From assembly GCF_018977255.1 (NCBI RefSeq), contig NW_024704744.1, positions 38,378,001-38,442,000 of the forward strand: 64,000 bases of DNA, in the 5' to 3' direction. The DNA is from Callorhinchus milii. Lineage: Eukaryota. This document shows positions 1-64,000 of this stretch, in pieces. The position numbers and the translations under genes were made by a program. The first letter of the stretch is position 1. Every line of letters begins with the position of its first letter. Under the pieces are notes generated by a model. The model was not told where the DNA came from, did not search any database, and saw only the letters and a list, made by a program, of their open reading frames with translations.

Positions 1-1820
1 TCTCTCTCCCTAGAGAGATGCATTCTCCTTACTTAATTCTTGGGAGCATTAGGTGCAGATTGTCAAGAATCAAGGTTCGGGAACCCCAGAGAGTGCACTG
101 GAGAACTGCAGGGGCTTAACCAGATAAAAATCACAGAACTTGCCATTGAGAGCACTGGCTGCCAAGCTTCCCACTGCTCTTTCAACAGTTCCAACAATGC
201 GATAAAGCACTGTATCAAAACCAAGGATTATTATAAAATGAGTTGAGATTTAACATCCATGCTCCCCCTCCCCCTCCCCACCCCGCCTCCCCCCAACAAC
301 ATGTAGTTAGATGACATATTCCAGTTTAAAGTCAGTTTACTGGTCACAATAGTCAATGGAATTTGAGATGCATTTGTTAAAACTATAGAATCTATTCAGG
401 AAAAGTAAGCTCACAATCGAAATTCACGTAAAAAAAAATCTGTGATATTATCAAAGAGACTGCAGGAACTGGAGCCTCTTTGATTAAATCCAACATGGAT
501 TTAATTGATTCCAAAGAGCACGACCCTAGAAAGCTCCCCTGGAACAAAAACACTTGTCATGCTATAAGTGATTAATTTGCCAGAAAAAAATAACTCCAGA
601 AAATGGGAGAGTGAAGACCTGGGATACTGCCTCATCTAGATTTTAACAAGCCTGCTTTCTACAGGAAGGACCTGTCACCAACATAATATTTCAGCTCTTT
701 TGTTGGTTACCGAAACCTAGATAAGTTGACATTGTTTTATTGCAAAGCCTTATATAATTGTTGGATCGTATTCCTTGGCATTTTACTGGATACAATGGGC
801 TGCATGAGCAGCTCTTTCAGAGTGGCTAATTCTGAGGCGGTTTTAACTGAATGGCTTAAAAAAGAAACAAGATGTGAGTGTGATGTAATTGATTATGTGA
901 AATCTTAAAGTAGACAAGATACATACAAGTGTCAAACAGTTTTGCAGTCAAACACAACTTCTGAACAAGTAGGACTGTGAAATCCCAGGACTTTTCAAAG
1001 GATGCTCGACTTCCTGCACTGACAGCATCCTGATTTATTTAGCATAAGGAAATTGATTTCACTGCACCTTCTGATCCAATTACAAAACGACGAGCAGTTC
1101 AATTTTAAATGCACAAAGGCAGCATTTCTCACTTCATTTCCCCAAGACCCCAGTGCACATTCAGCACAAAGCTAATACTGACTGTGCAGTGCTCCCCATC
1201 ATTGTTTTAAAAAAATGATCATAAGTGAACGTAACAGATTTGATTGTAATATTTCAATCCTGTCTTGCAGAATGGCTTGCGAAGGATTCTGGAGAATGGG
1301 AACCACCAAATGACCAGCAGTAGGTGTCCGAGAGAAGAAGGAGATGACATTCTGAGACAGTACTGTCAGGAAACAGACTCTAACACACTTTTCCCATGCA
1401 ATTCTCTCGCAACAAAAAATCCTACATGAATGCTAAAGTTAGAATTTCATGTTGCAACTTTGATGTTTGTATTCCACTCTGCTGTCACTAAATACAGAAT
1501 GATAACAGATTATTCCCAAAACAAACAAACACAGATTTATATCAAGCAATATTCTTAAAACATGACTTAAAGAAAATCACAATCAGTGCATTACAACAAC
1601 AAAATGACATTTATAAAAGTGCTTTTCACATTGGGAGGATATTAACTTTTGGCCACAGAATTATAGAAATAAAATTGAAAGAGAGAACTTGCATTTTATT
1701 TCAAAATCAAAACAGGTAATCACAGGTAATTATTGACCAATATTTTTGGAGGTAAACATGGTCCTACTTGAAAGGTTAAGTAATAAAATGAGAACTATTG
1801 GACAGGGAAAACATTTATTT

Positions 1821-2032
1821 CTCTTTTCAAAGCCTCATGGGTTCTTTATAATACACTTGAACAGGAACATAGGACCTCAGTTAATGTCTCAGCTAAAAGA
1901 TACACCTGTGAAAATGCAGAGCTTTTTCAGCATTGTATATGAATGTCAGGCTAGACTACTGGTTCAAGCCTGCCTTGGAGCTCGAACCCACAATCCTCTG
2001 ACTTAAAAGCAAGAGAGTGCTACTCATTGAAC
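1821..2032 (-). mobile_element. Old Deu-domain SINE (SacSINE1/AmnSINE1-like), decayed
   Basis: Reverse complement of tRNA head (gagtcagaggattgtgggttcgag-like) plus Deu core (gagacattaactgaggtcc). Confidence 0.6.
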
Positions 2033-2308
2033 AAAACCGAAATTAAGAAACATCATTATTTAAAATGAATAAAACAGTATGGCTGTAAAAGGCCCTGGTA
2101 ACTGATGTAATTCTTCCAAGTGAAAGCAGGAATGGGGGTACCATTGTTGCAGTTACCCACCAGGCTGGAGTGTGGTGTCATTTGGTTCCTCCATGCATAG
2201 TCTATGTGAAGCATATTCCTGTTATATGATGTTACCGCTTGGGGAATGTATTCCGAGGTTCAAAATGGGGCAAAGAATATCAATCAAAAATACTGTATCA
2301 ATAGATTC

Positions 2309-2421
2309 AATAATAATAAACCTTGCATTTGATATTCTGCCTTTTCACATCTTCGAGAAGTCTCCAAAGTGCTTCATAAAATACACTGTCAAGAGAAGGG
2401 ACTGCGTATTTTATGGGCAAC
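2309..2421 (-). mobile_element. SINE 3' tail fragment (older tail type)
   Basis: aataataataaaccttgcatttgatat...cttcgagaagtctc matches the SINE tail. Confidence 0.7.
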
Positions 2422-2471
2422 ATATTAGGAATAAATAATACAACCATTTAGAAAATGTCATTGTTATATGT

Positions 2472-2477
2472 TTTATT
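2472..2477 (-). terminator. Candidate polyadenylation signal AATAAA
   Basis: TTTATT on the plus strand at the distal edge of the repeat-free block. Alternatives at 3470-3475, 1814-1819 and 1695-1700. Confidence 0.45.
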
Positions 2478-2974
2478 TTTTAAAGTCAAGTAAAATAATT
2501 TTCAGGCTGCACAACATCTATGTTTCACAGAACTAAAAAGGCATCAGATATGAATTAAGAATTGAAATAGAACAATATTATGCAAAACAAGGCAATCAGT
2601 GCTACAATCCAATATTCAGACAGCAACAGTTGACCTTCTCAAAATGTATAACCCCACTTATTTGCAGCAGAGATACCCAACATTCTTAAATACCGACAAT
2701 CAAGTAACATTAGAATATTGTAAACAATGCATAATGTGATCAAAAATGGCAGCCAAGGTATGTAAAAGTATGAAAAGATAATTTAAAGATATATAAAGAC
2801 AAGATTTAAAAATACAAAAAAAGTAACAGTGTTTACTTTGGTCTTCAGTACATAGTATAAAAATGAGTTTAATACATTAACAGCCATAGGTAGAAATATG
2901 GACCAGCTTAGCAGCTTTGCAGTTTACCACATTGTTGGCAAATTAACACTGCTAGAAGAAATAAAATGTGTTAA

Positions 2975-2981
2975 GAGGTAG
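2975..2981 (-). promoter_or_regulatory. let-7 7mer-m8 site (distal)
   Basis: Plus strand GAGGTAG; depends on the UTR extending this far. Confidence 0.55.
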
Positions 2982-3224
2982 GCCGTTATCACCAAGTGGT
3001 ACCTTTAAATTCTCAAATGCCCTAAGTGGCAACAGACATTCTAAAGAGCCACGGCTAGTCATAACTCAAGATCATGAGCAATCAGTAGTATTTTTTGCTT
3101 TCTGGACTAGCCGAGAGCGCGGCACATACACACGCAGTTCACATTCTATATTCAAGGGTAGGCTCACTTGAGAGAGAAGTCTTTCTGCTTTCAAATCTGG
3201 AAATGTATTTTGAAAGCCAAAACA

Positions 3225-3251
3225 GTGTGTATGTGTGTGTGTGTGTGTGTG
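3225..3251. repeat. (TG)n microsatellite
   Basis: Direct read. Confidence 0.9.
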
Positions 3252-4405
3252 CGCACTGCCCCTGTGACTATCTGTTCAGCAGGGATGATATATTTTCAGC
3301 CAGAAGTTGCCCACTGCTGTGCTTGACAGAACCATAGAAAGTAAATGCACAGAACTGATATCCAAGGGACACGAGATGCAATGTCAATTATGCTTCTAAT
3401 AAGGTACAAACGTACTCAGTTTGGAATGTCACTTCTAGAGTCCTTTTTGAGCAGAAAGCTTCTGCAACTTTTATTATTTCTACTAATGAAAAGCAATGAG
3501 GGTCTAATAAGCTCTCCCCCGAGTCACCGAGGCGTAGACTCTGGCAAAAGCACCTCCGCGTAAGCAGAGAGACCTCAACTCTGATGAGATCACCATTCTG
3601 TGAGGTTTTCATGAAGAAAATGGTTTACAACAGAGGAAGGACCCTGTGAACCCATTAGAATGATATGACTGACCATACTGATACATATGTTGGTACACAG
3701 AAAATTCCACTCTCAAAAAAGCAAGCCCTTGACATTAGTGGTTAACCACAATATTACTGCTGTAGATAACAAAGACAATCTTGTTGCAGTCTTTAAGGGG
3801 CTGTCAATGTAGCAGGTAAGCAATACTGTTTTTAATGTCTCAATCTTTGGAAAGGCATTATAAATACATAAAACGGAAATCTTTGCAAGCCCATCTTCAC
3901 TCGTAACTTCTTCAAAGCAGCAGATCGCAAATTCCATGCACTTCTAAGTTCCAGAACTATCCTGGTAACTCTAAACCTTCCAAATAATTTCCTGGTCCTA
4001 CAGAAGTTAATAAAGTCAAAAACCACTCAGGGTCTTGCCCTTTTCTTTTCTTACCCTTATACCCTTATGTTTGGGTTCTTGTAAATTGTAGAGGTCCATA
4101 GGACATTCTACTTACTGGAGCAGGAAGATTACAATTCAAAAATTAAGAAAATTGATATCCCCATAAATTAATATATGACTGCAACTGGAGTCAATAGTAG
4201 GGTAAATAAAGTTTGCAGTGTTTCAAAAGAAGATGGCCGTGATAATCATCGGCAGTATTAGTTTTGAAACAGTCAAACTGAACCCAATATTTCTGCGTCT
4301 GCTACCCAGCCACAAGCAAAATAATGCTGTTATATTGGAACACATGGTTGACAGCTGATCTCAAGACTAAAGCAACAAAAAAGGTACAACTATACAGAAA
4401 AGGGA

Positions 4406-4413
4406 TGAGGTAG
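4406..4413 (-). promoter_or_regulatory. let-7 8mer site
   Basis: Plus strand TGAGGTAG. Confidence 0.75.
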
Positions 4414-4636
4414 CCTTTTGCTGTAAACAGGAAAAAAAAATGGTTTGTTTTACCATCTTAAACATACCGTACAATTTTGCTTATGCTAACTTCACATAAC
4501 AAAAAACATGATTGATGTTTACATAAGCAGTCAGTACAATAATACAACTCTACCATTATTTTTATACAGAAATAATAAAAGTACAAAAAAATGTCAGAAA
4601 TCTGATTATCAGAAATGTAGGACTATGTAAAACTCA

Positions 4637-4643
4637 GAGGTAG
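4637..4643 (-). promoter_or_regulatory. let-7 7mer-m8 site
   Basis: Plus strand GAGGTAG(T). Confidence 0.7.
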
Positions 4644-4768
4644 TTCCTAATAACTGTATGTAAATATAGATATAGTAACCAAGTTCTAAAACTATTTGGT
4701 TTGTTCAGAGTACTTTGAATATGTCTTCAGTACTAATCTGTAAATAAAAGTAAACCTACTTGGTATAT

Positions 4769-4776
4769 TCCCTGAG
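4769..4776 (-). promoter_or_regulatory. miR-125/lin-4 8mer site (CTCAGGGA)
   Basis: Plus strand TCCCTGAG. lin-4/miR-125 regulation of lin-28 is established. Confidence 0.75.
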
Positions 4777-7700
4777 TAAAGTTCTTTGTCCTGAGATACA
4801 CTTTTGAGTAATAATGATCATAACATTACAATATACAAAAATACAAAACCAATCTTTGTGTCTTATAGACATGTTTGGTATGTGCTCTTAATAGTTCAGT
4901 GTGGTGCACTAACAATATCCTGCACTGAATAGCTTCTATGTTTGCTAATGTTCTTTAAACAGCACCCCAAAAAGCTCTGGGATTCAGGGTTGGGTTATTG
5001 AAAGTCTGATCTCAGCTCTGAACTTTTCCATTGTAAACAGGGAATGTCCAACTAAGGAAATATTCACGCTTTCTTCATTTAATAAGGTCAAGAAACTTTG
5101 GTTTAGCATGTCAAAGTGACTTGCAGCTTGCATTTTTTCGTTTCTTGCCTAATCTTTTTTTAAGACCTCTATGTAGATTAAGCAATGCCACTCTGATTTG
5201 TCTATACACTTTTAAATAAAGAAACAACCCCTTACGGTATGCAAGTTAAGTGTTTCTCATTAGGTACAACACACATTCAATATCGTCACATTTCAGATCA
5301 CAGGAAGGGTCGCTGTGTACGACATCATGACAGCCTCAGTACAACCTGCAGCACTTCAGTCACAAACAAACACTTCTTTGTGGGATTCAAGTGTTTCAAA
5401 CAGGCTTATAGTCAAATTTAGGCAGTTTATGCTCGTCTGTTATGTACACACACCAAGCAGCAGCAATACTCCCAGCACTGGGAATGTGGAAACCAAGATC
5501 TCCTCACTGTGATGAAGGAACAAAAAGGTTAGCCACACCTAATTCGTCATTCATGTATTGGCCAGTTAATACCTACCAGATTCCAGTCTGACCAATGCAC
5601 GTACACTTTTGAAGTTTCCTGAAGTATCAGCTTTCACATGAACTAATGCCTCTGGGTTCAGCAGAATGCTCTCTCCCTCCCCAGATTGTACATGGAATTC
5701 TGCCTGTGGGAAACCTGCTGAACCCAACTGCAGTACGGCTTCCAGTTAAAACTTTAGTTTTGCTTTTAAAAACTAGTTGTCGTCTTTGCCTCTCTTTCAT
5801 TCACTCTGTTAAGAATACGAATTATGTGCCTTGTGATTAAGCTTTCTTAACCTTCCCCTTTCCAACAGACACATAGACTTGAGGCTTAGAATCAGAGCAA
5901 TTTAACTGATGCAGGAAGATATTCCATTGCATTCAACCATATTGCTTACTGCAAGGTTTGGAGAGGCATTTGTGTTTTCAGCAGCATTGCCTGTGTAAAC
6001 TAAAATGCCACCAAATTTGCCGTTCAAAGGAACACCAAGTATCTATCCCCATTAACTATAACAAGACGCCTAGGTCATAATAGTTCCTGATCTCATGTCC
6101 ATATAGAGCTCATCTAATAAAATTAGTAGCATGATTAATAGTGGAACGTGCAACATGCCTTTTTACACTAACCCTTCAGTTCACACAGCATCAACAGGCA
6201 AGCATTGTTAAGGATCAAGTGCACTCACTCATCTTGAAATAAAGATTGAACAGACGAGATCGATGCACTTTCTAATTGCATTGAGCTTGTGAATTGCAAG
6301 TCAGTTCCAATATTGCAAAACAAAGAGTGATTCAGAATGAGCAGTTCCACTATATTTTTTCCAGTCTAAGTAATTACCAATGTGGGTTTTTGATATACAT
6401 AAAATGCCGATATGTAAAAGGTCACACTTTTGTCTGCTTTAAATTAAATGTGAAGGATAGTTCATTCACAGAGAGGAGAGGAGCCCCGATCTGCTATTAC
6501 TCAGAGGTTCACTGTTACAAATATTAGAGCACGGATGTGTATTGACTATCTGTACCCACTCAGGCCCAGCAGTCACTTGCAGACAGACAAGACACCTAGG
6601 GAGTCTTATAAAGTGCAAATGTGCAGCTTTGTGAAGCAGAGGGACAAGAGATACAGCAACCACTGAATTCCATCTTCAGTACCAAGTTGGTAGGGCCATA
6701 CTGGCAAGAATTGGAAGGATCATTGCCGATGGAACTGATAGGGTCCATGCATTACTTAAATGGGGTCCTTGTATTACTCAAATGGGGTGGAGTAGAAACC
6801 TAACTGTGGGTCAAGCTGTCACTGAAGTACCATTTTCCTGCTGCTGAAAATTTAAATGAACCCACTGGAGATTTCATCCCTAAGAATTGGATCCTATGGG
6901 TGATTGGCTCTGCTTTTACAAGGTATTGAAGGGCAGATTAAACCCCATTTCTTATGCTGCTTTTCCTTTTCAAAGATGAAGAGTCAGTTTAGAGTAAACT
7001 TAGAGGTTTTCCTTGTCAAATCAGAAACTTTTTAAAAAAATAGGTGTCAATTCATATGTTGGTCAGCCATCTTGCTCCTTTGAACAGACTTAGCAACTTT
7101 CACATACAGGAAAGAAACACTGTTTATTGAGGGTCTAGTCTGCTTGATTCACAAAAAAACTAACTTTGGATCCTGAAAGAAAGTGAAAACAAAACATCTT
7201 GCCCTGTCTCCAGTTTTTGTAGGGATTTTGCCAGCTCCCAGGATTCAATACTAGCGTTTTTGTGAATAATTTTGCGCATTAGCACATCAAATCCAGTTTC
7301 CCAATACCACAAATTAAAGCCCTTTGTAAACATGGGTAAGAAAATAAAAGTATGCCTAGTTCTCAGCCTGGTAACCACATTATGAATTTCATTATAGAAT
7401 CTGCCAATTCTGAATCATTGACTTAAGCTCTCCAATGCACACACTTTTTTTTCCAATATTAAAAAAAGACCAAATTTCAGATCTTGGGATCTGTGGGACC
7501 CAGAGGAATTTGCAAGGAAAATGCATCCAAAGCTTACTTCTTCAAACTACTTGCACATTCATGCCTTGTGAAACATCCTTTATAAAAGCTTCAATGTTGC
7601 AAGGAATGTTAAAAGTTTTTATGACTTGCCCACTTGCTTCCTTAATGACTAAGTCTTAAATAACTCTATTTGCTTAGGACAATGAGGCCTATTACATGCC

Positions 7701-8142
7701 ACATGTAAACATGTGTACAGAGGGCACTGCAAGTGTCATTAATAATGTAACTAACATCCAATCTTTCTATTTTCAATGCCCTGTTTAGCCAGGTTTCAAA
7801 TTAGACCGTATTTAAAAATTCACCTTTTAAAAATTCACAAAAGGGTTTGATGTTTTAAAAGCACTAGGATACAAAATGAATTGAGAAATGAAATGACAGA
7901 GTACTCTGGAGTACTCAGGTTAAAAATACTAACCAGGTCACTATTTATTGCTGGATAGACACTAACTGCAATTGGAAATCCTGGAATAGGATAGATATTT
8001 TCCTCGCTCAGATATCAATATGATGTACGATTGTACCTGGGCATGAAACAATTCTAACTGCTGCTTGGGTGTTTATCACAGAACATCAGCAGAAATGGCA
8101 TGACATTCAAATCTTCCGCACGCTAATTTTTTTAAAAAAACT

Positions 8143-8168
8143 TTATATATATATTTATATATATATAT
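8143..8168. repeat. (TA)n microsatellite
   Basis: Direct read. Confidence 0.85.
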
Positions 8169-8894
8169 GTAGGAAGGATACTACAGTGTTCACAGATCTG
8201 AGTTTAAGATACAATTAACAAAAAACAAGCAACCAAAAAGCACTTGAAACACAAGCACGCAAAAACACATTCATATTTTCTGTAGCTCTGACTCCCCCAA
8301 AATAAAATTTGCGGCAGTGGCTAGCATCTCAACAATGAATATTGCCTACAGAAGTAAAACACTGCCATTGTATATATTATTTGATCAGATATCCAGCCAG
8401 ATATTCTCCGTGGATTTCCTTTGTACCTCCTTTCTGGCAGCATCCACCTCCGATTTCCTTTGGTTTTCAATTTAAATAACAGTGTTGCTTCAGTTACCTA
8501 CTGAAGGGAGCAGGAGCTCTGAAGGAAGTTCCAGTTGATCCTAATGTTGCGTATTGCTTTGCAATCCTAGGAGATCACCAAAGGATCAATTAATGGTACT
8601 CGTTATAAAAGATTAGAAAAGCTACTTGAATTAAACATGGCGAGTTGACACTGTAAACGTGTGTGCCATGTTTCACTAGACTCCGTAAAGAGTTTTGTTT
8701 CTGCATATAAAGGTAAAAGTAGAGCACTGTGGATGTGCGCAAACATAATCCAGGAGTAATTCTTTGCATGGAGTGAATTGTTCGGTTCGACAACATTTTG
8801 TTAATTCAGTGGATTTTTTTTTGTTTTTGTTTTTTTTCCAAAAAAAGAGGAGCTGCATTGTGTAAAATGACTTCCCCTGTACTTTTGCAAGCAT

Positions 8895-8902
8895 TGAGGT
8901 AG
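8895..8902 (-). promoter_or_regulatory. let-7 8mer site (CTACCTCA), proximal 3' UTR
   Basis: Plus strand TGAGGTAG(T), about 65 nt after the stop. LIN28B/let-7 double-negative feedback is established. Confidence 0.85.
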
Positions 8903-8966
8903 TTTGGGATCCTATATTCAAAATACAAAGAGTGTGGAATTCAAGAAGCGGGCTTATCGAATGCCT

Positions 8967-9342
8967 TTATGTTTTTTTCCGTTTCTGAATGGAAGGCCCC
9001 TTTCTGCTTGGTTCTTCAGGGGACATAGATGATTTGCTTGACGAAGCTTCAACAGATGACTTGCCAGAGTGCTCAACCTCTGGTTTTCCCTCCTGAGGAT
9101 GAAACAGAGCTGGGAAGCTTTGGGTCCCTCCAGTTTCTCTAGGGAAAGCAGCATAGGCAGAGGTGGAAGGTTGGGAATCTGCTTCATATCTTCCCTGAGA
9201 GCTACTGGGCTGTGGTGGAACAGTTTTGAGGGGACAGTTGGCTACCATGTGCATAATGCTCTGGCAGTAATGGCACTTCTTTGGCTGAGGAGGTAGATTA
9301 CATTCCTTAGCATGATGGTCAAGGCCGCCACAGTTGTAGCAT
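8967..9342 (-). CDS. LIN28B: LIN28B last coding exon: two CCHC zinc knuckles and LIN28B-specific C-terminal tail with NLS
   Basis: Acceptor ...ctatttttcccccatttAG at 9344-9343. The first base A completes CG|A (Arg), then CYNCGGLDHHAKECNLPPQPKKCHYCQSIMHMVANCPLK...EEPSRKGPSIQKRKKT, stop TAA at 8969-8967. In frame with the upstream exon. Confidence 0.97.
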
Positions 9343-10089
9343 CTAAATGGGGGAAAAATAGAAAGAAAAAGATGACAATGGTTTTAAGCTCTAAGTTATG
9401 AGTACAACTAACCACTTTGTGTGTAGGGAAGTGGAGGAGAAAGACAAACATTGCATTAGTGGGTTGAAAATGCTATTTGCAAACTAGAAAATTATTACAC
9501 AGGCTATGTGTGATCAATTTGCTTTGAGCCAATTTCTCATCCAAGAAGAAAAAAACATCAAGCAATAGATCGAAAAGTAAAATACCAGCCATAAACAGCC
9601 TTTGCTAGGCTTCATGGTCGCTATTAAAGCAAGTTTAGTAATTATTCCTGCTTCATCCAGTTTGCGAATATCCCATTTTCAACTCCTATGTTTTCACCCC
9701 ACAAACTGTTGAACCAATGGCATTCACTGCCTGCATTTCCTCCCCATCATCCTGTAAAATACAAGGTGCATAATTCAACTGGAGACTTTTTAAAGACTGC
9801 AACAAACCATTTCACTTCATCGAGCAAAGATAAAGGGAAAAGAAAATCAGCACATAATATCATCCTGATGTGGTGGTTAATGGGATTTATCACATCGTAA
9901 AAATCATCCAATCCTCAATGGCTTACTTGACCTTTTAAAAGAGAATAACCAATCTACAATGGGATAATGTGAAGCAGTCGATGGAGACAATTTAAAAGCC
10001 CAAAGAGTCCATGATTTTAAAGAGTACAGTATTCATTTGAGACTATTCTAAATTACCTCCAGGTCTTCTTTTGCAGGTTCCTATAGATT

Positions 10090-10146
10090 AATAATAATAA
10101 TAATCCTTGCATTTGATGTAGCGCTTTTTCAAGTCTTCTCGACGTT
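10090..10146 (-). mobile_element. SINE 3' tail stub
   Basis: (aat)n ccttgcatttgatgtagcgc. Confidence 0.75.
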
Positions 10147-10149
10147 GGA

Positions 10150-10945
10150 ATTCCAGGACCACTACTGCTCTGATTGATTGCCTGTTGGGCATTCAGTCCT
10201 GGATGAGCTCCATCTTTCTTCAATTGAACGTAGGCAAGGCAGAGGTTTTCCTGCTTAGCTCCCATCAGCGCTTTCTTACCACAGACGCTGACAGCATCAA
10301 TCTACTTGGATGCACACTTCAGCTCACAGAGCCTGTGGAGAACTTCAGTGTCTTGTTTGAATGTCAGCTGTCCTTTCAACCTTACATCCATGCTCTGACC
10401 CGCTCAGCTTTCCCCCACCTCTATAAAATTGTCCATCTCTGCCATTACCTCTCCTCTTGGGCTATTGAATCCCTAATCCATATGTTCATCATGCCCAGGT
10501 TAAATTACATCAACTGTCTGCTCGCTGAACTATCCGCCTCTTCCCTCCACAAGCTGCAGACTATCCAGAAGTCTGCAACTCGTGTCCCTTCCCATACTAG
10601 GTTTCTCCCCCATCCTCACCCATCAAATTAAGCTCTAATCTTTAACTGCCTCCATTGTCTTCTCCTCAAACCCTTCCAACTTGTCTGCTCCCTCCACTCT
10701 GGAGACACTGGCCCACCATCAGTGTGCTTTCAGTGTTGCTGCCCCACTCTCTCGAATTCCATCCAAGAGTCCCTTTGACTTGCCCCTTCCCTTGCATCCT
10801 TCAAGATCTGCCTCCCTTTTTCTTTGACCACGCTTTCAGCCATCTCGCCCCACCCCCAGCTCGAGTACAAACCTTAAGACTGTCCAGCGATTTGGGACAT
10901 CCTCTTAACATGAAAGACTACATAAATGAAAATTGTATTGTATTG
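10150..10945 (+). mobile_element. L2-clade LINE 3' fragment, decayed
   Basis: ORF 10185-10631 IQSWMSSIFLQLNVGKAE...PRLNYINCLLAELSASSLHKLQTIQKSATR is L2 ORF2 C-terminus; L2 tail near 10890-10945. Confidence 0.85.
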
Positions 10946-11243
10946 TGGAAAACACCTAAATGTGAAATGTATCTTCCAGATGAATAGTATTGGTTCAAAC
11001 AGGAAAATCCCCAAATTTACAGAACAAAGAAACACAACTAGAAAACCTCAATAGACTGCGAGCTGATTGATTCGAATTTCTACATCAAAAAATTTCTACA
11101 GTGAAATTTTCGATTATTTCCATTAGAGGGCACCAAAGCTCACTTGGAGAACGACCAAGGAGGTGACAAATGAGCAAGTTCTGTTCAATCTGTGCTTGGG
11201 CAAAACTCAACTACACAAGCATTTAAGTTTGCAATACTTTGCC

Positions 11244-11389
11244 CCATTTGTTAAAATCTGCATGTCCTTGTGCATGTAATCAGCCCACAAAATACACAGT
11301 CAATTCATTTTACAGCGTTTCCTGTCAAGCCCTTAGAAACGTCTCAACGATGTGATAAGATGTTGTATCAAATGCAAGGATTATTATTA
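11244..11389 (+). mobile_element. SINE 3' fragment
   Basis: cacagtcaattcattttacag...atcaaatgcaaggattattatt. Confidence 0.75.
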
Positions 11390-11559
11390 GCCACATTGAG
11401 CTCCCATCTGGAAGTGAATGTGGGGTTGTAAGATACCAACAAAATAAAATCCATTTGTGTGTTTGCACTCGAGGTTAGAAGACTTATTTCAATGTGCAAT
11501 GTAAGCTGGCAGCGGGAAAGTAGTATTTATTTAGGAAACTGCAGTGTTGGGTTAGAAAC

Positions 11560-11845
11560 AGGGAGAGAAACATAAGTAATGATATGCAGAGAAAGAGACA
11601 GTGAGAGAAAAAACAAAGAGGGAGGGGGAGAGAGAGAGAGAAAGAGATTTTGGAGGGAGAGAAGGGGAAGTGACTCAAAAAAGGATACTCAGAGAGAGGA
11701 GACAATGTTAGAAAATGAGAAAGTGGAGAGAGAGAGAGAGATGTGGGTTTGGGAGGGGGGAGGGGAAAGTGAGGGTGGGCGAGGGAGAGAGAGAGATAAG
11801 AGAGAGGGTGAGAGAGATAAGAGAGAGAGAAAGATAAAGAGAGGG
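11560..11845. repeat. GA-rich low-complexity tract (polypyrimidine on the LIN28B sense strand)
   Basis: Direct read; accounts for ORFs 11484-11918 and 11579-11911. Confidence 0.9.
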
Positions 11846-12682
11846 GAGTCCTGGCCTCAATCATTCTTCCTGATAACCCTCTGTGTAAAGAAATGCTTCC
11901 TTTTGTCCTAAAATTCACTATTTATAATTCTGATCCTGAGTCCTCTGTTCTGGGTTCATGTCGTCTTCCACACTGCTTTTATATAGAGAACATGATTACT
12001 TATTTTTGCTCCTGAATGGAACTGTTTTACAAATACTCTGGCTCCAACTTTTTTGCCATTGGTCAAAATATATTTACATTTTGCCATTGGTCAAAAATTG
12101 CTCAGCAGGTGCAAAAGGAATCTTAAGCAGCCATATATCAGATAAACACAATGGCGGATTATATTCATCTTAATATTTTCTCAAACTAACACCCCTAAAA
12201 ACTCCATATTTTAGTATCAGAACACAAGGCTTTCCTTGTAATGTCACTCCTGCTATATAACGCATTCACTGTTCTCAGTCTACACAGAATCAGCTTCTAT
12301 GTTGTTACCTTGCTCAATAATAACTGTGAAATTGGAATAAAGGGGAGAAATGAATGTCTTATCTACAACACACAATGTAGCAGATGGCCACAGGATAGAT
12401 TAGATCACACATCGGGGGTACCTCACAGATTTCTGGGCTTATCTGCTGGCTGCTCATGCTCCTAATTCACTCTGGCCATCCATTATTCAATAGGCAATGG
12501 TCCACCCCTCTGCCTGACATCTACTGTGATATTGCACCCGGTACATCAAACCCCAGTTATTTATTACTGGCACCCTATTAACCTGTTCCATTAATTTACT
12601 TTTTAAGTAACTTGGAATAATACTTTGCCATGAAAATGGGGCTGAGGAGATAGAAGTTTTTCACATACACTGTACAATATAT

Positions 12683-12955
12683 TAATAATAATCCTTGCAT
12701 TTGATATAGAGTTTTATGATGTCTTCGAGACGTCTCGAAGCACTTCACAGAATATACTGTGAAGTGAGTTAATTGTATATTTTGTGGGTGAATATTGTAT
12801 TACAATCAGTATTACACATCATTGCCATGCTCAAATTGGCTACCGTGTTCGTCCACAAAATGCACAATCACTGTAACAGTATATCCTTTGATGTGCTTTG
12901 AGACATCCTCCCGACCAAAAGACACAAGATTAAACATAAGGGTTGTTATTATTAA
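12683..12955. mobile_element. Two SINE 3' fragments back to back (minus 12683-12792, plus about 12815-12955)
   Basis: Both match the SINE 3' half in opposite orientations. Confidence 0.7.
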
Positions 12956-14079
12956 TGATATGAAATCTTTAAGATGATCAGAACAAGTATAATTACACAT
13001 GGAAACTGATTGATGAACACTCAAAAGGCGAGAGCTCTGACACACTCTTGTAACTGGTTTAAAAGTGACAGTCTGACTCCCATTCCGAAAGCATCCGCCT
13101 TTTTACTCAAAACACCAAAAATGACCCCACTATAGACTGTTTGTCTCCAAGGTGATTCTATTTTGTGATTTTCAAAGTTCACAAGTTTACTCGGCAAAAT
13201 GGTTTCTGAATTGTCATGAATTACTCGGCCTTGCCAATTATTCTATGCTCAGGGCAGTTTCCAGTTGCAAATGCAGTGGTTCTGATGTGTTCACTTAAAA
13301 TAAGCTGTGGCTGTATTAAATTAGAGATGCTAGCATTGTTCTAGTTCAGGCTTTTAGTTTTGTATGCACAAGACTGGTGCAAGGAAGACACAAGACAAAA
13401 GATAGCTGCTTGCGAGAAACATGGGACATTCTTATTGCATTTTGGTTGCATCCTTGGGTCCTCTGCATAATTTGTAGAGTTACACTGCACCCAAACAGCA
13501 GGTTTACTCTAAATAGTCTTATAAACTGTGCTCATGCATAACACAATGACATTCCAACAGTAAAACTGATGCCAAAGAGCCAGCCATGTTCTAAATTATA
13601 AGTGGGGAAAGGCTTTCAGGGAACAAAAATGTTTAACATTTGTGCTTCCCGAGACCATGATTCAAGATTTTTCACAAGAGTCAAGTGATCTTAAGGATCT
13701 GAAAATGGGCCGGAGGAGTGCCAATTAGCCTAAAAATTCAAAAAGGATTTTAAGATAAAAGGGCATTCTAGTAGATAAAACTTGACAGGTTTAAAAAAAA
13801 TTCAGTTCTGCAGTTTGAAGGTGGGAGTGGGGGGGGGGGGGTGCGAGGATGGAGAAGGAAGGGATTTCATCCCCAAACCACTTATTAAGCATTCTGTCCC
13901 TGTGTGATAAAATAATTTGTAATGCTTTTGGGTAGAACATCATTGATCCACATCAAATCCACTTGTTTTGTTAATTTACCCCAATTTGTTTAACCTTTCT
14001 GCTATATTCCTACTGCACGTCACACAGAGATTCAATGTTAAGCACATCACATATAATGAAAAAACCTCGGGGGGAGGGG

Positions 14080-14200
14080 GTCAAGCAGAGCAGTGCAATT
14101 GGCCTCATTTTCCCTGAGGTGGTGGGAGGGAAAATCAGCTGGGGTTCCCATGCCTGTTCATCAACTATCACCCCCTTTATGAAGGGTCCCTCGAGTGTGC
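14080..14200 (+). repeat. Ancient unclassified interspersed repeat (also at about 18680-18860 +, 54290-54485 -, 62130-62470 +)
   Basis: Shared motifs caattggcctc...ggagggaaaatcagc...ggttcc and gggctcagctgtgat across copies. Confidence 0.5.
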
Positions 14201-14312
14201 AGATAAGGCAAAGACAGGGTCTCAGTTCTAATGCCCGTAAATTTCAAAACACCTCTCTGTTCTTCACTCGTATGGACTCGCAAGTGAAAGAACAGCTATT
14301 TATGATGAATAG

Positions 14313-14500
14313 TAATAATCCTTGCATTTGACATTTAAATAATAATAATTTGGTCACTTACACCATGACTGTTTGTGGGACACTGCTGCGTGCAATTGGC
14401 TGTCGTGTTTCACCCACAAAACAGGCAGTCAATTTACTTTACAGTATATTCTGTGAAGCGCTTTGAGACATCTAAAAGACTTGATAAGGCTCTACATCAA
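14313..14500. mobile_element. Inverted SINE tail stub (14313-14331, minus) fused to a 5'-truncated SINE (about 14338-14500, plus)
   Basis: taataatccttgcatttga, then aataataatttggtcac...tgtttgtgggacactgctgcgtgcaattggctg. Confidence 0.75.
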
Positions 14501-15359
14501 AACAATGCCAGAAGTCTGGACACCACATGTGTAGCTGTTATGCAGCAACAAACCCCTTCAGAAAACTGGAAAGAAAGTTTTAATTTTTCTAAAAGAAACC
14601 CCCCAAAGAATGTTAAATAATTAAAATTACAAACATACAGCTTTCGGTTTGCATTTTCCTTTCTCTGTGGACCCGAGTTGCGATAAATTTTGCTACACTT
14701 TCCTTTTATTGTTATACTTGTAGCCCAAGAAATGACTAACTAATGTTTTTGATCTCACTGGGAAGACCACACATCAGTCAAACCCTTGGTGGAGACAACT
14801 GGACATGCTGGAGAATCAAGGTTGAAAACTGGAGCAGTTGAGACTATTGATGCTGTTTCCTTTGATATGTAAAGTTCCAGCTGCTGTGGGGAAGTTGACA
14901 TTTGCTCTGAATGACATAGGTAGGGCTCAGCTTTAACTTCACTCAACACATCCCAGAATGTTCTCCTTAATTGTTTGAAAATAAATTCATCACGCCACTG
15001 ACCCATTCCATTTTTCCCCACCAAGGTCTCCTGTCCAAGAGGCTGCCCCAGGAGAAGGACGCTATATAAATTCATTGTTGTTGTTATGGTGTCACTTTGA
15101 CACATGTCCACTTGCAGCTCCCCGCTCAAAAAATGTGAATGCCTCAGTTTGAATCCTATACCTGTGAACTTTACCCCAGTAAGCATAAAAAACTGATTTG
15201 AACTCCCAAGCAGTAACACTTTGCTGTTAACTAGTGTGCCTACTTGTTGATCATGCTCTAATACTACGACACAATTCATCCCTTGAGTAACATTTTGAGA
15301 TACTACCATCATTGATTCCAATGTCCACCACTGACGTTTTCCCCCAAAACTCAGTTGCT

Positions 15360-15451
15360 CCACTTTACAGTAAATCCTTCAAAGTGCCCCGAGACATCCT
15401 GCTGATGTGAAACGCGCTGTACCAAATACAAGGATCATTATTATTATTATT
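15360..15451 (+). mobile_element. SINE 3' tail fragment
   Basis: cactttacagta...gagacatcctgctgatgtgaaacgcgct...aaggatcattattattatt. Confidence 0.7.
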
Positions 15452-16944
15452 GCAGTTGGCATATCCCATAAAGAATGAAACTATCTGTAAAATTTCAAAT
15501 CACAATTTCTTACATCAGCTGAACGTATTTTTACAGCTGTGTCATTTCAGACCAATTCAAAAGCCTAATGAATGGAAAATTCAATTGACTGATTATATTA
15601 TCAAACCAGCACTTTTGCAATATGGAGATCATAGTGCAAGTGTATGTAATTTTTAAGTCCTGGTACAGTATTTATAGTGTTTGATTTGCTGAGACCACAA
15701 GAAGAACATATTGAGCAAACAATCTTGGACAACTGGGGCTCACTCAGTGGAGGTCAAAGCATAAATCTGTGAGGTGCTGAATGCATAGTTAATCTTGGGA
15801 CAGTATCGAAGAGCTGTTTAATCCTTTTGGGCACAGAAGGATCTTTTCAAGGCCTCCAAATCTGCACCCCTTTTGTTTAACGCAAGGTTCACAAAATGGA
15901 TGCTTTCTGTCAATTTGTGAGGAAGACAGTCACAAAGAGAGCCAAGCCAGAGAAATACAAATACCAAAGAACGGCTCTTACTTCAGAATATTTGTGAATC
16001 AAACTATAGAATACATTACAACCTGGTTAAATATTTTGACATTGCTTGCAAAAATGCTCTGGTAACTCTCAATTTGATTTCATACTCCTTAGAATATTCC
16101 ATATCCAAAGCAAAAATGATACCATTGTTTCTATATTGAGTTTGTATTTAAAAGGCTCATTTTTAAATGCTCAAGACTACTGTCAGTTTCATTTTCGCAG
16201 TGCTCTGGTCAAAATTCTTATACCGTTTTTGCCACATGTTTTAGCAATGTAAAACTAGACTTGACGTAACAGAAGCGATTTTGTTTTGTTTTCTATTTCT
16301 GCAGAAGAAAAGCAACCTCTTTGATTTTGCTCTGTTTTTGTGCCTTTTGAGGTACATTAAATTGGCAAAAGCTCATTGGAATGCACACTGACCTTTCACC
16401 CCTGTCATCCATCTGCTGCTGAATTCACTTTGGTCGAAAGGGCCTGATGAAGTGTCACGTGAGCAATAACAAAATCATAGCAGGCTGAACGGCAAAACTC
16501 AGAATTGCACCAAATGCACCTCATGCAACTGAAGATCAGCTTCTGGCTAAATTACTGATAATCAGCAAAATTCAATGGTGGTCAGTCCTAAGGAAATTAT
16601 AAATGTTGCTGAAGAGGAGAAGGTTCAGATGAAAGATGATTTAGTTATGTGAAATAATAGACAAGATTGTGGAGTGGCAGGGCATGGGTTACTCTTCATA
16701 GGATAAGCTTCTGGTCTCACTCGCTTTGTCTGCTGGAGCTACTGCGTAGACGCAAGCTGCCTCTTCAAGAGGCAAATTCAGAGGACAGGTTACTGAAAAC
16801 CAGTGTTGGACACATATTATGGGCTGGTTCAATACATGCAGTGATAGGTCCAGCAACAAGTTTAATGAAATGCTCTTAAGCGGGAACAGACATACTCCTG
16901 ATTTGAAAAATACTACATCAACTGTAAGAATTATTACATGAGAT

Positions 16945-17085
16945 TATTGGGGCCAAGGGATCTTTAATGTCCACTGAACAGGTTGACAGATGAGGCCTGG
17001 GTTTAACATCGCTTCGGAAGGATGGCAACTCATGACAATGCAGCACATCCCCAGCAGTGCGCTGGAGTGTCAGCTTCGACTTTAT
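16945..17085 (-). mobile_element. Deu-SINE core fragment
   Basis: Reverse complement of ctgacactccagcgcactgctggggatgtgctgcattgtc...ccttccgaagcgatgttaaacccaggcc...ggacattaaagatccc (Deu domain). Confidence 0.8.
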
Positions 17086-18480
17086 CAACAACAACAACAA
17101 CAACAAGATTGCATTTATAGAGTGCCTTTCACGTCGGGAGGACGTCCCAAGGCGCTGGACAATTGGGTCGGGACCCGAGCAGGGGGGAAATGGTCAGGGT
17201 GAGGGGAGGGAAGGGAGGGAGCGAGGAGGGGGTAGAGAGTTGAGAGGGGAGCTGAAGGCACGATCAAAGAGAAAGGTCTTGAGACCGGCCTTGAAGGAGG
17301 AAAGGGAGGAAGCAAGGCGAAGGAAGGCACTGGGGGATGGAGTTCCAGAGCCTAGGGGCTGAGAGGCTGAAGGCCCGGCCACTGATGGTAGGGCGGTTAG
17401 GGTGGGGGAATGGAGCAAACCGGAGCCAGAGGAACGGAGGGTACGGGCAGGTAAGTAGGGGGATAATAGGTCGGAGAGGTAGGAGGGTGCAAGGCCGTGA
17501 ATGGCCTTGTAGGTGAGGATGAGGATCTTGAATTTGATCCTCTGGGGGATGGGAAGCCAGTGGAGGCGAGCGAGGGTGGGAGTGATGTGGTCGCGTAGCC
17601 TGGTGCGGGACAGTACACGAGCTGCAGAGTTCTGAATGATCTGCAGCTTGTGGAGGGAGGAGTTGGGGAAGCCGATAAGGAAGGAGTTTCCATTTTCGAG
17701 CCTTGAGGTGATGAATGTGTGTATGAGGGTTTTGGTGGCCTGAGTGATAAAGCAGTGGCGGTGTTGGGCAATGTTGCAGAGATGGGGGAAGTTAAAGTGG
17801 TTCATCAACAACAACAACAAGACTGCACTTATAGAGTGCCTTTCACGTCGGGAGGACATCCCAAGGCTCATGGCATGGATATGGGAGAGAAAGGACAGTT
17901 GAGGGTCGAAGGGGTCGCCAAGGTTTCTAACTGGCTGGTGAGGTGGAGTGTGCATCCCTGGATGCTGATGCTGCCAGTGCCTGAGGTGCTGAGGCACTGA
18001 TGTGAGCCAATCAGGAGGGCTTCAGTCTTGCTGACATTCAGCTGTAGAAAGCTGACTCTCATCCAGGACTTGATGTCAGACAGACATTTGTCAGGATGTC
18101 AGTTGTCCTGGTATCGAGGGTGGAGGCAGAGAGATAGAGTTGGGTGTCATCCACGTACATGTGTCAGTTGACCACATGTCTGTGAATGATGTCACCAAGG
18201 GGGAGCATGTAGAGGTTGAAGAGGAGGGGACCAAGGACAGAGCCCTAAGGAATGCCACACGGGACTGTGTGGGGGTTGGAAGAGAAACTGATGGCGGAGA
18301 CAAATTGGAGACGGTGTGAGAGATAAGACCTGGACCATTCAAGGACAGAACCTTGAAGGTTGCAGTGAGAGGAGAGGCAGTGGAGGAGGATGGAATGGTC
18401 CATGGTATTAAAGGCAGCAGAGGTCGAGCGGGACAAAGAGGCAAAGGGAGCCCTGGTCACAGATGGACAAAGTGTCATTT
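17086..18480 (-). mobile_element. L2-clade LINE, 5'-truncated (about 1.4 kb, RT to tail), with a nested L2 tail at 17806-17867
   Basis: RT motif SAAFNTMDHSILLH...EWSRSYLSHR.QFV...CGIP; C-terminal LQIIQNSAARVLSRTRLRDHITPTLARLHWLPIPQRIKFKILILTYKAIHGLAPSYL; (TTG)n tail. Confidence 0.93.
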
Positions 18481-19049
18481 GTCCCCTTGACCATAGCACA
18501 CTGAAGTGATAGTATGTCTTTTAGGCAAATGTTAGGGAGTGCTTTTGGATGTTATACCAAACAAAACATAAAAACAACTTTTATGTTTTCTTTACCTCTC
18601 AAAAAGTAAAAAAAGACATGCCTATGTTTGAGATACTACTCACTAAGCATTGAAAATGCGGTTGTAGAGGTGCTAAAATAGGTTTCAGCATCGCTGGATC
18701 GGTAAGAAAGGAGGAGCAGGAGGAAAAATATCACAATTCAATGATCCCTATGGGAAAGTGGGTGTTTTGTTGCGTGGGTGCATGCCTTGAGCGAAGATAG
18801 GATCAAGCTCAGCTGTGATCCATGATGCCCCGCGCAACTGCCGAGTGCATGTGAGCCAAATTCCTGTGGGTTGGCTTCACGTACATAGGGTTCCCTGGGG
18901 GAGATGCACTTTATATCCTGAGGAGCCTTTTCAGGCATGAGATGTCATTTGAAATACCATTGGTCCCGATGGTGCTTTTTATATTGCAGTACTGGGGATA
19001 GGCGAGCACGTCACTAGAACATTTTCTTACAGTCTTTACATTTTTACAG

Positions 19050-19140
19050 AACCTTTCATGTTGGGGGGATGTCCAAAGATGCTTCCCGGTCTTTGCTGGA
19101 CCCCCGAGCTGGGGTTAGAATCCAAGGGGATGGAAAGGGG
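19050..19140 (-). mobile_element. L2 3' end fragment
   Basis: cctttcatgttgggggatgtccaaag...cccgagctgggg. Confidence 0.65.
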
Positions 19141-19144
19141 AAAG

Positions 19145-19501
19145 ATAATAATAATAATCCGTGCATTTGATATAGTGCCTTATCACATCTTCGAGACGTC
19201 TCAAAGCACTTCACAGAATATATGTATGTGGGCGACTGTATGTGGGCGAAACACAGCATCCAACTGCGCACAGCAGTGTCCCACAAAGTTATGGATTGAT
19301 GTGAACAATTTTTTTAAAAAAGGAATTATTACCCCTGGAAAAGTGATCCACCAATCGATTAACAACAGAGTTCCTACTTACTGCTAGGTAAATAGAGGCC
19401 TTTGGAGTAAGAAACTTGCCCAATGTTTCGCCCTGCCAGGAATCGAACCCAGCTCACTTGCTTGCGAGTCGAGTGCTCTCACTACTGAGCTCCAGGACTC
19501 C
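19145..19501 (-). mobile_element. Full-length tRNA-derived SINE, long/older subfamily
   Basis: Head GGAGTCCTGGAGCTCAGTAG...GGTTCGATTCC; extra internal segment of about 65 bp; tail gagacgtctcgaagatgtgataagg...(att)n. Confidence 0.9.
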
Positions 19502-19869
19502 GCGTGAACTACAGGACGTGATGACTGCAAGTGCAGTCAAAGAACTAGGTCTTGAATTCAAGAACTTTACAAAATATTACATACATGATGTTATATTTTA
19601 GGACAATGGACTTAATGGCTGAAAACACAAGAGATTTTTTTCTGTGATTCCTTATGACGTGGGCCCGAGCTAACAACATTTTGGCTCAAGAGCAAATTGG
19701 CCTCAATAACGGTTGATTTATTATTATCTATAATTTTTATCTCAATTACAGCCTTCCTCTTCCGTTTCCTCATGTCTCAATGTACAAATGGATTCGCCAC
19801 AAAAAGGCAAAGTGAATAGCAATACAAGCAGAGTGCTCCTTTAGTTTCTTTCCACAATCAAAACATATG

Positions 19870-20165
19870 GATCTTAGGTGGATGTTAATAAGCTATTTCA
19901 ACTGTTGTTGAGTCCAAAATGATGGGGCATAAATATAAGACAGCCAATGATAGGTCCAATAGTTTAGGAGGAATTTCTTCACGCAGAGAGCGGTGAAAAT
20001 ATGCAACTTGCTGCTGGAAGCTGTGGTCAAAGCAAATTGCGTCAATGTACTTAAAAGAAAACTTGCTGCATAAATGTTGGAGAAGGGAATGGAGGGGCAC
20101 AAGAGAAGGGATTAGGAGTGGTGGAGACTCGTTGGAGCATAAACACTGGTAAGGACTGATTTTGA
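19870..20165 (+). mobile_element. CR1 LINE 3' end, decayed
   Basis: aggaggaatttcttcacgcagagagcggtg (RRNFFTQR.V) and CR1-type 3' UTR ggagcataaacactgg. Confidence 0.75.
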
Positions 20166-21291
20166 ATATTGTGTTATTGTACACAGGCAGAGTTACTCGT
20201 CAGAGGCAGTTTGCTTTTGCAAATAGAATTATTCACGTCTAACTCAAGATTCAACTTCCCTCCATCGGCTACAGTGACTGCTTGTGAAATGAGATTAGCT
20301 CACCCACATATTAAATTAAATGACAGCCTTAGCAAAGAATTCTACATTGCTTACAACTTATGGCAAAAACTAGAGCTAGAATACTGGATTTCCATGTGTA
20401 AAATCAAGTAAATACAGTACAACAGAGTGCATCATAAACTCCAAGAGCAATGGTTGAAGGTTTTATAACTGAGCCCTCTGATATGCCCACAGCCTTGAAC
20501 AAACAGACTTACGTTATTTTTCAAAATAAACATGCTGAGAAGTACTTGGGGTGTTTTATTATGTAGAGCTTTTTCCTGTTGTAAGTAGGCGACCCGTGAT
20601 TGACACTGACAGACAGCAATATGTGACAACAATCGTGCTTGAGGGATTAATGATTATATGAACATCACTGCAAGTTTTTTTCAAGTGACAAACGGCCCAT
20701 GGATGTGAAATGAGTCAACATATATGTTTACACTCTGAGATGCTACCCACACTATATAAATGCAAGTTGTTGTTCGTTATTTTAATCTTAGCAATTCCGG
20801 CACCAGTGTCAATTACTCTCCAAATACAGCGATAAGTAAGAACAAAAATCCACACTTGCTCATACAATAGGTACACATTTAGTACTGCTAATAAAGATTC
20901 TTTTCATCTTACAACTTGTTATTCAGTGTTATTCGCAAGATTGTTGATGACATCAAATTGCGACATTTTGGGGCTCGGAAATTTAAGATGTCCTTTAAGA
21001 TGAGTAACCATATCAGTGGTGGGAAATCCTCTCAGGAAAGGTTACAATGTAGATGTTATTACAGCTCTATGACAGCTTGCTATTTTCCTATACTTCGCTG
21101 TGCTTCAAAACTCTGACAATGCTTGTCATTCTTATTTTGAAGTAAGACTGTACACAGTAACCAGCATGAGATGTAGATCCAAGACTTACAGATCACTCCC
21201 CACTTCCAATCTCTACTTCATGACTGTTTGTGGGAATTGCTATGAGCCAATTTGCTGCCGTGTCTGCTTACAAAATATACAAGTAACTACA

Positions 21292-21645
21292 ATCACCATT
21301 CATGGTTGCACACTCCACCTTACTAGTCCGGAACCTTGGGGTCTTGTTCGACCCTCAACTATTCTTTCTACCCCACATCTGCGCCATGGCCCACTCTGCC
21401 TTCCCCCACCTCCGCAACATCGCCCGGCTCTGACACTGTCTCACACCGCAGGCCACCAAAACCCTCATACACGCCTTCATTACATCGAGGTACAACTATG
21501 CAAACTCCTTGCTTGTCGGCCTCGCCAACTTCTCCCTCCACAGGCTGCAGATCATCCAGAACTCTGCAGCCCATGTCCTCTCCCACACCAGGCTCCGCGA
21601 CCCTATCACCCCCACCCTCACCCGGCTCTACTGGCTCCCCATCCA
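21292..21645 (+). mobile_element. L2 internal fragment
   Basis: LVGLANFSLHRLQIIQNSAAHVLSHTRLRDPITPTLTRLYWLPI. Confidence 0.9.
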
Positions 21646-22947
21646 TTTTGTTGTTATTAGTTACACTACACCTGAAAATCACTTCATGCCCTGGCACCTC
21701 CCTTCCTCTCTGGCACAATCACACTCCACTTCTCTCTCCTCCCCCTTCTCTCAGCTAGATGTCCGTCATCCCCTCCGCTCCACAAATGGTAGCCATGGTT
21801 TCAACACTATCCGCCGACCCTCTAGAACTCCATGCCCCAATCCCTTCCATCTTCCTCCCTCTTTTCCTGCATTGGGACGTACTCCTAAAGTCTCCTAGCT
21901 ATATAATTGCGATTTGCTTGTTCAGATCACCTGAAGACTTTCCTTTTCGATCATGCCTACAGTCATATTTTCTTTTGGCCCAGCCTGACATCAACTATGA
22001 CATTGTGCAGCGTTCCAAGATGCTAGCTCATGTGAAGGGCACTGTACAAATGCAAGTTGTTGTATATCTTGTGAAGAACTTTTGAGACGTCCTCCTGACG
22101 TGGAAGGTGTTATCCCAAATGTGAGAATGTTTTTACTTCTGTCCAAGTCAGATGTATTTTACTCAAGTAAATAAAGATATCAGGAAAACCAAACATTGGG
22201 AGTACACCAGAACGCTTTTAAATTGCAACTTGATGTGGATACTTCGAATTCCATTTCTTAATGAAGTGCCAAGAAGAATTTAAACAATGTGTGTATCCAT
22301 CTGGGTTAGTCTTTTCTGCAGAATTACTTCAGCAAATAAAAAATTAGTTTTTCCCTATTTTTAATGGGATAGGTCAGCCGAGTCTTAACATGAGCTTTCC
22401 CGACTTCAGCAATGATTCCATGCTGCACAGAGGGAATGTGTGGAATAAGGTGAAATGTTACACCAGAGACTTGACCATATGGACTTCCTTGTGGATTTAT
22501 GTTGGTCAGGTCACAAGTGGAAACCATTTCATATCCCATGGATCACTGCCACATATCAAACTCTCTGCAATTCCACCAATTTCACATAAAACTCTGCATA
22601 GGAAGGAGTTTGTACTATACAAAGTGGTTTACAACTGGTAATATTTTGTTTAAAGCCACACTTATAAAGTCAACGTGAATAGATTTTTCCAAACTATAAG
22701 CCAATTATTTGGTCGTAGGAATGAGTAGAAATCTAGGTTTCTTTAAACTTTTAACTGTTCTGAGTGCAATTGAGTGCACCTTCATGAGTAGGGTAGTCCC
22801 AACTGGACAAACAACAGTGCATTTTTAGCTGGTTAAACTCTGGCAATACCAACTCTTTACCTCTCATCAATGTGCATCACATACCCTCTGGAATTAGGTA
22901 AACAAGGATGTGTCCCTTCATGGAGAGATTGTGTATTCTGTATAAAT

Positions 22948-23120
22948 GATAATGATCCTTGCATTTGATATCACATCTTATTACATCATTGAGATGTCAC
23001 ATAGCACTTCACAGGAAATATTGTAAAGTGAATTGACTGTGTATTTTGTGGATGAAATGCGGCAGCTAGATGCACATAGCAGTGTCCCACAAACTGTCGT
23101 GGATGGAGTGAACAAATGTT
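22948..23120 (-). mobile_element. SINE 3' fragment
   Basis: atccttgcatttgatat...gtaaagtgaattgactgt...cagtgtcccacaaac. Confidence 0.8.
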
Positions 23121-24023
23121 TTAATGTTTCCATGCCAGAAACAAAGACATGTCCATGTATTGGTGGTATATACATGTGGAACTCTATCTGTTTAGGATAC
23201 TCTTGAGCACTGTTATTGTGTTCCGCATATGTCAGACACCTGCCTGACCCCCTAAAAAAGAGCTTTGGTCAATTTTGGACTAAGATTTCATCAGATCAGA
23301 TTTGACTTGTATTTTAAGTTAGGTGTTTGCTCATTCCTCCTATACTACCCAAGTACAAGAAATAAACTGAATAAAATTGCAGCAAATGTATTTCTAAACC
23401 CATTTTCTCAGTACAATTACCCCTATATAATTTCATGTTTCATAACTGGATTGACATAATTACATCTTTGTGAAGCTAAAATGTCTCTTGAGGAGCTATG
23501 GAATTTAAGTCCAAATCTGTCTCCTGGACATAAAAATGTGCATTCACCAATTCTATGCTGGTGAATATACTTTTGGAGAGCTAAGCACAGCCCAGGATAG
23601 TGAATGGATGTTGCGCTGTCTGACGAGTTTTCTTTATTCAGTCCAGATTTCCAGTTACTTGTTGCCCAACAGCGTAATAAATGATACAATATGCCTTCAA
23701 AAAATTAATCCTGTAAATTACAACACAAGAGAACCATTGAAACAATTAGCATCCATAATCTTTGTTTGAAGCCATAATAATATTGTTTCTTAATATCTCC
23801 CACTTCTTATTGTAACAGCATTACACAAAATTGGACAAGTTGTGTACAGCGACGATCCACAATTTGAAATATAAAACCGTTAAGAGAACAAATAAGCAAG
23901 ACATAAATTGTAATTATTAGAGACAAAAGGAATGCAGAGTTATGATAAAGTGATATGCATGCCACAGCATTTAGTTTGTGAACAGGATTAGACAAAGAGC
24001 TTGGGTTATGCAACGGTGTGAGT

Positions 24024-24232
24024 ATAATAATAATCCCTCCAAAAAAAAAACAATAATAAATTGGTCATTTTGAATCCATGACTGTTTGTGGGACATTGCT
24101 GTGCGCAATTGGCTGCCGCGTTCGCCCACAAATATACGGTCAATTCACTTTACAGTGTGTTCTGTGAAGCGCTTTGGGACGTCCTCCCGACGTGAAAAGC
24201 GCTATATCAAATGCAAGGATTATTATTATTAT
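24024..24232 (+). mobile_element. Young SINE, short subfamily, 5'-truncated
   Basis: Near-identical to the 3' 210 bp of the copies at 24666 and 28143; CpGs retained. Confidence 0.92.
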
Positions 24233-24665
24233 ACTTAATCAAGTCCTGCTTAAAAAATTATGATGATTATTACAAAGTGAAGTTGCCGGCCAGAGCAGAT
24301 TTGGAGTCACAGCAGATACATTACTGCAGACTTGACTAAAGTCTATGGCTCTAAAACATCATTGAGGCAAGGCTATTATGGGGCTCGAAGATAAGTCGCC
24401 AAAACCATGAGAGGCATTTTTAAACTTTATTTTACACAACATGTATATCGAGGGCTGGTGCAACCCCTCAACTGTCCAGCGCCTTGGGACATCCTCCCGA
24501 CATGAAAGGTGCTAACAAATGCAATTTGTTAGAAAAAAAAGACAATTTGCGTGGAGGGCGCTTTATAAATCCAAGTTGTTGTTGTTGTTGATGACGATGC
24601 ATTTCCTAATAATGAACTCTGACTTACCAGTCAATACATCATTAAATATATAGCTGCAATATATA

Positions 24666-24982
24666 GGAGTCCTGTAGCTCAGTGGTTAGAGCACTCGCTT
24701 TGCAAGCAAGTGATCTGAGTTCAATTCCAGGCAGGGCGAAACCTTGGGCAAGTTTCCTTACTCCACACGCCTAATAATAATCCCTCCAAAAACCAAAAAC
24801 AATAATAAATTGGTTATTTTCAATCTACGACTGTTTGTGGGACATTGCTGTGCGCAATTGGCTGCTGCGTTCGCGCACAAATATACAGTCAATTCACTTT
24901 ACAGTGTGTTCTGTGAAGCGCTTTGGGACGTCCTCCTGACGTGAAAAGCGCTATATCAAATGCAAGGATTATTATTATTATA
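24666..24982 (+). mobile_element. Full-length young tRNA(Ala-like)-derived SINE, short subfamily, 9-bp TSD
   Basis: A box TAGCTCAGTGG at 24675-24685; B box GTTCAATTCC at 24719-24728; TSD CAATATATA at 24657-24665 and 24983-24991; (att)n tail. From memory it resembles the Callorhinchus SINE2-1 family. Confidence 0.95.
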
Positions 24983-25157
24983 CAATATATACAGTTCTGA
25001 GTGATTTCAAGGTACAACAACAACTTGTATTATATAACGCCCCAGACTACAGAGGAAAGTAATCCCATTCAGTTATATGAACAGCTCAAGCAATGAATCA
25101 GTTTATGATGGCATCTTGGCTCTCTCTGTGAAACTACTGCTTGATATCCACCATTCT

Positions 25158-25294
25158 CTCTTGTTGCATGCAAATTGGCTGCTGCATTCACCCACAAAAT
25201 ACAGTCACTACACTTTATAGTAAATCCTGTGAAACATTTTGAGACATCCTCCCAATGTGAAAGGCACTGTATCAAATTCAAGACTTATTATTAT
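25158..25294 (+). mobile_element. SINE 3' fragment
   Basis: gcaaattggctgctgcattcacccac...gagacatcctcccaatgtgaaaggcact. Confidence 0.75.
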
Positions 25295-26924
25295 ACATTT
25301 GGATTAAGCAATGTAAATATTCCAGAAAAACGGCAATGCATCTTAAAACTGACTAGTTTAGCATGGTCACCAGCATGACCCATCTATAGTGTGAATAGGA
25401 ATTTATTCTTAGGACAGTGAAAATTGTTACTTTTCCTCAAAGAAATTTGTGACATCTATTTAACTTCAGTGAACAGAATGGAGTAAACTCTACAAGCTAA
25501 TAATCAGCACAATTTGATAGCACATATTCATTATTTAATTTGTGGCTTGTTTGCTGCACACAAACCTTAGATCCCACTCTGCAAGGTGACACAAAGGAAG
25601 GTAAATACACTGCAGATAAGCCAGTGTCACTAGTGAACACAATATTGAGTGGATGAAGGATTCACACTGATGTAAAAGCTGTAAAGTGAAATTACTGTAT
25701 TAGATTTGTCACCAGACTTTTGGAACCTGATGTGGAGTTGCCAAGTGTGTGCGAGAGAGACCAGGTCATACAGAAGTTAACGCACTGCAATAAGCTGCAG
25801 ATTGCTTTGTTGTGCATCATTCTTTCAAGCAATAACTCAATAGATGCTTGAAAGCAAATGGCATCTACTTGTAACAAGCTGCTCACAGTTCCAAGGATTG
25901 CCGTTAATAGGGCATTATCCAACTTCTGTGGCAATTAACAACTTTACACTTCCTTACATGGATATTGGAATTAGCTAGTAAATTTGGCAGTTAAAAACAG
26001 AAGGGAAGAACAGATGAAGCAAAATGGATATACAGATAGGTTTTGGCATGGTTCAGCTTGGTCTCATCAACATTCTGAATTTTAGAAGTAGACAATCAAA
26101 TCTGTGCATCTTTTACAATATACGTCACATCTGTAGCACATTTACTGTGAAACACCCACCCACAACAGCAGCATGGAGTCAAAAATCCCATACAAGCAGG
26201 ACACTGCTATTTAATGACGACCTGCCCCATAACTCAGCTTCTAACCCTATAAAAGTAAATTGTTTCACAAATAAACGCAACATCCACATTTAAGCTCGTT
26301 TAAAAAGAACTTTGCAGAATTATATTGCAGCAGTTGAAAGAGTGCACAATGTATAACCTCTCTGTATATTTATCCATACAAATTCAATTGATTTTTAATT
26401 GAGTTCCCTCAAACAAACAGAGTAGCCTTAATAAACTGAAGCTGCTGTCTGTTGTACCATCTCAGAATCAATTAAAACCTTGAACGGATTTGCAAATGTT
26501 ATTTTAAAAATATTTTCTCATATTAAGCTTAATTATACTCCTATTCCAGCTTCTTTTGTCTCCCTCCAGTCATTTCTAAATCAGATAGTGACAAATATAA
26601 TAGTATCCATATTGTACCACTGTTTGTTCCCAAGGTGCTATTTGCAATATGTATTCAGGCAGCCAGTGTAAACATGCAATATGTAGGTTTAATCAATCCG
26701 TCCGCTTGACAAATGGCCTCCTTGGCAGGTGGCAGAAGAGACATTTTACTTGTGGCCCCTACTTCAAAACTCACTCAGGAAAAAAATATTATTTCCACCT
26801 TGATTTTTTTATGAAAAAATACAGTTAAGAGGCAGGCAAAACATCCCCCAAGGCTACATTGGTTGGGAATGATTTTCTCGTGGATTTTCCCCTTTTAGAG
26901 CCTACCTCACCAGTCCCAACCTCC

Positions 26925-27370
26925 ACACCTCCATCACTCCAGACCTTGCCTTGCCAGCTCCACTGGATCAGTCACAGAACTGATCAATTTGAAGATCCTC
27001 CCACTCAGCTGCAAATCACTTCATGCCATAGCATTTCCCTACCTCTCCAACCTGCCGACATGGCACTCCTTTTCCCGCTCCTTATACTCAGCCGACTTAG
27101 GCCTTCTGAGTGTCCCTCGATCCCTCTGCTCCACCATCGACAGACATTCCTTCAGCTACAATGAACCAAACCTCTGTAACTCCCTGCTCAATCCCTCCAC
27201 CTTTCGCCTTCTCTGCCCATCTTCAGATTGCACCTGAAGGCTTTCCTCTTCGACTGTGCCCACGGTCATCTTCCCCTTTTCTCTGCATCAGTATCGAGCT
27301 CTGCCACTGGTAAGTGCTCTGAGATGCTACCCTGCGTGAAGGGCACTAAATAAAGGCAAGACATTGTTCC
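26925..27370 (+). mobile_element. L2 3' fragment, old
   Basis: LHW...KILPLSCKSLHAIAFPYLSNL plus L2-type tail. Confidence 0.75.
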
Positions 27371-27546
27371 TTTTCAATCTATGTAGAAGTGTAAAATTGT
27401 TTTTGTAAAAAAAAATATACAATATGTGTACAATACAAATCTGCACCAAAAGCACTGTTCCCAGTTTGATTTTCTCTAATTATTGTCAACCACTCCCTTT
27501 CTAAAGTTATTTGATGTACCCAATACCTTGGTTTTAAATAAGAGAT

Positions 27547-27702
27547 GATAATCCTTGCATTTGATATAGCGCCTTCTCCTGTCATCGAGCCATCTTAAAA
27601 CGCTTCAAAGAAGTTATTGTAAAGTGAGGTGACAGTCTATTTTACAGGCAAACACAGCAGTCAATTTACGCACAGCAACGTCCCACAAACAGCCATGAAG
27701 TG
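27547..27702 (-). mobile_element. SINE 3' fragment
   Basis: ataatccttgcatttgatatagcgcc...gcacagcaacgtcccacaaacagcc. Confidence 0.8.
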
Positions 27703-28142
27703 AAATGTCTGATTTTTAATTAGCGGATTACACATGCTGTCACATTGGATCACACTCTTTTAGTCTAATCGGGTTTTTATTGACAGTCTGGCTTCTGAAT
27801 TGAGACAGATGTGCAGTCAGTGGATTTTTGAACACAATATACTCCTTTAACATACTACCACATTTACTTCAATGTTGCATTCACTTCTCCAGGATGCATT
27901 TAATGGAAGTAGATGGAGATGCGTGTATGCTACAATCCACACATCAAAATTTGCTAGATGACTTTAGTGGTCCATGTATTTAATATATATGCTTCACCAG
28001 TTACTCTGAATGGAAGGAAATAATTTAATACCCTATTTTATCAATCATAGCTGGTATCCAGATTCTTTAAACTCTCCTGAATTGCCATACATTACCATGG
28101 CCTCAGCAGTCCTATAATTTTGCTTGCCAACTGCAAAATAAT

Positions 28143-28465
28143 TAATAATAATAATAATAATCCTTGCATTTGATATAGCGCTTTTCACGTCAGGAGGACG
28201 TCCCAAAGCGCTTCACAGAATATACTGTAAAGTGAATTGACTGTATATTTGTGGGCGAACGCGGCAGCCAATTGCGCACAGCAATGTCCCACAAACAGTC
28301 GTAGATTGAAAATGACCAATTTATTATTGTTTTTGGGTTTTTTGGAGGGATTATTATTAGGCGTGTGGAGTAAGGAAACTTGCCCAAGGTTTCGCCCTGC
28401 CTGGAAGTGAACCCAGGTGTCTTGCTTGCAAAGCAAGTGCTCTAACCACTGAGCTACAGGACTCC
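28143..28465 (-). mobile_element. Full-length young SINE, short subfamily
   Basis: Near-exact reverse complement of 24666-24982. Confidence 0.95.
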
Positions 28466-28847
28466 AAATTCTCTTTAGGATTCTCCTGTCAGTTGTGTGA
28501 TAATGTTATAGTGCAGGGATGATATCACAGAAACATCTCCCAGTTTTTTTGCTTGTATAATTTCAGCGCTGCTTTTAAGTGTATCTAGCATATTTATCGT
28601 TTGATCAAGGTATCAACTTAGATTACAGTAAATAAAATTTAATGGAGTATAATTTAAATTCTGGTTTAAAGCAAGTTAATGACAATCAAATGGTGGCATT
28701 TATTCGTTATTGTTGACTGTTTATAACTCTCCACATTATTAGGAATAGAAAACTAACTTCATAGTTGCAGGTTTGACAGAACAGATTTCTTCAGAAATTA
28801 ATGGAGTAGAATTTTTCCCTAGAAAGTTTTGTGAAGAATGAAGCAGC

Positions 28848-29195
28848 TGGTATTTTTATGGCACCTTAAATGTCACAATGCAATGTCTCAAAAAGTGTCA
28901 CAGTAATTCTTATCAAGTGTGTTTTTGTAGGCAAGATCAGCAAAAATTTGGGCCACAGTAAGGTCACACAATTTATGTGAGACAAAATGCTAACTTATTT
29001 GGAGGTTCACTGGCCACAACATCAGGAGAAACTCCCTTCTGTTTTCAATAGTGTCACAGAAACTTTATGGATCATCCGAAAACAGGCAGATGGGACCTTG
29101 GTTTAACATCTCACCTGAAAATCAACACCTCTGAAAATACAGGGTTCTCCTGGCACTGCACTGAAGTATCAGTCTAGTCTATGAGCTGAAGTCCT
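28848..29195 (-). mobile_element. Old Deu-SINE, decayed
   Basis: caggagaaactcccttct...caggcagatgggaccttggtttaacatctcacctgaaa...gcactgcactgaagtatcagtctag is the reverse complement of the Deu core. Confidence 0.75.
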
Positions 29196-29434
29196 AATCC
29201 CTAAATAAAACAATTATACTTTACCTAACTCACAAACTAAATCACTAGCAAGACTACTGTTGGGAAGAAAAATATTACAAATCTAACCACTTACCATACA
29301 TTTATGGTCTAAATAAAGAATACTTCAGCTGCATTTAAGCGAATGGCATAATTCAGCCTACAGGTGTAAAATCTAAATGTGAATTGCTGATATCTCATAT
29401 GTAGGGAAGCTCTCTTAGCAATTCCTAGCTGACT

Positions 29435-30049
29435 CGCCGAAACCCTCATACATTAACCTTCATTATATCGAGGCTGGACTATGCAAACTCCTTGCTTGTT
29501 GGCCTCCCCAACTCCTCCCTCCGCAGGCCACAGATCATCCAGAACTCTGCAAGCTACATCCTCTCTCGCACCAGGCTTTGTGATCCTATCACTCCCATCC
29601 TTGCCCGACTCCACTGGCTTCCCATCACACAGAGGATACAGTTCAAGATCATGGTCCTCACCTTCAAAGCCCTCCATGGTCTTGCTCTCCCCCTACCTCT
29701 GTGACCTCCTAAACCCTACCATCCTGCCTGCTCAGCGGGCTCTTGCCTGTTTCATGTCCCCCACCTCACCCGTCCCACCATTGGCAGGAGGGCCTTCTGC
29801 CACTCTGCCCCCACCATCTGGAACTCCATCCCGCAGTCCCTCCGCGTCACCCCCTCCCTTGCTTTCTTCAAGACCCATCTCAAAACCCTCCTCTTCAACC
29901 GTTTTTCGATCACCCTGCTTCACCCTCTGCCCTCCACCCTCCCCAATCCCACCCCCAGTTCGGGTCCGAAACTCTGACTGTCCAGAGCCTTGGGATGTCC
30001 TCCCGATGTGAAAGGGGCTATCGATACAGATGTAATGTTGCTGTTGTTG
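29435..30049 (+). mobile_element. L2 3' fragment with tail
   Basis: LVGLPNSSLRRPQIIQNSASYILSRTRLCDPITPILARLHWLPITQRIQFKIMVLTFKALHGL; tail ccttgggatgtcctcccgatgtgaaagg. Confidence 0.92.
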
Positions 30050-32852
30050 ACTCCTGGATAAAATACAATTTTGAGATTTCTCCCTCTTAAAATCTATTAC
30101 TGCTGTGGTCATCAGCTCTCTGAACCTTTCTCCCAAGATCCACCTATACCACAATCTCTTACATGCTTTTGGCCTTCTCCCTGAATCCAAACTGGGCTGG
30201 AATCAAAATGCACCCAGAGCCTCCAGACAGTGGCATTCCTCACCTCCTCTGCTTTCCTTTCCTCCCACAATCTACAGGATTTTAAAATCCAAGCCTTGTG
30301 TCACATGACCACTACTTTTTAGATTTATCTCATACTGCTTTCAACTTTATGCTCTACTCCTCTCTTAACCTAGGGATTCCTCAATCACAAAACCTCAAAG
30401 CTGTCCCAGTGGTACGAGAGGCATCCAAGTGAGGGTTTCTGCCACGTAGCTGGTTTTGGGGGCTTCAATTATTATGGGTTGTATTGCAAGTCAGATTGTG
30501 GACAATATTGAAGCTGTTGTACATGCAGTAGAATCAGGCTTCCATGACCGTTTCTGCTAGCTTTGTTGACATTTGAATTGATGAAGCAACACAGAATTAC
30601 CAAGGGACAAAAACAAGGATGAAATGACTTGCATTTATACAGTGCCCTTCACATAAGGTAGCACTTGGAGTACTGAAACACTCACTTCATCATGCATCAA
30701 TGTCAAATAACCCCTGTATCCAAACATTTCAATCCAGCCTTTACCACAGCATAAAAATGGATAAAATTGTAATTCAGAAATTCATATTTCTAGAGGGAGG
30801 CAATTCTGAAAGTCAATTTAACCAGCCATTGTATTTATCTCAGCAAATATCTTTAATAATGAAATGTCTTAAAAGTTAGCTTTAACGAAATATCACACTT
30901 TATAAATTGACAACAGCACAATGGTAACAAGAACTATAGTAATTAGGATACAGAGCCAATTTGGAATATTTCTCAATTGAGAAACATTGAAGTCTGTGTT
31001 ACCAAGCTCACGGGAATGCTGCTCCTACTCAATGGATATTCAATTTGGGGTTCCCTAGAGCTGGAGTGACACACCCACAGTTACCAGAAGGAATTCCTGC
31101 TTGGGCTTTCTTAATTAAGAAATCCATCAAGAAATACAATGACTTTGATACCCTCTACCACTGCACAGCGATTGCAATGCTTTTTTCCTGCATCAAATAA
31201 GAGGAGCTATAGTCAGAAATAAAGTTTTAATTCCTCTTAATAGTTCTTCCACCTAAAAATACAGTTACTACACTTTACAGGACACTAAAACCTTGGCTTG
31301 CTGGATCAATTTGGGGGATATCCAATTCAGCGAGTCAGAATTTCCGGCTAAGAGTAATTACAATTCTGGTACCAGTATTTATTGGCGATGGCGTTTTTCA
31401 GTGCCAAAAATGCCGGTAAATGCTGGACTGGCATTGTATTTGTTTGAATCCTGCAAGCAGAAGATAGGGAATAAGCTTTTTTTGCTAGCAAGATTCAAAC
31501 TGAGTGAAAAACGATATCGCTGATCAAGGTAAACGCCAGCAAACATGGTGAGGTGGGGGCACGCGCTTGGAGAGGGGGCTGGCGGAAATTAACACAGGGC
31601 TTGTGGATTTTTCGTTTCAGCTGTGGGGTTTATTGTATTTCCGTGTGATACGCTTGAGACAGACTCATGATGTGAAGTTGCTATATGAGATAGGATTTTT
31701 TTCAAGAATTTGTGAATTTTTCTCTTTGGAGGGGGAAGAGGCACATTTCGGTGCTTGGATGACATTGCATTGGTTTCCTCTTCTGGCAAACAGCCATAAG
31801 GAAATGGATCACACAAGGTCCTTCCCTAGCAAAAATCTAATCTAAGCTTCCTCATCAATTATTGAATACAATCTTCAGAACAGCAACAATGATTGCTTCT
31901 AACATAGCATACCCCTACAAAATAATACTGTATACACTTCTCCATTAAATATCTACTAAAGGAATTAGCAGAGACAAGCAATTTTTTTTCCCAACTGACA
32001 ATATTGAGGCTCCACTGATTAAGTACTGCTTGTAATGAAAGCATAATAGGTAAGTGGGCCCAAGCATTGGTCATTAAAGTTCAGTCTGTTAACTATGCAG
32101 AAGGATACAATTACTGGTAAGAACAGGTACAACTGCTAAAAAATGGCAGATAAAAAAAATCAGAATGTTAACAGCTAAAGCAGTGCAGTTAGAAATGAGT
32201 AATACTGGTGACAGTAAAATAATGATGCACATCAACTATTAACAACAAGTTCAAGACAAGAAAGCCATATTTTGTCATTGTAAGTTCACACTACTTAAGT
32301 ACAGCTACAGACCAGTGGAGAATAAGATCCACTCACCCGTCTGAGTCGGTACGTTTACCGATGATGGGAGAATCACCCTCAACGTTTCCTTTTATGTACA
32401 TGACGTTGATCTTGCTCATCTCCACTGTACTAATGTCCCTTCCTGGTATCACAGCTTGTATCCTGCAGTATGGTGAATGTATAGAATTAATTGTGCCCAC
32501 ACAGAGGGCAAAGCTGCAGATGGGTTGTTCCCAATAGATGTTACAAGAAGTGTTTCACTCTAAAACGAACCAATACAGGTGCAATCTAAATGCATCAAAA
32601 CAAATATATTTCTTGAGAATGTGTATCAAACAAGCTATCCCCATTCTATGCATCATTCCTGAGGATATAACTGGGTCATCCTACCCCTGTTTCCCAGGAT
32701 CAGTTGTTTTCAAACAAAAAAAGTCCAACAGACTATCCCAGTGTTTTAAATGTTCTCCGGTCAATCAACCAAGAGCCAACTTCGATGTCAAAGAACTTGT
32801 GATCACAAGGAAGTAATTGAAGAGGGTAAAGTTTTCCAATAATCATCACATA

Positions 32853-32924
32853 GCTTTGGGACGTCCTCCCGACGTGAAAAGCGCTATATCAAATGCAAGG
32901 ATTATTATTATTATTATTATTATT
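32853..32924 (+). mobile_element. Young SINE tail-only insertion
   Basis: gctttgggacgtcctcccgacgtgaaaagcgctatatcaaatgcaagg(att)8, an exact match to the young tail. Confidence 0.9.
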
Positions 32925-34069
32925 GGAAGGTGAACACATCTCAATCTCTGCTGGTTGGTAGGTTTTCTAACCTGGTTTCCCACTCTCTTTGGTGTAATAC
33001 AAACATTGCTCCAGCTGTTGGATACACGCTGGAATTCAATGAATGGGAGACAAAGGTCTCATTACAATCTTTTTCTTGAAGGTGATGACGGGCTTTGGTT
33101 CTTTCAGGTCAGTCTCTTCCTATCAAACCCAAGATCAGTTTTAATTTTTAGTTGTATCTGTGTCAGGGAGTCTGGTGACTCACTTTTTCACAGTAGGTGA
33201 GTCTATCTGGTATGGACCAATGTCTGCGACATAATAATTACATTATTGTAAAGCCTCAACCACAAACTCAAATTTGTTGACCACGCGGGACTATGTTGCG
33301 CAACTGTGTCATGTGTTATGGATTGTATACAATCAAATTTAATACAACGTTATTCATGTCTGCCATTTATTTACTTGCTCAGTGTGGCTGAAAGACACTC
33401 GTTGGTGAAAATTGCAGGATAAATGAGTTATAAAAGGTGTTTCGAGACATAAAATGCATATCCTGCAGGGAACCCAACATCTGACACACCAACCAGTGAC
33501 AACTCTGCTCTGACTGGAGATAGCCTCAGGTCAGAGCAACGTTCTTGGGAATTAGTGATACATACATGGAGCTAAAATGTTTTAAAATATATCAATGTGG
33601 TGATATAGCAAGATGAGCACTTTCGCAACCCCAATTTATATATTTGTTTAAACTTGTTGGAAAGCTGGCCAAATGGATTTTTTTTAAAACGTTGTTAAAA
33701 AAATGGGTTTCTGCACCCACCACTCCTCCGTACATATTTTTAAACTAATAAATACAGTACATGGCAATGATTGTGAGATATTAATCTCAGCTTGTGGTTC
33801 AAATGATAGTTATGAACCATTCAAACTTCATAGTCATAGTTTATGGTGTTACGAGAACTCAGCAGGATTACTGCTTTGTAATCACTCCCAGATTCCCCAG
33901 ATTTTTATAGTATTTAATGGACCCAGAATTCCACATCAATCAACTGAAAATAATTCCTTGTAACTGGAGTTATGATTTCCCAATGATTACTCATTGATTG
34001 GTCAGATATGTTTCTATTAGAAGGTACAGTCTGAGGAAGAGGCAGTTTCTAGAGCAGGGCACTGCCATT

Positions 34070-34466
34070 GTGTGTGGTAGCAATCTAGCTTTTGAGTCAG
34101 AAGGTTGTGGGTTCAAATCCCACTTCAGGATTTGGAATTGCTTCGTCTAAGATGACACTCCAATGCAGTGCTGGGGGTGTATTGCATTGTTAGAGGTGCC
34201 ATCCTTCGGATGAGACATTAAACCAAGGTCCGTCTGCCCGTTCAGGTATATGTTAAAGATCCCACGGCACTATTCAAAAAGAGAAGGGAGTTTCTCCCAG
34301 TGTCCTGGCCAACAAACCCCCAAATCAAATTGGTCACTCAATCCATGGCTGTTTGTGGGACACTGTTGTGAGAAATTGCACTGCTGTGTTTGCCGACTAA
34401 TACACAGTCACTCCATTATCACATTAATTTGTGTGAAGAGCTTTGAGACTTCCTTATGATGTAATA
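34070..34466 (+). mobile_element. Near full-length Deu-SINE (SacSINE1-like)
   Basis: tRNA head gagtcagaaggttgtgggttcaaatccc; Deu core gacactccaatgcagtgctg...gaggtgccatccttcggatgagacattaaacc...aaagatcccacggcactattc...cagtgtcctggccaa; 3' tgtttgtggga. Confidence 0.88.
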
Positions 34467-36484
34467 CACTTCACCACTGCCCCCACCAAGTATATCCAGT
34501 AAAGCATAGTCCATTCACACTGAACCTCAAATCATCGTCTGTTTACACTCAACCCCAGATCACAGATGAGCTGAAGTACAACAACAACAAATTACACTTG
34601 TATAATTCACATTGGAAAGACACCCAGGGCACTGGACAAGTAAGCACATATATCCTAGCTGCGTAGGAGCTGGGAGTTTTCTGGAAAAAAAACGCACATT
34701 GCAGCCATCTTCTCCAGCAGGAAATCAATTAAAGTAGGTTATAAGTTCAGTCCCTGGTCAATAGATCTTCTGAGGAGGCAAGGGCTAGTTGATAAGCTGT
34801 GATACAAAAGCTGAAGTGCAGCATGAGTAGGTCAGAGGTGGAGAAAAGCCCTGAGCCTCTTATAACTCGGATGGGGGTGGAAGCACGACATTGTGAAACT
34901 ATACCCTTGCATTTTCCTCTCTTCTCCCTTCTTGTAAATGAAAGTGCTAAATGACAGAAAATTAAGGTATTGACAAGAGATTATAATCAGGTTTTGGCTT
35001 TCCATTTATTTTGAAATCGTAATCGCTTGCATGCTGAAAGCGTTGTCCTCATCATTATCTGGTTCCGAATCTGAATTGAATGTTTAGTTATATGAGGGAT
35101 GTCGACAATTGTCAGGATGGGAGATTAAATCTTTCAGCGCAAGTACTGAAAACTCAATGTGTCAGAAGCAATTTCTAGTAGTCAACAGAAGTCTGATTTC
35201 TTTCCCCTTCATTTTCAAACCAGACTTGACATAGAGTGTTTTCCAAACCAAAAGCAACTTGCACAATTACAACTTTACGAGACATACCTCCACAGTTTTT
35301 ATTCCTTCACCATCTCTTCTAACTTTTCGATCCTCCATTAGATATTTCCTTTCTAGTAACCGCAAAAGCCAAAGGAATTCGCTGCCTGAAGCTGATTAAC
35401 ACATACTTTCCCCAACCTTAAAAAAGACTCAAAGCTAAAATGTGAAATTCAAGCTCATTAAAGAAATACCTGCGACATCTAAAAACACGGAAAGGGGGAT
35501 GAGGAAGAGAGGAGAATAATGCTTTTAAATGTTTAACAGGAGCAAAGGAAACAAAATAGAAACAAGTTCTACTTGAATAATCAAGAAGCCTGCATGGGGT
35601 CATGCATGGTGGCATCTTAAATTAGAGCAAGGAAGGGGGAAGGGCAAAAGGAATTTGGGTTAGACCTCCAGTCTGTGGGGCCAACTGCACACTCTCTCAG
35701 CATTCCTGCTTAGGTTTCCATTTGTCGGATACCAAAACTACAACAAATTAAAAAATTAAGACACCCAGCTTGGTTAGTCTGCACAAACTCAATTTCCCTA
35801 TTTTGTGCTAGCTTATTTTTTGAAAAAAACACCATTCATGTTTCTCATACACACCAGCTGACAAGGTTTGGCTGGGGGGGGGGGGGGGGGGGGAGAAGGG
35901 TTTGTTTAAAAACACGCAAATTGCAGCATGTACTTCATCAAAAGGAAATTCTTGGATAAGATTTATTAATAGTGTGGTCCATCCACAATAAGTGCAATTC
36001 ATTGAAACCGCAGGAATGCCTCAAGTAACCAGAGGTATGCCAACCTTTTAAGCAGATGGCAGCCATTTCACACAATGTCACTGGTATAAAATATGCTGGT
36101 GGTTAACTGTACAGAAGTAGCAAACACCAGCATTTCTGCGTGAACTTTAAATGAACATTCATGTGAATCCATCCTCTACGTAGACTTGTGACATTTCTGT
36201 AACATTTTCTGAATAGCAAAACTGGGTCTAATTTGCGAATTGCGCAAACAAAGGGAATTACAGGGGCTCTTAATCATGGAATTAACAATCAATGGAAAGG
36301 ATTATGGAATTAACCTCTTTAACGGTTAATTACAGAATGAATAGAACCTGCAATTCCCTCAATGTGCATGCATTTACATATAGTTTGCAAAACATTTTCA
36401 TGAAAAGTTTGTGTCCAGCAAATCTTCTCTCCCCCATCTTGGTTACAAAGACTTGTCATGTGAATGTTTTCATTGTGATAAAAT

Positions 36485-36835
36485 TAATAATAACGCTTTT
36501 CATGTCAGATCTGTTTGTAAAATGTAGTGACTGTTTATTTGTAGGCAAACAGGACAGTCCATTTGTGCACAGCAATATCTCATAACCAGCCATGAAGGGA
36601 ATGATCAGTTTTGTTTTGACCCTTTCTCCTTTTCAAATAGTGGCCATGGAATCTTTAATGTCTACTTGAACAAGCTGCCGGAGTTTAACATGTCATCCGA
36701 AGGATGTCCAACAAGGCAACACACCCCAACACCGCATTGTTGCGTCAGCCTGGACTATATGAATTCAAGGTTCCAACATGGGGCTTGAACCCACAACCTT
36801 CTGACTCAGAGGCGAGGGTGATACCAACTGAGCCA
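36485..36835 (-). mobile_element. Deu-SINE, decayed
   Basis: gaacccacaaccttctgactcagaggcgag...caactgagcc head plus Deu core, in reverse. Confidence 0.82.
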
Positions 36836-39417
36836 GCAAACAATCAATACATTGATTTCTACCCACCTTGAAAAATAAGGTTACTAATCACTGTTTTGAT
36901 GAAGACTCTTTATAAAAGAGTTCAGGTGTGAGATATTCCTCGTTACCTATCAAAGCTGCAATAAAAGTTTTAGCTATGCACAATCCGACTTGGAGGAATT
37001 ACAGAGATATAGGAGTTTCTTGGCAAAATAAATAACTAAATCCTTCTCTTCCCTTGGTATTGTTTGTGTAGCTTGTGGAAGCAGTTCTTGTTTGCGATAG
37101 TTGTACAATAACTGCTATGACCATGGATTTAATTTTGTGTTACGAACGTGTGAAGTTTGTAATAATTTCAAGCCTTCAAACAAGCACCACTGGTAGCAAT
37201 AATGACCAGAAATCGATTCTGTGCTGCTTGCAAAGCTTTTCTGATTAAGCACAATGGACATTGGACAGCATCTTTTATTCAGCTAACCAGCTATTTGCTC
37301 TCTTTTTCTAAAGGAATTAAAGATTGATAGTTTAGTGTATAATTGATGTTCAGTGTACAACCTATCTAAGCTGACATACCTTTTTTTGCAAAACATACAA
37401 GGCTGGAATTACTTTATACTGGAGAATCTATTTGTACAAACTATTACCCAATCAAAATCTCATTTGAAACTTGTAGTCTGAAGTCAAAACAATGAATTTA
37501 TTTTCCAGACTGACTGCCATGAGATAAAGCAACAAAATAAGCATGTACAGTGTGATTAAAAGTTCCAGGCTCATCCATCATTTGTTCATCCACTGATTTT
37601 GCCTGGTATGTTGCACTTAAAACCTTCTACCTGCAGGCGAGGAAGGAAAAAAAACACTGCAACAGCTCTTCCAATTCAATGCAGCATCAGATTAGCAATT
37701 GAGCCCATTATTCATTGCAAAAATTTCCTCTGCAACCCCCCCCACCCACCTCGAATGGGTCACCTAATAGTATAATGATGAACACACTGCACAGATCACT
37801 ATTTGCTGTGTTTATTATGTCCATTCCTCTTTACACAGTCAGACTCTGTTATAGCTCAGTGGTTTGGGTGCATAAAATCATATAATGGGTTGTGCTATCC
37901 TATAGCCAGCCAGTGGCCAGTACTTCCAAGTCCCTGTGGTGGTGATGGGGGGAGTGGAGTCTTTCTTGGAACACTTCCTTAAAAGTGTTGACTCATGCAG
38001 GATACCGTTCCATGGGCGACTACAGAGTTATAACTAAATTCAATAATTTGCTAAATTCTGGATGCTCTAAAATACATAAAGAGTAATTCTGAATCCAGGT
38101 GGAATTTCTCATTTAGGTGGAATGGTGCTGAAAGCAATCTATCACCTCTAATCATTTCATTATTAATTAACATCTGGTGTTACCTGGGTAACACCAAGGT
38201 GAAACGTTTGATTTAATTCAGACACTTTGTGTTGTGAAAACTGAACCAAGACTTGCTCTCAAAAATCACACTGCTGAGCATCCGGAAGACAAAACCGTTA
38301 ATCAGCTCCTTCAAAGTCAGATTACTGCTGAACTGATGGTGAATGAATACAGTGTGTCCACAAGTATCTTGGTTAATAGCAGCAGCACCCCATCTGTCCT
38401 CCCTTGCCCATCTCTCCCCCCCACAAATATTTTTGAGGAGTGGTACCTACAGCAATTATTTTTTTTCACATTTTGCATCAATGTACGAAGCAACAAATTC
38501 TTACAGTTACTAAGGACAGATTTGCCATTTATTTTGCAAACAACAAAAAATAGTTGGTTTTATTTTATAGGATCAGCATTTGTATCAGTCTGTCTGAATT
38601 TCAAGAAAAACACCAGAAATGAGTCCCACTGCAAACCTGCTTCTGCCCCCAAAATAAGTTGTAATCGATTTACAAAATATTTCAGTACATATATTTTGTT
38701 TAAAGAGGCAACTCGTAGCATTTTGTTGCTAAGTATCTCCTCAGGCAAATTCACACGACCAGCGTAAATAATTGATATGGGCTTTTCCAGATGTATAATA
38801 AATACCTACTCACTGAAAAATTGTGATAGACGTAAAATAAATACCTTTGTGAAGGAAAACGAGGAAGCAAAGTCGATTTTTAAATGCTTATACATACATA
38901 TATGTATTATATACGCATACCTGAGTGCATTCTATATCTCAATGTTCTTAAGTAGATGACTTATAAAGCAGGATGAGATAAGCTGTAATGCCATTCTATG
39001 GGTGGTCATTGACTGACAACCATTCCTGATTTACGTTCAGGCCAATACCTCCCCCAAAACTGTCCACACGTCATCGAGGGCAGATTTTAGAAGCTTTTTT
39101 TTTCAAAAACTGAATTTTCCATATTGTTCCATAAAGGAAAATTAAGTAAAGGAATTCATTTAGAAACACTATCATTTTGACCCCTACATCTCTTGCACTA
39201 ATTGAAAGCTAGCCCAGACTCAGAACCACTGACTTGGCAATTGTCCATGCTTGTAAGGACCTTTAAAGGCATCTACTTAAATGCATAGTCTTTCAGATAA
39301 TTTGTCAATATTCAATAAATGCCTACAATAATTTTCCTACAAATACAGTCACTAGACACTAAATCCTGTAAAGCGCTTTGAGACTTTTTTTGAATTTGGT
39401 GATAAGGGGCATCAAAT

Positions 39418-39716
39418 GGAGTCGTGTAGCTCAGTTGTTACAGCACTTGCCTCGCAAGCGAGAGACCTGGGTTCGATTCCCGGCAGGGCGAAACCTTGGG
39501 CATGTTTCTTTACTCCACACGCCTGATAATAATCCCTCAAGAAAATAAAACAATAATGAATTGATCACTTGAATCCACGACTGTTTGTGGGACACTGCTG
39601 TGCGCAATTGCCGCGTTTCACCCACAAATATACAGTCAATTCACTTTACAATATATTTTATGAAGCACTTTTGACAGTGGAAAAAGCGCTATATCAAATG
39701 CAAGGATTATTATTAT
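39418..39716 (+). mobile_element. Full-length SINE (short subfamily) nested in the tail of an older SINE (about 39335-39417 plus 39717-39732)
   Basis: Head GGAGTCGTGTAGCTCAGTTG...GGTTCGATTCC; AAAT on both sides; the host tail reads ...gataaggggcatcaaat|gtaattattat. Confidence 0.9.
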
Positions 39717-40377
39717 AAATGTAATTATTATCAATAAAAAATATAAATGGATTTTTCAACACCATGATGTAGCCATGGGTATTGCTGACTTTCTCTGAAA
39801 TAAAATGTCAATGACTGGTGTTGCACTGCTTAAAACAGGAAAGGCTTTACAATGAGGAACTTCCTTTCTCTGGTTCCCCCATTGCCTTTCAACAAGGAGG
39901 ATGGAGCAGATTTTCTGTACCGTTAGGCTGCATAGAGTTTGCAGGACCAGTATAATTACTTTGCTGGACAAAAGCTGATCACCAGAAGAAGTGACCTTCT
40001 GGCCCACACACAGTTCTAATTTAAGTTTAGTCTTTGCCCTTTAATGCACCAGTCATTAGCGGTCACAAAACCATTTCAAGCATTTCACAACTGCACAGAA
40101 TATTTCATTTGACACTTACTCATTTTCTCTCACGTGCTCAAAATAATCAAATGAGCTTTAAAAGATCACTCACGACTTAAATGCCTTTGGCAAGTTTTAT
40201 TTTCTTCCGAACTCCATATTCCCTCAACAAGATTAGTAAAAAAAATTGTTTGCCCATATTAAACGTGAATGCTAAATACATCACTTTTGTGAACTGCACC
40301 ACTTTTAGAGGACATGGGGAGAGTGATGAGAAGAGTCATCTTCTAGACTATTCCTACTGAGATTGAAGAAGCATTAA

Positions 40378-40830
40378 GCAACAACTTTTACTTCTATAAC
40401 TTCTTTGTGCATAAATTGCTTTATTGAGACAAGATGGGAGAAGAGGGTGGTGGTGGGGTAGCCAGTCAGAAACATAGGATTTTAAATGGGTTTTGAAAAC
40501 AGAGAGGGTAAGAGTGAGTCAGAGGGTTTTAGGGAGAGCAGGGTACAAAGTGGTGAAAGCTCACCCACTGATGGTGAGATGGGGTGGAAGGGAGACAATA
40601 AGCAGGCCTGAGTTGATGGGGCATGAGCAGGCCTGAGTAGACAAAATTAGAGGGAGTGGGCAATGGAATAGGACTGCAGGAAATCTAAGATAAGGTGGTA
40701 CAAACATCCTCTGTAAAGCATCTATGTATCTTAGCACCTCACTGCTGTAAAAAAAATGCCTTGTGATAAACTTTCTCCAGCAATGTGACAAATTGTAAGA
40801 TCTCAGTTCCAAGGTGACATCAGGTTGGAG
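40378..40830 (-). mobile_element. Very old L2 3' fragment
   Basis: caacaac tail, ttttaaatgggttttgaaaacagagagg...ctgatggtgagatgggg. Confidence 0.55.
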
Positions 40831-40869
40831 CAGAGATCTTGTGAGTCTTGGTAATGAACATGGGGTTCC

Positions 40870-43100
40870 CTACTGACGATAGATGCGTCTGTCCCTGGCT
40901 CAGATCTGCCTTACATCAGGTAAGAAACAGAAGATACATTCCACTGCCACAAATACAAATCTGCAGCCTGGAAGATTTTAACCTCAAACCCAAATCTTTC
41001 TTCTGCTATCTGAAATCTGTTGTCAGGCATGACCGGAGCGGCCCCTCTGGGTCCAATACCAGTATTGGACAAGTCTGGTGTTCTACAACAGACCCACAAG
41101 GGTATCCTTGGGATCTGGAGGGAATATTATGAGGAGTTGGCCTCTGACCCAACAGGCCTCAGCAGAGACACATCTGCAGGGAGGCTGGAAGAGCTGCCGG
41201 GAGACATGGACCAGATTGAAAACCTAAATAACCCAATCTGCTGGGAGAAGCTGGACTCCGCACTCTGGTGCCAATGCAAAGGCAGCTGGACTGCATCAAT
41301 GCTGAATTCCTAAAAGCTGCTCTGAGGAAGGAGATGGGGAACGGTGAGGATCTTACAGATCCAAGCCAAGAACCCCCAACTCACCTTGGAGCTGCCCTCC
41401 TAGAGCTAGTCAACAGGATTCTCTCTGAGAATCGCACCCCGTCAGTGTTCCAGAGTGTCTCTCCACAGTAAGGGTGACCCTAGTGACACCGATAACTACA
41501 GAGGGATCTCGCTGATTTCAGTGGAAATGGTGCTCTGGGTAAGTCACTGCACATATATCACACTCATTGGAGGCTCACAGTGTGATCAGGAAGGAGTAGG
41601 CTAGCTTCTGTTCTCATGAGGAATATGTGGGCAGGTTGTGGCTCTGCATGAAATTGCAGAATGCCATAAGGTTGAGGGGAAACTCAACTATGTTGCATTC
41701 ATCTACTTTCGCAAGGCTTTCGATCCAGTGCTTCCTGAGGTCCTCATGACAAGACTGGAAGCCATGGGAGTACCTGGCCAAATCCTGGATTATATCCGGA
41801 ATGTGTACTCCAGCTCCAAGATCTGTGCGCGGGTCGATGGTGGACTTACTGAGCCCATCCCTTTGGAAAGGGGGGAAAGGCATTGCCCATTGTCACCCAC
41901 CCTGTTCGATGTGTTCATCAACATTAGATGGCATCAAGGGGGAAGGACTTGGTGTATCTGTTCCAGGCCTCTCTTTGACAGGATTGCAGGGCTTCTGTTT
42001 GCGGATGATATTGTGCTGCTGGCAGACTCACCTGGGGACCTTCTACACTGCACCCACCATCTTGAACCAACTGGTGGGACATGGTGGTAGGTAACCCCAA
42101 GTCCGGAATCATGATTCTCCACAGTCCAAAGGAAGACATTGAAAGCAGTGATTGTAAGATACAAGGGGCATCAGTCCCAATTGTTGACTCTTATCAGTAT
42201 CTCGGGGTTGTGGTGGACACCAACTTCTGTTGAAGGACCGAGCTGAGAAGGGGTGATCAACCCTCTTCTAGGACAGCAAGTCCCAATGCAGGTCAAGCTT
42301 GTGGCATACAAGACCTGCGTGCGAACAATCCTCTTTTACGGATCTGACTCATCTGCAAAGTCCAGGATCAAGCAATGAGGTGGATTTGTGGTAAACACGG
42401 GAAGCAGCTACAGGGAGAGATGGCTCCAGCCTACACTGATCTGGATAGAAAGACGGTGGCAATGCTATCACCCATTTCATGTTGAAATATGTTTCCCACC
42501 GGGAAGCTCGCAGGGAGTTCCTTGTACCTACCATCCACCTAGTGAGGCTCAAACCTGCACTTGTTGGATGTCGAACCAACTAGTGACTATCCTCCTTGGG
42601 GCAGGGTCTCTTTGGAGCTGAACATGCTTGGCAATGGAATATCGAATCTGGCCAGCCCTCTGTGGAGGGCTCAGTAGTCCGGTTGCTGAGAACAACAACC
42701 ACAAAATTACATTTATAAAGCGCCTTTTAAGTCGGGAGGCAGGCAGCTCTGCTGTATTCCAGGGCACTTCTGATGAGAGCACAACCAGCCTGGCTCATTG
42801 GCAGGACCTGGAAGGGCAGACCATTCACTGGGGGCAGGGAGTCATCCCACTCAGCTCCTGTTAATCCTGCAAGCCAAAGTCCTAACGGGAAGGGTGGTCC
42901 TAGCTGGACTAGCAGCAAGATAGCAATATGAATGGAACACTATGCGGTTTTAGCTAGATGGACTCTAGCAGTACCCCAACGCACCCTTTGGGGTTCCCAA
43001 GCCTTGGCTCTTGCCAACCTGCACCTAATACTTTCCAGAATTGGGTAAGCAGGATGCGTCGTTCCAGGGAGAAAGTGTGCATTCCATTCCAACAATCTAC
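40870..43100 (+). mobile_element. Decayed non-LTR retrotransposon RT region, RTE/RTEX-like (distinct from local L2 and CR1)
   Basis: Frameshifted pieces: IWREYYEELASDPTGLSRD; LDCINAEFLK; KGDPSDTDNYRGISLIS (41470-41520); VAFIYFRKAFDPV; ERGERH-CPLSPTLFDVFIN; GVSVPGL; IAGLLFADDIVLLADS; YQYLGV (42191-42208). Confidence 0.88.
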
Positions 43101-46100
43101 CTTTGGGATATCCATGTGTAGGTGGGATGCATGGAAATCTCAGCTTGGTTTGGATACTCTTAAGCATGGTGATGGGTTTTTGTATGAGTCAAACACCCAG
43201 CTGACAACAAAAAAAATCTCAATAGAAAAACACACCACTCCTCGACCATCGTCAAGTAACAATCGGAACAATTTTCCTGTCAAATGATACTTTGCAGTGC
43301 CTCGTTTTCCACTAAATGCCTTCCCAACAGTTGACTGAATTGAACAATTGACTGTGCACATAAATCTGGGCACAAACAATATGTACCACCACAATGTGGT
43401 GTAGCACCTCCCAACACTTGCCAGAATTTCAGTCTTTGGGCATATTTCTTACATACAACATTGTAAAGTAAAATGTGATTCAACTGAAGCAATCCAGGTT
43501 TTTGTTTCAAGAACCAAGAGAGCAAATTAAGAGATCAGCTAATTGAAAGCTTACTAAACTTGATTAGTGGATTAATACTGTAGTTCCAGTTTGTGTACAT
43601 TTTGGAAACACAAAGATCAGATTCAAAATAATTGGAACGCCAAAGGCACAATGCCTTTTGCTCAAAATAAATCACACATCAACACAGCCTTTAGGTTCTA
43701 ACTGCTGTGGTGCTTTGGAATCCATTTAATCACATCTTGAAAAAATCCTGATAAAATTCTTTCAACTTCTAACCAGTTTTAATTATGAACAACAGCTGTT
43801 AATGAAGTCATGACAGCACATTTTAAACTCAGAGTCTAAAATTCAGGGTTCAAGATAACCTATGGAACTGCCGCTCTTTTAATATAGGACTAGCACCATT
43901 CCTCCCATGACCCTGGGTCACACATGGCTTACCCTTGTGACCTGGGGACATGCACAATTTCCCCCTTTGACTTAGGAACACACACTAGCCATCTCCTGAT
44001 CTGGAGAGAACCATATGTACTAAATAACAATTCGTAACAAGAAAGTTTTTTAACAAAAATAAATCTTACTTCATCAGAAATTATTCGGTGCATCTTATTC
44101 CATTTCAGTTAGATTGGGGAATTATTTAATTTTCTTTCTTGTGTCTTCTTTTTTAGAAAAAGAGAATTAACATTTGAGCTATTAAATGAGTATTAATTGC
44201 ATCAATTTTAAAATGATATACTCAAACTTCTTAATTAACTTAACGTAAAAATCCTAAGTGATGTGACATCTGTAATCTGATCCTGGAATAGCAGTTGAGA
44301 AAAATAGGGGGTGGACTATGGAGAGGAAGAGAAACATTTTAGCAAGGGCTCAAAGCTATCCTTAAAAGTCATATATTACAGCACATGCATCTTGGTGGAT
44401 TCTCAAAAATTCCATTTTGGTTTGGATAAAGCTCAGTGGAGCTAGCCCACCCAAACTATATCTGTACAAATAATCATTCTGCTAGATCCAATACCTTGAT
44501 ACCATCTTTGTAAACAGATCGAGTGCAGGATTTATTTACTTAGGTAGAACTATGGGTTAAGATGCTACACTGGCTATAACTATGCAGAGTGAAAAATCTT
44601 TTAAAGAACAATTATCCATGGAATTCCACATATCCACAAGTTACTCCCACTGAGAAGTTCAGAAGTAGTAAAAGTTTACAGGATGACCTATAGAAAAGTA
44701 ACAATGGACAGAAAGCTAGATATAGGCGATGGGAGGTAGGGGGGGTGACAGAGAGCAACGGAGGTAACAAGGGAGGAGGATGGGGCTGGGGCGAGGGAAC
44801 AATGAAAAAAGGCAACTACAGAAGACGGCAAAGACGACCATAACAGTGAGACATTGTGATATTGATGGCTAGTCTAGTTATGAAAACGATCTGAAATAAT
44901 AACCTGATTTCCAAAACATTAGGTGTTAGAACTGAAGAAACTGCTCCCCTCCAATTAATTTGCACCAATCTTCACCCAAACACACCATCTTCCATTGGCT
45001 GTGAAAATTCTTGACTTTTTTAAAAAAGAACGGACTTGTAGCTGCAGGGCTCCATTCCATGATAATCCGCAGTGTGCAATTTAAAAATCAATCTTAGAAC
45101 CTGGCAAATTGTATTCAATGTTTAAACAAAAGAGACCCAAAAGCGTGTGAGCTACAAAACCTACAGGCAATTGATTATGCTTTGAAACTGACTTGCTGTG
45201 TGACAATCTGGTGGCTGACATTAATGCTTTCTCCCTTTCAAAAGTACAATTCAGGGAGGCTGCAGAGCAGATTCACTGAGAAGCTGTTGCTTGAAAGCAG
45301 AGGCTTTCATAAAATGAATCAGATTAATAAAAAAGCAGGACAAAGAAAACTTAACGCAGCATATTGTTCCCTTCCTCCGAACCTTCCCTTTAAAATGTAC
45401 ACGTGCCTTGTAAAAAAAAAGAAACGCTGCTCCTTCCAGTTTCCTGAATCCACTCTGATCGCTATAAATGTGGAGCCTGTGCTTCCCTCATACGGATATC
45501 TAAAAGGAGCTCCACCTGAAAGCTGCCCCTCATAGTCAGGACACATGCACAAATCTCTGTAATGGATCACAGACACAGCCATGCATTTCAGGCATGAAAG
45601 AGGGAGATTTGCAAAGTGCTGTGAAATCACAAAAAAGTGACTTTACTTACAGCAGGAGAAAGAGGAACATTACAGTGTGATGTGCATTAGTTCACAACAC
45701 ACTCGGAAATCCTCCTTTGTTCACTGCATTCTGTCTTAAATTGGCTACTTTTTCCACTGGCACTAATTTCTGGTATTCCTCTTGGTTTCGCTATTTCCTT
45801 TCATTTTCTGTTTAACCAGGTTCCTTTTTCTCAGGGCAAAAATTTCATTGTCTGCTTCACTCACTCTCTGACACACATTTCCTTCATCTATAATGATGTG
45901 GACTTCTCTTCATTCATACCAGATTTGAATGTAGTTTACAATAAAGAGTGACCGAGAAGAACACAAGGCAATGAAAATAAATATAATATAAAAAAGAATT
46001 TATATATATATAAAAAAGTTAGATACACACTCATGCACACACTACAGTATGTCGTTATAGGGCACTAGTTGGGAGGCCATGAAATTTCAACCCACGCTAT

Positions 46101-46629
46101 ACTAGGATATAGCCACTCTCATCATGATGTATCATTCTGCGTCATGATGTGAGTGATCGCATGATCGCCAACAACACTGCACATGCTCACTAAAAGCTTC
46201 ATTAGTGTGCAGATCCCACAGTCTTGCTTCAAAAAAGCATCATGGAGCTTCAAACCCCATTGTTGCACTGGATGCTCTTTGAAGCCTGACAATGGGATCT
46301 GAAATGCAACGATGGATTTGGATGGAGCAATGTTGAGATTTTGGATTTTTAGATAAGATGCTGTAAAGTGCTTTGAGACCTCCTCCCTGACCTAAAAGGC
46401 ACTATATAAATATAAATTGTACTGTATAGTGGGGCTCTACAGTATATGAGAAATAAAGATTGCAAAATGAGCAGCATTTCAATGTGCAGTGTGAAAGTGA
46501 AAAATGTTTAATATGTGAATTTTTCATATTTAATTAACGGCACAAACAAATCTTGAAAGCTCAGAACAAAATCAACTAACATAGTTTGGTTAATTTACCC
46601 AATACTGATATATAAATAACCATTACTAC

Positions 46630-46895
46630 AATATTAACAAATTGGATTTATAGAGGGCCTTTCACTTTTGGAGGATGACCCAAGGCACTGGATAGTGAAG
46701 GGTTTGCACCCGAGCTGGGATTTCGAGGGCAAGGGAGATGGTAGGATGACCAAAGGCATACTCAGAGGGTCTTAAGATGGGCCTTGAAGGGAGGGTGTGA
46801 GATGGAGTTGCAGAGGATGGGGGCAGAAAGGCTGACAACCTAACCACCGATGGTGGAACTGGCGGGGGGGGGGGGGGACATGGAGCAGGCCACTT
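46630..46895 (-). mobile_element. L2 3' end fragment
   Basis: Reverse complement ends ccagtgccttgggtcatcctccaaaagtgaaaggccctctataaatcc. Confidence 0.8.
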
Positions 46896-47538
46896 CTGTC
46901 TGTCAGACATAATTCCTGAGTGAGAGCGAATTTCTTCCGTTGAACATCAACAAGACTGAGGCTCTCCTGATTGGCTCCCGTCAGCGCCTCCACACTCCAG
47001 GCGCTGACAGCATCACCATCCATGGTTACACACTCCACTTCACTGAGCCAATCCGGAACCTTGGGGTCTTGCTTGACCCGCAACTATCCTTTCTACCCCA
47101 CATCCGTGTCATAATCCACTCTGCCTTTTCCTACTTCCGCTACTGTCTCACACCGCCAAAACCCTCATACACACATTCATAACGTCCAGGCTTGACTATG
47201 CAAACTCCCTGCTTGTCGGCCTCCCCAACTCCTCCCTCCATAGGCTGCAGATCATCCAGAATTCTGTAACCCGCATCCTCTCCCGTACCAGGCTCCATGA
47301 CCCTATCACCCCGTAACCCGACTCCACTGGCATCCCATCACACAGAGGATACAGTTCAAGATCCCAGTCCTCACCTTCAAAGCCCTCCATAGCCTCACTC
47401 CCCCTACCTTTGCGACCTCCTAACCCCCTACCAACCTGCCCGCTCCCTCCGTCCGAAACACTGACTGTCCCGCACCTTGGGATGCCCTCCTGACATGAAT
47501 GGTGCTATACAAATGTAATTATTTTATTGTTGTTGTTG
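46896..47538 (+). mobile_element. L2 3' fragment with internal deletion near 47452
   Basis: LNINKTEALLIGSRQRL...EPIRNLGVLLDPQLSFLPHI; tail ccttgggatgccctcctgacatgaa...(ttg)n. Confidence 0.9.
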
Positions 47539-49319
47539 AAACAAGAAAATGGATTTTGCTTTGTTTTTAGCCTTTGAACAAATTACCGGTATTATGGCTT
47601 AATGCTCCACCAAGCAGTTGTTGGAAAAAATATTAAATACAAGATTACTAATCTACTATTACTACTAAATGTCTAGGTTCAGCAAGAGTATTAATGCTAT
47701 GTGCCTAGGACAGGTTCAGTAAACGTCTTCCATATTGCATTGTAACTGGCATGTGGTACACAAGATTAGCTCAACAACAACAATAACTTTCATTTACATA
47801 GCGCCCTTCACGGGTGGTTGTGTCCCGGAGTGCTTCTAGCTCAGTGGAGCAGAAGAAGGGAAAACACAAGCATGTTCTTGTGCAAATTCTGACCAATTCA
47901 TCCGCTGCAGATTTGAAGATTTAAAATCAGTGTAAATCTTGAAATCCCAGTATCCCGAATGCAATCACACATTTACTAGGCCTAGGGACTTCCATCTCTT
48001 TTTTTTAAAAAAAAGGATTAGTGGTATTTTTTCAAAGCTAGCCTATATTTCTGACTGGATATATAATCCATCAAATTGCAGTCACTCAGGAAGGAGTGGA
48101 ATTGATTTATTTATCCACAGCACACGATTAAGATAAACCAGCCAGTCGACAATTGTTTTACAATTGTAGTAAAACACAGCAGTGCAGATTTTTAAAAATG
48201 CTACTCAATATATTCATGACTTTTCTATTCCTTAGGTGTATTGCAGTTAATTATATTTTACATTCAATTACATTATACTAGAATAGCAATCTCACTCCAA
48301 AAAAGCCATGGGGATGGTTGATGTAGCAAATATGAAGCTTTTACATTGATATGGACATGGATTACTCTACTCCTTAAAGGGTGGAATTAAAGCCTACTGT
48401 AGAAGAGTAAAGGAGAACTTACTCCGCATCTGGTCCATGTTATACCTGACATGGGAGGAACTGACACTGAAATTGGGTGCCAATGGTTTAGCAAAGTGTT
48501 GCATTAACCCAACACTGATTTCACCCAACACTTCGATGAACACAAATAAATAAAATTTCACAGAAAGTAGTTGTTGAGTCTTCCTTAATCTGTGATTTCT
48601 CTTCTTCTAGAAAGCTCATAATCAGTGTTGTCATGGGACTGAAATTCCACTTCTTCGTAGAGGTGGCTCCTTTTATCATAACAGGCAAGTCTGTAGTGAC
48701 AATTCCTGTAGAAAGCTAGATTGCTATAATGAATGGATGAAGCCATTCAACGCACAATATCAATATCAACACTCTTGGAATGCTACTGTTCCTATAGCCA
48801 CAGTAGTTACACTGGCAGAATACCGAACTCTGAAGCCAGTGCTGAGAGGTGAATGAGTGCTGAAGAAGTTGTTCTCTTGACCCCTCTGTAAGCCATAGCA
48901 CTGGAGCTGCAACCCACCATTTATTTCTGTCTTTAGTTAGTATTGAGCACTCAGCCCAACCATCTAGCTACTGAGGCAAGAATAGAATGAGGGCCTGTTG
49001 CTCCCATTGCTGTGGAATCTGTCACACAAAGTCAGAAGATCAATTCTATAGTTACTCAGATAACACAGGTCTTTAAATTACGTCTGCTCCCTCTTATAAC
49101 CTGTTTATGTCCTCTTGCATTCTACCTCAAAAGTATTCCAATCTCAAGCTTTGGCACTATCTGCAAACAGAGAATTGCTCCCACTGTGGCCATCAAAATA
49201 CACAGTCACTACACATATAGGATATATAGTTGCTGTATCAAATGCAAGGATTATTATTATTACCTGTAGATATACAGTACAGGGAATCATTTATTGCCTA
49301 TTCTCAGCCTTGCATCTTT

Positions 49320-49930
49320 TAACTCTCCCTCTCTATCCATATCAAGTTATCTTAACACGATCTGTGGCCATTTATTCAAACATTCTTATGTAGCATCTTA
49401 GCAAAATGTATACACATACCCATAACAGTTATACAGCATTATGTGTACTCTATTTCCTCAAAACATTAAATGACTTGAGCATGACCTCCCTTTATAAATC
49501 CATCCCAACCCTCCTGGATAGATCTCTGCCTTGAGTGTTCACAAATTCCGTTCTGTATTATAATGCCTACAAATTTATCCACAATCAAGTGAAGACAGAT
49601 TGGCCTATAATTCTCCATCTTATCTCTTGCCCAGTTTTCACAAAGGTGTTAACTTTTGTCACCCTCCAGCTGAAGAATGCTCCCTTCAGCTGTAATGGAG
49701 CAATGCCTTTTTTGACTGTTCTGTTACTTCTTAAAAGCTTGTAAAAGCCTTTCCTATTACTCTTTATATTGACTACCAGTCTTTTTATATAGTACCCCAT
49801 AGCCTTCCTAATATTTTTTTGCTTCCTCTTTAAACATTTTCAGTATTGCTCAAATTAGATTTGGTTGACTTAATCAACTCTATAACTATCGTATGCGTCC
49901 TTTTTGAACCTCAACTTTGTTCTAATCTCA
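49320..49930 (-). mobile_element. CR1 ORF2 internal fragment, old
   Basis: YIKRLVVNIKSNRKGFYKLLRSNRTVKKGIAPL resembles the CR1 linker; ggccaatctgtcttcacttgattgtggataaa resembles YRP.SLTS..GK. Confidence 0.65.
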
Positions 49931-49954
49931 TAAATAGGGATGTCAATGTTTTTC

Positions 49955-50190
49955 TACAATACAAATTTACATGTAAATGGCACCTTTCACATTGGGAAGA
50001 TGTCCCATAGAGCTCAAAAGTACTGGCTGGGGACCCGAGCTGGGGATTGGAGCTGAGGGGTGGGGAAATATGACCAAAAGCAGTCAAGGAGGTAGATACA
50101 TACCTCCTTGACTGTAGAGCATATATTGTATTTTGAGACACACTTTAAACAAGGTGACAGAGAGAGTCGGAGAGGCTCTGGAATGAGTTC
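49955..50190 (-). mobile_element. L2 3' end fragment
   Basis: cacctttcacattgggaagatgtccca...gacccgagctgggg. Confidence 0.7.
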
Positions 50191-52657
50191 CACAGAATGG
50201 GTGGGGTTCTAATAACATATTAGCAAAAGATTGCTACAGTAAATGGCTTCAGCTAAGGTTAGCTTTGAACAGGCAAGTGCCACTACAAAGATGCCTGATG
50301 CTGTGATAAAGAAGCCACCTTCATGAGTCGAGTGGAATTCGAGTCCCACAGCAACACGGATTATAACCTTTCTGGAAGAAGATAAATCACAGATAAAGAC
50401 ACCATTAAGGAAGACTCACCCACTACTTTCTGTGAAAGGTTATTTATTTGTGCTCATCAAAGTGATGGGGGATGTCAGTGTTGGGGAATGCAACACTTTG
50501 CTACTTTTGGCACCAGTGTCAGTATCTAGTACTCCCAGGTCAGGTATAACATGGGCCAGACACAGGGCTTTTTTTTTTGCTTTTCTCCTACGATGCATTT
50601 TCCACCCTAAAAATATCACTGTTCCAGCTTATATTTTTCACTTTCCACATCAGGCATTTTTGAGTGAGGTTGGAGCATATATTGTAAATTTCTAGTAACG
50701 AGTGTGTATTTTAGGATAAGGGCAGTGATGTGTTTGCAACAATCAATGAGCCTGATAACACAGTTCTCTTGTAAACGCCAGAACAAATTCCAAAGAGGCT
50801 GGAAGACTGATGTGATGTCTCCAAGAGGAAGACCAGATGATAAAACAGAGAGCGGAAATTTAAGAGTAAAACTTTTGTCCAGCAAAAAGGTAATCAGCGC
50901 TTTGTCCTGCTCCATCAAAACAATGACAATAGGCCACTGAGTGAAGGACTTCATTGGTGGGAGGGGGTTGCTCCCAGTGTTGTTGAATCCATGTCACAAT
51001 CTCAACCGAACACATCTATAGACACTCAGATATCACAAAACCACTTCTACCTGGAATGGTGCCAAGGATTTAGTCTTATTCACATTGTAGGCTAAGAGAT
51101 TAATAGACTTTTAAACACATGGATTTACATTGTAGTCCTTTTCAAAATGAGGTTGTTGTATTTTAGCATTTCTTTTAATTGGTCATTTGTTTTTCTGCAC
51201 GAGTCATATTAGTGCAAATATTACAAATATTTATTTTGTCATTTACAACTTTACTACTTCTCCCACATATACAGCCTTAAATTCAAAGATCAACTAGAGA
51301 TATCACTGTTAAATTTCATGCGTGTTGAAAACATCCTTAAGGGATATGTTAATATCAAGTCATGAGGTGCAATTTCCATGCAATTTTGCCATTAGAACTA
51401 CCCATCTTCAAAGTTGTGACAAACTGAATACCACCATCTCATTTAAAAAGCAGCTTGATGCTCTGATGGGGGAGGAGGGTGGGGGTGTGTGGTGGTAAGC
51501 GACAGTATGGTGGGTGTTCTGGAAAGATGAGATCAGATGGACCGAAGGGCCTTTATCATCAAAACCAATCTTGTATCCCTCTTGGCAAGACATATTGTTA
51601 ATGTACTAGAGATTAAACCTTTGCCAAAAATCCACAGTTGTTGGCTCTTTCAGGCACGGTATAAAATGTTTTTTGAAACAGCTTTTTTGATCAAGTTATT
51701 GATATATCCAAAACATGAAAGATTCAATACCATTATTTTCTGTTTAAACTCACAGCTCTTTTCCATACAATAATCCCTGCGAGCAAAAAATCTGTGCAGC
51801 TCTGCTTTTCTCCCCACTCAAGAATAGAATAAGTGAGCAGCATAACTGTGACATTAGACATTACTGTTGAACAAATACTTGATATTGCACTGCTTGATGC
51901 TGTGTAACCATTGTTACAACTCAGCAAAAAAAGATCATTTTAACATGGAATGTTTCCGGCACAAGACCAACATAAAGGTCCTTCCTGCATTTGCCAAATA
52001 TAATCCCCGTGACATAAACCTTAATGTAATTCCTCAATGTACACAAATGGCAAACCTTCAAAATTCAGATAAGTATGTTATTAACACAACCCCATATTTT
52101 GGGGTTTCACTGGACACAATGTTTGTTCAACAACCCAATGGACTCAAAGATGTCAATGAATACATTACTCAGTCAGATCTGCTTATGACAAATAGTAAAT
52201 TCAACAGGATCTTAAAATGCATCTTTGCAGATTTTATTTTACCCATTTTATAGCAAAACACCTCCAATTCCTTTAACAACCTCTCTTGGTGCAAAGTACC
52301 TTGGTAAAGTAAACAAAGTAGCAAATAAAATTACAATGAGAAGCCTGCAAAATACACTGACAAACACGATTGATGGAACAGTTCATCTTTCTTTTTTAAT
52401 AAAAATGGTCAAATGTTGTTTCGACCAGATGGCTTGCTTTTGTAATGCTTTCTAGTCAGATGCATTATTTTGTATGCTCTAATGGCTAAAGGTCAATTGG
52501 CAAGGTTAATTTTTGCATATTTATGAGTACATTTCTTCTGTTCAAATCACTGCCAATTGCATTAACTATTCCTCTAGCATGCCCCCTGCTGAAAATGTTA
52601 ATCACCATCAGAATTGTCAGCACACCACCTTCAATATACTGAACCATCAGTTATCTA

Positions 52658-52704
52658 GCACGCACGCACGCACGCGCGTGCGCACACACACACACACACA
52701 CACA
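52658..52704. repeat. (GCAC)n/(CA)n microsatellite
   Basis: Direct read. Confidence 0.85.
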
Positions 52705-55384
52705 ACCCCACCCCCCAAAAAGATGCCTTTCCCTAGCTTCACAAAAGATGACAAAGGCAGCAGAATGCCAAAGGGACCACAAAAATATCAAATCATCTAA
52801 CAACAGATTTTAAAAACATTAAGTTTTGCCTTGATCATTGTAATTTTTTTAGGGTGAACAATTACATTTTATTTCCGATATTTATTTTAGATTCATATTT
52901 TCCAGTACTCTCACTTGGCTATTTCCTTAATCTTCTATTTTTTTATAAGCTCCTCTCATTTTCCCTTTATTCTATTCACTGTGGTTCTCCTTTGTTTAGA
53001 AGCCTCCTCTATTTCTTCCTGAGATTTAACTCACATATTACAAATTGCTGGTAGGTCCAATCCAGACTTTGGCTTTCTTACTTACTATTACTCAGAATTA
53101 AAGACTGCCGCAATGAATAATTTTTAATAGATGCCATAAGGCCTCTTAATTCACATCGGTATAATATAGCGCAGTAAAAACAGACTCACCAATCTAGTTC
53201 CTGCTCTGCCTAATGAGTCAGATGAAGGGTGAGGAAGGTAATACACAGGCCAAACAAAGTCAAACAGATATCTGCGGAACGGTTTGAATTAAAGAATCGG
53301 GACATTGTGCTAAAATTCAGTGTACGCTCCCCCCCCCACACTCTTTCTATTTGGGTCAATTATTCAGGGGTACTTTAGATATTTAGCACATTGAAACTCT
53401 GGAGTGAGAAGTCCCCTTAAACAATATTTTGAATGCAATGTCCATGTTGCTAGACACACAGTGTTGTACTTCCAGCTCGCAGTTTGCAGCTTTTGACTGT
53501 CAGTTAACGACACAACAGTGACCTCTTCCCCTTAGTAAAAAGATGATATCCTTCTAACGAACATCAAAGCCACGATAGCAAGCCAGAAGTCCAACACCAT
53601 GTCTCAATTCAGGGATGTATCATTTGAGAACAACATCATTGGGGTGGAGTGGGAGGCGGGGGGGGGGGGGGGGGAGAAGATACAACTTCCACATATTTGA
53701 TGTGATGATCACCGAAATGACCCAGTGTCAATTTCTGGTATTCCCTCAATGAAGGTTATGGTGAGCATTTACAGGAAATATTACCTGCCAAAAGAAGCTG
53801 CTTGTTCCAAAAGGTGAAGCAAAACTTCAGGGAATCAGTTCATCGCACCACACTCCCATCTGTAGACTCATTTTCAACTTGAAGATTATCTTTAATAAGT
53901 TAACTTAATGTTATTAATTTCACCTTCCATTCAGGTGAGCTTCTCCTACAAGACTAGCCTGACCAAAATATCCATATCAACTGCTGGAAAGGCAATATCC
54001 ATCTGGCATTGTATTCCTACAATGAAGTAGCCCACAAGGTAACTGCATTCATTAATGATAATATGTACCCAAGCCATGTCAATATAGTACTGCAGCCAAG
54101 CACCTAACAGAAAGCAATGGAAGATCACGCTGCTGTCTGGACTGTTTAGGATCAATTTATCTTTTAAGTGATAACCCTTACATTTGATATAGCACCTTTT
54201 ACAATATTAGGAGGACTTTCTCTGAGATTGCCTCAATATTTCTTTCCTCCTCTCCAAATGAGGGAGATCCTTGGGAATGGTTCCATGAGTCCCAGAGCCT
54301 TCCAATACTTTTTGTAGGTACTTTAAATCAGTGAGTCAAGGCAGTGAACTTGGCAAATTATTTACCGTACATTTTCATCAGCCCTCACACTTTCTCGGGA
54401 CACAAGTGCTCTTTCCAGCAGGGATCATTAAATAACAATCAGGAAAAACTCTGGCAGATTCTCCCCCTATCCACTGATATTGAGCCTTTCACATTGGGAC
54501 GTCTCAAAAACGCTTCGTAGAATACTGCCCTTTACATCCAAATGTCTTAAAATGCTTCAAATAATCTCCTGAAAAGCGTAATGTAAACAATATCCTTTTT
54601 ACATTAAAGCACTAATTTCGGATTGCTTATGCAGTTGCACATTCAGTCATGTATAGTTTGGTAAACCTTAACCTATTATCTCCCTTCCTCCTTTAGTTAA
54701 GTCACCACTTCCATGCCGACATCCTCAGTTAAGAGAAAACTCAAAAAGCTGCAGATCCTCAGTTAAGAGATGGGACAACCTAGCCCAGATATATCCATGC
54801 ATGTCATCAATGCTGCTCCCACTGATCTGTCCGCCAGCAGTGCAAGAAGGAATCTGCTGTTCCCTCCTCTTTCGCCAGATGATCTGGATAACTGGGGAAA
54901 CTGGTCTTCTACAGGAAGACTAATTGTCAATGTGCTTTGAACTGGATCTCTGAGGTCACAGTACAAAGTACCACTGTAGTTCTGTGGGATAGCCTCTCAC
55001 TGGAGCTTGACACTTGGGTAACAATTCAGTGCATATTGAGACATCTATATTTGAGGACATATTATGTTTGAAATGTTAGTCTTTAGAGAGCTGTAGAATA
55101 GATGATGCAGGGAGATTAGCCTAACTTTAGCTCTACTGAGGTGAGAGGTTTCATTTTAAAAAAGACCTATATTCCTGATCCTTGGGAAACAGGAATAAGG
55201 AGGCCATTGAGCCTGTTCCATCATTATTACGGCCTTGCAGATTTCTAAATCCCAATGTGATTTAATTCAATGTGTAAAGCTTTATAAAAACACTAAACTT
55301 CTGACAATATTAATTTTTTTAAAATTGCAACACTTCTGAAAAGCTGAATCCTTTCACCTCACAGTCAAAGCAATGGGTTCAGGA

Positions 55385-55890
55385 GAGGAAAAATGATGGC
55401 CAAAAGTCCAATCAAAACGGAAGGTTTGGAGGCGGACCTTGACGGAGCAAGTCAAAGGGATTCAAGGATGGAGTTCGAGAGTCAGGGGGCAGATACTTAT
55501 AGAAACCTAGTCTTCAGATTTTTAACATCCCAATTCATTTCAGTTAGTGATAGGATTCAAGGTTAATTGTCCAGATTTCAACTAAATAGAGTTCAACTAA
55601 TTAGCAGTCTTAGAGTTTTCACCTAAAGTTTGGGTGGCAGCAGGGTGGGGGGCGGGGTGATGGCCAAAAGCATGGTCAAAAAGGTTTGGAGGCAGATCTT
55701 GAAGGAGCAGGTCAAAGGGACACCAGGATGGAGTTCCAGTGTGGGAGCTGATAAACCAAAAGCCTGGTGGTGACATAGAGTATATGTGAAGCAGACGCTA
55801 AGCGAAGGGAGTGACCAGATTGGTAGGGTTTGAGGGGGTTGCAGAGGGTGGAGCAAGACCATGGGAGCATCTAAAAGTTAGGACAAGGAT
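55385..55890 (-). mobile_element. Two tandem L2 3' fragments (about 55385-55495 and 55610-55890)
   Basis: Both carry aaggtttggaggc.gaycttga.ggagca.gtcaaaggga..aggatggagtt and match the L2 at 10740-10850 in reverse. Confidence 0.7.
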
Positions 55891-56320
55891 CATTTGTATC
55901 ATGAGATTTTGTGTCAACTGTATACATCAACTAAATGAAGAGATTTACAGTTAAATAGAACACATGGTGGTCATAGAACAAAGAAATAAATACGTTTCAG
56001 AAATGCTTTATTTTTGCTACCTCTTCAATTGTTCACTGGCACCATTTTGCACTATTATTTTTAAATACAACTTTAGCTGAAAGGTCTGCAGCAAATCTGT
56101 AACCCATTAGTGTTGCTTCTTAATTTGCCTCCATCACTGCTAAAACCTAATACGTTTTCCTTAACACATCCTGATATTGAAATCTTGGCTGAATTTATAA
56201 TATTGATCCAAAAAGATTAAATTATCAGAAACAGAAAACGGTACTGTGTAAGACTCATGTTAAGTTTGAATATTGCACGAAGTTTGGAGTTTTTAAATAT
56301 AGCTTTACATAATGATTGAA

Positions 56321-56806
56321 CTCATTGATCAACTTAGAAGTGTAATTTCTACACTGTTGAATGGTTTTGGTTTCATGTTACCTAATAGCTCAATGTAGAA
56401 AGGAATTCATTATCATGTTGTTTTGAATTACAGGTGCCACACGAATCAGTTGTCAATTTCACCAATCGACAATGCAATTACGCAGCTATGAAACAAAGAG
56501 GTGAAGAAAAGAAGCAAAAACAAAGTAAATATTCATAATTGGTTCTTCATAGCAATGCTGCACTTTTCTTACAATGCAAAAGAACGAATATAGATTTTGA
56601 CCTCGATTACGCTGTACATATCAAGTTTCACGATACTTTCATTTATACAAGTGAATAAACTAATGTGACAGTTATATGAGGTAAAGCTGCCACTTCTAAG
56701 CACTTGTTTTCAATCTCATTGACCAACTTGCAGGTGTAATTTCTAGGCTATTGAATGTTCTTGGTTTTATGTTACCTAACAGCTCAAAATAAAAAGGAAT
56801 TCATTA
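56321..56806. repeat. 92-bp direct repeat (56321-56412 and 56715-56806)
   Basis: Ungapped alignment by eye, about 14 mismatches. Confidence 0.85.
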
Positions 56807-57678
56807 GTGGTGCCTTTTCTATTGTATATTCTCACTTCAGGGCAATGTCCTTGCCTGGCTCAGACTTAGTTGATGTGAAACTTCACACTCTCAGACCACT
56901 AAGTAGAAAATCTGTCTAATCTTTCCTCCAGTTCAAAAGGGGGTTATCCCTCTTTCAGCCAACAGATAGATGGCTCAGATCAGAGAGTTCAGGGAGACAC
57001 TTAGCCACTCTGTCAAAAGCTCATTTTCTAACTGATCATGATAAACTGATAACAATGCTTTTCTGGATCCTTATACAAGTCTTTATCACAAGATCACAAG
57101 ATTAGTTTGGAGGAAACCAACCCTTCGGTTCATTTGATCTCATCCTTCCAGAACCCCCCAATGCAAAAATATCCAGTCAAATGCATGTGTGTCACCATAA
57201 GTATTCCCAATCATCAATGCCTCAACTACACATGATCTTTCTGCTTTGTCCTTGGCCAGTCAGCCCCATCTTAAATAAAATAATCTAAAAATGTGCTTGT
57301 TTGTGCTACCTTTGTTTTCTTTAAGGGTTTCTAATCTTATCTTCTAAAGATTAGTGACTATCTTAACCCTGCTCTCTGGGAATTTTCAATTCAAAATTCA
57401 AAGGCCAATTCCTTATTTCTATTTGGAAAGGGAACTTTCAGAATATCAACAGGGTATCTCTCCTGCCCAAAGGTGCATACCGATAGCTGTCCAGGGAGAC
57501 CAAGCTATGCACTTTGTTAAGTTGATTATCTGTCACATTCCCCAATTATATTAGATCTTAAAATATTTGTTTATTGGCACAGGTATCCATGCTGCTGGGT
57601 TCTGAGTGGACTCCATTAGTTGTCTTTCAACCTCTATCCCCTTTGATTGGCAAGAATTCCCACTATGCCAGGTTTCTT

Positions 57679-58214
57679 CCTTATTTAAAAAAGGACAAAC
57701 TTGCCTTAGAGGGGGTGCAGCTTAGATTCATTAGGTTAGTTCCTGGGATGAGGGGACTGACCTATGAGGATAGGCTGAATAAACTAGGGCTATATTCTCT
57801 AGAGTACAGAAAAATTAGTGGAGATCTTATTGAAACATATAAGATACTAAAAGGGCTGGATAAAGTAGACACTGAGGGACTGTTTCCCCTGGTAGGAGAA
57901 TCTATAACCAGGGGTCACAGTCTTAAAATTAAGGGTCAGCCTTTTAGAACAGAGTTGAGGAAACATCTCTTCACTCAGAGGATAGTGAATTTATGGAATT
58001 CACTACCCCAGAAGGCTGTAGATGCTCAGTCCTTGAACATCTTCAAGGCTGAGACTGATAGATTTTTAAAAAACGGAGGGATTAGGGGATATGGGGATAG
58101 GGCAGGTAATTAGAGTAAGGTCTGAAGATCAGCCATGATCTTATCGAACGGCGGGGCAGGCTCATGGGGCCGAATGGCCTACTCCTGCTCCTAATTCTTA
58201 TGTTCTTATGTTCT
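57679..58214 (+). mobile_element. Young CR1 (HER1-like) LINE 3' end
   Basis: PYLKKDKLALEGVQLRFIRLVPGMRGLTYEDRLNKLGLYSLE...TRGHSLKI...FTQRIVNLWNSLP; 3' UTR gatcagccatgatc...gaatggcctactcctgctcct; (ttcttatg)n tail. Confidence 0.95.
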
Positions 58215-58710
58215 TTCTATACAATTAGGTTCCTTTACAGATTCATGTTCAGCCTCCCAGACTGGCAACCTATTAAGAATAGATATTTAATTCCATTTAA
58301 CATTACATTCAATATTTATCACATCAAACCTGCCCTGGTGTGCCAAAGGTAGACCTTCCAAAGTCGTTCAATTGGAAAGCCAGCATTACAGCATTCAATT
58401 TTGGGCTTTCGATTTCAACTTCCAGATAGCAGGACAGCAAACACTAAACTAATAGAGCTTAATTTTTGGTTTAGTTATAGCTCTTCACTAACTATAGTAA
58501 AACTCAAATAAGTTATATCAATCAGGTCCATAACATTTAATATGACTTATAAGTAAACTTGCGTAAATCATATAAAATCTGATTTAATCAATAATCTTTT
58601 GTGCATGCGTACTTGAATACAGCCAGTAGGTGCACATGCATCGACAAGTCAGGTCTTCATTTCCTATGCTTGTATCAAACTGAACACTGAATATGTGTAC
58701 TTCAATGCTG

Positions 58711-59274
58711 CAACATCGCCCACCTCGATCACTACTTCAAACCCAACGCGCTGAAACCCTCCTGCACATCGGCCTCCGCAGCTCCATTCAACAAAAGCTG
58801 CAGATCATATGGAACTCTGCAGTCCACATCCTTTCCCCCACTAGGGTCTACAACCTCATCACCCCAATGCCCTTCCTTGTTCCACTGATCCTTATGCCCC
58901 TGGTTTCTCATCCCCTATGAATCAACTTTAAAGTTCCCATCCCAACCTTCAAATGCCTCCATGTCCTTGCCCCACTGTACCTCTGCAACCTCTTACAATC
59001 CTCCACCCAGCCACACCTTCCACTCTGACAAGTCTTGCCTGCTTCATGTCCCACCCAACCAATGCTTTTGGGCACTTTGCTTCCCTCTATGGAACTCGCT
59101 TCAAACAAGTTCCACTTCATCCCTCCTCTCTCTGCTTTCAAAACTCACCTAAAGACCAATATCTGCCTTAGACCTTTGCTACCCTCCCTCCATTCCTCCA
59201 CCCCTTCCAGCTCAATCTCCCACCCTATGTAGTACACCTGAAAGGAGCTATACAAGTGAAAACTGTTGTTGTTG
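58711..59274 (+). mobile_element. L2 3' fragment, old
   Basis: QKLQIIWNSAVHILSPTRVYNLITP; tail ...tgaaaggagctatacaagtgaaaac(tgt)n. Confidence 0.8.
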
Positions 59275-59847
59275 CAAAATGCCAAGTCAACAATGTTGAG
59301 AATCAGAAAAAAAATCAATCTAAATGGTGAGAATTTCACATTTGTTCTTGTATCACATACTACTGCTGAACTAACAACTTGCAGTTGGAGATACATCTTT
59401 CACATCGGATGAATTGGTAACCAATCAAATGGTAACTGAGAAAAAGGTACAATATCAGCAGTTTTGATACAAGTTGCAATTGAAGATTTACGATGTATAT
59501 ATTATATATTTATGTAAAAAGACAAATTTTATCAAATCACCTGGAAGTGAATGACTGAGGCATACCTCGAGACGTCATTTAGAGTGATACATTAAGTTTA
59601 GCTGAGAAGGAGTCAAAAGTAAAACTATATCATGTTTCAAAAGTATGTTCAAAATGAGGCTGTCTATATAACCAGGATGGGAATAAAATACACTACAGGA
59701 AAAAGATGAATCATTGAAGTATCCCTGGAGTTACTTTTTCTTAAGAGAGTATGGAAATATCCAATCAGAATTTGGAGGGTAAACAAATGGGGAACATTGA
59801 TTAAATGTATTCTTTGTTCAGTCTGGGAATCAGCATGTACACAAATG

Positions 59848-60145
59848 ATAATAATAATAATAATCCTTGCATTTGATATAGCGCCTTATTACGTCTTTGA
59901 GACATCTCAAAACACTTTCACAGAATATACTGTAAAGTGAATTGACTGTATATTTTGTGGGCGAACTGCAGCAGCCACACACATCAGTGTTCCAGAAACA
60001 GTTATGGATTGAATGACCAATTTATTATTTTTTTAAAGAAATTATTACGCCCAGAAAAGTGATCTGCCAGTCGACTAACAATCGGGTTTCTACATACATT
60101 CTAGGTAAACAGAGGTTTTGGAGTAAGAAAAGTTGCCCAACATTT
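59848..60145 (-). mobile_element. SINE, long subfamily, 5'-truncated, about 35 bp from the exon donor
   Basis: Contains the extra internal segment also seen at 19145-19501; (att)n tail. Confidence 0.9.
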
Positions 60146-60178
60146 TACAAAGTAAAAGTTATAAATAGTGCCACTTAC

Positions 60179-60363
60179 CGATCTCCCTTTGGCTTCCGTT
60201 TTTGCACCGTCTTCCCTTTAGGCCGCCTCTCACTGCCTAAACAAGGGGCACCTCCTGGGCCTGTCACCCGTATTGACTCCAGGCCTTTGGAAGATTTCTT
60301 AAAAGTGAATTCCACGGGCTCTCCTTCTTTCAAACTCCTGAATCCTTCCATGTAAAGTTTGCT
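60179..60363 (-). CDS. LIN28B: LIN28B internal coding exon (equivalent to human exon 3): C-terminal half of cold-shock domain plus basic linker/nucleolar localisation signal
   Basis: Translates SKLYMEGFRSLKEGEPVEFTFKKSSKGLESIRVTGPGGAPCLGSERRPKGKTVQKRKPKGD(R). Residues EPVEF, KSSKG, PCLGS and QKRKPK match LIN28B rather than LIN28A. Acceptor ...ttttgcatctacAG at 60365-60364; donor GTAAGT from 60178; 185 nt, ends in phase 2 (CG). Confidence 0.97.
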
Positions 60364-61349
60364 CTGTAGATGCAAAAGCAGAAAGGGAACTCACTGCAGT
60401 TAAATCATGACTGAAATAAATGTGCTTTAAATAAGTTTTTTTTTAAAAATCAGTGTTGTTAGTACTAAGACTAAATATTTGTTATTTGTTTATTTTACTA
60501 ATCTCCATTTTTACCATGTGTATTAAAGGATTAAATAGTTGGCTGGCAAACAAAATTAGGTCAGTACAATAACTCATTGTACTCATTCTACTGCTTAACA
60601 ATTCCTATCCTAAAAAGTTACCACTCTTTAGATCCTCTGTTTTTGCCAGAATGAAGGATTTTGGAGTGATCTTTATACATCTGTTGCACATTGCAATTTT
60701 AATAACATTTGGTAACATTGCACATCTACTTTGATTATAATAATGTTATTTTTCAAATTAGACCTGCCAATTTTCAAGTTGAATGCCTTTAATACATTTA
60801 TTATACCGGCAGGCCAAATTTTGCTTATGTGGCCACATTGCGAAATACACTTGTAAAATATGCATGTAGAATAGCCCTCAGGTGTTGCACACAGACTACT
60901 TTGCACTTTAGTATTAGTATTATTGCTTCTTATTTTAGAAGCTCCCAATCTTAAAATTTCACAATTGCATTTTGGTCAACTTATTCACCATTTAATAATA
61001 AACACCTGAATTGCATAAGTTGCAAGGATTGAAAAAGCTCCAGTGTTATGATTAAGTGCAGTTATTGGTAGTCATTTATTGTCATTGCACTCCTTGCTTT
61101 AAGGCTAACTCAAACAAGCAATAAACGTTTATTAAAGCTACGGTTTTAGGTTGCGTTTTGCAGAAAGTCTGTCCTGCTGCAACTCCATGCAGTTAAGCAC
61201 CGATTAGTATGAATTAGGTCATGAAAAGTGAAATCCTAAGCAGAACGGCATTGTTCGACTAAATTATACAGAAAACTATCTTCAATCATCAGAGATTTTA
61301 TAGAGCATGATGCTGTTTCCTTATTCTGGTTGGTTTATAATTAGAAGCC

Positions 61350-61480
61350 TCTTGGCTGTTTGGGGATCTTGCTGGCATGAATGACTGCTGCGTTTGCCTA
61401 CAAAAACAATCATTACACTTGCCAGCAATGATCTGTGAAGTGCTTGGAGACATTTTGACCTGATAATGCACTATAAAAGT
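61350..61480 (+). mobile_element. Old SINE 3' fragment
   Basis: ggctgtttggggatcttgctg...ctgctgcgtttgcctac...tgtgaagtgcttggagaca. Confidence 0.65.
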
Positions 61481-62899
61481 GAAAGCACTTTGTTTCTTTA
61501 GGAAGTTTTATGCAAGGTACAATGATGGATATGTTTATTATTCTCATAAATAACATTTTAAAAATCAAGTTAAAATCAACAGTAGATTTGTTTTAATTTT
61601 TTTGTGCAGTTATACCAACTTTCGAATTTGAACTTAAAAGCCCCCACAACTTTCAATTGTGTGGAACATTCACAATTTATTTAATGCGAGGGAATCTGTG
61701 GAGTAAGGAAACACCAGACTCCCTCTAAATTTGCCACTGCGGATGGCTTACATCACAATAGCTGTTCCTACAAATAGTGTATCTCACACACAACTGTATC
61801 CCACAACAGTAGAAAAATCTATTCATGGAATTCAATTTTAAAACCTCAATTAGCTGTAGATCAGGATGCAAAAAAGGTAATCTGCACCCCAACAAAACAT
61901 TGTATATAACTGAAACCTGCATCACAGTCTCACCTAACGTGTGACAAATTGAAAGTTTCAACAGGGTTAAGAGCAAAGCACCCAAGAAATCAAAACACTT
62001 ATTCTGATAAAGAATATCTGTGATCAAGGAGATGAATATGGGCTCATTAGAATTGGAAATGTATGCAAACAGGGACTGTCCCCAATACCCAAGTAGGTAA
62101 ATGTACCGTGTCATGAAAGCCCCAAGATCAAGCCCTGCTCCCTGCTATCGAACTCAGGGAAGCTGAAAGGGCACCACAATTGGACTCCGCATCTCTGCGC
62201 TAGAGAAAGGAAAGAATTCAGCTCAGGTTCTCAGCCTTATCTGCGTCCAGTGACATCTGCTAAAAAGTGATTGTGTGCAGACATCATTGAGGACAAAGTT
62301 GGGCTCAGCTGTGATGATCTCCAATCAAATTGCCTGGCTACATTCGCTGTCTCGTTCCACACAACAATAATGACCATTTGGGTGAGTTGCTGGAGGAATA
62401 ATGGCTATTTGGGGTAGATAATGTTGGGCTGCTGACGCCTGTGGGACTGAGGGTCCAGCATTAGTTAGAGCCTTCATGAGACGAAGGGATCACATTGGAA
62501 AACATAAAAGTACACTGACGTATGAAACATGGAATCAAACTACATAGTTCTATCTTCCAAAGGGTCCATATTAACCACCAGCATCATTATTAATGGCTGA
62601 CACAGCCAATGATAATTAAGTCAATAAACAAGAAATGCTATTTCTGGTACTGTGGCCTTAACAAGAATGCTTTCAGCTGCTGGGGCTTATTATGCTAATT
62701 GTTGGATACAGGCAAGTCTTTCCTTGCTTACAAATTGGGTGAAATTCTTGATGACAAGATGCTGCAGGGCAAGGACGCCAGATCTATCTGGACATCGGTC
62801 GTAGTGAAAATTCTGAGCGTATTTTACAGGATGTTCTCAGTTTCCATCCAAATAGCACAGACTATTTTGGAGCAGACAGCATTGATTGTTGAGGAATAG

Positions 62900-63011
62900 A
62901 TAATAATAATCCTTGCATTTGATATAGCACCTTATACGTCTTTGAGACATCTTAAAGTGCTTCACAGAATACACTGTAAGGAGAATTGACTGTATATTTT
63001 GTGGGCGAAAC
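62900..63011 (-). mobile_element. SINE 3' fragment
   Basis: ataataataatccttgcatttgatatagcac...gtgggcgaaac. Confidence 0.85.
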
Positions 63012-63149
63012 ATCATGACTTAACAAATGTACAGGGATCTTAAGGGAGTAACTAAGCAACCAACAAACAAAACAACAATTTGCATTTACATAGCACCTTT
63101 CATTCAGTATAGTGTCTCAGAGTACTGAAACTTGTAACTGAGACCTATC

Positions 63150-63600
63150 CCGTAGTTCCACACATTAGATTTTTAAAGAAGGTTAAAGCTCATGGGATAA
63201 ATAGTAAATTAAGTTGCATAAAACTATCTTAGCAACAGGCAGGCATCAGAAGGAGATATTTGGAAGCAGTAAGTAATGGAGAGTTCTGCAAAAGTCTCCA
63301 TCAAAAAATATATGAATAATAGCAAGCTAAGAGGGCAGGCAAACAACATGAGAGTAAATAGCATAGAGCATGGAATGGCACATAAATTTTAATGTAGATA
63401 AAAGGAAGGAAAAGCATACTGGAACAAGAAATAATAAAGAAATGTACACAATGAGGGATGTCCTGTGACCAAAAGAGAAAGTAAAGAATTTGGATGTTAT
63501 TGATTAATCAATGTTGGTTTACCAATCAAACAAAATCAAATAATAGGGTTGCATTTTAGGACATTTGATTGCAGTATAAATTAAATGCAGTTGTTCCAAC
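63150..63600 (+). mobile_element. CR1 RT fragment, very decayed
   Basis: gttccacacattagatttttaaagaaggttaaagctcatgggata = VPHIRFLKKVKAHGI; later tttaatgtagataaa (FNVDK). Confidence 0.6.
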
Positions 63601-63774
63601 TACTTGTAGATCAGTCTAGAACTGTCATTGGAACAAAAGGGTGAAGTCTTTTTTATGGCAAGAGAGGTGATCAGTAACATTCAAATAACCCAAGTCCAGA
63701 GTGAGTCAGTGGTAGCTTCAAAAGTGGCTTGTTGCAAGTCTGAGATGCTGTTGGCAAATTGCTAACAACTCCTT

Positions 63775-63951
63775 CAAAATAAATTGGTCACTCAATCCAC
63801 GATTGTTTGTGATACATTGCTGTGCACAATTGGCTGTCACATTTCACCCACAAAATATACAGTCAATTCACTTTACAGTATATTCTGTGAAGCGTTCTGA
63901 GACGTCTTGAAGACTTAATAAGGCGCTACATCAAATGCAAGGATTATTATT
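63775..63951 (+). mobile_element. SINE 3' half (older tail type)
   Basis: aataaattggtcactcaatcc...gagacgtcttgaagacttaataaggcgctacatcaaatgcaaggattattatt. Confidence 0.88.
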
Positions 63952-64000
63952 GGTATTATTAAATTTCACCCACTGACTGGACTTTTGGACTCCTCAGCTT

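Follow-up and report, generated by a model that had tools for sequence, protein, structure and literature searches.

The window, a 64-kb stretch of Callorhinchus milii DNA, contains the decayed remains of an abundant, extinct LINE family that, judged by its RT sequence, appears to belong to a distinct and little-described APE-RT lineage. We consider it probable, at roughly 0.6, that this lineage reached the ancestors of these fish from a non-vertebrate host by ancient horizontal entry. The evidence comes from the structure and number of the copies, from the relatives of the family and their placement in an RT tree, and from the age of the insertion in the window, which is common to other species.

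Comparison with other copies of the family (nhmmer/blastn to the family consensus) sets the limits of the principal copy at 40985-43217 on the forward strand, in place of the 40870-43100 proposed by an earlier reading of this DNA (the sequence-only reading). The copy is 5'-truncated and its APE endonuclease region is gone. All six of the RT motifs picked out by that reading are borne out, on the forward strand between 41122 and 42010 and in three different frames (Table 1), and one stop-free piece of the copy matches Pfam RVT_1 at better than the cut-off (E 9.8e-10); the other eight stop-free pieces gave nothing significant against Pfam. The elevated GC content that it described (0.51, against 0.36-0.41 in the adjoining kilobases) and the frameshifts (14 small indels or inserts relative to the consensus, 10 with lengths that are not divisible by 3) are likewise found, and the insertion that it placed after an APG.D-like motif is real and is present in relatives of the family too. 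Divergence of the copy from the consensus amounts to a K2P distance of 0.079 at non-CpG sites, with 31% mismatch at CpG sites, and no target-site duplication (TSD) of at least 7 bp was found for it. A later insert of 48 bp, which we take to resemble an L2/SINE 3' tail, interrupts its 3' part. The copy is an inert fossil with no sign of function.

Table 1. Features of the window (positions in the 64-kb stretch; strand + is forward).
Feature	Position	Strand	Basis
Short 3' fragment of the same LINE family	2-162	-	nhmmer E 3e-22
Last two exons of the lin28b-like gene (end of the cold-shock domain, then a pair of CCHC knuckles)	~60363-60178 and 9344-8967	-	Pfam PF21890, E 5e-14
Interrupted 3' fragment of the same LINE family	22779-23259	+	nhmmer E 1.3e-13 and 1.5e-9
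Decayed LINE copy lacking its 5' part: roughly the 3' 60% of an element of ~4.3 kb, with an internal deletion	40985-43217	+	nhmmer/blastn to consensus
Linker remains and RT start; motifs W.E.Y.ELASDPTG.SRD, insertion after APG.D	40985-41470	+	clade motifs
Motif EYYEELASDPTGLSRD	41122	+	read in translation
Motif DPSQEPPTHLGAALLELVN	41358	+	read in translation
RT core and thumb, frameshifted (NYRGISLI 41494, FADD 41998-42009, YLGV, LLYG-like)	41470-42442	+	Pfam RVT_1, RT tree
Motif DNYRGISLI	41491	+	read in translation
Motif ASFCSHEE	41600	+	read in translation
Motif GVSVPGL	41951	+	read in translation
Motif RIAGLLFADD	41980	+	read in translation
Site of ~417-bp internal deletion; beyond it, the latter half of the region with the C-terminal CCHC knuckle	42443-42523	+	consensus 2823 joined to 3241 at 42443
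48-bp later insert of another abundant repeat	42692-42739		extra relative to consensus; separate matches at many loci; loose ends
ORF end, 3' UTR and A-rich tail (~43207-43217)	42740-43217	+	portion present in thousands of short copies

The copy sits on a 99-Mb contig, antisense within an intron of about 51 kb that makes up most of the 64-kb window and separates two exons of a gene that we take to be lin28b-like, the paralogue assignment being our own. A locus on another contig (L002, G000:C33:950047-955277) is 99.87% identical to the copy and both of its flanks and is probably either a haplotype duplicate of the lin28b-like region or the product of a segmental duplication there; a similar near-duplicate pair is formed by L025 and L026. 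Two intronic stretches of the window, 39821-40222 and 43571-44027, align in other species with 4-9% difference and are possibly conserved non-coding sequence. Four tRNA-like matches (Rfam RF00005; 19428-19499, 24668-24739, 28392-28463 and 39420-39491) are probably the heads of tRNA-derived SINEs. Elsewhere in the genome, many long open LINE ORFs of 800-1150 aa, which we provisionally label RTE-, Tx1-, Rex1- and Crack-like, cluster on small unplaced contigs (L173, L174, L179-L181, L184 and L195-L201 are examples), an arrangement that suggests young elements or repeat-dense clusters.

The sequence-only reading regarded the element as a single region of a rare family, and neither description holds. 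Two further loci of the family occur in the window (Table 1), and a control search of the reversed window with the family (nhmmer) gave no match. A search of the host genome (992 Mb) yielded 93 matches from the best 40 of 12,297 candidates, a candidate total that is inflated by the 48-bp foreign insert, and these matches are 66-92% identical when the window copy and its near-identical duplicate are left out. First-look candidates number 28 at the 5' end of the element, 159 in the endonuclease-linker region and 4,939 in the last 256 bp alone, and the last 450 bp are covered 100-1000 times more deeply than the RT. Scaling the three loci in 64 kb to the genome gives a rough figure of tens of thousands of copies, so that the family likely comprises that many, mostly short 3' fragments, in each genome.

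These short copies carry the signature of their mode of insertion. Each of the 28 that were examined is a 3' end, some 250-620 bp long, with an A-rich tail and a variable start point; they have no 5' head in common, and two of them have inverted 5' parts. A TSD of at least 7 bp flanks 5 of the 28, where the mean under the null is 0.8, and in 500 shuffles that number was never reached. A tails, variable 5' truncation and TSDs are marks of target-primed reverse transcription (TPRT), and the family shows all three. A SINE using the same 3' end, suggested by the 3' depth, was considered and rejected, since the short copies share no 5' head. About ten of the 28 (L058-L085) break at one G-rich spot about 580 bp from the 3' end, several with expansions of the G run, and this spot is a possible RT stall site. 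As to a conserved 3' stem-loop, four tails fold no better than shuffled sequences (z from -1.26 to +0.15).

Stacking of the copies recovers an element of about 4.3 kb that consists of a short 5' region, an N-terminal domain, APE, a linker, RT, thumb, a CCHC knuckle, a 3' UTR and poly-A. Family copies carry the APE motifs ATWNV, LQET, GDWN, IDH and SDHWP upstream of the RT, and the element is an APE-type non-LTR retrotransposon, in which APE precedes a non-LTR RT in one ORF. The family consensus still has frame breaks; the single-ORF model is based on the junction of N-terminal domain and APE, which is in frame in the host 5' consensus, and on intact relatives of 1190-1520 aa. No separate ORF1 was seen in the approximately 300 bp of common 5' sequence from 20 loci. 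The relatives match both PF03372 and PF00078 in 20 of 20 cases, and an N-domain profile finds the host 5' consensus at E 2.9e-7. Of 111 fetched proteins of at least 1200 aa, 90 match the N-domain profile (trained, for this count, on 17 slices), 106 possess the C-terminal CCHC and 65 the motif GFR..E[EQ]C. That motif is missing from all 57 other host LINE ORFs; among 23 metagenome ORFs it is present in four, all of them members of the clade described below, and the one match of the profile among 80 reference ORFs is also in that clade.

The N-terminal domain is predicted to adopt a ferredoxin/RRM-like fold. An AlphaFold model of the domain in the relatives (pLDDT 93) has the order beta-alpha-beta-beta-alpha-beta, and its structural neighbours include GUCT (Z 9.1, rmsd 3.0, 76 aligned) and many RRMs, the best at Z 8.6 with an rmsd of 2.1 over 73 residues. 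Foldseek ranks ACT, PII and eIF2-alpha domains over RRMs, so that the fold alone is no proof of RNA binding; none of 20 relatives has a Pfam RRM match, and a PDB sequence search with the domain gave nothing under E 0.19. RRMs are typical of LINE ORF1p, normally encoded in a separate ORF (PMC3905857, available sections), and by analogy with that context the domain may bind RNA.

The relatives were sought with a profile of 22 real in-frame host fragments. The best of them are metagenome proteins on contigs of 4-6 kb, and those that carry a name come from Blastocystis sp. JDR (KAK8831045.1), an Acanthocheilonema viteae assembly (VBB34653.1), a Gammaproteobacteria bin (P0211) and Smittium culicis (P0225, annotated 'Transposon TX1 protein'). 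In the RT, the best relative is 51% identical to the host consensus, the best proteins within the clade 48-51%, the named relatives 40-46% and the other LINEs of the host 20-30%. The Smittium fragment was placed by blastp only, with 177 bits to the host consensus and at most 117 to references outside the clade. The nematode-labelled protein VBB34653.1, on a 4-kb contig, is possibly a contaminant, and the bacterial label of P0211 would reflect binning contamination. The sequence-only reading had likened the element to LINEs of early-diverging fungi, microsporidia and algae; non-vertebrate kinship is supported by Smittium culicis, Blastocystis and the Acanthocheilonema-labelled protein, and the searches returned no microsporidian or algal name. 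No vertebrate name occurs among the named matches that three protein searches and a further three cluster look-ups returned, most matches carrying no host name. Atlas searches with the full protein gave no taxon names. The absence of vertebrate names is a weak argument because the word-index searches gave few matches (11, 13 and 5) and decayed vertebrate copies are rarely in protein databases; some of the clade relatives that lack a host name may come from animals.

Several other matches were set aside. P0057, the top representative match, lies outside the clade and owes its high score entirely to six repeated RT stretches; the same is true of P0135, with repeated RT stretches of its own. A viral vector was rejected: viral contigs gave one weak locus, outside the clade and at 27%, and phages gave no match. 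Nearly all relatives lie on element-sized contigs of 4-6 kb. In an intact member from a marine metagenome (L086:1-5931) the element's own 5' flank is repeated after the A-tail, pointing to either a head-to-tail arrangement in arrays or a fixed target. Two further clade members, L087 and L088, are very AT-rich metagenome sequences (29-30% GC), so that the clade adapts to very different host base compositions. Our literature search, whose coverage stopped short of subscription journals and Repbase Reports, found no paper on the family or its clade, and the accessible portions of PMC4350176, PMC9004415, PMC10294476, PMC4427930 and PMC5753468 contain no description of the family; PMC4427930 mentions the Deceiver and Inkcap clades by name only. 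The family may already be present in Repbase, Dfam or the supplements of papers.

Phylogenetic placement of the family was obtained from 55 RT domains (IQ-TREE, LG+G4), a subset of 73 run earlier in FastTree, comprising among others 29 relatives and 25 host and metagenome references that we assigned to classes (RTE-like, RTEX-like and others) by their motifs. The host family and its relatives (metagenome proteins, Blastocystis and the nematode-labelled protein) form one clade with 100/100 support on a stem of 0.54, apart in the best tree from the RTE-like, RTEX-like, CR1/L2/Rex1/I and Tx1/L1 groups; the bootstrap was not fully settled (correlation 0.932). Within the clade the branches are long and the arrangement star-like, with no fully supported sister group; a pairing of the host family with the nematode-labelled protein (93/89) is unstarred and is absent from the FastTree run. 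The Tx1/L1-like ORFs of the host constitute a 100/100 group of their own, and the N-terminal domain of the family runs in a single frame into APE; CR1, L2 and Rex1 fall in a separate 99/99 group. The family is unrelated to the local L2 and CR1, as the sequence-only reading held: an L2 query gave no tblastn match to this copy, and the RT tree separates the family from both. Its view that the element is not a vertebrate RTE of the BovB type is also upheld, grouping with three host BovB-like RTE ORFs being rejected at p-AU 6.8e-6. Its label 'RTE/RTEX-like' is supported only loosely. Holding the whole clade with six rows that are RTEX-like by motif only gives p-AU 0.236, so that this union is not rejected; it is not recovered either, since the best tree gives the family its own clade.

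These results bear on whether the family could be a regular RTEX or RTE family of vertebrates, its oddity due only to the want of a curated reference. The motifs NYRGISL and LLYG.E.WG and the C-terminal CCHC are shared with RTEX-like proteins, the union with RTEX-like references is tolerated at the p-AU value given above, and the available parts of PMC12477816 and PMC9926174 describe Ectocarpus elements with a single EN-RT ORF and Batrachochytrium LINEs that are filed as RTE-X. We nevertheless judge this explanation quite improbable, given the clade's full support and long stem, the rejected grouping with the host's BovB-like RTEs, the confinement of N-domain matches among the reference ORFs to one in-clade protein, and the (C)n tails, rather than poly-A, that the same Ectocarpus source gives for RTEX-1 and RTEX-2.

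The age of the family was estimated from 47 long copies, after overlapping loci had been merged and the near-duplicates L002 and L026 removed. The K2P distance to the consensus at non-CpG sites has a median of 0.106 (range 0.074-0.194), a value biased low because the best-scoring copies were sampled. Copies of the main group differ from one another by 0.197, some two times their distance to the consensus, which indicates a star-like family, and mismatch by codon position in the RT frame (0.107/0.078/0.110) shows the near-equal decay that is expected of dead copies. An older subfamily of seven copies lies about 0.13 from its own centre and has 30 of 1050 sites in common, against a maximum of 1.1% in 200 random sets. 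The family is extinct and consists of many star-like, neutrally decayed copies about 10% from their consensus.

A search that finds near-identical DNA only located the family in public contigs of the host species, of two other labelled organisms and of one unlabelled study. Contigs of runs X3, X7 and X8 span the 3' junction of the window insertion, and those of X3 also span the 5' junction; the X3 flanks differ from those of the host at 34 of 402 and 85 of 862 letters. In a second comparison, with X4 (taken from the X3 sample), X7, X9 and X10, none of the pieces listed crossed the 5' junction; the insertion junction was not seen in X9 and X10, an absence that carries no weight. Because junctions of the same insertion are bridged in contigs of other species, the insertion predates the species splits. 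If rates are equal, the main burst would be about twice as old as the split from the organism of X3. At the rate of 1.0-1.1e-3 per My given for elephant-shark SINEs in the accessible text of PMC5499810, the main burst dates to about 100 My; slower rates could place it at several hundred My, near the shark-chimaera split.

The match of its motifs to fungal and protist elements might point to contamination of the assembly, or to transfer in recent times from an extant parasite or symbiont. Both are excluded by the insertion shared with other species and by the decay of the copy (8%, with the CpG mismatch given above); the copy, moreover, lies in the lin28b-like intron of a 99-Mb contig and is present in other host individuals.

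Ancient horizontal entry is preferred to vertical inheritance because the named kin are fungal and protist and are fairly similar across supergroups. Under the vertical alternative, an old eukaryotic LINE lineage was kept through animal ancestry, remained active in the chimaera line and was lost, decayed or went unnoticed elsewhere. Such a history would fit the star-like clade with its long branches, its best identity of 51% and its lack of a close donor; it would also fit the two subfamilies, which imply long residence in the host, an insertion older than the splits from species with about 8-10% flank difference, and, as a lead only, weak Atlas matches of the N-terminal domain to arthropod-labelled clusters (score 0.82). 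It would, however, require many independent losses, no vertebrate appears among the named matches, and RT identities of 40-46% to Blastocystis and Smittium seem high for purely vertical descent across supergroups. We therefore regard a vertical relic as unlikely, although it retains appreciable weight. Nothing specific points to the parasite or symbiont donor that the sequence-only reading had proposed, the best relative reaching 51% in the RT and no sister being fully supported.

The probable history of the family can be outlined. The element would have arrived in the ancestors of these fish from a non-vertebrate. Its single protein would bind its own RNA through a fused RRM-like domain that replaces ORF1p; APE would nick the DNA, and the RNA would be copied from its poly-A end by TPRT, usually stopping early. 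The DNA marks of TPRT are observed; we infer the roles of the protein. Copying would have come in two or more waves, which divergence places at about 13% and 10%, before the family became extinct; the window copy was inserted antisense in the lin28b-like intron earlier than the separation of the host from related species. A bolder formulation is tentative and somewhat doubtful: that a clade of single-ORF LINEs living chiefly in fungi and protists, in which endonuclease-RT-CCHC carries a fused ORF1-like RRM, passed between kingdoms into a chimaera ancestor's germline and there left tens of thousands of copies.

More than 100 intact relatives with a one-protein design and a predicted RRM ahead of the endonuclease offer compact LINEs that are open to testing, and they may form a clade absent from the Repbase list. 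If sharks and other vertebrates lack the family, a non-vertebrate LINE would have successfully invaded a vertebrate germline. Because chimaera genomes evolve slowly the family is still legible, and insertions common to several species can be used to date the event and as phylogenetic markers.

Among known systems, the elements of Smittium culicis, Blastocystis sp. JDR and Acanthocheilonema viteae resemble the host family in D.TG.S before the RT, in the insertion after APG.D and in EQAGFR..E[EQ]C. They are distantly related to it and none is a demonstrated donor; the host family, compared with them, is extinct and CpG-decayed. RTEX elements likewise combine APE and an RT with NYRGISL, and RTEX-like references also share LLYG.E.WG and the C-terminal CCHC. 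The host family differs in its fused N-terminal RRM-like domain, in place of the separate ORF1, of esterase type in some RTEX, that is described in the sections of PMC3905857 at hand. Its poly-A tail differs from the (C)n tails of Ectocarpus RTEX-1/2_Ec32, a comparison made by description only from part of PMC12477816; the same text gives RTEX-1 and RTEX-2 a single EN-RT ORF, so that algal RTE-X too is without a separate ORF1 and the lack of one does not decide RTEX membership. Batrachochytrium LINEs, also compared by description only, are partly filed as RTE-X (PMC9926174, in excerpt), and RTEX has old vertebrate relics (PMC5753468, in excerpt). Vertebrate relics of the RTEX clade, which lies within the RTE group, are for example L4, L5 and ALINE. 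RTE elements of the BovB/Expander type, like the host family, have one ORF and lack a full ORF1, are heavily truncated at the 5' end and carry NYRGISL; they differ in that RT identity between the family and the host's own RTEs is 29% and their grouping is rejected. The RTE clade is a known horizontal transferer. L1/Tx1 elements share the order APE-RT-CCHC, a poly-A tail, short TSDs and inverted 5' parts like those of twin priming, and the best PDB match of the family is human L1 ORF2p (E 2e-85); the RT of the host family nevertheless lies outside that clade, at 23-26% identity, and L1 has its RRM in ORF1p, whereas the RRM-like domain of the host family is fused to the endonuclease instead. The host family works like a TPRT element of the L1 or RTE type.
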